A stretch of DNA of 64,000 nt from Microthyrium microscopicum (lineage: Eukaryota). Shown piece by piece: positions 1 to 64,000 of this stretch. The stretch spans positions 186,001 through 250,000 of the forward strand of contig MU004246.1 in assembly GCA_010405405.1 (NCBI GenBank). The letters are read 5' to 3'. Under the pieces are notes generated by a model that was not told where the DNA came from, searched no databases, and saw only the letters and a list, made by a program, of their open reading frames with translations. The position numbers and the translations under genes were made by a program. Position 1 is the first letter of the stretch, and each line of letters begins with the position of its first letter.

Positions 1-3000
1 AGTTGTATTATAGATTTAACTAATTAGTATTTAGTAATACTATCCTTAATTAAGATTAGTATTACTAAAGGTACTAGTAAATTTATAAATACTAACTAGA
101 GTAATATAAATTTAGTATTATTTACTAGAATAAAGACTACTTAGAGGCCTAAGCTTTGCCTTATAGTATTTTTCTTAGATCCATAGAGGCATTTATACTA
201 CTTCCTCTTTACTAACTATAAATTATACTTACCTTATTTCTTATTAATCTATATTTGTTAAATTTATTAAATTAGTTCTAATTTATTAAGAAATACTATA
301 TTATTTAGCTACGTATTACTATAAGTAAGGCGCTACTTATTCCTAGTCTTAAACTAGTATTCTTAAGTAACTCTTATATTGCTTATAAACGTAGTAGCGT
401 TAGTATTTAAAGCTATTTAATTTTACTCTACTATAGCGAAAATAGCTGCTTCGCTAAGAAGCTAGTCGTCCTAAATGTAGGAACTAATTAATAGTCTATT
501 ATTACGTTAACGCTATAGTAAGAGAGTATTCTAGTAGTTAAATCTATTAAAAAGTTACCTTTATTGCTTAAAGTAGCTTTAGATAATAAAGACAAAGAAT
601 TTTTCTATTAGAATACTTAAGTTAGTATTAATATTTAATAACCTTATAAGATCGTTACTAAACTATTAACTATAGTACCTATTACGCTAGTAAGCGTAAT
701 AAAAGAGCTAAGATTAAAAGGTAAAGAGGTATTAACTTTTAGTATTATTATTAGTAGTTTACTAAATAAAGGCGTGTTAGAAGCAAGATTACCTATTAAT
801 ATTCACTACTAGTTAGAATCGCTAATACGTAAAAAAGAATCTTATAACGTTCTTATATTATTTTTACTCTACCTACCCTTAGAACTAGTAGACTTTAATA
901 GTGAAGTTACCTTACTTACTAGTATAAAGCTTTTATTTATATAGGTATTATATAAAGTAGGACTAGAGGTAGGAAAGTAGATATTAGTAGTTCTTTAGGA
1001 TAATTTTAATAATTTTATTACTCTCTAGAAATATTATATATTAATATTTAATAATAAGCATCTAGATTAATATATTAAGTTTATAGAAGAAGATTAATTC
1101 TTTAAATAATTATATACTACGTTAGCTATTAATTAAACTATAGTATTATATTATTAGTTTGCTTAAAAATTTTAAGATTAGCTAATAGAAGAATTTATAA
1201 ATATTAATATAGAAGTAGGTTAATTAGGTAAATTAGTAGATATATTATAGAAAGAGGTAGCTACTTATTAGTAAATAATAATAGATCTTAAAGCACTTAC
1301 TAGCTAAATTCACTATAATTATAAGTTAGCGCTAACTATTACTTATTTAAACGAATAAGCTATTCTTACTAAATTAGTAAAAAAGCGTAATATTAATTTA
1401 TAATATTATAAGTTAGTTATTAATCTTTACTATTAAATCTAAGAACTTAAGGATAGACTTTAGATAAATTTAAACTAAGTCTACATTAACCTAAATAATT
1501 TAAAAGATAATATCTTTTTAGGTTACTCTATACTATAAGCGATATATTTAGTAGTTTTATACTTATAGCTTTAAGCTTAAGAAATACGCTATATCTTACT
1601 ATTATTAATAGTTAATAGTAGTTTCTTAGTAATACTTATAAAGTTTAAAGAATCTAGTAATTTTAAAGATAAACTTATATACTATAAATAGTAGAAAAAG
1701 AAAATATTAAATATACTTCTTAATAAGAACGTATATCTTTATATCTTTACTAAAAAGAAGAAGATTAAGTTTATTTATATCTATTATATTAGCCCTACCT
1801 ATAGTATTATAGTTATATATAAAGGTTATAAGTTAAAAGACCTTTATAGTACTATAAAAGAGATATAGGTAGATCTAAATAAATATTATTACTTTAAGAA
1901 CGCTTTTAAAGATACTAAGGTATAGTTAAAGTCCTTAAATACTAAAATAAAAGATATAGAAGGTTTTTAAGCCTTTATTAGCTACTTCTTAATGAATTTA
2001 GTAGATATAGAATTATCTAAGCGTAAAAAGATTATTAAATTATAAGATCTTATTAATTATAAGTTTATAGACTTATTAGTAGGCTAGTATTTTAATAGCT
2101 TTATTATATTTTATACTTAACTTTATCTAGTTATACGCTAAATTAACTATAAGCCTATAGCTATAAATAATAATTCTTATAGCTATAATAATAATTAGTT
2201 TACTAATAAAGGGGCCTAAAATAATAAAATTAGTAATATTAATTATTCTATAGATGTCTTTAACGCCTTAAAAATAAATAAACGTTGCGTTTATTATAAT
2301 TAAAAGGGTCATTACTACTTTAATAAGACTACTCTATATAAAGATTAGGAATCCTTATCTAATAATAAGATTAAAGCCTTAGTTATACTTTTAGTAGTAA
2401 TGTTCGTAAAAGTTTAAAAAGAATAGTAATTCTCTATAGAGGATGTTATTAAGGATAATAACTATTAGTCTTTAAACTAGATACTTTTTTGCTAAGCTAT
2501 AAGAAGGAGCTAAATAAAATTAAAGTATATAATAAAAGAAAGAAACGCGCCTTTAACGCTATAACTAAGCGCGTAAAGAAAATATTCTATTAATATAATA
2601 AGGAATAGCGCTAAAATACTAAGAAAGCTAAGAAGATATTTCGTTAAGTAAAAAAAGACTATAAGAATATTAAAGAAAAAGCTTAAGAGAAAACTAAGAA
2701 AATACTTAGTTACCTTTATTAGTATATTTAGTACTTTAAGTATAAAGATGCTATTTATAAGGAATATATCTCTTTAGTATATTTATACGCTATTTATATC
2801 TTACTAGCCTTTATTATACTAGTAGCATAGCCTTAAGATATTAAATAGAAAGATCTTATTATTAGATTATAATAGACTACTATTAGCTTAGTATTTATAT
2901 TATAATATTTAACCTACTTTAATACTAATATTTTAATTAATACTAGTAGCGGCACAATAAGTATTATTAACCCTTATTATCTTTAATAATATAGTATTCC

Positions 3001-3799
3001 TACTTTTTAACTTATATATCTATACTTAGTAATACTTACTAATAGTAAGTTAGTATCTATAGTTAATAAAGCTACTATTCTTAACTTATATATTAAATAT
3101 TATATTAAGTAAATTAGCTATTTTATTATAAAAGTAGCCTCTTATAATCTAATCTTAAGAGCACCCTAACTAAATTAATATAAAGTTAATCTATATAAAG
3201 GTTTAAGAATATTAATCTTTTATAGCATAAAATATATTATAAATTATATTATATTATAATATTTAATTATTATAAACCTAAAAGGACGATCTATAAACTT
3301 AGAATTACCTAAAAAATTAGATATTACTTTTATATTTATAGTAGCGTTTAAAAAACTAATAAAGTATAAAGACGCTATAGTTAATATATTCTAGCCTAAA
3401 GATTTTAATAATAAAAAAGAAAAGAAACCTCTTAATAGTAATAAAGATAATAATAACAAATTTACTATAAACCTTGCTATATATATTATATTAAAGAAAG
3501 ATTATTTTAAATAGTAAGATAAGTAAGATCGCCCTTACTTATTAAAAGAGGAAATCTTAAAACTTATCTTAGAACGTTTTTATTAATATTTTAAAATCTT
3601 TAATCTAAAGCGTTTAAATATTCTTGCACCTTATTATAGTAAATATAACTACGCTATTAACCTTATTCTTAATGTTAAAATTCTAAAATACTAACTTATA
3701 TTAATATTACTAAAATAAGCCTTAGTTATTTAATAATATATTAAGAGTTTACTTTAGCGTAGTTTTATTATAAGTTTAAAATCTTAATATACTATACTT

Positions 3800-4160
3800 A
3801 TGCTTTACGTAAGTAAGCTAGGAAAAGGCATCTATGTCTATATTAATTACTATGGGTTAAATAATATTACTATTAAAAATAGTAATATTCTATTACTTAT
3901 TAGCGAGACGCTTATACGCCTTATAAAGGCAAAGTATTACTCTAAGTTTAATATTATTACTACCTTTAAACGTATCTATATTAAACTTAGAGATAAATAT
4001 AAGATAGTATTCTTAATACGCTATAGCCTATTTAAGTTTAAAGTGCTATCTTTTAGCTTTATAAGGAAACTAGGGATATTCTAAGTATATATTAATTATG
4101 CGCTAATATAGTTTTTAGATAATTTTATAATTATTTATTTAGATAATATTCTAGTATTTA
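3800..4160 (+). pseudogene. Gypsy reverse transcriptase core, RIP-inactivated
   Basis: The translation matches the RT pattern [45 protein letters not shown]..VMPFG with transition-type substitutions; the catalytic YLDD reads YLDN. Confidence 0.9.
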
Positions 4161-7080
4161 GTAAGACATTAGAAAAATACGACACTTATATATATTTAGT
4201 ACTAGACGTATTAGAACGTATAGGCTTATTCCTTAATATTAAGAAGTTAGAGTTTACTATCTAAGAGGTAAAATACCTTAGTTTAATTATTACTATAGAA
4301 AGTATTAAGATAGACTCCTTAAAGGTTAATGCTATAATTAACTAGGAATAACTAAGTTATCTTAAGAATATATAGGCGTTTCTTAAATTTACTAACTTCT
4401 ATTAATAATTTATCTTTAATTACTTTACTATAATAGTACTATTAATAAATCTTACTTAGAAGGATACTCTAGTTATATTCCTTTAAGACTCTAATAGGCT
4501 TAAAGAACAAGCTTTTAAGAAGCTAAAAGTAGACTTTATTAGTATACTAATTTTATAATACTTTAATTATACTAAGGAAACTTAAATAGAGATAGACGTA
4601 TTAGATTAGGCTTACGCTATTATATTATTATAAAAAGATATAAATAGTAATTTAAGACTAATTGCCTTCCTCTCTAAGAAAATGTTACTAGTAGAATATA
4701 ATTATAATATTTATAATAAAGAACTACTTATTATTATCTACGTTTTTAAGGAGTAGGAATTTAAGTTATTTAGCACTAAAGATATTATAAAAGTATTCTT
4801 AGATTATTAGAATCTTTAAATCTTTATAAAGACTAAGAAGCTTATACGCCATTAAATACGTTAGGCTAAATTCCTATTATAATTCTACTTTTTAATTAAA
4901 TACCACCCTAGTAAGAATAATAGCAAAGCTAACGCTTTAATCTAAAGATTATAAGACGTATTATAAAGTAATAAAGACCTATAAGTTAAGTAATAGTATT
5001 AACTACTCTTATTCTTATATTAATTTAGTACTAAACAAGCTATTAAGCTAGCTATAATCCTTATTAACCTAATTACCTTATTCTTTATATAGATAGCTAT
5101 ACTTACGTTAAATAAGCTAAATGTTATTATAGTAGGAAAGTCTAATTTAGAACTTATTATAGAGAGCTCTTAGAATAAAGCTCTAGCTAGTTTAGATAAT
5201 TTACTACTAATTAATACTAAATCCCTAGATTTTAACTTAGAGCAGTTTATATAGAAAGTAATAAAGATAAGTAAGAAAGATAAGTTACTAATTACAATTT
5301 AATTAGTAAAGGTATAAAAAGATTACTTCTTGCCCTTTAGAGTGCTAGATTAAGATTAAATTAAATTAATAGATTATAAAGCTCTGCTAAATAGTACTAT
5401 CCTTTATTAATAAAAATTATTTATACTAATAACGTATTTATAAAATAAAGTAATAAAATAGGCATATTAATATAAAGTTATAGGCTATAGAGAAACTATA
5501 ACGACCTACTACTACCTTTAATAAGATTACTAGTAGCTAAGAATGTTAGAATATATTAAGAAATATATTAAAGGTTATTACTATATCTTTTTAAAGCTAG
5601 TACGCTAAAAGAAGTAAAGGCTTCTTTATTTATTCTCTCTACTAGATTAGGCCTAGTCTAATATCTTTATAGACTTTACTATTTTACTATTATGCTATAC
5701 TTATTAGGGTATAGTTTACTAGTATATTATAGTTATTATTAATTATTTAACGTAATTATAATAGTTTATTATTTTTTTAAGTCTTTTAGTAGAAATAATA
5801 GTTATAGCATTTATTAATTAAGTATAGAAGCTATATAGTTAGCTAAACTCTATCCTTTTAGATTAAGGAACTTAATTTATATCTACTTTTTAGGGTCACC
5901 TATGTAAACGTATAGGTATTATATTAAGATTAAGTACTACATAGTATTTAGAGTCTAATAGCATTACTAAAATAACTATTACTACCTTAAAATAGTATCT
6001 TAGATTCTTTATTAATTAAGATTAGGATAATTAGGTAGCCCTATTATTATTTACTAAATTTGTAGTAAATTTTGCTATAAATATTACTACTAATTTTATA
6101 CTTTTTAAGGTATAAAATAGTTTTCTACTAAAATTAGGATTTAAGTCTACTTATTATTTACTATTTAAAGCGTCGTACGCTTTTATTATAGTGTATAAAG
6201 AAGTTATTGTTACTAATTAAGTATAGAATAGTTAAGAGAAGCTTTATAAGTTCTTAAAGGAGTAATTAGTATAGGCTTAGGCTTAATAAAAGCTTTATGC
6301 TAATAAATATTAATATTTAGTATTAGATCTTTATCCTAAGGACTAGGTATAACTTAACGTTTAAAATTATAATATAACTTATCTTTTAAAAATACTTAAT
6401 AGTAAAAGCGCTAGTTTCTTTAAGGTATTACGTAAGATTAATAAAGTAACCTATAAATTAGATCTTTCTAAATTAATAAAGATATACTTAGTATTCTATA
6501 CTTAGCTATTATATTTAATTAATAATAATATATACCTATTATAGGAATTAAACCTACCTTTAGTAGTTATTAGTAAAAAAGAAGGTAAAGAAAAATAGCT
6601 TATTAATACTATTATTAATAGTAAATAAAATAATAAAAATAAAAATAAAATACTTAAATATAAAATTAAATAAATAGGATTTTATAATAAAACTTAGTAG
6701 CCTTAGAAGAATGCTATTAATATACCTAATACTATATTAGAATTTTATAGGCTTTATCCTTAGAAGCTTAGTCTATACCCTTCTTAGTCCTTACTAGTAA
6801 ATAAAGTTAAAGAAGAAGATTATAATATTAATAGACTACTTGCGAATTAGGATTATATAGTATAAAAAGCGTTATATTTATTTATTTTATTAATAGTATT
6901 ATATCCTTAGTTTAGTTTTTAATTTACGTTACTAAAGAGATTATAGAATACTATAAACTAGCTTAAATAGATATCCTCTTCTTTATTAAATAGATTTAGA
7001 TAGTACTAAGGTAAGTAGATAGTATATTACTATATTCCTTAGTAGTAATATATATAAAGGAGTTTTATATTTATATAAAC

Positions 7081-7134
7081 TAGCCTAGCCTAGCCTAGAT
7101 TAGCCTAGATTAGACTAGAATAGATTAGATTAGG
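7081..7134 (+). repeat. Degenerate pentanucleotide microsatellite (TAGCC/TAGAT)n in the Gypsy 3' untranslated region
   Basis: tagcctagcctagcctagattagcctagattagactagaatagattagattagg. Confidence 0.8.
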
Positions 7135-7170
7135 ATATAGCCTATAAGGTCTATTTTAGAAGGAGGAAGT

Positions 7171-7397
7171 TATATAAGGAATCCTTATAGGTTTAGTATT
7201 ATAGTATTTAGATACTAAAATCTAATCCTATAGATAAGATCTCTTTATCCTATTTAGGGTTAATATATCTAAGAATATCCTAGGCTTCTACTTCTTTATA
7301 TTTATAGCTATATCTCTAGATCTCTTCTCTCTATACTTAGATCCTACAATACTAGCTACTTTCTACTCGCCTATTGCGCCCGTTAGCTCCTTATATA
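7171..7397 (+). repeat. 3' LTR of the Gypsy element (~227 bp)
   Basis: Follows purine tract agaaggaggaag (7158-7169). Perfect 10-bp inverted termini tatataagga (7171-7180) and tccttatata (7388-7397), consistent with a TG...CA LTR mutated to TA...TA. Confidence 0.75.
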
Positions 7398-10300
7398 TAT
7401 ACTAAGATAGTTCCTCTAAATTAGAGGTATCTCTAAAATAGTCTACTAAACTAAAGGAATAAGCTATAATAACTTAATATAGTAGTAATATTTCTATCTT
7501 CTAATTAAAGTAATATTAAAGATATTAGTCCTTATAAAAAATTAAATATTATTTCTAAGTATACTATATAAACTCTATAAAAAGATTACTTAAAATAGTA
7601 ATTACTAAAGATCTTTCTATAGTAGTTATATTAAAGAATAGTAATAACTAGTATATTTAGATTAACTTTATAAAATAGTAGATATATACTTTAAATATTT
7701 AGAATTATATTAATCTAAAAGGAACTAGTTTTCTTCTAAAAGAACTAGTACGCCTATTTAAAATATACTTAGTAGAACCTACTATTTCTTAAGTATCTAT
7801 AAAGAATAGTAAAGATTAACTTACTTAAATAGTAAAGTTAATTCTTACTTAAGAATATAATATTCTACTATAAATATATAATTTAAACTATTAGGAGTAC
7901 TAAGATATTAAAAACGCTATAATTAAAATTAATAACTTCCTAAATAAAATAGTATCTAAAAGTTTTTAAAACTATATTACTAATATCTTTAAGGCTTAAG
8001 ATATACTTTAAGTACTTTAGAAAGGTATTTATCTTTTCTAAATTAGTATAATCTTAAAGCTAGATAAAGAATCTAATACCTTAAGGAAAAAGTATAAATA
8101 ATAAGAACTATAACTCTAGCTAACTTACTAAATATTCCTTTAAAGAGAAAGTTCTCTTTATAATAAGGATAGAATCTTTAAAAAATAGCTTATAAATATC
8201 TTTATAGACGCTACTTAAGCTCTTTATCTTAGTACCTAGATATAGTTTACTTATTATTATATAGAAGGTAAATAACTTACTCTTTTAGAATATATTAAGA
8301 AGTATTAAATTATCTATAGTAAGGAAACTATACTAGTATTATAATCTAATATTACTTTTACTACTACTCTTAATAGAAAGACTTAAAAAGAGATATTTTA
8401 ACTTAAGAAGACTTCCTTAATTATAAATACTTATTAATCTTTTTTAATATCTAAATTATAAAGTTCTTAAAAGGATAGAAAAATAACTTCTCTTTATCTT
8501 TATAATAAGATAAAACTCTATAATAATTACTTTTATTTTTAACTTAATAAACGTCTAAATAGATAGTATTCTAACCTTAAAGTAGAAGCTAAAGTTAAAA
8601 AAAGCCTTAAGAATCCTATACTTAAAACTAAAGTTAATTATATTCTCTAAGGAGAGTAAAAATAAAAGTATAGTAATAATAACTAATTACTTAAACTAAT
8701 TAAATATATAGGTATTAGAATAGTAGTTATAAAAGTTATAATATTTATAGTAGTTAAGATATCTTCTAATAAAAGATTTATTTTAGATTCTAGAGTAGAT
8801 ATATATATTTATAATAATAAATTCTACTTTAAAATATATAAAAGTATTCTTAGTTCTTTAATTTATAGTAAGGTCTCTTTATAAGTTATAAGATATAGCA
8901 ATATAAATATTACTATTTTAGGCCTTAAAAGATACTAAATAGTTACTCTCTATAATATTACTTATATACTTAGCTTTTATAAGAATCTAGCTTCCTATTA
9001 TAAGATAAAAGCTATAGGATATTACTAAAATAATGAAATAGGCTAGATTAGATATATTAAAATAAGAAAGCTTTTAGCTAAGATTATCCTTTCTAACGTT
9101 TACTTCCTTTTTAAAAATAATCCTTACTATATCTTCCTTATAATATTATTACTTCTTTATACTTCTATAGCTTCTATATCTAAATAGTATTAATAGATAA
9201 GTTATATTAATAAAGCTATAGTATCTTATATAGAATACGCTATTAAAGGCATAAAAATTACTTTAAACGTTATCTCTTTTAGAGATACTAAAAATAATAA
9301 CTATTTCTATAAAATCTATATTAAAATAAAGTAAAAGAAATAAATCTCTTATTAACTAATAGATTTAGGCTTAAAGCTCTTTAAGAAGCTTTATATTAAT
9401 CTAATTTAGGTTAAGAAAGGCTATAATAATAATTACTAAATTATCTATGCTTACTATATTATTATAAAGTTCTATCTATTAGAAACACTTCTTTAAAAGA
9501 TATAAAAGAACTATATTTAATTTCTACGCTACGTGCTTACTATTATTAAGAATATAGGTTATAAAGTAAGTAATATTAAATATAAAGTCTTTTAAATCTA
9601 TAGAGATTATAAAGCTATAATAGGTAAGAAATAGAATAATAAGATTTAGCTAAATAGTATTATTAAAGAACTATCTATACTCTATACTACTTTATAAAAT
9701 AGTCTTATAAAAGTATTAGGATAAATCTTAATATTTATTATAAAGATACTAAAATAATATAGTAGCCTTTTAAATATATTATAGCCTAAACTTACTTACT
9801 TAGTAGTCTATCTACTTAATAGAATTCTAAAGAAGTAGCTAAACTAAAGAATATCTTTTAAGATAGTATTTAAATAAGTATTAAATCTCTTATTAGTCTA
9901 AATTATTAGCTTAAAAGCCTATATTTATAATCCTAATATTCTAAAGCTTAAGAAGCTTTAATCTTACTTAATTAAAGGCTAGCTAATAGATTATATTAGA
10001 AGTAATATCTTTAGAGTTTAGATTTTTATAAATAACTATATTATTAAAGTACGAAATATTATAATTAATAAAACTATTAAATTTAATATTATTATACTTA
10101 CTATAATTAATAACTAATTTACTAACGTATTTCTAAATATATTACTTTCTTATCTTAAAATAGATATTAGTAGTAGTATATTTAACTTATAAGAAGCTAA
10201 ATAATAGCTTAATTAAAATTAGGAAGTATAGAATAATTAATAGTAAGAATAAAATAGCTATTAGACTTCTAAAAATAATTCTAATTAACCTATATTTAAT

Positions 10301-12727
10301 AACTAGCTAATAATACTTAATCTTATATTATTACTACTATCTTAGCCTTCTTTATAATACTTAATACCCTCTATAAGTCTATTACCTATTTAAGATTATA
10401 CTAAATTAAGAAAGAATACTTTAAAAAATCTTACTCTTATAATTCTACTAGTATTACTACTAGCTACCTTAATAACTTATTTAAAATAATAATATATTAC
10501 TAAGTATAAATAAGAGATCTAAGCCTCTTAAAATATCTCTATATACGCTATAAGAAGTAGTTATATTTTATAATTCTTAAGAACTACTAATCTAGTACTT
10601 TATAAACCTTACTTTTTTACTTTATTATATTATACGTTCTCTATAGCTTTAATTTAATATTACTATAAAAGAGATATATTAGAATTACTAAAAATATAGT
10701 CTAAAATAATAAAATACTTTAATTAAGACTAGTATTTTTTAGCTATTAGAATTAAGATTAAAATACTTTAGAAATAAGGTATATTTAAAGAAGTCTATAC
10801 TCCTTAAACTAATAAGCCTATTTTATTCTTAAAGTAGGTATTCTTAAAGAAGTATAATTTAAATAGCTTTTTTCTTAAATATAAAGCTAGAATCTATATA
10901 AGAAGAAATCTATAATACTAAAATTTAGAACTAGAGATTTATATTACTACTAAAGCTTACTATATATTATATATAATTCTTACGCTAATAGCTATATTTA
11001 ATCTAGATTTTTATTAATTTAATACTATAAATACTTTTCTAAATATTATTTTAAATAAAATAGTTCTAGTTTAATACCCTAAAGGCTTTAATATCCTTAA
11101 AAAGGTCTTACTACTTTATTATACTCTCTATAAATTACTAAGATCTTTATTACTATAGTATTAGGATATAAGAGTTACCTTCTATATAATAAAGTTTAAG
11201 CCTATTCTAAAAGACTCTTACTTTTTTAAATATATTTAGTATCCTATTTTTTTCTTTTATTATATTAATAACTTTCTCCTTTTCTTACTAAAAGTATATT
11301 AAGTAAAAGTAGATAAGATAAAATATAAATTTAATATACGCTACGCTATAAGAGATTTAAGTACTTTAAAAAGCTTTCTTAATATTTAAATATTTTAAGA
11401 TTAAGCTAATTAAAAGTTTTAAATCTTATAAGACTAGTATATTAATAAAATTAATACTAAATTCTAGCTTAATATTATAAAGAAGACTAAATATATTATT
11501 TCTATTTTAAATCTTATTAAACTTATTCTAAATAAAGAATAGATATTTAAAGATTAAATCTACGCCTTCTAAATATATTATAGCTTTATAATCTACCCTA
11601 TAATAGTATATAGGTTAGATATTTATTATATAACTTTTTATTTAAGCTACTTTAATTAGAATCTTTCTAAGCTTTACTACTATAAGATTAAGAGAACTAT
11701 TCTATATTTTTAAGTAATAAAATATCTTATGCTTAAGTATTATAGAACTACTAAAGTACTTACTATTAGTAAAAAAGTATTTCTTATAGCCTATAATGCT
11801 ATATTTATAAATAATTAGAAGACTTAAAAATTAACTTAGAGCTTCTTATTTAATCTATTTAGAGAACTTATTAGCTAGTAATCTTTATAATAGAAGATAG
11901 TCTTAATATTTATAATAGAAGTAGAACTTCTATTTTTCTTAAACGCTTTAAAAAAGCTAATCTTAATCTAACGCCTCTTCTTATAGCTTAAGTTTAATCC
12001 TAATATTAAAATACTAATATTAAATAATAATACCTAAATAGTAGGTATTATAATAAAGTAGGCTTAGCTTTTATCTTCTAAATTAAAGTATATTAATATA
12101 TATTAGTTCTAGCTTTATTAAGAAGTTATAAAGAGCTATATCTTTATTAAATAGGTTCTTATAAGTAAGATACTAGTAAATAGTTTAATAAAAGCTTTCT
12201 TTTTATAAGAATATAAGAAATTTAGAAAGATACTAAATTTAGTAGATATAGAGTACTTAGTATTAGCTTAGAAAGATTCTTCTTAGAATACTATAAATAC
12301 TTTTATTACTATTATAAATTATTAAATCTTTTATATTTTTATATAAGCTAAATCTTCTATACTAAGGCTACTTAATAGTACTCTTTATTTCTTATTTTAA
12401 CTAGTTTTAATATTTTAGTAGCTTAGTCTTAGAAAACCTAAAAATTAATATTCCTTTATACTTAATACTAAGTATATCTTAAGATCTATAGGTTAGAAAC
12501 TTAAAGAGTATAATAAAAGGTTTATTCTAAACCTTAGATTTATATTAGTCTTAATCTAGGATTAAGAAGTAGAAATACTAAAATTTAGCCTTTATTAGCT
12601 ATTATATCTTTTTACCTTTTTTATCTCTTTCTATATATTACTTTTGTCTCTATTATAGCCTAAATTCTAGGCTCTAAGAAGACATGTTTTACGTCTTTAA
12701 TAGGGTATAAATACTATAGTTATTATA
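7398..12727 (+). mobile_element. RIP-degenerated Ty1/Copia LTR retrotransposon, no 5' LTR visible
   Basis: Copia order PR-INT-RT-RH: FILDS[G][A]..[H]I[C]N ~8777; pre-integrase K[W][H][Q][R][M][G][H]IN ~9182; K[W]VF ~10832; KYKARI..R[G][D]L[Q] ~10877; Y-I-N-N (=YxDD) ~11261; RNase H ..EVE ~11916, KLK[H]I[D]I ~12080 and [M][P][A][D][G]L[T]K ~12171. Confidence 0.9.
12509..12727 (+). repeat. Probable 3' LTR of the Copia element
   Basis: Follows a purine-rich stretch (aaagag). Termini tataataa (12509-12516) and ttattata (12720-12727) are reverse complements, and the end coincides with the AT/GC boundary. An 8-bp match in AT-rich DNA is weak on its own. Confidence 0.5.
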
Positions 12728-12735
12728 GTAGTTAG

Positions 12736-13767
12736 TTAATTAGATTCTTTAATGTTCCCTTCACCGATTCTGCATTCCCTAAGCTGCACGGACCGTATTC
12801 CGTCAGATTCCTCCAAGGCAAGGCGCAAGGCTGCAATACCAGCTCCCAGGGTTTTGTAGACGTATCCAACTTTGCCATCTTCATCGAGGCGCAACGGTCC
12901 CAACGGATCCAGATTGAACTCTGCTGGGTATACTTTATTGCGTGTGTGAGCAAAAAGCTCATCCATATCAAGGTCCGGGTATACTCGATCCGGAAACAAT
13001 ACGCGCTGCTTCTTCAACCAGCGGGCACACCACACCGATGCTTGCACGACGGTCCGATTGATATCACGAACGTCTACGATCAATCCTGTCACTAGTGCTC
13101 TCACCAACGCAGTCCCAATACAACATGACACAATACAGCGCGGATCTGGATGTGTTATGTTGGAGAAGTTTGCGGCAATTTCGAAGGTCTCCTCCAGAGT
13201 GTGGGAAAGACAGAGTATGCCAAGAGGATGTGTTCGCATCAGGCTCCCGTTCGGAGCGCTCTGGAAATTGTGAATATGCCACACCTGGTATGCAAAGTCT
13301 TCGGGTCGCAGGGCATATTTGTCAAATTCCAGCACTTGGGAAGTCGTTTGTCCAAGCCCCAAGGGCATTCTGTCAAGCGCTCTAGTGCCTTGCTCAGCCC
13401 ATATCCAGAGGCGGTAAGCTACATCTCGCGGATCGAGCTTCTCATTGCGCAAATACGACAGTACGATCAGAAGTGCGTGGTCGGTATCATCTGTCCAGCT
13501 TCGTTCCGGAAAGCGAGCTCGATGTTCATCTTTGAAACGAGGAGTGACTGGTGTCACCAGCGAAAACTTCGCCTCTGGATAGGCATTTCTGGCATCCTCT
13601 CTTGTCATGAACTCCGTGTAGAGACCAATGGCATCACCGAGGGCTGAACCAAAGATGCACCCAAGAGCGCGATCGTGCATTCCTTCGAGATACAATCGAT
13701 CTTTAGGATTGCTGGGAGGTTTCTCATCTGGGATGAAAGCAGTCTCGAAGTATTGCACGTACTCCAT
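12736..13767 (-). pseudogene. ADP-ribosylglycohydrolase (ARH/DraG family), C-terminally truncated at the transposon boundary
   Basis: GSALGDAIG, WTDDTD, APNGSLMR, THPDPRC and GYVYKTLG motifs are present. The frame stops (TAA 12736-12738) ~8 bp from the LTR end without the expected GGDADTN motif. The frame is open upstream to ~13917 with no ATG, so the true start is uncertain. Confidence 0.8.
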
Positions 13768-14735
13768 TTGGACTGACCTGGCAATTGCTGGTTTCTTTGT
13801 TGTAGTTGTGGTTGGTTGTTTTGGTTCTGATGTTACAACAGGCTTTGAGGTAGTTGCAGTTGACTTCGTGGCCTTCGATGATGCAATGGACTTCTTGCGA
13901 CTAGGAGTGATGCTTTCTTAACTTTTTGGATGCTAGCGGCGTTGGTAGGTTCAGTAGATTGTGCGGATGGATGTGGTGTTTGATGGTTTGGAGATGCTGG
14001 AGGATGTTGATGATGGCTTCGAAGGCGGTTTGCCTGTTCAAGGTTGAACCTGATCTGGTGACGGCCATCGAGGTGACGTTAGGCACTTGCAGCAGAGTAA
14101 AAGTGCATGTGGGAAGGAGCGAAGAATAGTTGAGGACACGACTTATCAAAACAGAATTTGAGGTTACTAAAGTGGGAAAGACAATGAAGCACATGCATTG
14201 TTCTTCTTGCACCTGCCCGAAATGCAAACCGACGATTACCATATCTGCAATAAAGACAACAACGTCGAGTATGACTACTCTGAGATTTTTGATATAGTCC
14301 ATTTTGGTGTAGAATGCTTTCAATCCGCACTATCGTTGGCTACAACATGGACTTGTCAGTTGGCAAATCATCCAGGGAAACCAATCGTAGCGTTGATTGC
14401 ATTGATGGCACGATGAAGACACGGCAACGCGAGACGGATACTTGAGATCCAGCAGGAATAAGGGCTGTGTTCAGTCTCAACGTTGTACTTGACTGCGATC
14501 CATACTACGGCGTTCTATGCCTCTACTTCGTATAAAGCAGCGCTATGAACGCCGGCGAGACTTGTTGTTTTGCGCCTACGGCAGTGGGTGTTGTCCATGG
14601 ATAATCACTAATGGATGAAAGGGGTTGAGAAACAATGAAGGATCCTATTTGCGATCAATAAGCTATTCCAGGCTTTTTGCCAAATCCTTGAATCCAATAA
14701 CCCATACTGTATCTACAAGCTGTGTTGCTCATGGC

Positions 14736-15700
14736 TTAAATTCCAAAGCTCGTCGTATTGCGCCAATCTTCCACAACCGAGTGCTCGGCGTCTTCCTTCT
14801 CATCCTCTTCAGAGTCAGGCTTTTCGTCTGAATCGTCCCCTGGTAAGGTACTTTGAGAGTCGTGGGCACTCTGAATGTCGTTGGCACTTTGAGCCTCGTG
14901 GGCACTTTGAGCATCACGGGCACTTTGACTGCCGTCATTGGGAGCTACTGTACTCGGAGACGGAGGTGGCGCGTCCGGAACTGGAGCCGGGCCATTGGGG
15001 ATGGGAACTGGCGTGCTGGGGACGGGAATTGGAGCGTTGGGATTGGGAATGGTTGGCGCCCACAAATCGCCTATAGTGAAAGGAGAGACCCGATGGTTGG
15101 CTTGCATAGCACCGATGCTGGTTAGAATACTGATGATTTGTGCACTACCGATGTTGCCGTAGATACCCACTTGACCGCCCATGGGCGGCATAGAGCCGTT
15201 GGTACCAGAGTTGACCATGATGATGGTACTGAGTGTCATTCCTCCAGCGTCCATGTTGCTTGGAGGAACTGGAGTGGTTGAATTGACGGCGCCGTGAGTG
15301 GCTGATCTGTGCTGGAGAGCTTCGGGCATGGTAGAAGGCACAAGGTCCGGAACGGATTCAACGTCTGGCACAACGCCGACAGGCTCTGTAGCGTTGACGG
15401 AGCCAATAGACATTGGAAGAAAATCTTCGGATCCATCCTCCACGGCATCATCATCGCATGTGTATGGATCAGGCTGCAAGGCTCGGTGTGGATAGAAGTT
15501 TCCGCCATGCTCATCGTCAATCCACATCAATGGCTCGCATTTGCATCGATCTGCTGGTGGGACCTAACCTAGCAGCTCGGGAATATGCTCTCCGCATCCA
15601 TACTAGGATCGTTTGCCTGTAGTTGTTAGCTTGACAATTAGAAAAGAACGCTAGATTGAGTGCGCATACTGCACTCGTCGCAGGTAGCCAGCAGACACAT
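14736..15700 (-). pseudogene. Spliced gene with N-terminal CxxC...GCGxH...CxCEP module and Pro/acidic tail; two in-frame TAG codons
   Basis: ATG 15700; exon 1 MCLLATCDEC; intron 15669-15617 (GTATGC..GCTAAC..CAG); exon 2 SKRS*YGCGEHIPELLG*VPPADRCKCEPL, in frame with ORF 14736-15530. TAGs at 15605-15603 and 15566-15564. Confidence 0.8.
14851..14930 (-). repeat. 18-bp coding minisatellite, ~4.5 copies (QSARDA/QSAHEA/QSANDI/QSAHDS)
   Basis: + strand units ctttgagagtcgtgggca, ctctgaatgtcgttggca, ctttgagcctcgtgggca, ctttgagcatcacgggca, ctttgact.. Confidence 0.85.
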
Positions 15701-16549
15701 GGCGTTGGTAGATTTGAAGTCCTGGGGTTATAAGAGTGATTGATATTGGGTAGAGTGATAGAGGTTCTGATAGTCTAAAAATGAAAACGACGTGGTAGAT
15801 GACGAGGATGTACTCGAATTGATCTGGAATATGTTATCGCTGGGAGAAGGTAAACAGGTCACTACCATGCCTCTTTCCTCAACTCTCATACCGGAGAGTT
15901 CTTGTTGCATTCTCGGTAATAGACAATACTGAGATGAGAGAAGTAAGGGATGAGGCCTCCAGACGGGTAGGAGTTTTCCAGTCCTGCAAAACAAATCATT
16001 TTGTTTGACGATATTTAATGGCTGACTACTGCTATTGCCTTGCTTACTGAAAATGAGCCCTGCCATCGCAGAGCTGCAACCAGGAAAGTACGGAGTACTA
16101 GAATGGCCGCAACAGCACAATTGCTTTGAAGACCTGAGAGATTGGTTAGTACGGCTGGCAATTTCGAAGCTTGAAGCCATGATGACGCAAGCTGATGCTG
16201 TATACCAACCCTGTCAACCTCGAAATTGATAGCAGCGACTGTGTGTATGCTGGAGGTTACAGTGTACTGTGTAACGGCAGCCTGAAGACTGTCCGCTCGA
16301 CATGATACTGACCAGAGGTCTCGACGGCCACTGGTGAGCATGCAGCTGCGGACCAACAGCTTTGTCATTTAGACTTCTGGTCTAGGACTAGAAATACCAT
16401 ATTGCAAAGCATAGCTCGACAACGCCTGCCTATTGCTAGACCATCAACTAGCATGTTGCGAAGCAGCGTTTGCAAAAGCAACTTCACTAGTTGTCGCACA
16501 GATGCTCGACAGGAAGGCTGGAGTAGAAGAACAATGACCGTGAAGAGCG

Positions 16550-17146
16550 TCAATAGTCTTGTACACCAGTTTCGCCTTCAGGTTGCTGGCCATCTCCCAA
16601 GACCCAGCGAGGTGATTCTGTTTCCAGATAACTTTCAAGTTTCCCTCTCGCTTCTTCTTCAAGGTCATCCCACATCTCATTATCATCAACGCCTGGGTAG
16701 TCAAAATCGTCGTCATCACCACGCATAAAGCGCATCTCCATTTCATATTTCCAACGCGCAAAGCCTTCCTCTTTTGTTCGAGGTACTTCATCTTTATCTT
16801 CGGCCAAAATCTCGCCACCGGGGCCCCGCCTATAAGAGAATGTAGCGTTTGGATCCGGATGGGCAAGAGCTTCGACCTTTGCTTCTGAGCGCATCAGGTC
16901 TGCTTCAAGAACGCCGGAATGGCCTTTCTTGCGACCTTCTGCTTCGCGCTCGGCGGGGGTCTGGAAGCGCCGAATCAAGCGGTCGTACATCAGCGGGTCT
17001 GCAAGTTCTAGCGATGGGCCGAAGTAGTCGGGAGTCTGGTCTAAATATCGCTTGCGCCGGTTCTTGACTCGAATGCGTTCTGGGAGAGAAGTGGTGCTTG
17101 CGGATGTTTGGGACGAATCTTCTTCGAGCAGCAAATCCTGAGCCAT
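16550..17146 (-). CDS. CCDC97-like (DUF2052) coiled-coil protein
   Basis: RVKNRRKRYL..YF...LELADPLMYDRLIRRFQTPAERE, RFMRGDDDDFDY.GVDDNE and GETGVQDY terminus; likely ATG at 17146 (MAQDLL). Confidence 0.8.
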   Translation of the reverse strand: MAQDLLLEEDSSQTSASTTSLPERIRVKNRRKRYLDQTPDYFGPSLELADPLMYDRLIRRFQTPAEREAEGRKKGHSGVLEADLMRSEAKVEALAHPDPNATFSYRRGPGGEILAEDKDEVPRTKEEGFARWKYEMEMRFMRGDDDDFDYPGVDDNEMWDDLEEEARGKLESYLETESPRWVLGDGQQPEGETGVQDY

Positions 17147-17659
17147 TATTGTAACGACAGCCCAATGCGCGGCCAGTCGATAAATCTCGATTCCTTGAAG
17201 AACAGTTTGTGAGGATGCAACATGATGAAAATGGAGGCGCGAAGAAGAAGTAACGAGAGCGGAAGGCAAAAGAAAATGACAAATCAATTGAAGCTCAGTA
17301 TAGCCAATAGGAGGCTGATAAAACAGCACACCTCAGCAGGTACGAAGCTAGTTCGAGACTAGACCCAAATAGATTACGCCTCACATCTGCAGCCGGGGTT
17401 TCATGAGTGGACAGCTTTCAATGTTCATACATCAACACTTCCTCCCTTTTCTTGATTCTATCTCCTTTTAGCAATTGCTTTAGAGCTGGTAGCCACTCCT
17501 TGTACTAATTGCTCACAGCTTGGATTGCGCTTCATATTTCGTGCGATGTGTTAAGACATTGAGCACCGTATGGCCAGAGAGTCGATAGAAGAGCTTGGAT
17601 CACCTTTGTTGAACAGCAGTTGACGCTCTGTATAACAACCATTTATACGTCTATCAAAG

Positions 17660-19506
17660 ATGGCTCCAAAGAATAGAGCGAAAGGCGGCGACAGCAAGAA
17701 AAAGAGCCAGGACAAAAGTCAGGAGAAGACACAGGCAACCAACGTCTCCATTGGAGGTGCAACATGGCAGCCAAAGAAACCTATCGTCGAAATCTTAGGA
17801 AATGCATTTGCTATTCTCGCGCTGGCCGCTCTAGGATCTCCAATTTCTCAGATGAATCTATCTCCAGTTTACGGATCTATTCCCGCCGCCATACATCACC
17901 AAAAGGGAATTATGCTCGCAGCAATGATCGCATATATCGCTGTTGCCCAATTGAGAAGTCAAAACATGCCTATTAACGCGAAAAACTACATCAGCCCAAT
18001 GGCTTACTATGTACCTGTTCTTCAGTCTCTTTTATTCAAGTACAGCACCGTATTGGGCCCAGAACGCGGACCCTTCGTCACTGAACTTCTTACTTATTTC
18101 CCAGTTTTACTCTTGTCATTGATGGGAGCCAGTGAGGTTCTGAGCGATCTGAACCTCACCCAATATGGTACAAGAGTGGCTGAAGCGACACCTGCAATTG
18201 CTTCATACTTTGCCTACTCTGCCATGGTACAAGGAGCAAACTCTTTTCTTCCCCAGATTATGGGAACATCCGACTTTTTTACCCGTTCGGGCTTACAACT
18301 GCTCGTTGCCACTATATCAGGCGTTCTTTTCAGATCTACCATGATGGCTCTCGCTGTACCAGCCGTGCTCCATACAATGTTCCAAAACCCTCATCACTAT
18401 GCAACCAGGACAACGCAGATAGTCAACCATACCCTTGCAGAGAGTCAGTACAGCCTTCTAGCTCGCGCTGACTCGGTCACGGGCTACATATCAGTGCTTG
18501 AAAACCACAAAGACGGATTCCGACTCCTTCGTTGTGATCATAGCATTCTTGGCGGAGAATGGACCATCACTCCTGAAAGAAAAAAGACTGGCCAAACTGT
18601 CAAAGAAACCATATATGCCGTGTTTACCATGCTGGAGGCAGTGAGATTGATCAAAACTCCTATATTTGTCCCCGATGATGAAAGAGACGCTCTTTTTATG
18701 TTAGTATATGCAAGAATTACAGATGATCTAAACTGACTAGATGACAGTGGATTGGGTATCGGAACTGCTCCTACAGCCTTTATCACACATGGAATCAATA
18801 CCACAATTGTAGAAATTGATCCAGTAGTTCACGACTATGCGACCAAATATTTCAGCCTCCCCACAAACCACACAAAAGTCATCGCAGATGCGACAACATG
18901 GGTCGACTCCCAAGCCAAAGCAGCTCCAGAGAGTTACGACTACATCATACACGACGTCTTCACCGGTGGAGCAGAACCGATCGCTCTCTTCACCTATGAG
19001 TTCTTACAAGGCCTCAACACCCTCCTAAAAGAAGATGGCGCAATCGCAATCGTAAGCCTACCCACCCCAATCCCCTTCGTCCCATACTAACATTTTTCAA
19101 GAACTATGCAGGCGACATCGACCTGCCGCCACCCCGAATTGTCCTGAACACCATCTTCGCCGTCTTCCCCAATTGTCGCATCTACCGCGACACACTCCCA
19201 GATGACCCGGAAACATTCATCAACATGATCGTCTTCTGCACCAAAACGCTCGCCCCCCTCGAGTTCCGACTAGCTACGAATGACGACTATCTAGATTCCA
19301 TGGCTCGTCGAGCTTACCTACCGCCCGATGATGGCTTGGAGATTCATTTACCGAACATTGGTGGTGGAGAGCGTAAATATACGGAGGTGGATATGCTTAA
19401 GAGGGGACAGGAGAGTGAGGTTGCGGAGTATCATGATGAGGCGGCGATTAAGCATTGGGTTGTCATGAGAAAGGTTATGCCTGCTGCGGTTTGGGAGAAT
19501 TGGTGA
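17660..19506 (+). CDS. Membrane protein fused to a spermidine-synthase-like SAM-dependent methyltransferase domain (3 exons)
   Basis: Hydrophobic N-half; RLLRCDHSILGGEW; spliced ALFIGLGIGTAP, VEIDPVV, YDYIIHDVFTGG; introns ~18700-18747 and 19052-19101; ends VWENW*. Confidence 0.85.
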
Positions 19507-20657
19507 GTGTTTGAATACCGGATGATGGGATGGAAGGGTGCATGTTTTTGTACAAATATTGTAGAATATGATGATGGTTCATGGGAAACAAATATTAGAT
19601 GGATATCTTGGAATTGAGTTAGTTCCCACAGGGGCAGCGCAGATCTGCGTAGAAGCCTTATGGAAGCCGCTGGTCTCAATGGAAGTATGATCTTGAACCA
19701 GGATGTTAACCTCATTGTAGAACCACAGTCTAGCGAGGAACTATTCTGTAGATGTTCCCAAATATAGTAGCCGCTGTTCGCCGCCCTGTCCCATCTAGAG
19801 CTTCAACGATAGACATTCAGTGTACAAATTGTTTGACGAGCACGCGAGTACAGCTCCTCTTAGTCATGGATTGCGTCGCTTCTGGGGCAGAAGGTGACGG
19901 ACGGAGCCAGAGGTGTCTCGTGCGTTACTAGGTCAATATATCTCGCGGGACTTTTTGATCAACGAGGGTACCTTTGCTATCAATTTAAGAGAAGTCGAGA
20001 TCATTCCCGGAGAAAGGTGGCAAAAGGACAAGATACTGCTAGAATAGAGTATCAAGTATCAGCCTCGTCGGATCTATTCTGGCATTGCTATCAAGTAGTC
20101 TATATCGCAACTGGCCGCGTATATATCAGAATACTGGTTAAATAGGGCACCAACGCGAGGCCTTCCAGATCTTAACAAGCATTCATATAGTACCAATGAT
20201 AAGCATTCTTTAAAGCCCGCAATGAACCGACCCTAATTTGTGTCATGTTCTTGCTATACCAGTACTAATCTCGCCATACCTGAGTCCTAAGTCGTCTCCA
20301 AAGCACAAGGATTACGCCCGGCAGCTAATATAGCGACGAAGCTTATCTCTACTGTTGTGTGAGGCGAGATGCCTTTCTTGTTCATCCGGTTGGATATAGC
20401 CCTGCAGTCTAGGACCTTGTGTTCCAAGGTCCAATGTATCTGTCGACTACTATAGCAGATACCTTATAGTAGCTATACTATGAATCTGGGGACGCGGGGA
20501 CCTGATGGCATGTATATTAGGCTGTGAGGGTCCCTAAATATGGTGCCTGGGACTAACAGGCGGCAATCGATAGACCTTGAACCTCTTTTCATTCTTTTTG
20601 TGTTGTCTCTCCTTTCCATTTCATTGAACTTCGAGTGAGTCTTTGGTATTCGTCAAC

Positions 20658-22323
20658 ATGCAGCTCATTCAAACTGTCGTGGGTGCGCTTGCCTTGTCAC
20701 AGGCAGTAGTCGGAAAAGAACTGGCAAAAGATGAAAGACTAGGAGCAGAGCTGTACGATTCCGGCATAATGATGGATAGGATATTAGCCACCAAGCAGGA
20801 ACATTGGTCGGAACAACGCGCGCTGGGAAGATATGAGTCTGCGCAATATCCTCCTGTTGACGCGCTGGTCAAGTGTGTCAATGGGAAGGCTGTTGCATTG
20901 GAAGGCAAGGCGGGCTATACTTTCAACTGTAACAATGTAAGTGTGCTCTCATTCAACAGACATGTTGGAATATTGTTCAGTTTTAATGTGTACTTGCAGG
21001 TCGACTTATACAACTTCAAATCACATGCCGACCTAGGCAGCAAAACTGGCGAAGGCTCCTCGTCTTGGGGCTGGACGTCTCCAGAAGGTCGTGAATTCGT
21101 CGCTATCGGCCAAGCAGATGGTGCTGCCTTCATTGAGATCAGCAAGGAAGGAAAGATGCTGTACTTGGGAAGGCTGCCCGCCTTTTCGGCACCGGTTATC
21201 TGGAGAGAGATTCGAGGGTACAAGGACTACATGGTCATTGGAAGTGAATCCGAAGGCCATGGTATCCAGATCTTTGACATGAAGAAGGTGAGGTTGTGAG
21301 ACCAATTGAAAACCCATCAACTAACAGATCTTAGCTTCTTGCCATCGACCCAGCTAAGCCCAAGACATTCCACAAGAAGGACGATCTGACTGGCCATTAC
21401 GACAAATTACCAATTGGACGAACTCACAACGTTGTCATCAATGAGGATAGCGATATGGTCTATGCCGTCGGTGCCATTCCCAGAGAAGACAAGTGCAAGG
21501 GAGGCTTGATTGCCATCAACATGACCAATCCTGCTGCGCCATTCAGCCCTGGCTGCGCAGGCCAAGATGGATATGTTCATGATGCCCAGTGCGTCATCTA
21601 TCACGGACCAGACGTCAAGTATGAGGGTCGTGAAATCTGCTACGGCTATAACGAGGATTCTCTCACTATGTAAGTTGTTCCTCACGGGCTGGAAGCGTGT
21701 GAGTGCTAACACTTGACAGCTATGATATGACGGACAAAGCCAACTCAAAGATCGTCTCAAAGACCAGCTACGAAGGTGTTCAGTACTGCCATCAAGGGTG
21801 GGTTCTGGACAAGAAGAACCAACACTACCTAATCATGGACGACGAGTTTGATGAAATCCGCAAGGCGGGACCAGCCAAGGATGGACACGCAGTCAGCTAT
21901 ATCTGGGATATCTCCGATCTAGCTCACCCCAAGAACACGGGCTACTACAAGTCACCTGCGCAATCAGTGGACCATAACCAGTACATTTTCAATGGCCGGT
22001 CCTACCAGAGCAACTATGGATCCGGCTTCCGTATCCTTGACGTAACATCGATTCCTCAAGACCCAACCGGCAAAGGAGTGAAGGAGATTGGCTTCTTCGA
22101 TGTTTATCCAGAAGACGACAAATTGCCTGGTGGAGGAAAAGTTGCTTTCGTTGGGAGCTGGAGCAGTTTCGCCAACTTCAAGAGCGGGTTTGTGTTTGTG
22201 AACACGATTGAGCGTGGTGGATTTGTGTTGAAGTATACGGGCGACCAAACTGCTGCTCCAGCAAGCCAGTCCAGCCCTAAGGCGGCAGCAGTTGAAAAGT
22301 CAGAAGATGAAGAAGAGGAATAG
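20658..22323 (+). CDS. Secreted choice-of-anchor B / LVIVD-repeat-like protein (4 exons)
   Basis: Signal peptide MQLIQTVVGALALSQAVVG; SSSWGWTSPEGREF, WREIRGYKDY, GYVHDAQCVIYHGPD, YCHQGW, DHNQY, SNYGSGFRILD; introns 20937-20999, ~21288-21334, ~21670-21719. Confidence 0.8.
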
Positions 22324-22798
22324 AGAGACATGATGGCTAAGATGACTCCTGTACATTATTTAGATTGCAATGCATGATTGAGGTAAACAAATTTGCATGT
22401 CGGTACTCCTTCAGATCCCTTGGTCCGTCGAGAGGGTTCTAGAAGATGTGACAGCTTTGGAAGGCGTCTTGGGGTTCTGATGTCGATGAAGAACCATTCC
22501 ACACGTGTAATCGGAGTGAAGATTGGAACTTGCTCGTATAATTGAGATCAGGATCAAATCATCGAAATACAAACGCTGCTGATGTACTCTAAGGAGCGTT
22601 AGCCGAAGATCGAGATTAGATCAAGGTTGACATCCGAAATCCCGATCTTGATCCGAAGAATGTACTATGTAGAGATCAATTGCAGCTTGAATTCTTAAAC
22701 TTTTTTTGCGAAACTCAACGGCCTGTCACATTCAGCTCGCGCGCTTCTCAACCCCAACTCGGCCGTTGCATACACTGGTAGCATTTTGCTCTATCAGT

Positions 22799-24248
22799 AT
22801 GCTTCCCGCGAGGGCCATACAACGTGCGCGATCGCGCCTCGCCTCGTCAATACCGCGCCAGGTCAGTTACGATCAAGCTATATATTTTATGTCTAACATA
22901 TCTCAGTACTCCACATTACCTAGGAAATCGTTACGATCCTCTTTTTCAAATCCTATAAGCTCCTCCGGCTCCTCTTTTGCCTTCCAACGTCTTTCCCCAG
23001 CCGCCGCTACAGTTACATTATCCCTTCACACTGCCTCGCGGTTCAGATCTACACTGGCTCCTGCAGATGCGACACCAATTGCGCAACCGGTAGAGATTCA
23101 CACAGCAGAACCAGCGCCCCCTACAGAGATATTTCAAGAATTACAAGAGTTCACCGGATCAACAGCTCCCTTTGAGCCTCATATTGGCTTTCTCTCGGAT
23201 GCTGGCTTGGACTTTGGTTGGGGACCCTCGTCAATGGTCCAATGGCTCCTGGAACACGTACATGTATATTCCGGTCTGCCATGGTGGGGAAGTCTCATCG
23301 CCACCACAGTCATGATGCGTCTAGCGCTGGTCTATCCTATGATCCAGTCTTCTGACGAGGCCGCAAAGATAAAAGCAATTTCTCCTGCCGTGGCCGACAT
23401 TCGCGCCCGGTACAAGGACCCAAATATGGACCCCGTACAACGACAGCTGGGCATGTCTAGCGAGATGAAGCGACTATACACGACCACTGGTGTCAAACCC
23501 TGGAGACAGTTTGTCCCAATTGCTGGACAAGTCATCACATCATTTTGCATGTTTCGAGTCACACGCGGGCTGGCTGAAATTGACTCAATTGGATTGGCGG
23601 ATGGAGGCTTTTCGTGGATTTCAAATTTACTGGTTTCCGATCCGTTCTACGTTCTGCCCGTTGTGATGGCGGTCACGATGCACTTGGTCGGCAGGGTAAG
23701 CTTAATCATACTTCATCCCTTGGCAAACTTCTTTTAATGCTGTTTTCCAGATCACAATGTACCAGCAGGCACCCAATCCAGCAGACGCCACTCAGAAGTA
23801 CCTCAAACCCCTAGCTCTATATGCATTTCCGGCTATCACATCCGTCATCTTCCTTGTCCAGCCCGTAGTCGTTGCTCTACCAATGGCTACCTTCACGGTA
23901 TTCTCCGTAATACAGAACACCACCTTCCAAGTGCCCGCAGTTCGACGCGTGATGGGACTGTATCCAATGCTGCACAAAGATGCGCTCAAGCCCATTCCAC
24001 GTACCATTGTAGTCAATGGAAGAAAAGTTACGACTACGGACAAGGCTGTGCCTGGTGTCATGGAACAGAAAATTGAGGAAAACCTTGACAAGATCGGAAA
24101 CGTTGCGGGTAAACACGTGAGCCTGACTCCCGATCCCATGAAAGCTCAGAAAGATCATTTAGCAGCTGCAGAAAAGTATCATGAGCAAAAGCGCCAACAA
24201 CTTTTGATGAAAATCAAGCAGGCGAGAAAACAAAGAAAAGAGGTTTAA
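22799..24248 (+). CDS. OXA1: Mitochondrial inner-membrane insertase Oxa1 (YidC/Oxa1 family)
   Basis: Arg/Ser-rich presequence; GLDFGWGPSSMVQWLLEHVHVYSGLPWWGSLIATTVMMR; GGFSWISNLLVSDPFYVLP; basic C-terminal tail; introns ~22862-22905 and ~23696-23750. Confidence 0.88.
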
Positions 24249-24374
24249 ACTTTTCGAAACTAGATTCATCGGGGTCTTCAATCGCATTGCGGGAGTCGCA
24301 TTTGTTGGTTTAGGATGTAGGATTTGTTTCTACGGACCAGTGCTTAATTTTATGTACATTACATATGTCAATAA

Positions 24375-25132
24375 CTATCTCTGCCCCAATGGCTCGTTTG
24401 TTATTCTCTGCGTTTCCGGTACTTCGGCAGGGTCTCCTGTGGGTGCAAGCGGATATGGACTGCTTGGTAACGATTCGAGGGTTTTTCGATGATGTTCCAG
24501 CGCCTTTGAACTGTTAGCTGCGGTCTTACCGACGGAGTATACGAGAACTTACGAATGGAAGTCCGCAGTAGGTACATTCGTTGACTTGTGGTTTATCCAG
24601 GTTGATAAAGATTCTTGGATGTCCCAGTGGTCCTCCGCCTCCATCACAGCTGACGACACGTTCTTTCCGCCATCGTACTGGTTGTTTGTGAATCAGGTCA
24701 ATCGCCGCATACGGTTGTGGCTATATCGAATTAGCATGTGCCTCCTTCAATCCCTGCTCGACACATAGATCTCCTGTGCTCAGGTGGATCCATTGGCCCT
24801 CCGAAACGTACCTGGTCTTTCATGATCATTTGCTCAAATCTTGGTCCCACCATTGCCTTCTCCCTCGGCTTCTGATTGTTGCTCCAAGTACCTTGGCGAT
24901 TCGGCGCCTGCATGCTCCGCATTTCCTCGGCTTCAGAGACTGATTCGACTACCATGCCATCGTGGGCTCCCATGACTGAGGTAGGTGTCGCATTGGTCTT
25001 GGAGACGTTCGTGGCAGGTGTGGCGGGGGTAGGGTCGTTGGTAGTGACTTCTTTGGCATGCGTGCTGTAGGTGGGTGCAATTGTGCGGTTTAGATAGGCA
25101 GGCGAGCGCCGAAGGGCACGGAGGGCGAGCAT
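24375..25132 (-). CDS. NDUFS6: NADH:ubiquinone oxidoreductase zinc-binding accessory subunit (NDUFS6/NUMM, zf-CHCC), 3 exons
   Basis: [22 protein letters not shown]; spliced [52 protein letters not shown]; stop TAG at 24377-24375. Confidence 0.9.
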
Positions 25133-25706
25133 TGTGCTGGTTTTGCTGCTGAATGTTGGAGTTGTTGGAGCTCTGGGTTGATATGTCGTCGGTCATTCTT
25201 CGGCTGGGAAGGAGAAACTTGCAGGGGTTGTGAGCCTAGTCCAACTGTCACGCTAGTGCCTTTTGGGTTGGTGGAATTTTTGTCTCTATCTCAACTCCAG
25301 TCTCGAGGCTTCACATTCACTGTTCCTCTCTTGTCCAGATAGTTGTCTGGCGAAAACTGCTGTTCTATCAAATTGTCAAGAGCAATGACTGGATGAACAA
25401 GGGAACAACCGTGTACCTATATGATGATGGCTTACTTATTTTGTCCCCGGAGAGGACGCCTTGAGGCAACAGGTTCAAATGATACTGCCCTCCACCACTA
25501 CACAACCTGAAGCAAACCTGGCTTTGACCTTAAAATGATGAGTCTTTGTTACTTTCAAGCTGTAATGAAGTTCTACGACGACTACCTGATCAAAGTACTA
25601 CGGTCATGTCTTGTCATTTGTACAGTATTTCGTTTTCCAGCTGGGGATTTCTCTGAAACAATTTATGAAAAGACGAGGTAGACCAAATCTTAAATAGACC
25701 TCCAAA

Positions 25707-27718
25707 TCATTCTAGGTGCAACCTCATCGGACGCACGATGAGGCCTTGGACGCCAAATATAGTTTTGAAGGGTCTTCCCTCATCTGACACATACGAGAAC
25801 CTTTTGTTGCGTTCTGCAGCTTCCAAGGACCGAATAACGCCATCGTTGTGGTCGTATATCAGATACGCAAGGGATAGCGCGTGTTGAAACCAAGGACTCG
25901 CCATGAGCCAAGTCCTATATCTCTGGTAAATCAATCCAATAGAAATCAAAACCCAGATAGTTCTCTCAAATTCATGGAACATGGCCTCTGCTTTCTGCGA
26001 AACCATGCGGAGAATGGTTCCAGCTTCGCTATCAAACCCAGCATTCAGCATAGCAGCAGCAAGCTCCATGAAAGTTTCCAACATTTGGAGGCTTTTCATG
26101 CTTTCTGGATCCCATGTACAGAACCTTGTAGCGGTCTCAAATGCTCTGACCGCAGCCTGGAAGGTTGGCACATTTGCGACAACTGCATCTTGCTTTTTGA
26201 ATAATCTAAGCAGTTCTGTGTGTGCTTGCAGATGCTGCATGGCGAACTCCACCGGGCGCTGCCTGCAGTGCTCGATGATAGTTTTGAGGAGTTCGTTAGT
26301 GTTGGAATCGGTGGTGCTGGAATGTGCTTGAGCCACTTTGATGGCGTTCTCGATTTTGGACGAGTCGCCACCCTCAAGTCGAATCGATTGGGAGAGTTGC
26401 TGAACGTGGTTACCTCGTGAAGAGATTCTTTTCTTTGACGCTTGTCGACCCGCATTCATAGGCGCTGTTGCTTCGTATGAGTCTTGTATCTCCTTCGCTC
26501 GAGATAGTAAGGCGAGAGCTTCTTTTTGGCGATTCCACCCATTCAAGAGTCCCACGACATCTAACACTAGCTGTCGGGTTCTTTTGTGCTCGAGACCAAA
26601 ACTTTTCACATGATGATGAAGTATGTCGTCAATGATTTTGTCTGCCTCAGAATCACGTTCCGACTCCACGTAAAGCGTTGCCAACTTCCAAGCCACAAGT
26701 ATCGTGTCTTCATGGGTAGCGCCGAAAATATAAGAGAGTCCAGCAAGGACATCCACAAGAAGATCCTCAGCCGAAGAGACCTGACCCTCTCGAAGAAAAT
26801 TCTCGGCAGTGGTTTTCATCTCCATAAGATCGGATGCACTATATCCCTCCCATCGGAGAGCGAGCAGCTCTGACACCGAACCCGACTCATCACTGTCCTC
26901 GGCAATGGGCTCTGGCGTTGATGCTGTTGAATCAACCGAGCTGGGTGCCTTTCGACGAGTGCCTGGCGAGTATGGTGCATTGCTTGCAGGAGTTTCATAC
27001 GAAATGCTGGCTGGTGTCTCCATGTCTGGCAGTAGCATTATTATTAGAAGATAAAATGTAAATGCATATGCGATGGACTCACCGAGCATTTCTACATCAG
27101 AGCTGGTCTTCTTTGAGCGCTTAGCACTGTTGGCAGCACGCTGCTTGTCGTATTGTAGTCCTCCGTATAAAAAGACGGTTTCTGATCCATCGTCACGCTT
27201 CCTCTGGTCCGCTTTTCTGACTATCCATTCTGCATGACGAGCTGGTAGATTTTTCTTCCACTTCCAGGCTCCAAATTGTTCTTTGTAAGCTTTTCGTCTA
27301 TACACCATGGTTAGGCAGAGTACCGAACAGACTATATCATTACTGACGAGGCAACAAATCCTCTTTCAGACATAATTTGCATTACATCTTCCAGTCGTTT
27401 GTTTTGTCTCAGCCAAAGCGTTTTCAACTCTTTTTTGCGGCCACTCCAATTCAGATCTTGATACTTCGATCGCAGCCCAGCGCTCGCAGACGCCTGCGAG
27501 GTACGCATTTGCCTAGCCTGAGCAGATGCGGTCAAAGCTATACGGTCATTGAAGCTTAGGAGATTAGAAGGCAAACCGGTTGAATATTCAGCCGCGGAGA
27601 TTGGAGCAGTCATGTTTGGTGGTGCTTCTGTGGCCTGTGGCTCGACCAAACGATTGACCGGACTGAAGAACAGAACAGGTGACGGCATAGCCCAACTTCG
27701 AGGTGAAGAGTCTTCCAT
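25707..27718 (-). CDS. Clr5-domain protein with helical (TPR-like) C-terminus
   Basis: Spliced W...KKELKTLWLRQNKRLEDVMQIMSERGFVAS-RKAYKEQFGAWKWKKNL matches the Clr5 pattern; GATHEDT and FGLEHKRT resemble kinesin-light-chain-type TPR motifs; two short introns at ~27300-27347 and ~27027-27082. Confidence 0.75.
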
Positions 27719-28001
27719 CGTGAATGAGTACTATCGGATGAAGTTGTAAGTCTGAAAACGCAAATTCTACTTTTCGAAAAGATTCTGGGAGGTAGAGGCC
27801 TGGGAGCTTCAGAAAGTTTGCTCCATACAGGCTTGATAGGCACAGCCTAGCGCACAGCTTGCCTACCTTACAAAGTACGAGGCACACCCCAGCCAACCCA
27901 ATAGTGAAGCTGGAGGCACGAAGAGACGCCACCAATGGTATGAGCCACCTGTCAGTCTCTAATTGGAATGGTTTCGTCGCCTGCTGTTTGACTACGAAGG
28001 T

Positions 28002-28032
28002 GTCGCAAAAGGTCGCAAAAGGTCGCAAAAGG
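28002..28032 (+). repeat. 10-bp tandem repeat x3 (GTCGCAAAAG)
   Basis: gtcgcaaaaggtcgcaaaaggtcgcaaaagg. Confidence 0.85.
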
Positions 28033-29079
28033 ATCAGGACAGCCTCAAGCGCTTGGCGCCATCAAGAGCCGATCACTTACCGTAGGGATGTGCTTAACTC
28101 ATCCTCCACCATTTGCCATCACCTGCATAAGCCCATGTTGAAATGCCCGTATGGTCCTCAAAAGTTCTCAAACAGATTCACAAATACTAAACCCATCTTT
28201 GTAGTACCATGTCATGTTACGCATCTGAACCTTCAAATGCCCAAAAGTTCCCAAAAGGACTTTGACAATAGGTCCATCGACTTCTTAGTATAATATTATT
28301 TTACACATTTGACCTCAAAAATGCCCAAAAGTTCTTCTCACTGCAAGGTCAAAGTATTTAAGCAGCTCGGTGTAACCAAGAACAAGGTAGTGAGTATCTG
28401 TATTTCCATATTTCATTATTATATCGTGGAGGTCGAATTCAATTACGAGCTGTTCTGTAAATATGGAGACTTTTCTTCTCAGCGGAATCCAGTCTGGCTG
28501 CGATTCAGACTGCGGGCCGAGTCATCATCCCGCACAGCTGCTCTTCCACGAAACAAGCATTGAAAGGACCGTAAGTTTGGAATGAGGCTACTTTCACGAT
28601 ATTTTGCTTACGAGAATCGGGAGGAGGATACCGTTGACCTCAATGTACCATCTCGTGAAGGACATGATAACGAAGCGATCTTAAACCGTGATTGGGTCAC
28701 GAACAACGGCAATTTTGAAGATCAAGATGTTAGCGTTGCGGTCGATAAAGTTCCAGCCACTCAACTCACGGCAGTACAACTATGGCTACTCAGCCCGATG
28801 AAAAACGAACCATATAACAATATTGCGGCTGTAAAGCTTCGGTCCAGGCCGTCGGGTGAAAAACATGGATGTGGGGGAAGCGAACAAATCAGCGAAGGGA
28901 TTCTGGGTGGGGATGACCGGTGAACAGATGGAGGGATTAAATATCAGGCTGTGGCTCGAACCAACAGGATTAATGTGCATGCATCTTCTGCTTCCATAAC
29001 TTCAGAGTTCGACAGCATAGCAGTTAGTCGAAATATCATTACCGATTTCATACTTCTTCCCATATTTCAAAATTCTAGT

Positions 29080-31633
29080 ATGAGAGATCTGAAAGTCGGC
29101 ATGAACAGGAAGTCGGTTTCGATTCCACGTCTTAAGTTCTCACAGATTTCACAGAACCTCCCAAACCTGCAGAACACAAAGATATGCTTTACGTCCAGTG
29201 AGGACGAATCTGAGGAAATCGAAGAAAGACGGGACAGGCTGTTGGCGCAGAGCGAGGCTTCAAGTCCGTCTTGCACAGCAGATGAACAACTTGAGGATCA
29301 AGACGACGAATCACACACATCAAACAATGAGCCAGACATCTTTGACTTTTCGGATCTGGACGCGTCCGAAGGAGAGCAAGACACAGCAGACAAGCAAGAT
29401 CCATTTGCTGCCATTCTTGATTCCGCATTACCCGAACACGGGGAAGGTGAACTATGCGAGTTACACACCTTCAACAGCCTACTGAACGGCCAAGGCCAGC
29501 GCATAGCGTTGAAAGCTGGTAACAGGGTATTTGGAGATATACACCCAGAAGAATCATCCAAAGCAGCTCTTGTTCTGACCAGAGTGTTCTCCGTGACAAA
29601 ATCCCTCCAGGAAACAGTTCTGGAAGTCCGCTCGCCATACATCAAAAGAGCACTGCGCGATGTCATTGAAAGCTATCCCGGAGTCAATATTGGAACGACC
29701 GGTCACATCGTCATCAGGGACGAACCTCGTTGCCTTTTCCACTATCGCGAGGAGCTTCGAGGATACATGCTGAAATCTGACAGCCCCAAAGTCAAAGAAC
29801 ATGTAGAGTTCTGCCTGCAATATCTCGAAAGAACGCTACTACCCCAAATGGCGAGTTATGTATCAATGATGACGGACAATCTCAAAGAGGCTGGAATCGA
29901 CTTTGATAATCTTTGGATGGTTTTCAAGCCCGGGGATCTTGTTTATCAGATGGTGCAAGGCCATCCTCTAGTCTCAAGACTGAAGAGTGTGCAGAAATAC
30001 GAACAAGGACAAGCTTTGTGGGTGCTTAGCTCAGAACGCCTGATTTGCGATGGCACGAAATTCGGTTTCCAAGGGCACATGATCAAGGTTGATCAATATG
30101 AAGGGTTCAAAAGACTTATCGATCTTGACGTGTTCCCATTCAGGCATCATCCACAACATGATGTTCTCAGGGATGAGCTGATAGCAAGGGGACGACGATA
30201 TACTTCGCTCATTGGAATTCATTACAAGACATTCAACGGCATGGCTGTAATCCCGCCGACCAGTCAACAGAACTTAATGGCAACGCAACAGCAAATCCAG
30301 CTACAGCAGCAGGCGATGACCTACCCCAACGGCATGAAATATGCCCCTGCATATAACCCTCCCATAGTATGGGGTGTTTTTGATCAGAGTGGCTGGCTCA
30401 AGGTTAGTCTATGATTGTGGAGTATTCGGATGCCAGCCTAGCCGCTAAGACTTCATCTAGATCAAGGAGCGAGTTATTCTGGATAACGAACACTACGTAA
30501 GCAACGTTAGGTCTACACCGGTCACTTTTCTTCCATACTCCTCACAGTTTACTCCCATCACCGATGTACCTCTAAAGATACCTGATGAAGATTTGATTGT
30601 ATCAGACTTCAGGGTACCTGGATACGCTCTGACAACAAAGAAGTGGCTCTTTTTCCACGTTGACTCCATCCACGATGTATCTTTCAACAAAGGCGCCTTT
30701 AAAAACCTGGTGCTGCCGAGGGACAAGAAGCGGATGATTTCCTCCCTTGTCCGGCAAAAGCCCGAAGACATCAAATTCGACGATCTCATTCGCGGAAAAG
30801 GAAAAGGACTTATTTTCCTGTTGTATGGGGAGCCTGGAGTTGGTAAAACATATACTGGAGGTTTGTTGATGTACCCCGACTGCGTTTTGCAATCATGTTC
30901 ATTGAAATATAGAAAGTATTGCCGATCACACTCAACGGCCACTATTATCTTTGAATGTCGGTGACCTCCCTATGATCAGCGAAAGGCTTGAATCGAACCT
31001 GTCATCCTCTCTAGAGCTAGCCACAAGATGGAATGCTCTTGTGCTCATTGACGAATGTGACGTATTTATGGAAGCACGGAGCCAGCGGGAGATTGTGAGA
31101 AATGAGCTGGTTTCTGGTAAGTGGTCTCGCGACAATTTTACATGGCTGACTTTTCCGTAGTTTTCCTTCGTAAGCTCGAGTATTTCGAAGGAATCATGTT
31201 TCTCACCACCAACAGAATCGAGTCTATTGATTCGGCTTTCAAATCTCGAATCCATCTATCGATTGCATATCCCAAGCTCGATATGAACTCAAGAAGGAAA
31301 CTTTGGACATCATTTGTAGTTGCTGGATCAGATGGACAATGCCCAACCTGGATGAACGAAGGTTTCTTGGACCTAGTCTCTGAGGTGGAGATAAATGGAA
31401 GACAAATCAGAAATATCGTTCGTATTGCAAAGTCTTTGGCCGTAAAGAAGAAGCGAGGATTAATACCCAAGGACTTATACTCCGGCTTAGATGCGTTGAA
31501 GTCGTTTGAAGTCGACTTTCAGCGCGCAGTCTCGAAGAGACGTCTTTCGATTGATGCAGAAGAGAGGCCGAAGAAGCGAGCTAGAGCGGAAAAACAGACC
31601 AATAACTCTGAGGCAGGCTGTATAGGTAAATAG
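29080..31633 (+). CDS. Fungal AAA+ ATPase with long N-terminal domain (start approximate)
   Basis: FDNLWMVFKPGDLV; FDDLIRGKGKGLIFLLYGEPGVGKT (Walker A); VLIDECDVF (Walker B); FLRKLEYFEGIMFLTTNR..IDSAFKSRIH; NGRQIRN; introns ~30403-30460, 30861-30912, ~31118-31160. Confidence 0.88.
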
Positions 31634-32510
31634 TACTTATTACGATTTCGAAAATAGATTTAGACTCCTTTGTGCTTTTCTACTCCATTGGAGGCAGGCA
31701 TGGAGACAAGTCTCTTTGTTACATATCGACACTTTCGACTTCAAAGCCATCAAGTCTTCTCAGGTATGAAGGATTCTGCAAGCGGGTGGCACTCAAGAAA
31801 CATTAAGGTAGACATGACACTACGAAATCTAACAGGACCGGCGTGAAACACTGCTGATCAGTAATCAAGCTTTCGCAAGACTCAAATTGGAGTAGCGAGT
31901 TGAGGACTTGATAGTCCTTGCTACGAGAGTACCCATCTTTTAACAGGAGAATGAACAGCTTCTACGACCGACTCCTTTTGATGCTTGCTAAGTCGCTTGC
32001 AATCAACTGCTATCGCCTAGGAATACACCCGCACCTTCCTGTCGTTTGATTTTATCATTGGATATTGTACCACCGTGCATCCAAGCAAATCTGAGAGCTA
32101 GCTCATCTGCTCGTGGTTATTGACATCCTTGAGCCGCGGTACGAAGACAATTATCTCAAAGTCTAGGACGCTTGTGGTGGTGGGTCTATCTTCATTCCAG
32201 CCGGCTATATCGTTCGAAAGTCCAGTCCCCCAAATGGTCTTGCAATTTCTGAAATGACGGCATGTCGGAAGTGTAGTCATATATGTACTGACTAAGCAAG
32301 TATTGCACAGAACTGTAGCTACCTACACCAGTTCAGCTCTGGTCGACTGTGACTGCGCGAGCTGGCAGGTGGAATTAGGTCAGTGGTGCATTTTCAACCT
32401 CTTGATCAAGTCTCTGATTCTTGATTTCCTCCCTTGGCTGGCAATAAGATCTGTAACATAACCTGTTGTTGGAAGTCTTCGGTAGTCTTTGTTAGCAGAC
32501 AGGGACATTA

Positions 32511-34132
32511 TCACGATAAGTGAAACATGTGTAACCTGGGGTAATGAAGTCAGTTCAAGCTCTGAGAATAATCTTATGACTTACCAGTTGAAAGGAACAG
32601 CACAACCGTCGGTCATGTGTGCTCCAATTTCAGCTGCCGCACGAAGCGCAGCACCATCGCCAATCATGACCAATGTCTCTGCGGCATACATCCTAGCAGG
32701 CATTGGAACTACTGCATTTCGTCCAACCGAGGTGAGAGGCCAGATGTACCCAGACATGGTCAAAGGATTCAGCTTGCTTTGCTTGTTCAAGATCGGTTCT
32801 CGAACAAACTGTGGTACACTGGCGAGAATGTCTTTCGCCATGATCCGCACATTTTCAATCGCTATTGCAGTGAGATCTTCCCATGAGCGACCCCATTCTT
32901 CAGGCGGTGAAATGTCTGGATCATACTGCGCCAGAGCCGATTGTTGGTAGATTGCTTCGTTCAGAAGCAGACGAGTCATGCGAAGTGAGTTCCACGTCTT
33001 CGCAGTCCTGCTATTGGGATATCGGTGGACGGGACCTCCTCCTTCATAGTACGTGCCCTCAACAGCCTTTTCTGGCGCTATAGCCTCAAAATCAAGCTCA
33101 GTCGGCAACACGTCTGCGGTGGCTGCAGCGTGGGCGTCCAGATCCAATGCCAAAGTGACCATTTCCAAAGGTGTGTCGAGGCCAGGAGTTGATTCCATGA
33201 CCTGCAACTTGATGAAGCCATCCAAAACTGGCCACATTGCCATCAAAAGGTGCTGACCCAACATTGGTATCGCCAGCTTGTCGAGCGCAACCAGAGCTTT
33301 GGGAAGTGGGATTCCATGCTGAGCGCAGTTGACACGAATGTTCTGGCCGATATGCATGTACATGCGCTTCGCTGCTTCGTTCTCAAGTGAGGCTGGTCCG
33401 CGAACCTTGAGTAAGGCGAGTGCGCCTTGAATGTGCACATTCCATTTCTCCATGGATACTTGGCCTTCCAGCGCAATGCTTTCGAACAGACTCAATAGTA
33501 GTGTTGAGGCCAGTGTAGCATCGGATGTCGCTTCTCCGGTTGTCAAAGCGGACTTGGTCTGTCTAAGAGCTTTACTGTAGAATTGACGAGCAATTTGCAT
33601 CAAATCGCCATCGCGTCTTTCTCTGGACAGATTTGCGAGAGCGACAGCCTGTGTCGAATATAGGATTGCATCAGAGTTGATATTCTGCTTGTATACTGAG
33701 GGAAGATATTCGAAGCTGCTTAGCGGGACATATGCTTCCATGAATGATGCGAATGCTATGTCCTGGGGTGGGATTGAGATGACCATTGAAAAGTCAGGTG
33801 GAGATTGACTAGAATATAAAGATAGGTCGCCGATTCCGTCTAGAGATGTACTCCTTTTGGCTACAACGTCAAGACGCGGTGGGGGTTTGGCATCGTGTGT
33901 AACTTTATTGACCACGGCCTGGGTTTGATCTCGGAAGCTCAAGTCCAGCTGATTCCTGTAGCCAGAGCATTGCATTGACTTTCTCTTACACTGACTGCAA
34001 GACGGTTCCAGCTTATCACACTGTATATCATTAGGATTTATCAGCGCAATGAGGTAGAAGCTGCTCGCTAACCTTGATTCGGCGCTTTCGACAGGGCTCG
34101 CAAGCCTGTGATGGCTTCCCGCAATACACCAT
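32511..34132 (-). CDS. Zn(II)2Cys6 transcription factor (3 exons)
   Basis: MVYCGKPSQACEPCRKRRIK|CDKLEPSCSQCKRKSMQCSGYR..LSFRDQT with intron ~34072-34023; HIQGALALLKVRG; last exon WLHMFHLS* (TGA 32513-32511). Confidence 0.88.
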
Positions 34133-34766
34133 GAGACTGGATAGGAGACAGAAGGAAAGCTGTTTAAAGTTGGTGATGCCAAGTTATATCTCTCTCCATT
34201 GATGGTATTTAGGCTCGTGCCTTAACATGGATAAGGATAACGACGCTTTCAGGCATCACTTTAAGGACTGCGGTGATGCATTAGCAGCTCGGATGTGGGC
34301 ACCGTGTGAGGGCGCAGTTTATTTCCGACACGGATTCAACCACTATTCCCTGACTTCAGTACGTATCGTCAGATTCATTTCTAAGTCGATCCCAAGCTTG
34401 AGCCTCTTAGGCCCAGATGTAGACCATGTCCTGCCTTTAAACCACGAGCGGCCCGAAAACACAGTCGTTTTCTTTTTCAAAATATTGGGTACAGCTACAC
34501 TCAGAAACATGCGAAAAGTTTGAAAAAACCAAACTAGGACTGAAGTACTCTTGCAGGATTACAATATAAATTCTATGCCTGGTGGTATTGCCACGAAAAC
34601 TAGCAAAATCAAATAGTGACTTTGGAGCACAAGCTCATTAGACCTAGCATCTTAAGCAGCTTATGTTGAGCATGTTATGTCACGATTTATGAAGTGTATT
34701 AATTATTTGGATATACGAATAATAGCTTGCGGCAATGAGTACCTAGTTGAACCTGTTAGTACCTGC

Positions 34767-36113
34767 TCAAGGGTTTGCGACCGAATGATCACTCCCACTC
34801 TCATCTCCATTCTCGTCTCCGTCTTCATCTTCGTCCTCATCTTCATTTTCAACTTCATTTTCATCTCCGCTATCCGAACTCGCATCTTGATCTTCACCCA
34901 TTGGACTGGCATCTTGATCTTGACCATTTGGGTTCGCATCCTCGTCATTCGACTCAGCATCGTGATTGTTTGGCTCGGGACCAGGTCGCCTAGTAATGTC
35001 CGGACCCTTCGACTTTGATGGTGCCTTCCATGATCCATGCTTGATCTTCTTGTTCGTAATGCCTTGGCGTTGAAGAAATCCGTTGACCCATCCAGTCGAA
35101 AACACAGCTCTGTCCCCTGACATTGTACCCTCCGCAATCTCCTTCTCATACACTATTGGCCATAGGCGCAGTGCCTCTTGACCAAACCACGCAGGGGAGA
35201 TTCTATGATTCTTCAGCTTTTTGTAGCTCTCGAAGACGGCAGTTTCTAGCGCAGGATAGTGTCGACGCGACGAGTCTGCAGTTTTAATCCGTCGAGACGT
35301 GCTTTTGGTCTTGGCGATCTCATCTCGATGTTTCCACCACCTTGCGACTGTACTTGAAGATATGTTGAATTGGTTTCCCGCTTCTATAAGTGTGGCTGGC
35401 CGATAGTATAGTTGCTTTTCCTCGTCTAGCTGGTAGGTGAGCCCTTCGGCCAGTCGTACTTTTTGCTCATTAGTCTCGAATGGTTTGATGTAGATCTTTT
35501 GTTCGGTGATCCATAATAGGACCTTCTTGCGCATTCTCAACGTCGTTACACCACGAGCTCTTTTCGGTTTGGGTTTACTTGGCTGTGGCTGGCTCGGGTT
35601 ATAGGCTATTCCTGCTGTCTTTGAGAATGCTCTAGGATATTGCGCCGCCACGCCCATCTGCTTTTGTATATTGACTAGTGGAGGTCGGTATTGTTGGGCT
35701 TGCGTTATTTGCGGATGTTGAGGGTGTGGAGGGTTTTGCGCATATTGTGTATAATGCGTTGGAGGAGGGTGCGGTTGCTGAGGATGGACTCCCTGTTGTT
35801 GCGAGTGATGCTGAGGCGGGTACATCGATGGATGCATATTCGTTCCATGTGGAGGCGCAAACTGATGTGGATGGTGGCCCATTCTTTTCATCTCTTCTGC
35901 TTGTATGTAATGAATCAAAGGCTGGGTCTGAGCCATTCTGTTTACGCCTTCTTGAGTATGCGAATGAGCTTGTGGTCGAATAGGCGGTAAACTGTTCGTT
36001 TGCATGTGTGCCGGTATTTGAGGATGATGCGATGGAGGACGAGGCTGTATAGCTCTTGGTTCTTTTTGTCCTGGCGCGCCGTTCGGCTTGAGCTGAGTGG
36101 GATTAGTAGCCAT
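34767..36113 (-). CDS. CENP-B/Tc5(pogo)-type HTH DNA-binding protein with Q/P/H-rich N-terminus and acidic tail; no DDE domain
   Basis: TLRMRKKVLLW..., EAGNQFNISSSTVARWWKHRDEI (HTH), YPALETAVF..Y, ISPAWFGQEA.RLW, VFSTGWVNGFLQRQGI (CENP-B HTH signature); intronless; ATG 36113. Confidence 0.75.
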   Translation of the reverse strand: MATNPTQLKPNGAPGQKEPRAIQPRPPSHHPQIPAHMQTNSLPPIRPQAHSHTQEGVNRMAQTQPLIHYIQAEEMKRMGHHPHQFAPPHGTNMHPSMYPPQHHSQQQGVHPQQPHPPPTHYTQYAQNPPHPQHPQITQAQQYRPPLVNIQKQMGVAAQYPRAFSKTAGIAYNPSQPQPSKPKPKRARGVTTLRMRKKVLLWITEQKIYIKPFETNEQKVRLAEGLTYQLDEEKQLYYRPATLIEAGNQFNISSSTVARWWKHRDEIAKTKSTSRRIKTADSSRRHYPALETAVFESYKKLKNHRISPAWFGQEALRLWPIVYEKEIAEGTMSGDRAVFSTGWVNGFLQRQGITNKKIKHGSWKAPSKSKGPDITRRPGPEPNNHDAESNDEDANPNGQDQDASPMGEDQDASSDSGDENEVENEDEDEDEDGDENGDESGSDHSVANP

Positions 36114-37277
36114 GATATTAGCTCTTTGAAGTTCTGTCAATCGACAGGCGATGTCAATTGAAGAAGACCGTACGAGAACAATGACCACCAGCTCCTATCG
36201 TAAGCAAGAGACTTGTCAAGTTTTCCTTGAAGGATATCGTGGGACCCGATGCGCGCGGTCCTTCAAAACAACAAAGCTAACGCAAAAACTCGATGCAGAT
36301 TCATGGATACGCTACGGCTTGATGCGCCAATGATACTGTGATAATACTGGAAGTGGCGTTTGAAAATACGCCTCGATGACAGTTGTCCAGTAAAACTCTC
36401 TGTGGCGTCTTTAGCTTGCTACCGTCTACAGAGAAAATGGAAATGCTACCCATACTCAGGGGTAAGATGCTCAAGCTCGGAGCATTTCAATTCAAGGTTC
36501 TGAGTTTCTAAGCTCTCAGCCTCATACCCCTTCCTCGATCTGATCATTCTGATGGAAAACATCTTGTTGGTTGAGTGATAATGGGTGAAGATGAAGAGAG
36601 TAGGTCAATGAAAGGCATAGACTCATCAGCCTACATAACACTATATCAAGTCGACGCTCGTTATTCCCGACAGCGAAGTGGTGTTCCCTGCCACGGCGAA
36701 GTGTATGCTCAATTGGGTCTAGCAGCTGTCACAACGTTTAAGCCTTGCGCCCATGTGCAGATAGGTATGCAGATGATAGATCAACCACCATCTTTAGGCT
36801 CAACATTTCAAGCTTCTCAGCATTATCAGCACCAATGACATGACAGCCTTGCTACGCGACTGCAGGACAAATAGCGAGGTGTTCGTTTCCTACAGGCACT
36901 GCCACGATTATGGCACAAAGTCGTGTTTGATTCGCATGCAATGGCTTGACTGGTTCAAAACTAACTTCAAGTTATGATTCCTGCCATGCCTAATCCCACA
37001 AGGCTACGGTGAAGAGGCTCCCTTCAATGTGGCTTTCCATTCACGACCCATTCCCAAAGCGGGTCTCACATCGCCAATTCTATTTCGGTAGGAGTAAACA
37101 ACGTGTGTGCCAGAGAGTCATGGAGAAGTATAAAACTGTTTTACTCGCCACGTCTATGTTCATAGTATCAATTCACAGACACCATAGAACAATACATTGA
37201 AACCGTTTCTTAACTTTCTCATCACCAACCAAGAGAGTATATTTGTTCAAAGTCCAAACTCACAAAGATCAGCAACG

Positions 37278-38206
37278 ATGCATATCGATTCAAGAGGTTG
37301 GCTCTCTGTTGCCGAACTGGTTCTTTTCACACCTTCTCTTATCGTCTCCGCAATAGTCTGCTCAAGACATGGTTTTGGTCGAGCTTCGGGCTGGATATAC
37401 ACTCTGATTCTCTGTCTTGTCATAATTATCGGCGCTAGCTGCCAATTAGCCACATACTCCAACCCATCCGAAAACCTCTACGAAGCTGTCATCATAATCG
37501 ACTCTATTGGTCTATCGCCTCTACTCTTCGCAACTCTAGGGCTGCTTTCGAGATTGTAAGTAACTTTCTTCAGCTCACGTATGATAACCAAGCTAATTGG
37601 AACAGAGCGGATCAAATCAATGCTAGTAGAGAAGACGGCCCATTCCGAACACAATATTTTCGCGTTATTCAACTCCTCGTCACCATCGGCGTGATCCTAG
37701 CCATTGTCGGAGGAACCAGCGGAAACGTCAACGCCGATGGTACAACTCAAGTCGCATCGGAAAGCAAAGCCGCTATCATCGTCCTCATCGTCGCATTCGT
37801 CGCAATCTGTGCTCTATGGCTGTTCACCTTGAAGTATCAATCTTCTCTTTCCAGCAGCGAGCGACGTGTCTCTCTTGCAGTTCAACTTTCTCTGCCTTTG
37901 ATTGCCGTCCGATTGGCATATTCCGCGCTCAAGGTCTTCCTACATAACAGTACCTTCAATTCTATAACTGGATCGGTTGCGGCACAAGCGGGAATGGCAA
38001 TTGTTGAAGAATTTATTGTTGTCTGGATCTATCTAGCCCTCGGCTTCATGCTGGAAACTTTGCAACCGCATCAGCAAGGCGAGATTGCTCAGCGGTCTTG
38101 GGGCAATAGAAAGTCGGAAAGACCTCAACGGTCTCAGAACTCTCGAGGTGGACTGGCCGCTTACAAGGGTGGATTGATTAGAGGCACACTTGCGCAATTC
38201 AGGTAG
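37278..38206 (+). CDS. Fungal multi-pass membrane protein of unknown function (2 exons)
   Basis: AELVLF.PSL..SAIVCSRHGFGRASGWIY, SIGLSPLLFATLGLLSR, LPLIAVRLAYS, MAIVEEFIVV; intron ~37556-37605. Confidence 0.75.
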
Positions 38207-39174
38207 ACACATCAGAGCCTACAGCAGGCATGATATGCACCGGTACTCTGGCTAGTCTAGCATTATCCGTCAGGCTGTTTTGGTCTCGAACAAGTTCAGG
38301 GTGTGTGATGCTCGTTTCATGGAGTTCTCAATATAGGGCTTTTTGAGGATTATCGGAGTCGTTTGCAGCGACTTTGTGGTTTACAAATCGATTTCGAATC
38401 GGAATCATAGCATAACTGTAGTATTAATGACAATTTATGATCGCATCAACTACGCGAGACATTGATTACAACAAGTGGTATCTTACATGACTTGTGTTCC
38501 TCCCCGAAGCATATTTTCAACAATTCTACCACGGCGGAAGTTTAGTGCGGCATGAAAAGGCTATCGATTACTAATCTCTTACACCCGGTTATCGAGTACG
38601 ATGATAATAAAAGCAGTCACTCTTTAAGAAGTGTTATGGCTGCTCTCGTAATCGATGGGAGCTTCATCCAAACTGCTCACTTATTTTGTCCCTGGAGAGC
38701 AATATCTTACGATGCATTCGCGAGGAATTGTGTGAGCATCGAATAGAACGCAAATTGGCCATGAATATCAACTCATTTGTGCACCCAAGCCAAAGCTTTA
38801 TACTCCTTTGGAATCAGACGCCTGTAAGATGGTCAACACTTAGTCAAGAAAGGAGTGATTAGTAGCAAGGTTGTCTTGCCGCATGAATCAAACATAATTG
38901 ACTATTAAAGCGCGATGTGACTTTGACATAAGTACGAGATATCAATCTAAGTCATCACTGATATTTACGGAAGAAACCATGACCCGAAGACATCACATAG
39001 AAACCGCGATACCGGAAGTCGATTTAACCTTAGAGTATGTTTTGGACACTTGAAATGATGAAAGGCCGCTACTCACATCCCCAAATCACCCCAGTTCCTC
39101 TCATATATAGAGCCCGCTTCAACCCCTTAACCCCTTTTATCCCTGAGCACAGTACCTACGACTTTATAAACGAA

Positions 39175-39471
39175 ATGTGCAAAGTCCTCTACCATCAATT
39201 CCCCTGCAAATGCACAAAGTGGTCTATTAACGAATGCCACGGCTGGTGTGGTGGAAAGTATCTACAGACACCAGCATGGGAGCCACGTATCGCGGAAGAT
39301 TATCTCACTTGGAACCACGATTGCCCTCTTCCATATCATCGTAATCATAGAAACTTGGTATATGCGGGACATCCTAAGTATGAGATGCTCTATAATTCGC
39401 AGCTGTTGGTGTCACGATTTGGGAATGAACCGCCAGATTGGACGGATACTGAGGAGGGACCAAAATGGTGA
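39175..39471 (+). CDS. Small Cys/His/Trp-rich hypothetical protein (98 aa)
   Basis: MCKVLYHQFPCKC...ECHGWCGG...HDCPLPYH; TATA-like catatatag ~39102 upstream; G-rich 3' flank. Confidence 0.5.
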   Translation: MCKVLYHQFPCKCTKWSINECHGWCGGKYLQTPAWEPRIAEDYLTWNHDCPLPYHRNHRNLVYAGHPKYEMLYNSQLLVSRFGNEPPDWTDTEEGPKW

Positions 39472-39628
39472 GAGTCTGCGAAGGAAGCATGAAGTGATAG
39501 GGGGGTGTTTGGGGGTTAGGAGAGAAAAGGGTTAGAAGTGGTTGGCGTTGGGCTTTGAGGTTAAAGTCAAAGGAGATACAATATAATCTTAAGCTACTAC
39601 CACAGTACCGCTACAAAAGCTGCGGAGA

Positions 39629-40621
39629 TCAGGGCAGTGCCTTGGCTCCTGTTCTCTTCTCAAAGTACTCTCTTCTCGGTACTTCAATGGCTTCATACCG
39701 CTCCACTGAAGTGCCCACCGGGATCTCCAACTTGCCTGCTTTGATGCCTTCGATGGTTTTGTCCGCGTACTCATCCACCGGGATACCCATTTTCAGGCTG
39801 CCTTCTTCACCGGCTACTCGGACGTGAAGTTCGGCTACTTGGCTATTAGTACTCTTGTTGTCAAAGTGTCCAGTCAAGGTCACGTCAAGATACGGGGAGA
39901 AGTGGGATGTGAAGTTAACATTTAGTTAACGGTGCTCTTAGACTTACTTCCAACAAGTGGCGGTAATAGCTCTACGACGCTGACATTCGTACTCCTCAGC
40001 TGTTCGCGAATCGCCATTAGAAAGTGGTGCATGGCGGCTTTGCTGGCACAGTACGTAGGTGTATCTAGATTCGGCGCCATGGCTAGACCAGAAGATGTGC
40101 TGAATAGAGTCAGTTCCGCCACAAGAGGTACATAGTATTTGAAAGACATACAACATAAGCGTGGTATCCGTCTTCTGTTTAAAGAAGAACGGTAAAAACG
40201 CCTTGGTAATAGCAATGATTCCCACATAATTTAGGTTGATTTCTTGCTGTATCGCTGCCAAGTCAATAGTTTCCGGCTTAGTGAAATCCAATTTCTCCTG
40301 TGTTCCAGAATTGTATAGGATACAGTCCAAGTCTGGATGATCGCGAGTTACCCTTTCGTGGTGTTAGCGTCATACATGTCAAACTTCATGGACGAAAACT
40401 TGCACTTCTGCAAAAGACGGTATGGCGTCAAGTTTATTCAGATCGAAATTGAGAGCTGAAGCTTTATTGCTGCCATGATTCTTGACGAATTCATCAAGTC
40501 GTTCTTGTCGGCGTCCGACTACGACTACTTTGGATCCTGCTGCTATGAATCGTTCAGCAAGAACGCGGCCGATGCCACTGGTGGCGCCCAGGACGAGAAC
40601 TTTTGTGTATGGATAAGGCAT
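39629..40621 (-). CDS. Short-chain dehydrogenase/reductase (4 exons)
   Basis: VLVLGATSGIG Rossmann motif, ILYNSG, SSGLA..P..PTYCASKAA (YxxxK), VVELLPPLV; introns at ~40398-40353, ~40152-40098, ~39948-39840. Confidence 0.88.
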
Positions 40622-41066
40622 CGGTGAGTTTATTTTTGAGAAGGTTTGACGGGATGTAGTTGAAAGTGGCAGAGGTCTAAATATATGTTGTTGAGACTTA
40701 ATCTATATTTGGGAGATCATACAACTTGGAAGGACTTTAGGTACAGGCCGATGCCAAATGTCCGGAACCGGGGATAGGCACGTATAATGGTTGTCCAAAT
40801 TTGCTGATCATAGTTGAATCAATTTATTGACGACGAGGGAGATTATTTCCTTAAAGAAAAGTAATTGCAACTGTCGTTTTGATTTTACAGCATCAGAATC
40901 GAAACTCGGGAAATGGACACAAATCTAAAAGATGCACTTTTCATGATGACGGCAATTGAATAGAATTTGATTCTATTTTTGGTATCTATCGGCACTGGAA
41001 TACAGTCTACATAATGCCCATGAGATTGAACAACACTGCAGATCTCATTGATGCCAACCACAATAG

Positions 41067-41507
41067 TTAAATAATCAAAGAAATACCGTTGACTAGAAAG
41101 TCGAACGAACTCTTCAGAGGGATTCCACACAGCTGGTTGGCATCGCAGGTCTGACCGAGGAAGGTACTTGATAGAGGCCATGACCCATAAATGGTGAAGT
41201 TGTAGGGAGGGAATATGGTGCTGTCGTTGAATGACCCGACTGCACTGACATGATTCGAGATGCCTGTATCGACATGAACTGTTTGCGCGCCATTGGCGTC
41301 CACCGGAACATCCTCAAGCCAGATCATACCCGTGCCACTTTGATCAGGGCTAAGAACCGATGGCCAGCTAGTATTTCTCCAGCTAAAGGTCATTTCAGGA
41401 AAGTATGGATGATGAATTTCTTCCTGAAGTTTGTGGGCAGGATGGGCTGGTTCCCGAGTGTTGTTTTTCGGAATCTCGAAATTGTAGAGTTTGAAGTCTT
41501 TCTGGGT
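41067..41507 (-). other. Coding-like frame continuing past the TGA of the upstream secreted gene; resembles that gene's N-terminal domain
   Basis: Same frame as 41508-41738 (114-nt stop-free gap to ORF 41067-41393). TGISNHVSAVGSFNDSTIFPPYNFTIY resembles TSISSQHIGHVGNFSSPPVFAFNFTVV. Confidence 0.5.
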
Positions 41508-42203
41508 TCATACCGGGATTTCACGAGGCTCGAAGACCCATGGTACAAGAGGAGTGCCTGGATCGCAGGTGACATACCACGGAGGCGAGGACAGATTAGA
41601 TACGCAGGCGGCGCCCCAACCGTATGCCTCATTGGGAATGGTTGTCCAGTTCCATTGTAAGCTACCTACCTGAAGAAGCAACGTGCTGTATTGGATTCCG
41701 TCATTTTGCCTTTTGAAAGTTAGCGAGAGACATTCCAAGTTAGAAGGCTAGACTTACGGGGCAAGAGCAGCGCTGAGAAGATCAATTTTGGCAGTGTACT
41801 TATCCTCAGGACTAGACAGCTGACCAGTCAAGGTAACGCGGTAATGGGTCTTGTTGTCATCGCATATTCCCCAGGATGTTATAGGGTTACCATTAAGGTC
41901 GAGTTGGGTAACGATGTTGCAGTCGGCGGGAACGAAGCCAGAGGCAGAGAATTGAACAACGGTGAAATTGAAGGCAAAGACGGGGGGAGAGGAGAAGTTG
42001 CCTACATGACCAATATGCTGGCTGGATATCGAAGTAAGAACTCGAGTATCTGAAAACGGAGGGAAGATGCCGGTGTCATTGGGAGTGATAGTGGCATTGA
42101 GTGAATATGGATGAGGAGCCCAAGTTCCAGTCTGAGGCCACGATGATTGAGCAACAACAGCCGAAGCCAATGTTAAGACGAACGAAAGAGCTGCAAGCAG
42201 CAT
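41508..42203 (-). CDS. Secreted hypothetical protein (signal peptide, 4 Cys, N-glycosylation sites)
   Basis: MLLAALSFVLTLASAVVAQ; intron ~41757-41711 (GTAAGT..GCTAAC..AAG); exon 2 ends EPREIPV*. Confidence 0.7.
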
Positions 42204-42941
42204 GATGTCGAGAGTTGAAGTGGAGATATAGGATGTGATCGGAGTGGAGTAGTGGTTGATGTTGAGGAAAAGAAGATGGAGAAGAAGACGAGGGCGAAAA
42301 ATTAAATAGTAGTTGATGACAGCTTCGCGACGGAGTGACCGAACACTGCTCACCTTGTGACGTCTCTATGCCTCAGACCGTCCTGAAGTTATCGTGAAAG
42401 TCATCGAGGAAAGCCGTATTAGTAAGGCATGACCCGTAGCGGAGATTAACAAGCCCTTCTAGGTAACAACTAGTCCTAGTAAAGGAAGGACAAGAGCTTC
42501 AATGCCTGAGTGAGGTTTTTCCAGGCCCAATGAAGCTTGTCTTGCTGTACGCGAGTTTCTACATTCGGGAGTATCCGGTTTAGTTCAATTGAGAAGTAGC
42601 GATCCGATATGGGGCCTCTAAATCGAGAGCAACTGATAGCGAGAGTTGACCATCAATCTGACTTTGGGAGCTTAAGTATCTGGAGCTCACTGAAGACGCA
42701 CCACACATGGAAAGCGCAGAGAAGTCGAAATTTTGAGAGAATACCGATGACAGATTGAAGTGCACGAAGTAATATCTAGCTTCAGAATATTCAGTAAATG
42801 TACCAAATAGCCAAGATGACAACGCCCATAGCTTCAAAGACAACATACCATTATCATAACACCACCCAATACATCTCCCGAAAATGCCAACAGGCATGCA
42901 CATCATCTCCTATCCCCATCGTCCCATTCACCATACCATCT

Positions 42942-43603
42942 TTACCGATAAGCAACCCTCTGTCCCCTCTTCTCCAACTTCGCCTGCCTCTTACTCGTCC
43001 CCGTCCCCATCGCCGCACCCTCCCCACCCTCCCCACCACCCATCATCCCACCCATACTGCTCCTAACCCCAGTATACGCCCCATACAAGCTCCAAGCCGT
43101 ATAAAGCGGAACAACACCCTACCCACCAACCCATTAGCCCCACATATACACCTACAGCACCAAACAAACTTACCCAAATACTCCATCCCCAATCCCCCAA
43201 AACCGCAGCAAGCCCCGTACATCCCCAACTCCAATAAACCACATCCCACGCCCACTCCATAACCCCCTGCGCCTCCAAATCCTCCCCAGGCCTCTTCAAC
43301 TCCTTCACACCATCTTTCGTGCCATCAGGCCGTACAATGTAGGTCGGACGGCCAACTTTATCGAGATATGCTTCGATGGCGAGGGCGGGTAGGGAGAGGA
43401 GGAGCCAGAGCGCGATACTGCGGCGCGTGAGGGTGGAGCGGAAGAGGAGGAGGCGCGTGAGCAGGTGGAAGGTGTGGACGGCGAGGGTGGTTAGGTGGGT
43501 TTGGTGGAGGCGGGAGGTGTTGCGGGAGGCGAGGGTTTTGGCTGATTTCTGGGGGTTTTAGTGGGATGGGGAGAGGGGATGGGGGAGGGTTTACTTGTGC
43601 CAT
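42942..43603 (-). CDS. SND2: SRP-independent targeting protein Snd2/TMEM208 (DUF788), 3 exons
   Basis: MAQ|KSAKTLASRNT..., GEDLEAQGVMEWAWDVVYWSW, C-terminal SKRQAKLEKRGQRVAYR*. Confidence 0.88.
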
Positions 43604-44210
43604 TGGGGTGGTGGGATTGAGATTGTTGGAGCCGAGAGAAATTGATGGTGATGGAGACAGAGTGGTTGATCGCGAAATCAAAAGTTGTAGTTGCTTGGAA
43701 GCTTGTGATTGGCTGGGAAGTGCGTCTATCAGGCTGAACACTGGCGTCAATTCCAACTGTTTGAATTGAATGTGATTAATGTACAACTACAAGACTAAAC
43801 AAATAAATAAATAGAGATCTGTTTAGTAGACGTCAGTATTTCCATTACAGCTTTATAAATTGCGCGTATGGGCGAACTGTTGGAACTTTTGGGCGCTCTC
43901 AACGATCATGCATCATCCAAGAACCGTAAAACTGAATATCTCAAAATCAACACGTCAGGCAAGTAAATCACAATTGGGAACTGGTTATAAACAGAAAAGT
44001 CTATTCAACTATAAAAAGCGCTATTAAATACACCTGATTACAAAAAGTCTATCCGTGCCAACGCCATATCACCAAGGCCAAAAGTACGTGCCAAAATCAT
44101 CATATAACAGCACACGATTGAAAGACACCACCGTCCTCTCCTGCTTCTGTTTCCTTTGCATCGTCGCCACCACCACCATCCCCCTTATCCTCTACAACCT
44201 CCATTCCATC

Positions 44211-47200
44211 CTAAACCTTCGCAAAATACGCCAACAGCTTCTCCCGCTCACCAGCCGGTAACATACTCAAAGCATGCTTCACACCCTTCGCACCAGCCAT
44301 GACATCCTCCGCCAACAACCCTGACACCTTGCGTGCAACGCTCTCTTGGCGAACAGCTTCCACCTTCGTCTCAATGTCATTGCTATGGCTCTCCAACCAG
44401 TCGGCGACGCCGGCATCATTAGTGTCGAATTGCTCGACTCCACACCAGGCGCGTAGGAGTCCGAGGCGCGCGGCACGAGGAGAAGACTCCTTGGATTCGG
44501 AGGACGCAGCTTGAGCAGACGCGATGGCGCTCAGAACACGCTCTTCAGAGAGACGACGGCGTAGACGCTGGTAGAAGAACTTACGTGCCTGGCTCCAGCG
44601 CAGGGCAGCGCGGATGGTACCCTTGGCTTGCATACGGCCTGCGCGGTCGTGCAAGTCTGCGTATTGAAGTGCGATTTGCGTGTATACTGGGAGAAGTAAT
44701 TGTTCACGCTTGGTGATTTCGCGCTTGAGTTTGGTCATGTCATCAGCAGACAACTTGGCCTTTGGATCATCGTCCTTGGAAGCAGCAGCGATGCGGCGTT
44801 TGAGATCACCGTAGGCAGGGTCTAGACGTTCCATGGTGGAGATGAGTTTGGCGCGACGGAATTTGATACCGACGATACCATCGGGCTCTAGCACACCACC
44901 ACGGGCATCCTCATCGGCGTACATTTCCATGTAGTCTGGGTTGATCGTTGGATCGACGACGACCCAGGAGCCACCACGAAGTTCGCCGTGGGGTGGAATG
45001 TAGACGAAGACTGGCTGTTCGAATTTGACGAGTGCGTCAACGATGTATGAGCCATATTTGAGGACTTCGTTGTACATGTCGCGTTGACCACCTGAGAAAC
45101 CACGCCAGTTGGCAAGAATGATGAGTGGAAGCTGTTCTCCGTGGTTGAAGTCATTGATCGCTTGTGCAGTCTTGAAAGCCGAGTTGGGATACCACACACC
45201 ACCAGCTTCAGAAGTGATCTGTTCGATGGAGTCTGGGTTGGCTGGATCGGCAGGGCTGACATTCTCGACGGTGCGAGCTTCGACTCCAATGACACCACAA
45301 GGGATGCCACCAAGACGAGCACGACCGACAACAACAGTCTTGGCCCATCCACCAAGTGCTTCTTCCCAGGAGCCTTTGTCAAAGAAACCAGGCTGGAAGC
45401 CATCGGCGTCCTCCTTACCAGCAATCATCCATCGAACATCATATGGCTGCTTCTGAGGTGGAGAGTAGACAATTTCTCTATCCCACGGATCGCTAGACAT
45501 AACTCGTGGAACGCTGTTGCCCTTCTTGTCGGGGATGTATGACATCCATTTAACAATCTTCTCGACACCAAGGAACTCATCAGCAGCGGTCATGTGGCTG
45601 ACACCATTGCGGTACATGATTTGAGTGCCACCAAGTTGCAAGTTGGATGAGTAGACCTCGCGACCAAGAACATTGTTGAGAGCTTGAGCACCAGTAAGGA
45701 TGATAGGATGACCCTCAATCTGAATAGCACGTTGACCAAGACGGACGAGGTAGGCACCGATACCTGAAAAAGTTAGTTTTCATTAAATGGATAGGAGCAT
45801 TATACATACCAACTGAGCGACAAGTTACCAAAGTGATGGTAAAGATATCCTCATAAGCTCGGCTGGTCTCACCAGCGATAAGACCAGATCCACGAAGAGA
45901 CTCAACACCAAGACCATCATCGGCACCAATGATAGCAGTGATCTTGTGTCTGAGCTCACCACCTTCCTTGATAGGTTCAGTGATGATATCGCGACGTTTT
46001 CCGTCCTCGAAACGAGCCTTCTTCTCTGGTGTGAGGTAGAGGTACTTGAAGCCCTTGTCAGGCTTTCCTTCCTCATTCCAGGCCACTGAAAAGTGTGGAA
46101 CAATTTCCTCTGCTATTCCGAGACGAGCACCAGAGTTGGCTGACAGGTAGATACGTGGAATGCCGAGTTTGCGAGCAAGTTCAGAGCACTTGTGGAAGAA
46201 AGTGTCTTCCCGTGGGCCAAAGGAACCAATCTTGAAGGTGATATCGTTGGCAATGATAATGAAGCGACGACCTTTGGGGTATTCAGGTGTCTTGGCGTTG
46301 ACAATCCATGCCACCATACCAATAGTATTGGCACCAGGCTCGCGATTGACTTCAACAACTTCATCATGCTCATCAAGGACAAGTTCGCTTGTCTCAATGC
46401 ACTCTCCCAACTTTGGCTTGAGCTTCTCGATCTGAGGGAACTTGGAGATGTAGGCATCCCATGTATTCTCGAAAGCTTGACGGAAGAGTTCAGGGAAATC
46501 ATAGATGTACTGAGTGCCGAGTTGATGGGCATTGAAACGCTTGGGTTGAAGCGCACCTTTGGTCTCGTAGGGAGTGGAGACTGGGCGCAGGTGCATGGCA
46601 CCCTTTCGAGTTGAACCAATGCTCTCGAAGACCCAATCACCGGTGCCTTTAGCGGGTAGTCGTTCTTCATACATTTCAACCTCGGCAACGAAACCAGAAG
46701 TATTGCTGATGACGATACGGATTGGTAATGGTTCACCAGTCTGAGAGTTTGTGCACACTATGCGAACCTCAACAACGGTAACCCGAAGACGCCAAGCTCG
46801 GAAACCATAGCGGCTCAGGAATCCAGCAAGTTTCTCTTGAACTTGGTTCGCTTCGAGAGGCAAGGTTTGAGCAAAGTTGATGAAGATGTGGTTCATGTCA
46901 GTGCCGTTAGAACCAATAATCTCAAGAGCATCAAGAACATCGTTCATAAGACGATCAGCCTCGGAGATGGTGTATTCGGCAATACCGATGTCCTCCCTAA
47001 TACGGCCCGCACGAACAACAGCGCGCACAAAGTAGCGCTTGTCTTGCTCATTTCCAGCATCTCTACCTTCAGCTTGATAGATATGGATGTTTCGGTTTTG
47101 CGTAAAGACAGGCTTGATGTGGAACTTGGAAAGACGTGTCAATTCAAGCTGGAAAGCGACAGCGGGTTCAATGTGACGAATTTGAGGATCTTCCTGATAA

Positions 47201-50200
47201 TGTGGGGAACGAAAAGTAAAGTAACTTGGATAAGTTCCGTCCTTGTGACCACAAACGAAAGAAATACGGCGAACACCACGATCAAGCAGCTCAGATCGGA
47301 ACTGCTCAATGATTGGGTGAATCCTCTCGAGCAGCTCATCGTCATCCTTGCCTTCAGAATCATGGATGGCAACATCCATGACTACATTGAAATCGTCATG
47401 AAGAGGCTCAATGGGAGGTCGGCGGCGAGAGGACAGGTCCGGAGTGTTGCCAGCACCTCCCTTACGGATCGATGGAAGGTTTTCGAAGCCCTTGACAAGA
47501 TATTCTTCCGCGTCTTCGATATATTCCGCTGGTACAATCACACCATGACGGCTTGGGTTGCTCTCAGCAGCCTTGACGGAGAGATATGACATATCCGAGA
47601 TGGACTTGATGCGACGACCCAATCCTCCTTCACCTGATGGTGTACCGGGTGTAGAGGGGAAGGAGGATTCAATTGGCAAGCCATAAAGACCTTGTCCAAC
47701 TTTTCTCATAGAAAAGTTCCACGAAAGGTGGAAAGGTGCCTCATCATCATGGTATTCGAGTTCACTGACAGTGTATGCACGGTAAGCACGGCGAATGTAC
47801 ACTTCTAGAGCGGCTAGGGCGATATGAGGATCCTTGTGAGCGAAGAAAATGGGAAGCACATCGAACACGGTGTATTGCGAATCGACGACCTCTTTGATGG
47901 AGTCATAATCAGGAAGACGGTGGTCCCATCCGGATTCTCCGTATTTGTGTTCTATCACAGAATTACGGAGAATATGCTCCATTTGTGCTGTTCGCTCTTC
48001 AAGAGAAGGCATGGCGCACTGGATGAGAACCTCACGGGCCTTGAGGACAACCGGAGCCGTGGGGCGACCCTCCAACTCGGTGAGTCTCGTCAAAGATTCC
48101 TTGAGGTGCTTGCTGACATTGCTTGCGCCTGGTTTGTCAGGCCGGTATGTGTCAAGGATGGCCACGATGAGTTTGTTCTTGTAGCTGACGCGAGTATGGG
48201 ACAGAACAGTCTGGACAACGCCAATAACATTCTCACGATTGCTCTCGCGAAGGCGTAGAATTGCCTCATCATCTCGCATGGTGCGAGAAGAGAACTGCTT
48301 CTCAACCTCGTAGTATTTATCAAGCAATCCCTTGATGACGGTATACTCGTGAACCTGGAGACCTTCACTGTACGACTCCATGATGGTCACAAGGGGTTGT
48401 AGAGTAGCCTTGAGGACAGGAGCATCGTTTGGCGCGACATTCTCATCCAAGAAGCGAGTGAATGCTTTCATCAACTGCTTGGATGGGAACTCTTGCTTTC
48501 GTCCAAGAGCGCGCTCAACAATATGTGATAGACTTTGCTCTAGCTTGGCTGGTGTACGAGCATGAAGAGCAGACGCTTGATTACTCCATTCTCCATATGG
48601 GAGCTCCTCATTTCGCAGCACTTCGACTAGGTTGGCCAAAATCTCTGGCATGATGAGATTGTTGTCATAACCAGCCAGAATGTTCTCAAGCGTGCCAACT
48701 AAGTAAACAAACTTCTGTGGCGGCTTTGTTCCCAGTGCCGATGGAGGTCCAAAGTCGGTCAAGCTTCCCATAAATGGTTGAGCAGATTTGACCTTGGACG
48801 GATCGTCGAGGGCGACCATTCCTAGGATGTCACCAGCCTCGAGAGCAGCGCCAGGTTGTTTGAGAAGAGTAACAATGCCGTCTTCTTGAGCAACAAGAGG
48901 CATGTACATCTTCATGACTTCGACTTCGGCATATGGTTGACCTTTCTTGATATGGGAGCCGTTGTCAATGGTGAACTTGACGAGCTTTCCTGGAGATGGA
49001 GTTCGAAGTTGAGTTGGATCATTTTCTTGCTCAAGCAAGCAAGTTTTACCATCAACTGAAAGACGAGTAGCACCCACTTCATCTTGCCAGTAGACACTGT
49101 GAGATTTGCCGCCAAGAAGGACAAGAACACCGCCATCTGTGAGTCCACGTACTGAAACTGTGACTTTGCTAGAGTTGAGGAAAAGTACGTAAGTATCGGC
49201 GCTTGCACGGGTTACGGCAAACTTGTAACGATGACCATCGTAGATAAAGTTGACATTGAAGCTGGTTCGCAGAATGTCCGCTGACGGGACTTGGCCCTTT
49301 TCGATACTTGTGCGGTATTCGGTGGTGCTGATGTCGCTGGCAATGTATGCTTTGGTGACGGCACCGCAGATGACAGCAACCATTGGGTCTGGTCGTTCAG
49401 CTGTGAGTTTCTTGGAGATGAGCTCATCAAGCCAACTGGTGGTGATGGTATTGTCTTCGAATGCTGGAGTTTCCAGAAGCTTGACTAAGTATTCAACAGT
49501 GGTTTTAAAGTCACCGCGAATGCTCAATTCTTTCAAGGCTACAACCATGTGTTTCCTCGATGCAGCTCGATTTTCACCATAGGCAAAAATGTGACCAAAC
49601 TGCGAATCGGAGAAATTGTGAATACTGGAGTTGGAACTGACAGAGAAGTAACCCCAGACATTGGAGCTACTTCTGAAATTGAGATCGTGTAAAGTTCCGC
49701 TTGAAGGCTTGAATCCCTCACTCGGATCTTCAGATGTGATACGGCAGGCAGTGGTATGACCTCTGGGCTTTGGTTTTCTTTGCTTAACCAGGCTTTCTTC
49801 TGTGGAAAAGTCGAAATCGATTTCGGTAGAGGTGTGGTGATCAACACCATAAAGAATTCGAATATCCTTGATTCGGTGTAAGGGGAGACCCATGGCAATC
49901 TGCAGTTGTGCGGCTGGAAGGTTGACGCCAGAAACCATTTCTGTAGTTGGATGCTCAACTTGGAGACGAGGGTTCAGCTCTAGGAAATAAAACTTGTCTT
50001 CCTCGTGGGAGTAAAGGTATTCCACAGTACCAGCAGAAACGTAACCCACAAGCTTTCCAAGCGCGACTGCGGCCTTTTCCATCTTCTGGAAAGTTTCTGC
50101 ACTCGCAATCGTGACAGGTGCCTCTTCGATAATCTTTTGGTGACGTCTTTGAACAGAGCAATCGCGACCAAAGAGTGAGATGTTGTGGCCGTACTGGTCA

Positions 50201-51206
50201 GCAAGTAATTGAACTTCCAAATGTCTAGCGTTACCCGCCATTTGCATGATGAAGATAGGCGAGCCAGGAATTTCACTTGCTGCTTCACGGTACTTTTCGA
50301 CGAAAACATCTTCGCTTTCAACCTTGCGAATACCTTTTCCACCACCACCTTCAGAGGCCTTGACCATGACTGGGAAACCAATCTTCTTTGCAACTTCAAG
50401 ACCCTCTTCAGGAGATGTAGTGCAGCCCTTCATGTAGACGTGTTCCTCCACGGTCACGATGCCATGTTCGTCAACTAGGACTTCATCGACTCCTGTACCC
50501 GACCAAGGTATACAGGGGACTTTGGCATGTTGTGCGACAATCGTCGAGGAGATTTTGTCACCTAGAGAGCGCATTGCTGATCCAGGAGGTCCAATGAAAA
50601 CGATTTTCTTAGGTGAGGCAGCTAGCGATTCGGGGAGCTTTGGGTTCTCTGAGGCGTGTCCCCTATATCGAGTTAGAACCATACAGATACTAGGAACGAT
50701 TTTAAACATACCAACCGGCCCATACGGCTTGAACGTTTGACCGCTCAGCGATTTCCACAATCAACTCCACATTGGCGTAGTTGTTGTTGTTGGTACCACC
50801 GGGCACTTCGACCAAGTGATCGGCCATGCGAATGTAATCGGCGTTTGCTGCCATGTCTTCGGGCGTACCCATGACGGTAAACTCGATAGCTCGCTCATCG
50901 CCAAAAGTTTCGTATGCCCACTTCCGTACTGATCGGATTTCCTTGACGGCAGCGATACCGTTGTTGGCGATCAGGACCTGTAAATTGATTAGACATGACC
51001 ACAAGTCGTTTTGAAAAGCTACATACATTTTTGATGACAGTGTGTCCTCCATGAGCTGCAACAAAGTCCTTGACCTTGGACGGTGCTGCAACAGCTAGAG
51101 AATTGCCGCCTATGAAATGTGAGGGGATGTTGTGTTTGGCGGCATTGCTGCTAGGAGTGCCATTCTGGCCTTCAGCTGCTGGAATGCCCATTCTGGAGCT
51201 TGTCAT
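44211..51206 (-). CDS. ACC1: Acetyl-CoA carboxylase (BC, BCCP and CT domains)
   Basis: [47 protein letters not shown], biotin site EVMKM, Snf1/AMPK-type site [24 protein letters not shown]; introns ~51025-50978, ~50711-50663, ~45808-45764. Confidence 0.98.
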
Positions 51207-53841
51207 GGGACATGCAAAGAGGATATGGAGAGGAGAGAGAAAAAGATTATGTGGCGAACGGAAAGGACGAGACCAATCAATTAGGAGCGGTGAATTGCGG
51301 CAGAGGAGATTATCGGAATTGCCTCGAGATGGATAATACGAGAGGATAGCCGAAGCGATAGGAGACAGATTGAGAAGCTGACGCTGAAGCAATAAAGCGT
51401 AGCGAAGCTGATTTTGAGAGGATTGGGTATTATGCGATATTCTTGTTTTTGATCTTGTCAAAGGAGTAGTTGGATGTATTTGTCGGGAATGGGGAATTGT
51501 TTGGAACCTTTTTCAATCGGTGAGCTCTAGGAACCAAAAAAAGTAAAGCTCGCCGGACAAGGGCACGGGAGACGGTTTACCTTTACCCGTTGCTGGCGGC
51601 CAATGATCAGTTGGACCAGAAGAAAGAGTGTCACAACACCAACGCCGCGCTTGGGAGAAAAGAGGGATTAGAATTAATTAGGATGGTGATAGAGGAGTCA
51701 AGGCGGTTGGGAGTATATAATTCTGAAAAAGTAGTGAGGCAGGACCGGAGAATGAAACGGGGGAAGGAGCAAGCCGAATATGATTGAATTGGGAAGCCGC
51801 GACGGATCTGACGGGGAAGGAACGTTGGTACCGAAAACTTCTGTTGAAACGCAACATGCTAGCGTGCCTATTTGGGTCACGGTCCCACTAAATTTAGCGG
51901 GCGTCGCCCCTACTAGTCACTGCAGCTTACCCCTATAGAGGCTTATTTTAGGGCCCTTCAGTAGTCTTTTGCAAGGTATTTTAAAGTAGTAAAGACAGTA
52001 AGTAATCCACATTTAAAAGAAAACTATCCCTATTAAAACCTTTCATAACCCCTTTTGCCCCATCTAGCGCAAGCCCAAAAGCCTTCTCTGATCCAAATAG
52101 GCACGCTAGCATGTTGCGTTTCAACAGAAGTTTTCGGTAAAGCGCAGAGCGTTCCTGCGCCCAAAGTCCGAGGTGCAGTGGGTGCAGTGGGTGCATGAGC
52201 CATACACTAGCGTCGGTCCCGATGTCTTTTGGGAGCTTTGACTTTGACTTCAACAACCTTATCAAACTCGATATCAAATGAATCTCAACGTTGAAATGAA
52301 ACTGATCCATGAAACTCTTTCCAAATGGTCTATTTGTTCCGCATTTCGCCTGCCTTGCATGGTCAACATGGAGTTGAACGAGCTGTGTCGCCGTGTTCTT
52401 CCACATTGTCTTTCAACAGCTTGCCTCCAGCAACCATTTCATATCCACTCTGATATCAGAAGGTGGACAAGGCTGGCAGCATTGGGCAAAGTTGCAAGGA
52501 AGTCGAGGAGAAGATCGGAGTTTGGCCGCAGCTCTCCCTCACTAGATCCCGAAGAAGAGATCCACCCAGCCTTGTTATTCCTTGTTCTTACTCTTAGGAG
52601 ACTCTATTTCGGATGCCCTCATTGGGTATTCCGTTTTATGTGCAGATCAAGATAGTTTCTTAAAAGTGGCAGCCCTGCGTCTCCCGAGATCCCTGTCTTG
52701 ATGCCAGTGTGTCGTGCCTGCCACCCTGAAGATAGCAACTGATCGTCCATAATAATTGGACTGTTGCTTTACATTGTACAGGAAGATAGAGAAAACTTAC
52801 CTATCCATCAATATCAATATCAACTAGGCATATCTTCTCATTATTGCTATCTGTATCCCTACAACTTCATCAAGGACAACTACTAGTGCATTGGCTTATC
52901 TGACAAAGCTTACTCCCAACGTCTCCAAATTCAAAGCAACACTGCCAATCTGACATAACCCGTTTGACCTACTGTATCCCTACAATAGGTACCCAGCCAG
53001 CCTAATCGTTTCTGTGCCTGACACTAATTGGTACACTCGTCTTAGCCACTCCTACCAACGTCTATCACCATGTCTATTCTTAGCTCTGACTTATCGTCAA
53101 TTTAACCACCACACCTTCAGCCTCAGTAATCAGCCTCTAACCTCTGCTGCTGCGATTATGTACACTTCCCAATCGGCATCAATACCGTTGCAGCTTCATC
53201 GTCCAAAAAGGCACCCCGGTCTATCCATCCGAAACGGCTCTCCGCCGCCCGGACCACCAGACCCTTTGAACTTCGGCCGACGGCAATGCACTTCAATCAT
53301 GAACAAACGTCAGCTATTTTTATTTAAAGATACGGATCTTTCGAATTGCTTCTTCTACTTCTTTCTACATCGCAGTTCAGCTTGTCTGCGCTGTTTAACC
53401 AAGTGATAGCCCAAACACCTTCTTTGATAGCCGTGCTGTCTCTTTACTGTTCGTATCCGATGGCCGTAGGGAGACTCGACAGATTTATCAAAGCGTCAAA
53501 TTACGTAGGCGGCTGAGAATAAAACTCCTTTGTTTCAACTTCCTTTCCGCCCCACGCGATCTGTTTGGGAACAATTTCACGACATACATCAAACTGCATG
53601 TTGGTCTCAAGATTGACTTTGATTTGTCTCTGTCGATACTAGACACAGAAAGAAGCTCGGTTGATGTTCAAGTACAGCGTTGGTAGAGTATATTCCAATA
53701 GCAAGAGTGCGCACGCGACCAGCGATCTTGCTTCATTGATAGTCTTCATACAATATTACGAATATAAGCATGGAGGATATGCGAGTTATACACATTTAAT
53801 CGCAGTCCATCATATCCATCGCAGTACGTGAGTTCACACGA

Positions 53842-56155
53842 CTAAAACGCCTGCCCACTCAACAACCGATCCCACTGAACCCACTCACTCGGCTCCAAAT
53901 CAAACGACAACAAATCCGAAAAATCACAACTAGCAAACGGCTCAGCAGCATTGCCAGAGACTACATCCGTCCCCCCCAGATCGCTTTTCTCCCCATCAAC
54001 AACCCCATCGCGCCTCGCCCGGCTCTCCCTTAACCTCACAATAAAGCCAGGCGTATCCAACTCACCACCAATATTCCCCATCCCTTCCTTCCTCTGCTCA
54101 TTCCCCTGCTCGTCCCTCGCACGCTCATTATCTCTCGCATCCTTACATTCCTCCCAAACCTGCAGCGTCCACTGCCCCAACGCCGCATAAAGTTCTTCCG
54201 TAGTCTCAGTGAATGCTTGCGGGAAATTTGTGAACAGGCTGCCAATAAGTTGCCACACCCGATCAATTTCTGGCCCAATCTTGCGATGTCGTGTCTCAAT
54301 AAGAACATAGAGTAACGTATCCCAAATATGACTCGCACTAACATACGGAATAAATTTCCGCAAACTCGGCGTCGTCGGCACCAGAACTACATATTTTAGC
54401 AATTTCGTGCCATTGACAAAAATAACATCGCGAACTGATGGCGGCACTTTCAAGTTTGCGTCAGCGAATTGGCGTGGATTGTGGGTGACGACGCGCATTT
54501 TACAGATTGACGAACGGATTATTATGGAGGCGAAATGGTGGAGGGAGTTTGATGGGTCGCAGTGCCGGAGGTAGTGGGATTCGAGAAAGTCTTGGATTTC
54601 ATTGATGATTTCATCTTTGCGTTCGAGGCTGATTTTGCTGTCGGCGAGTCCGCCCCAGCGTGCGTCGCTGGATTCGAAGGAGGTGAGTTGGCAGAGGAAG
54701 CTGATGATTTTGGTGCGTATTAGGCAGAGGATGCCGGATGTTATGCCGGTGCGTTCGGGTGGGAAGGTGGTCATTTCGGGGCTGATGTCTTCGTCTTCGA
54801 TGTTGAGGGGTGATTTGGCATCGCTGAGGAAGAGGTCGGTGGATGGCTTTGTGCCGGAGAAGTCGGAGGCGCGGCAGTCGCTGTGGACGATATGACACCA
54901 TAAGCGTCTTCGCATTTCCGTTTCAAAGGGAGAGAGGCCTAGGAGGGTGCCGTCGCGGTGGAGGCCGATGCGGCGACCGATTCGAACGGCTATACCGGAG
55001 AGGATGAAGGTGGAGTCGTCGTCGCCGTAGGAGAAGTTGCTGCGTAGGCCATACTAGTTGTGTTAGGGGGTGAGAAGCTGGAGCGACTCTGTTGGGGCTT
55101 ACAAGATATAGTGTAAAGGCTTGGAGTGTAATCATACTCGATGTTTTCATGAATCCGGCATTAATGAGCGCCTGACGTGCAGCAAGTTTATATCGTGAAA
55201 ATAGCGCGGCTCTCGCCTCGCCCAACATGCTTTCGCATTCGTCTTCTTCCAGAGATGCTGCGACCGCAAAGTAGAACGCAAAGATGACAGCCTCTTCATG
55301 TCGAGGGATGCTGTGCGGATTTTGGACAGCTCTTGATACTGTTTGCCAAAAGGAAGGAGTGTGCAGCACTTTGGTGATCGGATCGACTCGCTCTATGAAT
55401 ATTTCCCACATCTGTTGAAGTGTTCTGTAAACCGGATGAAGGTCTGCGAGACCTTTGAGGCCAGTACTGGAGTCAATACCTAGCACAAGGTCATGTTGGA
55501 GACCTTCTGCAGATGAAATGCGCACATCAGATATAGGGAGTCTTGATTCGACGATGCGTTTAACGGCGGAGGTTTGTTCAGGCTGTTGGAACTATGGATC
55601 TGGTCAGATAACATCTCTGGACTGGAAAGGCTCCCAAGGGAAGCATATATGATACTTACTTCAGTTCCCACATGGGACCAAAGACCGCTGTTGGTATAAG
55701 TTAATTCCAGTCTAGTAGCAGTCCAGGCAGGATTGTACATACCCGTCAAAATACCGTGTCGATTCCTTATTAGTAACAAGCCTTTTCTTGTTTCCATAGA
55801 AAAAGGAAGGATCACTGATTTTCGTATTTTCCAAACTTGGGCCTCTATGTGATGCTGCATCTGATTCTGAAGCTTTTTCTGTATCTGAGCGATCATCATC
55901 GACGTTGGATGGCTCGATTTCTGCACCATGTCCCAGTGACTGCAAGAGTTTCTCATATCGTCTTAATTTGGCATGGAGTCCTTCCGTGGGCAGCTTAGTC
56001 CTTTTCCGCTTACCACGAACTGGAGCTATGAAGCTACATTGAGTTGATGTTTTGGTGCAATTCGAGCAGGGGTTTTGTCGGTCGCATTTCACCTTTCGTT
56101 CGCGACATTTCAGGCACGAAAAGTTCTTTGAATCTTCTTTCGTGTCGTGCGACAT
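53842..56155 (-). CDS. Zn(II)2Cys6 transcription factor with fungal-specific TF domain (multi-exon)
   Basis: SCLKCRERKVKCDRQNPCSNCTKTSTQC; FIERVDPITKVLHTPS; AVRIGRRIGLHRDG..LGLSPFETEMRRRLW; several GT-AG introns. Confidence 0.9.
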
Positions 56156-56475
56156 TGCTCAGACCAGAGACCTGATGGATATAGAAAAGAAACCGAGCAA
56201 ATGTCAACATGGGAGAGTTGTAGGCACGTCACGAAAAAGTTCGGGGCTCGGAGGCGAGAAAGTGGATTTTGAACCCCGAGCTTCGACTCCTCCCACAAGG
56301 GGCCTCGCTGAAGAGCCATCACCTTGATACCGACAACACCGAAGAACAGAAAATTCTGGTATATATATCTTCGGCAACAGAACAGAAAACATGGCTTCCA
56401 TTTACCATTCATTATTTGCCAGATTGGCTCCCGACAGCTCCCATCCGCATAATCTGATAATCCCACTTTTCAACA

Positions 56476-58300
56476 ATGTCGAACACTCCCACCAAAGATC
56501 TCCGACAAGATGACTCTACCGAGTACCCCAGCACTGCTAAACGTATCGCTATAATAACAGTTATGTACATGTCTATATTTCTAGTCACATTGGTAATTTT
56601 CTCTTTCCTCTCCTACGTTCTCTTCTTCATTATATTCTGAATTCTAAATTGATACTAGGATCAAAACGTTATATCAACAGCTATCCCTCGAATCACGGAC
56701 GAGTTCCACTCACTGAATGACATTGGATGGTATGGAAGTGTATATCTTCTCACCACTGCCAGTTTCCAATTGGTTATGGGAAAGATCTTCAAGTTCTATC
56801 CTGCTAAACCACTCCTTCTCGGCTTCATCACGATATTCGAGATTGGATCAGCTATATGCGGCTCGGCTCCAAGTTCAGTTGTATTTATTGTTGGCCGGGC
56901 AGTGGCTGGTGTTGGCGCTGCTGGAATGTTTTCAGGAATCATGGGTGAGTTTACATTAAATTAGCATACTCGTTGGCCTTGGTGGTCTACGATCTTTGCA
57001 TTTGCTTGACATGGACTGACATTAGTGTCTAGTGGTTATGTTCCATACAATTCCTCTCAAGCAACGCCCGATATTTCAAGGGGCCTTTGCTGCGATCTTT
57101 TCGGTTGCGTCTGTTGTCGGTCCCTTAGTGGGAGGAACACTCACGGACAAGGTTACTTGGAGATGGTTTGTTTGAAATTTACCGATACATGGATGACTTC
57201 AAGCTAATAGATTGGATAGGTGCTTCTACCTCAATTTACCTGTGGGGGCAGTGACAATTATAACTACCGTCTTGATCCTGCACCTACCAAATCAAAAACT
57301 TGATGCTCAAGCAACAGGATGGGTTGCAAAACTCAAGCAACTCGATCCACTAGGCAACCTGGTCTTCTTCCCAGGAATCATATGTCTGCTACTGGCTCTT
57401 CAATGGGGAGGAACTCAGTACTCATGGAAAAATGCTCGCATAGTTGTGCTTCTTATCCTCTGTGGGCTCCTCTGTATTACCTTCGTCGGGATACAAATCT
57501 GGAAACAAGAAAATGCCACTGTTCCCCCTCGTATCGTTAAACAACGTAGCATTGCAGCAGCCTTATGGTTTGGATTCTTCAATGGAGCTGGCATGATGAT
57601 GCTGATGTATTATCTGCCCATCTGGTTCCAAGCCATCAAAGGTGCCAGCGCCATCAAATCCGGAATCATGTTACTTCCACTCGTACTCTCCAGTGTCATC
57701 AGCGCCATGGCCTCTGGCATATTCGTTTCCAAAGTCGGCTATTATGCTCCCGGCTTCCTCTTTTGCTCAATGACGACTGCGATTGGAGGTGGACTACTCA
57801 CGACCTTGACTCCGGAGAGTGGACATGCCGAATGGATTGGCTACCAAGTACTTATCGGTATTGGCCTAGGCTGTGGTATGCAAGGGCCAATGACTGTGGC
57901 TCAGACTGTTTTGGACCGCAAAGATATTGCTACTGGATCCTCTGTTGTCCAGTTTGCAAAACTTCTTGGATCAGCTATTTTCCTTCCTGTGGCTCAGAAT
58001 GTCTTTGTTAGTCATTTGATCTCAAAGCTATCTAATCTTCCGGGTATCGACCCACAAGCTATCATAACCGCTGGTGCCACAGACTTGAAAAGCTTGGCCA
58101 CTGGGGCTGATCTTGAGCTGCTTATAGCAGACTACAACGCTGCTATTGTTAATGTGTTTTACGTTATGGTGGCCACATCCGCTTTGTCTATGCTTGGCAG
58201 CTTATGCGTCGAGTGGAAGAGCTTAAAAGCCAGAGCGAACGAACAGGAGAGTAAACCTGTTGATTCCGAGAAGGCTATGGAAGTGGAAAAGTCTGGCTAG
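56476..58300 (+). CDS. MFS drug/toxin efflux transporter (DHA2, 14-TM; AflT/GliA-like)
   Basis: [88 protein letters not shown]; three introns; divergent from the Zn2Cys6 gene. Confidence 0.93.
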
Positions 58301-58710
58301 AACTGCATCATCTTCGCCCAAGTGCCTAAAAACCCCATTTAATAGACTAGAAATCTCGCCACTCAATGATAATATTTAACTTCTCCTCAAACATGTCAGA
58401 TGCACATGACTGAAGCATCATCACGAATTTCGCTCTTGCTACAGTTCTTTCTTCACAAAGTTAACTCTCGACAAGCATCAATGATACCATGGCGAGATGA
58501 CCGATGGACTGATACGACCTTATCTCTTCTTGGCTCGACATCCCATGTCAATGAATACGAGCTCCTAAAAATAACCAACGAGGTCTCAAGCTGGCACTAT
58601 CAACCTTTCTTTATTTACAGTGCTACTTCTGTCAACTCCCCGTGCTCAGCCTACCTGTGTCACCACAACCTACATTTCTACATTCTTTAATTAACACAAA
58701 CTTCTTGAAC

Positions 58711-58980
58711 ATGACGATCTATTTCGTTACTGAACACTTCCCCGACGATCCTACTCCAATCTATGAACGCTTTCGCGAAAAAGGTCGTATGGCCCCTGAC
58801 GGTCTTGTCTACATCAACAGCTGGGTCACTACAGATTTGAAGAAATGCTATCAGACTATGGAATGTGAGGACCGTCGACTTTTGGATGAGTGGATGGCGC
58901 ACTGGAGTGATTTGGTGCGGTTTGAGGTTGTTGAAGTGTTGAGTAGTGCAACGGCAGCGAAACAGATTATGGGAGACTGA
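58711..58980 (+). CDS. Small intronless DUF3303-like protein (89 aa)
   Basis: YFVTEHF..DPTPIYERFREKGRMAPDGLVYINSWVTTDLKKCYQTMECEDRRLLDEWMAHWSDLVRFEVVEVLSSATAA matches the pattern I recall for prokaryotic DUF3303 proteins. Confidence 0.75.
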   Translation: MTIYFVTEHFPDDPTPIYERFREKGRMAPDGLVYINSWVTTDLKKCYQTMECEDRRLLDEWMAHWSDLVRFEVVEVLSSATAAKQIMGD

Positions 58981-59435
58981 GATGGACCTCGTCTTAGCTG
59001 AGAATCGAGGGTCCAGTTTCTGTTCACGGAATCAGTTTTGTTGGCCGGCAGGACGGGAGCGCTGTATGTTGTCACCGTACTAATATTAGAAGCTATCGTA
59101 CACACAACTTGGCAAAACCTGTACTTACCACTCGTACTACACAAGCTCCGCCTTATCATTTGTTCTTCCCAAATCTCGTACAACCCCAAGCAACTGATGA
59201 TGGCAGTGACGGCCATGAGGCAGATTGCGAGGATTTATAGACAACGCTGTTGGACTGATAATCGGATGATGAAACACGGGCGAGGCTGAGCAGCTATCAA
59301 TTATTTCTTTGTGCAGTTTTGTGCAGTTCTCGGTATAAATCCTCAAAGTTCTAGACTAGAATGTTGAATGCGCATTCTATAGTTTTCAATTGTCTACCAC
59401 TTCGCCATTCTATACTCAAAATCAATCTGAAAAAG

Positions 59436-60191
59436 ATGACCTGTTCGATCTCACGATTCTTTCTCGGTTTGACCATTGCATTAGCCATCACATCGTTGGC
59501 AAGTGCTGTTCCTTCCTCACTTGATAGCACAAACAGCCAGCTTGAATATGGGTTGAAGCATCTTCAAACTCGAGCTCTATATACTACAGCATATGGCCTG
59601 AATATGACAGAACTATTCCAGGTCCATCCACTACAAAAACGCTCAGCTGGACTTTTCTGGGGCCCACATACACTCGAAAACCTGAAGTTCTACATAACCA
59701 ATCCTCATGATGGATATGCTGGTCCCAAAGTTGGTAAGTGTTGCGCTTGATTCTTAAAATTCGCTCGGTGGCCGATGCATAGAACACTCGAACACCGAGT
59801 CCTCATTGCGTTTCGACATGAAAAATCATCCCCATTTGACTTCTGGCTGACTTTTCTAGGCAATCAAAATCATATCAATGTACACGTCGACAAAGCCGCC
59901 GATAGAGGCACATGGAAGCCCGTATTGAACCTTCATGTCTCAAAGTACAATCGCGGGAGCCAGCATTGTCTTTACGTTTGGGACAGTGTTACCGGCCGGG
60001 TGGTCTTTGACAGCTGCTTTGATGATTTTAAAACGACAGCTGAGAAGGCAATATCAGCAGCAAAAGATCTAGTCGAGGACTTATTGAAAAATGCGAACTT
60101 TATAGCAAAGGCTATTCTAATCGCTGCCTTATTGGCAGCTTTGATAGCTGTCGTGGCAACTTTGTCAGTTGGTGCTGTTGCGGTGGCCTAG
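59436..60191 (+). CDS. Secreted prepro-type protein with Kex2-like KR site and hydrophobic C-terminus (2 exons)
   Basis: Signal FFLGLTIALAITSLASA; pro-region ending LQKR; intron 59734-59859 (GTAAGT..GCTGAC..TAG); mature part NPHDGYAGPKVGNQNHINVHV..LNLHV..CLYVWDSVTGRVVFDSCFDD; tail ILIAALLAALIAVVATLSVGAVAVA. Confidence 0.78.
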
Positions 60192-60602
60192 GTACCTGGC
60201 ATCGTAGCAAGGAACGAGAAATAATGTGACGCTCCGGTCTGGAATGGGGATATAAGGTCCAATAGTGTTTTATCTTGAGAAAAGCAGAAGAAGGTTTCGA
60301 ATTGCTGGACTTTTTATACAACATGTTAAGCTAGAATAGTCTCATTTATGATCCACTGCTTGCTTCGTTCGAAGTCGGCAAACTTCAAGAGGAATATATT
60401 TAATAACATTAGCTAGAAGTCGAAGGATGGCAAAATGTTTTCTAATTCTAACTACTCCGTCTTTGAAAATCCGTAATGTTCCTTTCTCAGTCGCACCACC
60501 AACACCCATACGTCAATGATGGAGCATAGACTAATTCTATTCTCAATTTCTTGGAATGACAATCTTCCCATGCTTCGATTCATCGCTGTCTCTCGTATTG
60601 AC

Positions 60603-62288
60603 TTATGCTTTACCCATCGCAATCAACGCAAGCAAGGCGATGTTCATGACCGCAACCACCAACCACAATCCGACCGAAGAAATGGTCATAAGTAAACCAT
60701 TGGACATATCAACTCCCTGCTCATTTATCATCCTGGCTGTCACAGAAACACTATTCTTGCTCTTTTCGTCGATTCTGTCTGCAGATACCGTCATATACTT
60801 CTGTCGGCAGGTTATGTAAACCAGGGGAGCACTAATGACGGGCAAAAGAATGCTTAGGATGACTTGACTGCCAGTCAATGCATCCCCTAAAGCATCTTTT
60901 CCTCCCTTGGCGGCAATTGCAATTGCTGGAATGAGAGCGAGGATCCGAGTAATGAGTCTCATAACCCAAGGAGAAATCTTCCATTGCATGAATCCTTCAG
61001 TTGAAATTTGACTGGCCACTGTGCATACAATGCCGGCACTTATACCACTCATTAGGAGTGCCAAAGCAAAAACGATGCCAGCTGCTGGAGCAATTGTCTT
61101 GTTGAGCAGGTCGAAGATGCCGAAAAGGTCGGTGTCTGCTGCAGGGTTTCCGAACAACGAGGCGCCAGCGACAATGAGAATGGCACTGTTGACAAAAAGT
61201 GCAAATGTGAACAGCTGTACTGTAAGCTCGGCGATGGAGTATTTCATGCAAGAGTCGATTGCATTAAGTGTAGGACGGTATACGCCATTGTCGGTTTGCG
61301 TGACGTCGAGACCAGCATCTTCGTCGAACTTTTGAAGACGAGGTTGAACCATACCACTTCCTAGGAAAAGAGAATGTGGCATAACCGTGGCGCCGAGAAT
61401 ACCACATGCAAGATAAAGCCTGAAGGAGTAAGTATTTGTGCATACATGCGATATATGTATCTTACCCTCTTCCCTCTACCAAAGCTTTTGAAGGTAAATA
61501 ACCGAGGAAAACCTCTCCAACGTTGGTGTTTTTGAGAAGAGAAAGTTCAACGCAGAAGCTGACAACCACAGTCAAGACCAAGGCGGCGACAGCATATTCG
61601 AAAGCTTGAAGTCCTTTGGATGCTCCTTTGGGTCGGTAAAAAATGAGGACAAAGATGACATCCAGTATGGTAAGACCAACAGAAATGATAATGTTGACTT
61701 TGAAGAGAAGAGTTATAGCTATTGCAGTGCCAATAACCTGGTTGAAATGATCAGTAGCGTTCGAGGTCTGACAACTCAGATACGTACTTCTGCAAAATCT
61801 GTAGCAATAATTGCAATCTCACTAATGATATATAGAGAGATGAACATCCACTTGGGAAGATGTTCTCGGCAATTGTCTCCCAGTGACCCTCCCGTGACGC
61901 TACCCATCTTGATGCAAAGAGTTTGGAAAAAGATTGCAATCAAGTTACTTAACAATACCATGAAAAGGAGGCTGAATTTTGAGTCTGCACCAGCAGCAAT
62001 ATCGGTGGCATAGTTTCCAGGATCAATGTAGGCCACAGCGACCATAAAACCAGGTCCAATAAACTTCCCGAATTTCTTGATTGTTCGGCCGGCATGAGCA
62101 AGTTTGAGTAAAGCCACTTCGCGAGGTGGAAGCTTTCCTCGAGTTCCCATCATGACACTATCATCAGTAATGATCCGAGTTATGGTCCGACCATTCTTCT
62201 CAGCATCAAAAGAGAGGCGGTTGAGAGAATCATTGTCACTTTCGCGGCGTTCGACTTGTATCCCCGACTTCGCAAAAGATGGATCCAT
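60603..62288 (-). CDS. NRAMP-family divalent metal (Mn/Fe) transporter, Smf1/Smf2-like (start approximate)
   Basis: FIGPGFMVAVAYIDPGNYATD, EIAIIATDFAEV, GILGATVMPHSLFLGS, FALALLMSGISAGIVCT; introns ~61785-61738 and ~61465-61421. Confidence 0.93.
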
Positions 62289-64000
62289 TGTGTGATTGCC
62301 GTCTATGTTCTTGTTGGCCGGCCAGGAAGATATATGACGGTACAAAATGCACAATGAGATATCAATGAAAGAATGTGACCAGCACTTGAAGCTGCTGTAG
62401 ATTGAATTGAATCTAGTATATACACAACATATCATTTGGCCAAGAGACTGAATCTATAATTATCATATCAGCCAGGCTAGGTTCTCTTCGATCACAAACT
62501 GTTTCCATAATGAACACCGCTCAAAGATGCTATTCGTTTCTACAGAAAAGAAACCGACCCACGAGAGCAATGTTTTCTGTACCTATAAGGTAATTGTATA
62601 CAGCTTGGCTAGGGTGTGGATATCTAGGAGTAGATCTGGGCGAAGAGATAGCCTGACACTGCTGGTTTCAGATCTTGTGCGTTTAGTGATGGCGAACCAT
62701 TCTTTTCTTTGCGAATCAGTGAGCGGTGTAGTTTCAGAACCGCGGCAACCCCGCATATATATCTTCCTCATCAATTACTAGATCTGATAAAGAATTGTTT
62801 TGAAGCATTTGTCTGTATTGAGAGTCCTGTGCGAGCTCTTACTTTCCTCTGCGATCGCTTGTTGTACTCTACCAATAGTGCACGAAACCAATTCCAGCCA
62901 TTGTGATAGTAAAAGCATAATCATAAAAGATTATTCAATTAGTAAGAATAGTCGTTCAGTACTAATTACACACAATATCATCATAATCTTGCAGTGACAA
63001 CTGTCAAGGATTTGGACGTTTAACACGGTATCATCACAATCCCAAGAAGCCAAGTCGAGGACAAGAGATCAACAGAGCTTATTACCTTTAAATCTCAGAT
63101 CGCGATATCATCCAGTCGCGATTCAAGAGGTATGCCAAGGTCAATGCCTTGGCTGCGTGTCACAGCGTCGAGGTCAGAAACATTGGTGGAAGTCTATCAA
63201 GAACCTGAAACGCGAAGAGAAGAAGACCATTCTACATCACTTGACGATGGAAAAGAAAGTTAAATTCTCAAGAGCCACCACTAGGAAGAGAAGTACAGAA
63301 AAAGAAAATGATAGTGACACATTTCTTTATTGAATATGCACGCCGAATTTCTTTAGTATGATCTACATGTCAACAAGCATATTGCAGTTGAATCGAAGAT
63401 CTATTGGCTGAATATCATGCCTTTACTATTCAATGATGCTCTAGCGTGCTTCTGCTGCACGAAATGGATTGTGTTTTCAATTAGGCCTAAGTGGATTATC
63501 GAGACAAAATCTCCAGATTGTCATGCCAGAAGCGTAGCAAGGAACCATGCAACTACATGACATCGGCATAGTTATGACCAAATACTGGTCCCTGGATTCA
63601 TCCTGTCATACTTTGTATTGTCCTTTCTATATTCAAATTTCCGCATCATGAAGTCAAAGCGACCTTGGCTCTAAACACAATGTTGCAGCCAAGCTACAGT
63701 ATCCTTCCAATTTCAAGGTTTGCTCAAAATGTTATAGGAGACTTGAACCGCATTATGAGCAGTGTTTAACCATTCTTCCAATCGAAACCTTTTGTTTACT
63801 TGTACCTTTGACCTTCATAGCGCCTTTCAAAAATGCATCCTTCTAATGACAGCACAAACGAAAAGCCCTCTCTGGCAACGACAACCTCATCAACAAATCC
63901 GCAACAGTCTAGTGTCACGCCAATTGACGTTGGAACAGAGCCAAGTGGGAACAATGATATCCAACATGATTCAAAGATACCTGCCACCAGGTCTTCAAAT

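Follow-up and report, generated by a model that had tools for sequence, protein, structure and literature searches.

A single-exon DUF3303 gene of probable bacterial origin in the genome of the fungus Microthyrium microscopicum

The frame at 58711..58980 on the forward strand of the window, i.e. the whole analysed stretch of 64,000 nucleotides, is a genuine gene of Microthyrium microscopicum, intact and made up of one exon, and encodes a full-length protein of the DUF3303 family. As the best explanation for its presence we favour a bacterial origin via an old horizontal transfer, which we consider probable and place ahead of vertical descent accompanied by losses. The public gene model of this locus is wrong, and its intron is false.

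The frame comprised 89 codons from ATG to TGA, and its start methionine was the same residue at which the relatives begin. The translated protein matched the Pfam family PF11746 (DUF3303) with 80.8 bits, the curated cut-off being 21.2, at an E-value of 8.4e-23. Residues 4-84 of 89 were aligned with profile positions 3-86 of 92, so that the profile check suggested along with the original prediction placed the protein above the gathering cut-off over the whole domain. In an alignment of 111 DUF3303 sequences (A2) the window protein kept all five invariant residues (E8, R26, W61, W65 and D67) and all 17 nearly invariant ones (Y18, R20, G25, P29, G31, L32, Y34, S37, W38, C46, Q48, M50, E51, F71, E72, V76 and S79). 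The full-length DUF3303 pattern, which had been claimed from the letters of the DNA, was thereby confirmed by the Pfam match and by 22 out of 22 conserved positions. The NCBIfam profiles gave nothing meaningful for the window protein. A literature search returned no paper naming 'DUF3303', and thus no published function for any member. The mean column identity across the 111 diverse members was 50%. As the family evolves slowly, an identity of about 60% to bacterial proteins is by itself no sign of a recent transfer.

Relatives of the window protein were numerous. When 1.84 billion representative sequences were searched exhaustively, 1291 clusters were found at E<=1e-3, 501 of them at E<=1e-10 and only 2 at E<=1e-30; one of these two was the window's own deposited model. 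Word-seeded searches of a collection of 5.8 billion proteins gave 49 matches out of 50 candidates with the window protein as query and 97 out of 98 with the environmental protein P0002. When a 9-sequence profile was applied to the same collection, 7766 of the 8000 scored candidates reached E<=1e-5, the best 120 of which were listed. Most rows among the matches listed were nameless. The named ones were Microthyrium (its own record), Lepidopterella palustris (P0234), Gemmatimonadaceae/Gemmatimonadetes, Candidatus Binatia and Pyrinomonadaceae; the name Vicinamibacterales came from a cluster look-up. The nearest clusters in the ESM Atlas were all DUF3303 and labelled 'Bacteria 100%', a label from which, as the tool itself warns, nothing about transfer can be concluded.

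In sampled bacterial genomes a match was found in 32 of 301 Gemmatimonadota (best identity 62%; the unpublished genome G162 included) and in 40 of 301 Acidobacteriota (best identity 64%; the unpublished G457 and G329 included, and about a dozen of the matches being distant paralogues at 23-37%). With a match in only about 11-13% of the genomes sampled from these two phyla, the DUF3303 gene is accessory in bacteria too. Eight loci in GTDB species-representative genomes, at 47-63% identity, came from five or more phyla and were labelled Terriglobia, Gemmatimonadetes, betaproteobacterium, a MAG labelled Heliobacteriaceae, Acidiferrales, Gemmatimonadales, unclassified bacterium and Chthoniobacterales. 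A metagenome scan with peptide words of the window protein added 35 loci at 44-64% identity; all of these were GC-rich and none belonged to the window's own clade. At all 43 environmental and bacterial loci (35 metagenome, 8 genome) the GC content was 53-69%, and the neighbours of the DUF3303 frame were bacterial genes.

The neighbourhood scan covered 100 of 125 neighbouring ORFs at 20 of 25 loci (L012, L022, L027, L029 and L032, with a repeated ORF layout, were omitted). No partner common across lineages was found at these 20 loci, and no GYD-domain neighbour was detected at E<=1e-5 in the scanned bacterial loci. A class I/II aminotransferase was located upstream of DUF3303 in L021, L023, L025 and L030, an OPT transporter was found near it in L037 and L033/L043, and a beta-carbonic anhydrase in L007 and L008. 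Among 72,556 plasmid records two had a match, both distant at 34-37% identity, and nothing thus points to plasmids as carriers of the close subfamily. A distant DUF3303 gene of Burkholderia lay directly behind an MFS/HlyD/outer-membrane efflux operon.

The closest relatives of the window protein were environmental proteins, P0002 with 70% and P0003 with 69% identity. An indel signature, consisting of one residue added after the start and one lost in the first loop, was common to the window protein, P0002, P0003, P0213, P0214, P0307, P0324 and the fragment P0077. The clade with this signature is counted here as six members (the window protein, P0002/P0213, P0003/P0077, P0214/P0307, P0324), with identities of 61-70%. 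An index of amino-acid composition failed to tell rows that might be eukaryotic from bacteria of low GC.

Among the matches listed (49, 97 and the best 120 of 7766), just two fungi were named, Microthyrium in the window's own record and Lepidopterella palustris CBS 459.81. The protein of the latter (K432DRAFT_379436, P0234; UniRef name DUF3303 domain protein) has 90 amino acids and is a full-length DUF3303 member (E 2e-23), 57% identical to the window protein and without the indel signature. This fungus-to-fungus identity was lower than that of each to Gemmatimonadota and Acidobacteriota proteins, which reached up to 64%. Microthyrium and Lepidopterella are both Dothideomycetes. One supplement of a paper on 101 Dothideomycetes contained no PF11746 entry. 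A published table records a single PF11746 hit for every one of 20 Beauveria genomes, although the label given there misfits the Pfam name (PMC13562122). According to this table the family also occurs in Sordariomycetes and is not confined to Microthyrium. The absence of Beauveria proteins among the matches listed suggests that they are more distant from the window copy.

A careful tree was calculated with IQ-TREE from 71 rows and 90 columns under LG+C20+F+G4 by PMSF, with a bootstrap correlation of 0.968, i.e. not fully settled. Excluded from it were P0001 (the deposited, mis-spliced model of the window gene), rows with a domain coverage below 85-88%, and near-duplicates above 80%, 72% or 62% identity. 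The root was set at the distant plasmid DUF3303 of Burkholderia (37% identity). Both fungal proteins fell into a clade of 21 rows (UFBoot 96 / SH-aLRT 87), which also contained one row of Vicinamibacterales and three of Gemmatimonadota; outside it, Binatia (83/81) and Gemmatimonadales (92/81) came next. Within the clade, the indel-signature group of the window protein had a support of UFBoot 70 / SH-aLRT 80. Lepidopterella was not the sister of the window protein and was weakly paired with a Gemmatimonadaceae row (42/70). Of the 68 inner branches of the 71-row tree 36 were unresolved, and in an earlier quick tree of 185 rows only 6 of 182 branches were starred. The path from the fungal to the nearest non-signature rows was 0.85, the median end branch being 0.59, and there was thus no long stem between fungal and bacterial rows.

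Constrained topologies were compared by the AU test. Joining the window clade and Lepidopterella in one clade cost a delta lnL of 3.05 (p 0.441), and placing a joint fungal group beside the Burkholderia outgroup cost 5.95 (p 0.407); neither was rejected. The outgroup branch had a length of 5.9 and could be attached almost anywhere. As these alternatives were not rejected, the statement that the fungal proteins are nested within bacteria rests on the maximum-likelihood tree together with the distribution of the family. The tree that had been proposed as a check on the original prediction thus gave a divided answer: both fungi were placed with bacteria in a clade with 96/87 support, but with 90 columns the AU test rejected neither of the two alternatives.

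The base composition of the window gene was that of its surroundings. The frame had a GC content of 0.476 and a GC3 of 0.517; local fungal exons had a GC3 of 0.47-0.61 and nine bacterial homologue genes 0.61-0.80. The codon-use index of the frame against local exons was 0.76, and the local exons themselves gave 0.70-0.81. The composition is host-like, so that a transfer, if it took place, would have to be old or to have come from a donor without a high GC content.

We propose the following course of events. DUF3303 is an overwhelmingly bacterial family, present as an accessory gene in soil bacteria, and a soil bacterium would have passed a copy to a fungal ancestor by horizontal transfer, the nearest named relatives being from Gemmatimonadota and Acidobacteriota. 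The transfer would be old enough for base composition and codon use to have come to match the host, and its result would be one inserted gene amid core fungal genes. Transfer from bacteria to fungus, as originally predicted, thus came out as the best-supported origin, since the named relatives are bacterial apart from two fungi and the fungi lie in the 96/87 clade with bacteria; it is nevertheless unproven, with 90 columns in the alignment and AU p-values of 0.44 and 0.41 for the alternatives.

A variant of this main reading is that Microthyrium and Lepidopterella received the gene separately, in two transfers whose donors were related soil bacteria. The two fungal proteins were located in different subclades of the 21-row clade, the indel signature was confined to the Microthyrium clade, and the two fungal proteins were 57% identical to each other. 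Against two events, bringing both fungi together cost just 3.05 units of lnL (p 0.441), and both hosts belong to the Dothideomycetes. We regard two transfers as possible, though less likely than not.

Vertical descent would make DUF3303 an old fungal gene, perhaps brought by a single ancient transfer into early Ascomycota and then widely lost, and therefore not specific to Microthyrium. A second Dothideomycete, Lepidopterella, does have a full-length homologue, the table mentioned above records PF11746 once per genome in 20 Beauveria genomes (PMC13562122), and the composition of the gene is fully host-like. Moreover, neither a single fungal clade nor its basal position was rejected by the AU test, and the members of the indel-signature clade, at 61-70% identity, could be fungi. 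Several observations are set against this. Only two fungal organism names were present among the matches listed from a collection of 5.8 billion proteins, and the two fungal proteins, 57% alike, were less similar to each other than to Gemmatimonadota or Acidobacteriota proteins (up to 64%). In addition, the maximum-likelihood tree left the fungi unpaired, with Lepidopterella beside a Gemmatimonadaceae row (42/70), and no long stem separated fungi from bacteria. On balance we consider vertical descent unlikely, and an old transfer from bacteria remains our preferred explanation.

The gene is embedded among fungal genes, and evidence for the structure of this region came from the public sequencing run X1, the kind of which was guessed to be RNA. 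The features of the region are listed below by position in the window.

45715-50760, reverse strand: acetyl-CoA carboxylase, a neighbouring fungal gene
53842..56158, reverse strand: fungal Zn2Cys6 transcription factor gene (Zn_clus E 7.5e-10, Fungal_trans E 1.2e-08)
56500..58300, forward strand: MFS_1 transporter gene with its stop at 58300, 5' end unmapped (Pfam MFS_1 E 2.5e-14 and 9.2e-11)
~56592-56657, 56944-57031 and 57165-57218, forward strand: introns of the MFS_1 gene (GT..AG joints in the X1 contig)
58711..58980, forward strand: intronless DUF3303 coding sequence (ORF, PF11746, invariant residues and jointless read-through in the X1 contig)
58920..59092, forward strand: intron of the deposited model, GT..AG, 173 nt (unsupported by the X1 contig, which has no joint here)
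59093..59240, forward strand: second exon of the deposited model (YRTHNLAKP...CEDL*), probably non-coding (tail absent from all relatives)
59361..60191, forward strand: downstream gene with an intron at ~59733-59858 (ORFs, GT..AG joint in the X1 contig)
60603..62453, reverse strand: Nramp metal-ion transporter gene in three frames, with introns (PF01566 on three consecutive ORFs, E 1.5e-41, 5e-11 and 6.8e-21)

The ATG of the DUF3303 frame lies 410 nt past the stop of the MFS gene, and the downstream spliced gene follows 380 nt further on; no Pfam family was found for the latter at E<=0.01. The upstream gene had been called a toxin-type efflux pump. Besides MFS_1 it matched only Sugar_tr, and that weakly, and no toxin-pump family was detected at E<=1; the label 'toxin-type' is therefore unsupported.

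Of the words sampled from 56500-60300, 88% were present in run X1, and a single X1 contig of 8915 letters was placed on this segment with zero differing letters and four GT..AG skips. Three of the skips were located within the MFS gene and one within the downstream gene, and none within 57219-59732, which holds the DUF3303 frame. The expectation of an intronless 89-codon ORF amid intron-containing fungal genes was thus borne out. As the neighbours are spliced and the frame is unspliced on the same contig, we concluded that the contig derives from spliced molecules that carry the DUF3303 frame in unspliced form. This rules out contamination, and transcription of the region fits the contig. The depth of the contig is no measure of the expression level, and a rare spliced form would be compatible with it.

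One could argue that the frame is a decaying or untranslated relic which is merely carried along in the transcripts of its neighbours, in the MFS 3' UTR or by read-through. The X1 contig spans three genes and is therefore compatible with the lack of a separate transcript, and the run was only guessed to be RNA, none being on record as such. However, the frame is open with the start and the end of the family, 22 of 22 conserved positions are kept and the protein is modelled with a pLDDT of 97.5. An open frame, kept residues and a fold of this kind are unexpected of a neutral stretch of 267 nt at such divergence, and we regard a relic as highly improbable. Bacterial contamination or an assembly chimera, to which the bacterial-type sequence and the missing intron might point, is practically ruled out by the spliced fungal genes 410 nt before and 380 nt after the frame on a contig of 506,503 bp, by the independent run's contig that joins the frame with its spliced neighbours without a differing letter, and by a GC and GC3 that are host-like and unlike those of every bacterial homologue gene examined, provided that the run and the assembly do not stem from one and the same faulty library.

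The protein deposited for this gene, KAF2663298.1 (P0001, BT63DRAFT_461409), has 118 amino acids, of which about 70 are identical to the frame described here and are followed by an unrelated tail. The only splice with GT..AG ends that gives this 118-residue protein removes 58920-59092 and adds 59093-59240. Read without an intron, the removed segment contains the final 20 codons, which are conserved, as well as the stop and 3' flanking sequence. All relatives retain the C-terminal elements, in the form ...VRFEVVEVLSSA..., which the intron of the model would remove. Since the intron deletes the last strand and the helix of the domain, and since the X1 contig is unspliced at this position, we concluded that the deposited gene model is wrong. 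The correction concerns a public record in which a false intron destroys the only recognisable domain of the protein.

The structure of the window protein was modelled with AF2 from an alignment of 111 rows. The model had a pLDDT of 97.5 and a pTM of 0.85 and comprised a beta-alpha-beta-beta-alpha-beta arrangement with a C-terminal helix (E2-9, H15-24, E33-39, E45-52, H55-65, E70-76, H79-87), in agreement with the small alpha/beta protein that had been anticipated. The best Foldseek rows were cofactor-free ABM monooxygenases, proteins of the NIPSNAP, Dabb and EthD types and ribosomal protein S6, with TM-scores of 0.5-0.6 and E-values of 1.1e-3 to 1.5e-2; no row reached E<=1e-3 for the window model. 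The hits of a wide VIA search, all with Z<8, included TM1266, ClcF, TftG, ACT/RAM domains, S6 and SCO4226 (Z 6.5). Fold scores as weak as these indicate only the common ferredoxin-like arrangement. Searches of the PDB by sequence returned chance OspA repeats only with the single protein and nothing with the profile, and no sequence-profile link from DUF3303 to ABM was found. The Pfam family PF14026 (SCO4226-like) was weakly matched by 47 of the 111 DUF3303 members, with a best E-value of 4.5e-05. When A2 was compared by hhalign with three SCO4226-like proteins of bacterial genomes, the probability was 16.7% over 31 columns, which is weak. Membership of the window protein itself in PF14026 was rejected, no match being found at E<=10.

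A homodimer of the window protein was predicted with a score of 0.77, while the best of 3 controls scored 0.02. This mark was reached by 21 of 30 solved one-chain pairs and by none of 23 solved single chains; among eukaryotic proteins it was reached by 17 of 29 pairs and none of 30 single chains. The dimer runs agreed in at least 97% of contacts, with a partner pLDDT of at least 93. The predicted interface was formed by the strands at 3-5, 36-41, 46-49 and 74-79 together with the C-terminal helix, through the faces of the sheets. Sheet-to-sheet homodimers are typical of the dimeric alpha/beta-barrel superfamily. The window protein is thus predicted to adopt a ferredoxin-like fold and to form a homodimer, although the passing score could stem from a resemblance to dimers of this fold that have been solved.

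From these models we derived a putative cytosolic homodimer, in which two ferredoxin-like subunits would pack their sheets together into a dimeric alpha/beta barrel. Conserved residues, polar and aromatic ones above all, would lie on the side of the sheet that faces the helices (E8, R20, R26, Q48, M50, E51, W61, W65 and D67) and line a putative pocket. E8, Q48 and M50 are placed on strands, R20, W61 and W65 on helices, and R26 and D67 in loops; the direction in which a residue faces was deduced from the alternation along the strands relative to the predicted interface. By analogy with ABM-type enzymes and SCO4226, such a pocket might serve a small ligand, a metal or cofactor-free catalysis. 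A much bolder reading would take the indel-signature clade as a hidden fungal radiation, in which a single bacterial DUF3303 was domesticated by a group of soil or leaf-litter ascomycetes as a metal- or xenobiotic-binding dimer that works with its MFS and Nramp neighbours, a eukaryotic counterpart of the nickel-sequestering SCO4226. We consider this very unlikely.

Single-gene transfers of such a type into fungi are common. The Microthyrium gene would be one more documented case of a single bacterial gene fixed in a fungal chromosome, linked to its neighbours, adapted in composition and intact, and no long-standing question is answered by it. DUF3303 is a very large family with thousands of clusters from soil bacteria, and an intact copy in a culturable fungus provides a second genetic system in which its role can be studied.

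Among known systems, SCO4226 of Streptomyces coelicolor is reported to be a ferredoxin-like dimer of 82-residue subunits, with four nickel ions bound and an expression inducible by nickel (PMC4186839). Its structure (PDB 4OI3) was superposed on the window model with a Z of 6.5 and an rmsd of 3.0 over 74 aligned residues. Both are small ferredoxin-like proteins, the dimer of the window protein being a predicted one. The nickel of SCO4226 is bound at the surface, and a link of the window protein to metal would be hypothetical. The ABM-type proteins (RslO4 7BIO, Rv0793 1Y0H, LsrG 2GFF) and the NIPSNAP, Dabb and EthD proteins have the same topology as the window protein and a similar size of about 90-100 residues, but their identity to it is 9-22%, and ribosomal protein S6 and the ACT/RAM domains score equally. 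Further counterparts are bacterial DUF3303 proteins, such as that of locus L036 in the Terriglobia MAG JAIQFS010000042.1 and those of Gemmatimonadota MAGs. Like the window gene these are small stand-alone genes for a full-length domain of the same length, and the proteins share 58-64% identity and the invariant residues with the window protein, which, compared with them, has an additional residue near its N-terminus and a first loop shorter by one residue.

The public model of the DUF3303 gene (KAF2663298.1, 118 aa) departs from the intronless reading at its 3' end, where it introduces an intron and appends an unrelated 49-residue tail after it (window 58920-59240). The intron and the next gene are placed as follows:

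From 58920 (within 58920-59240): intron of the public model KAF2663298.1, 173 nt, GT..AG
59361-60191, + strand: gene downstream of the DUF3303 ORF, one confirmed intron at about 59733-59858

No joint was found in the intron stretch of KAF2663298.1, as the spliced contig continues straight across it. By sequence comparison the intronless end was backed by all relatives. For the downstream gene a Pfam search gave no match; its product has an N-terminal hydrophobic stretch which, judged by eye, looks like a signal peptide.

Weak matches to the Pfam family SCO4226-like, a family of nickel-responsive proteins, were detected in 47 of the 111 DUF3303 proteins of alignment A2 (best E 4.5e-05). Because of these matches, sequence comparison points to a remote kinship between the two small-protein families. 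DUF3303 proteins also occur in longer forms: in P0093 (304 aa) the domain is followed by about 215 residues without a Pfam match, and P0064 (229 aa) has a hydrophobic tail that matches DoxX_2 weakly (E 0.0035). In the Beauveria table in section 12 of PMC13562122, the label on the PF11746 entry differs from the Pfam name DUF3303.

Several bacterial metagenome loci showed the same gene order as genome loci (L015/L040; L033/L043; L007/L008/L012), for example M20 peptidase, DUF3303, anthranilate synthase. The members of each set probably come from one organism or from sister organisms, and they should not count as independent gene contexts.

A distant DUF3303 gene (37% identity) is located on the Burkholderia pyrrocinia plasmid NZ_CP150851.1 (L044:1-3222), immediately after a set of MFS transporter, HlyD and outer-membrane efflux genes. 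An MFS gene lies ahead of DUF3303 on this plasmid as it does upstream of the fungal copy, a parallel that may be coincidental.
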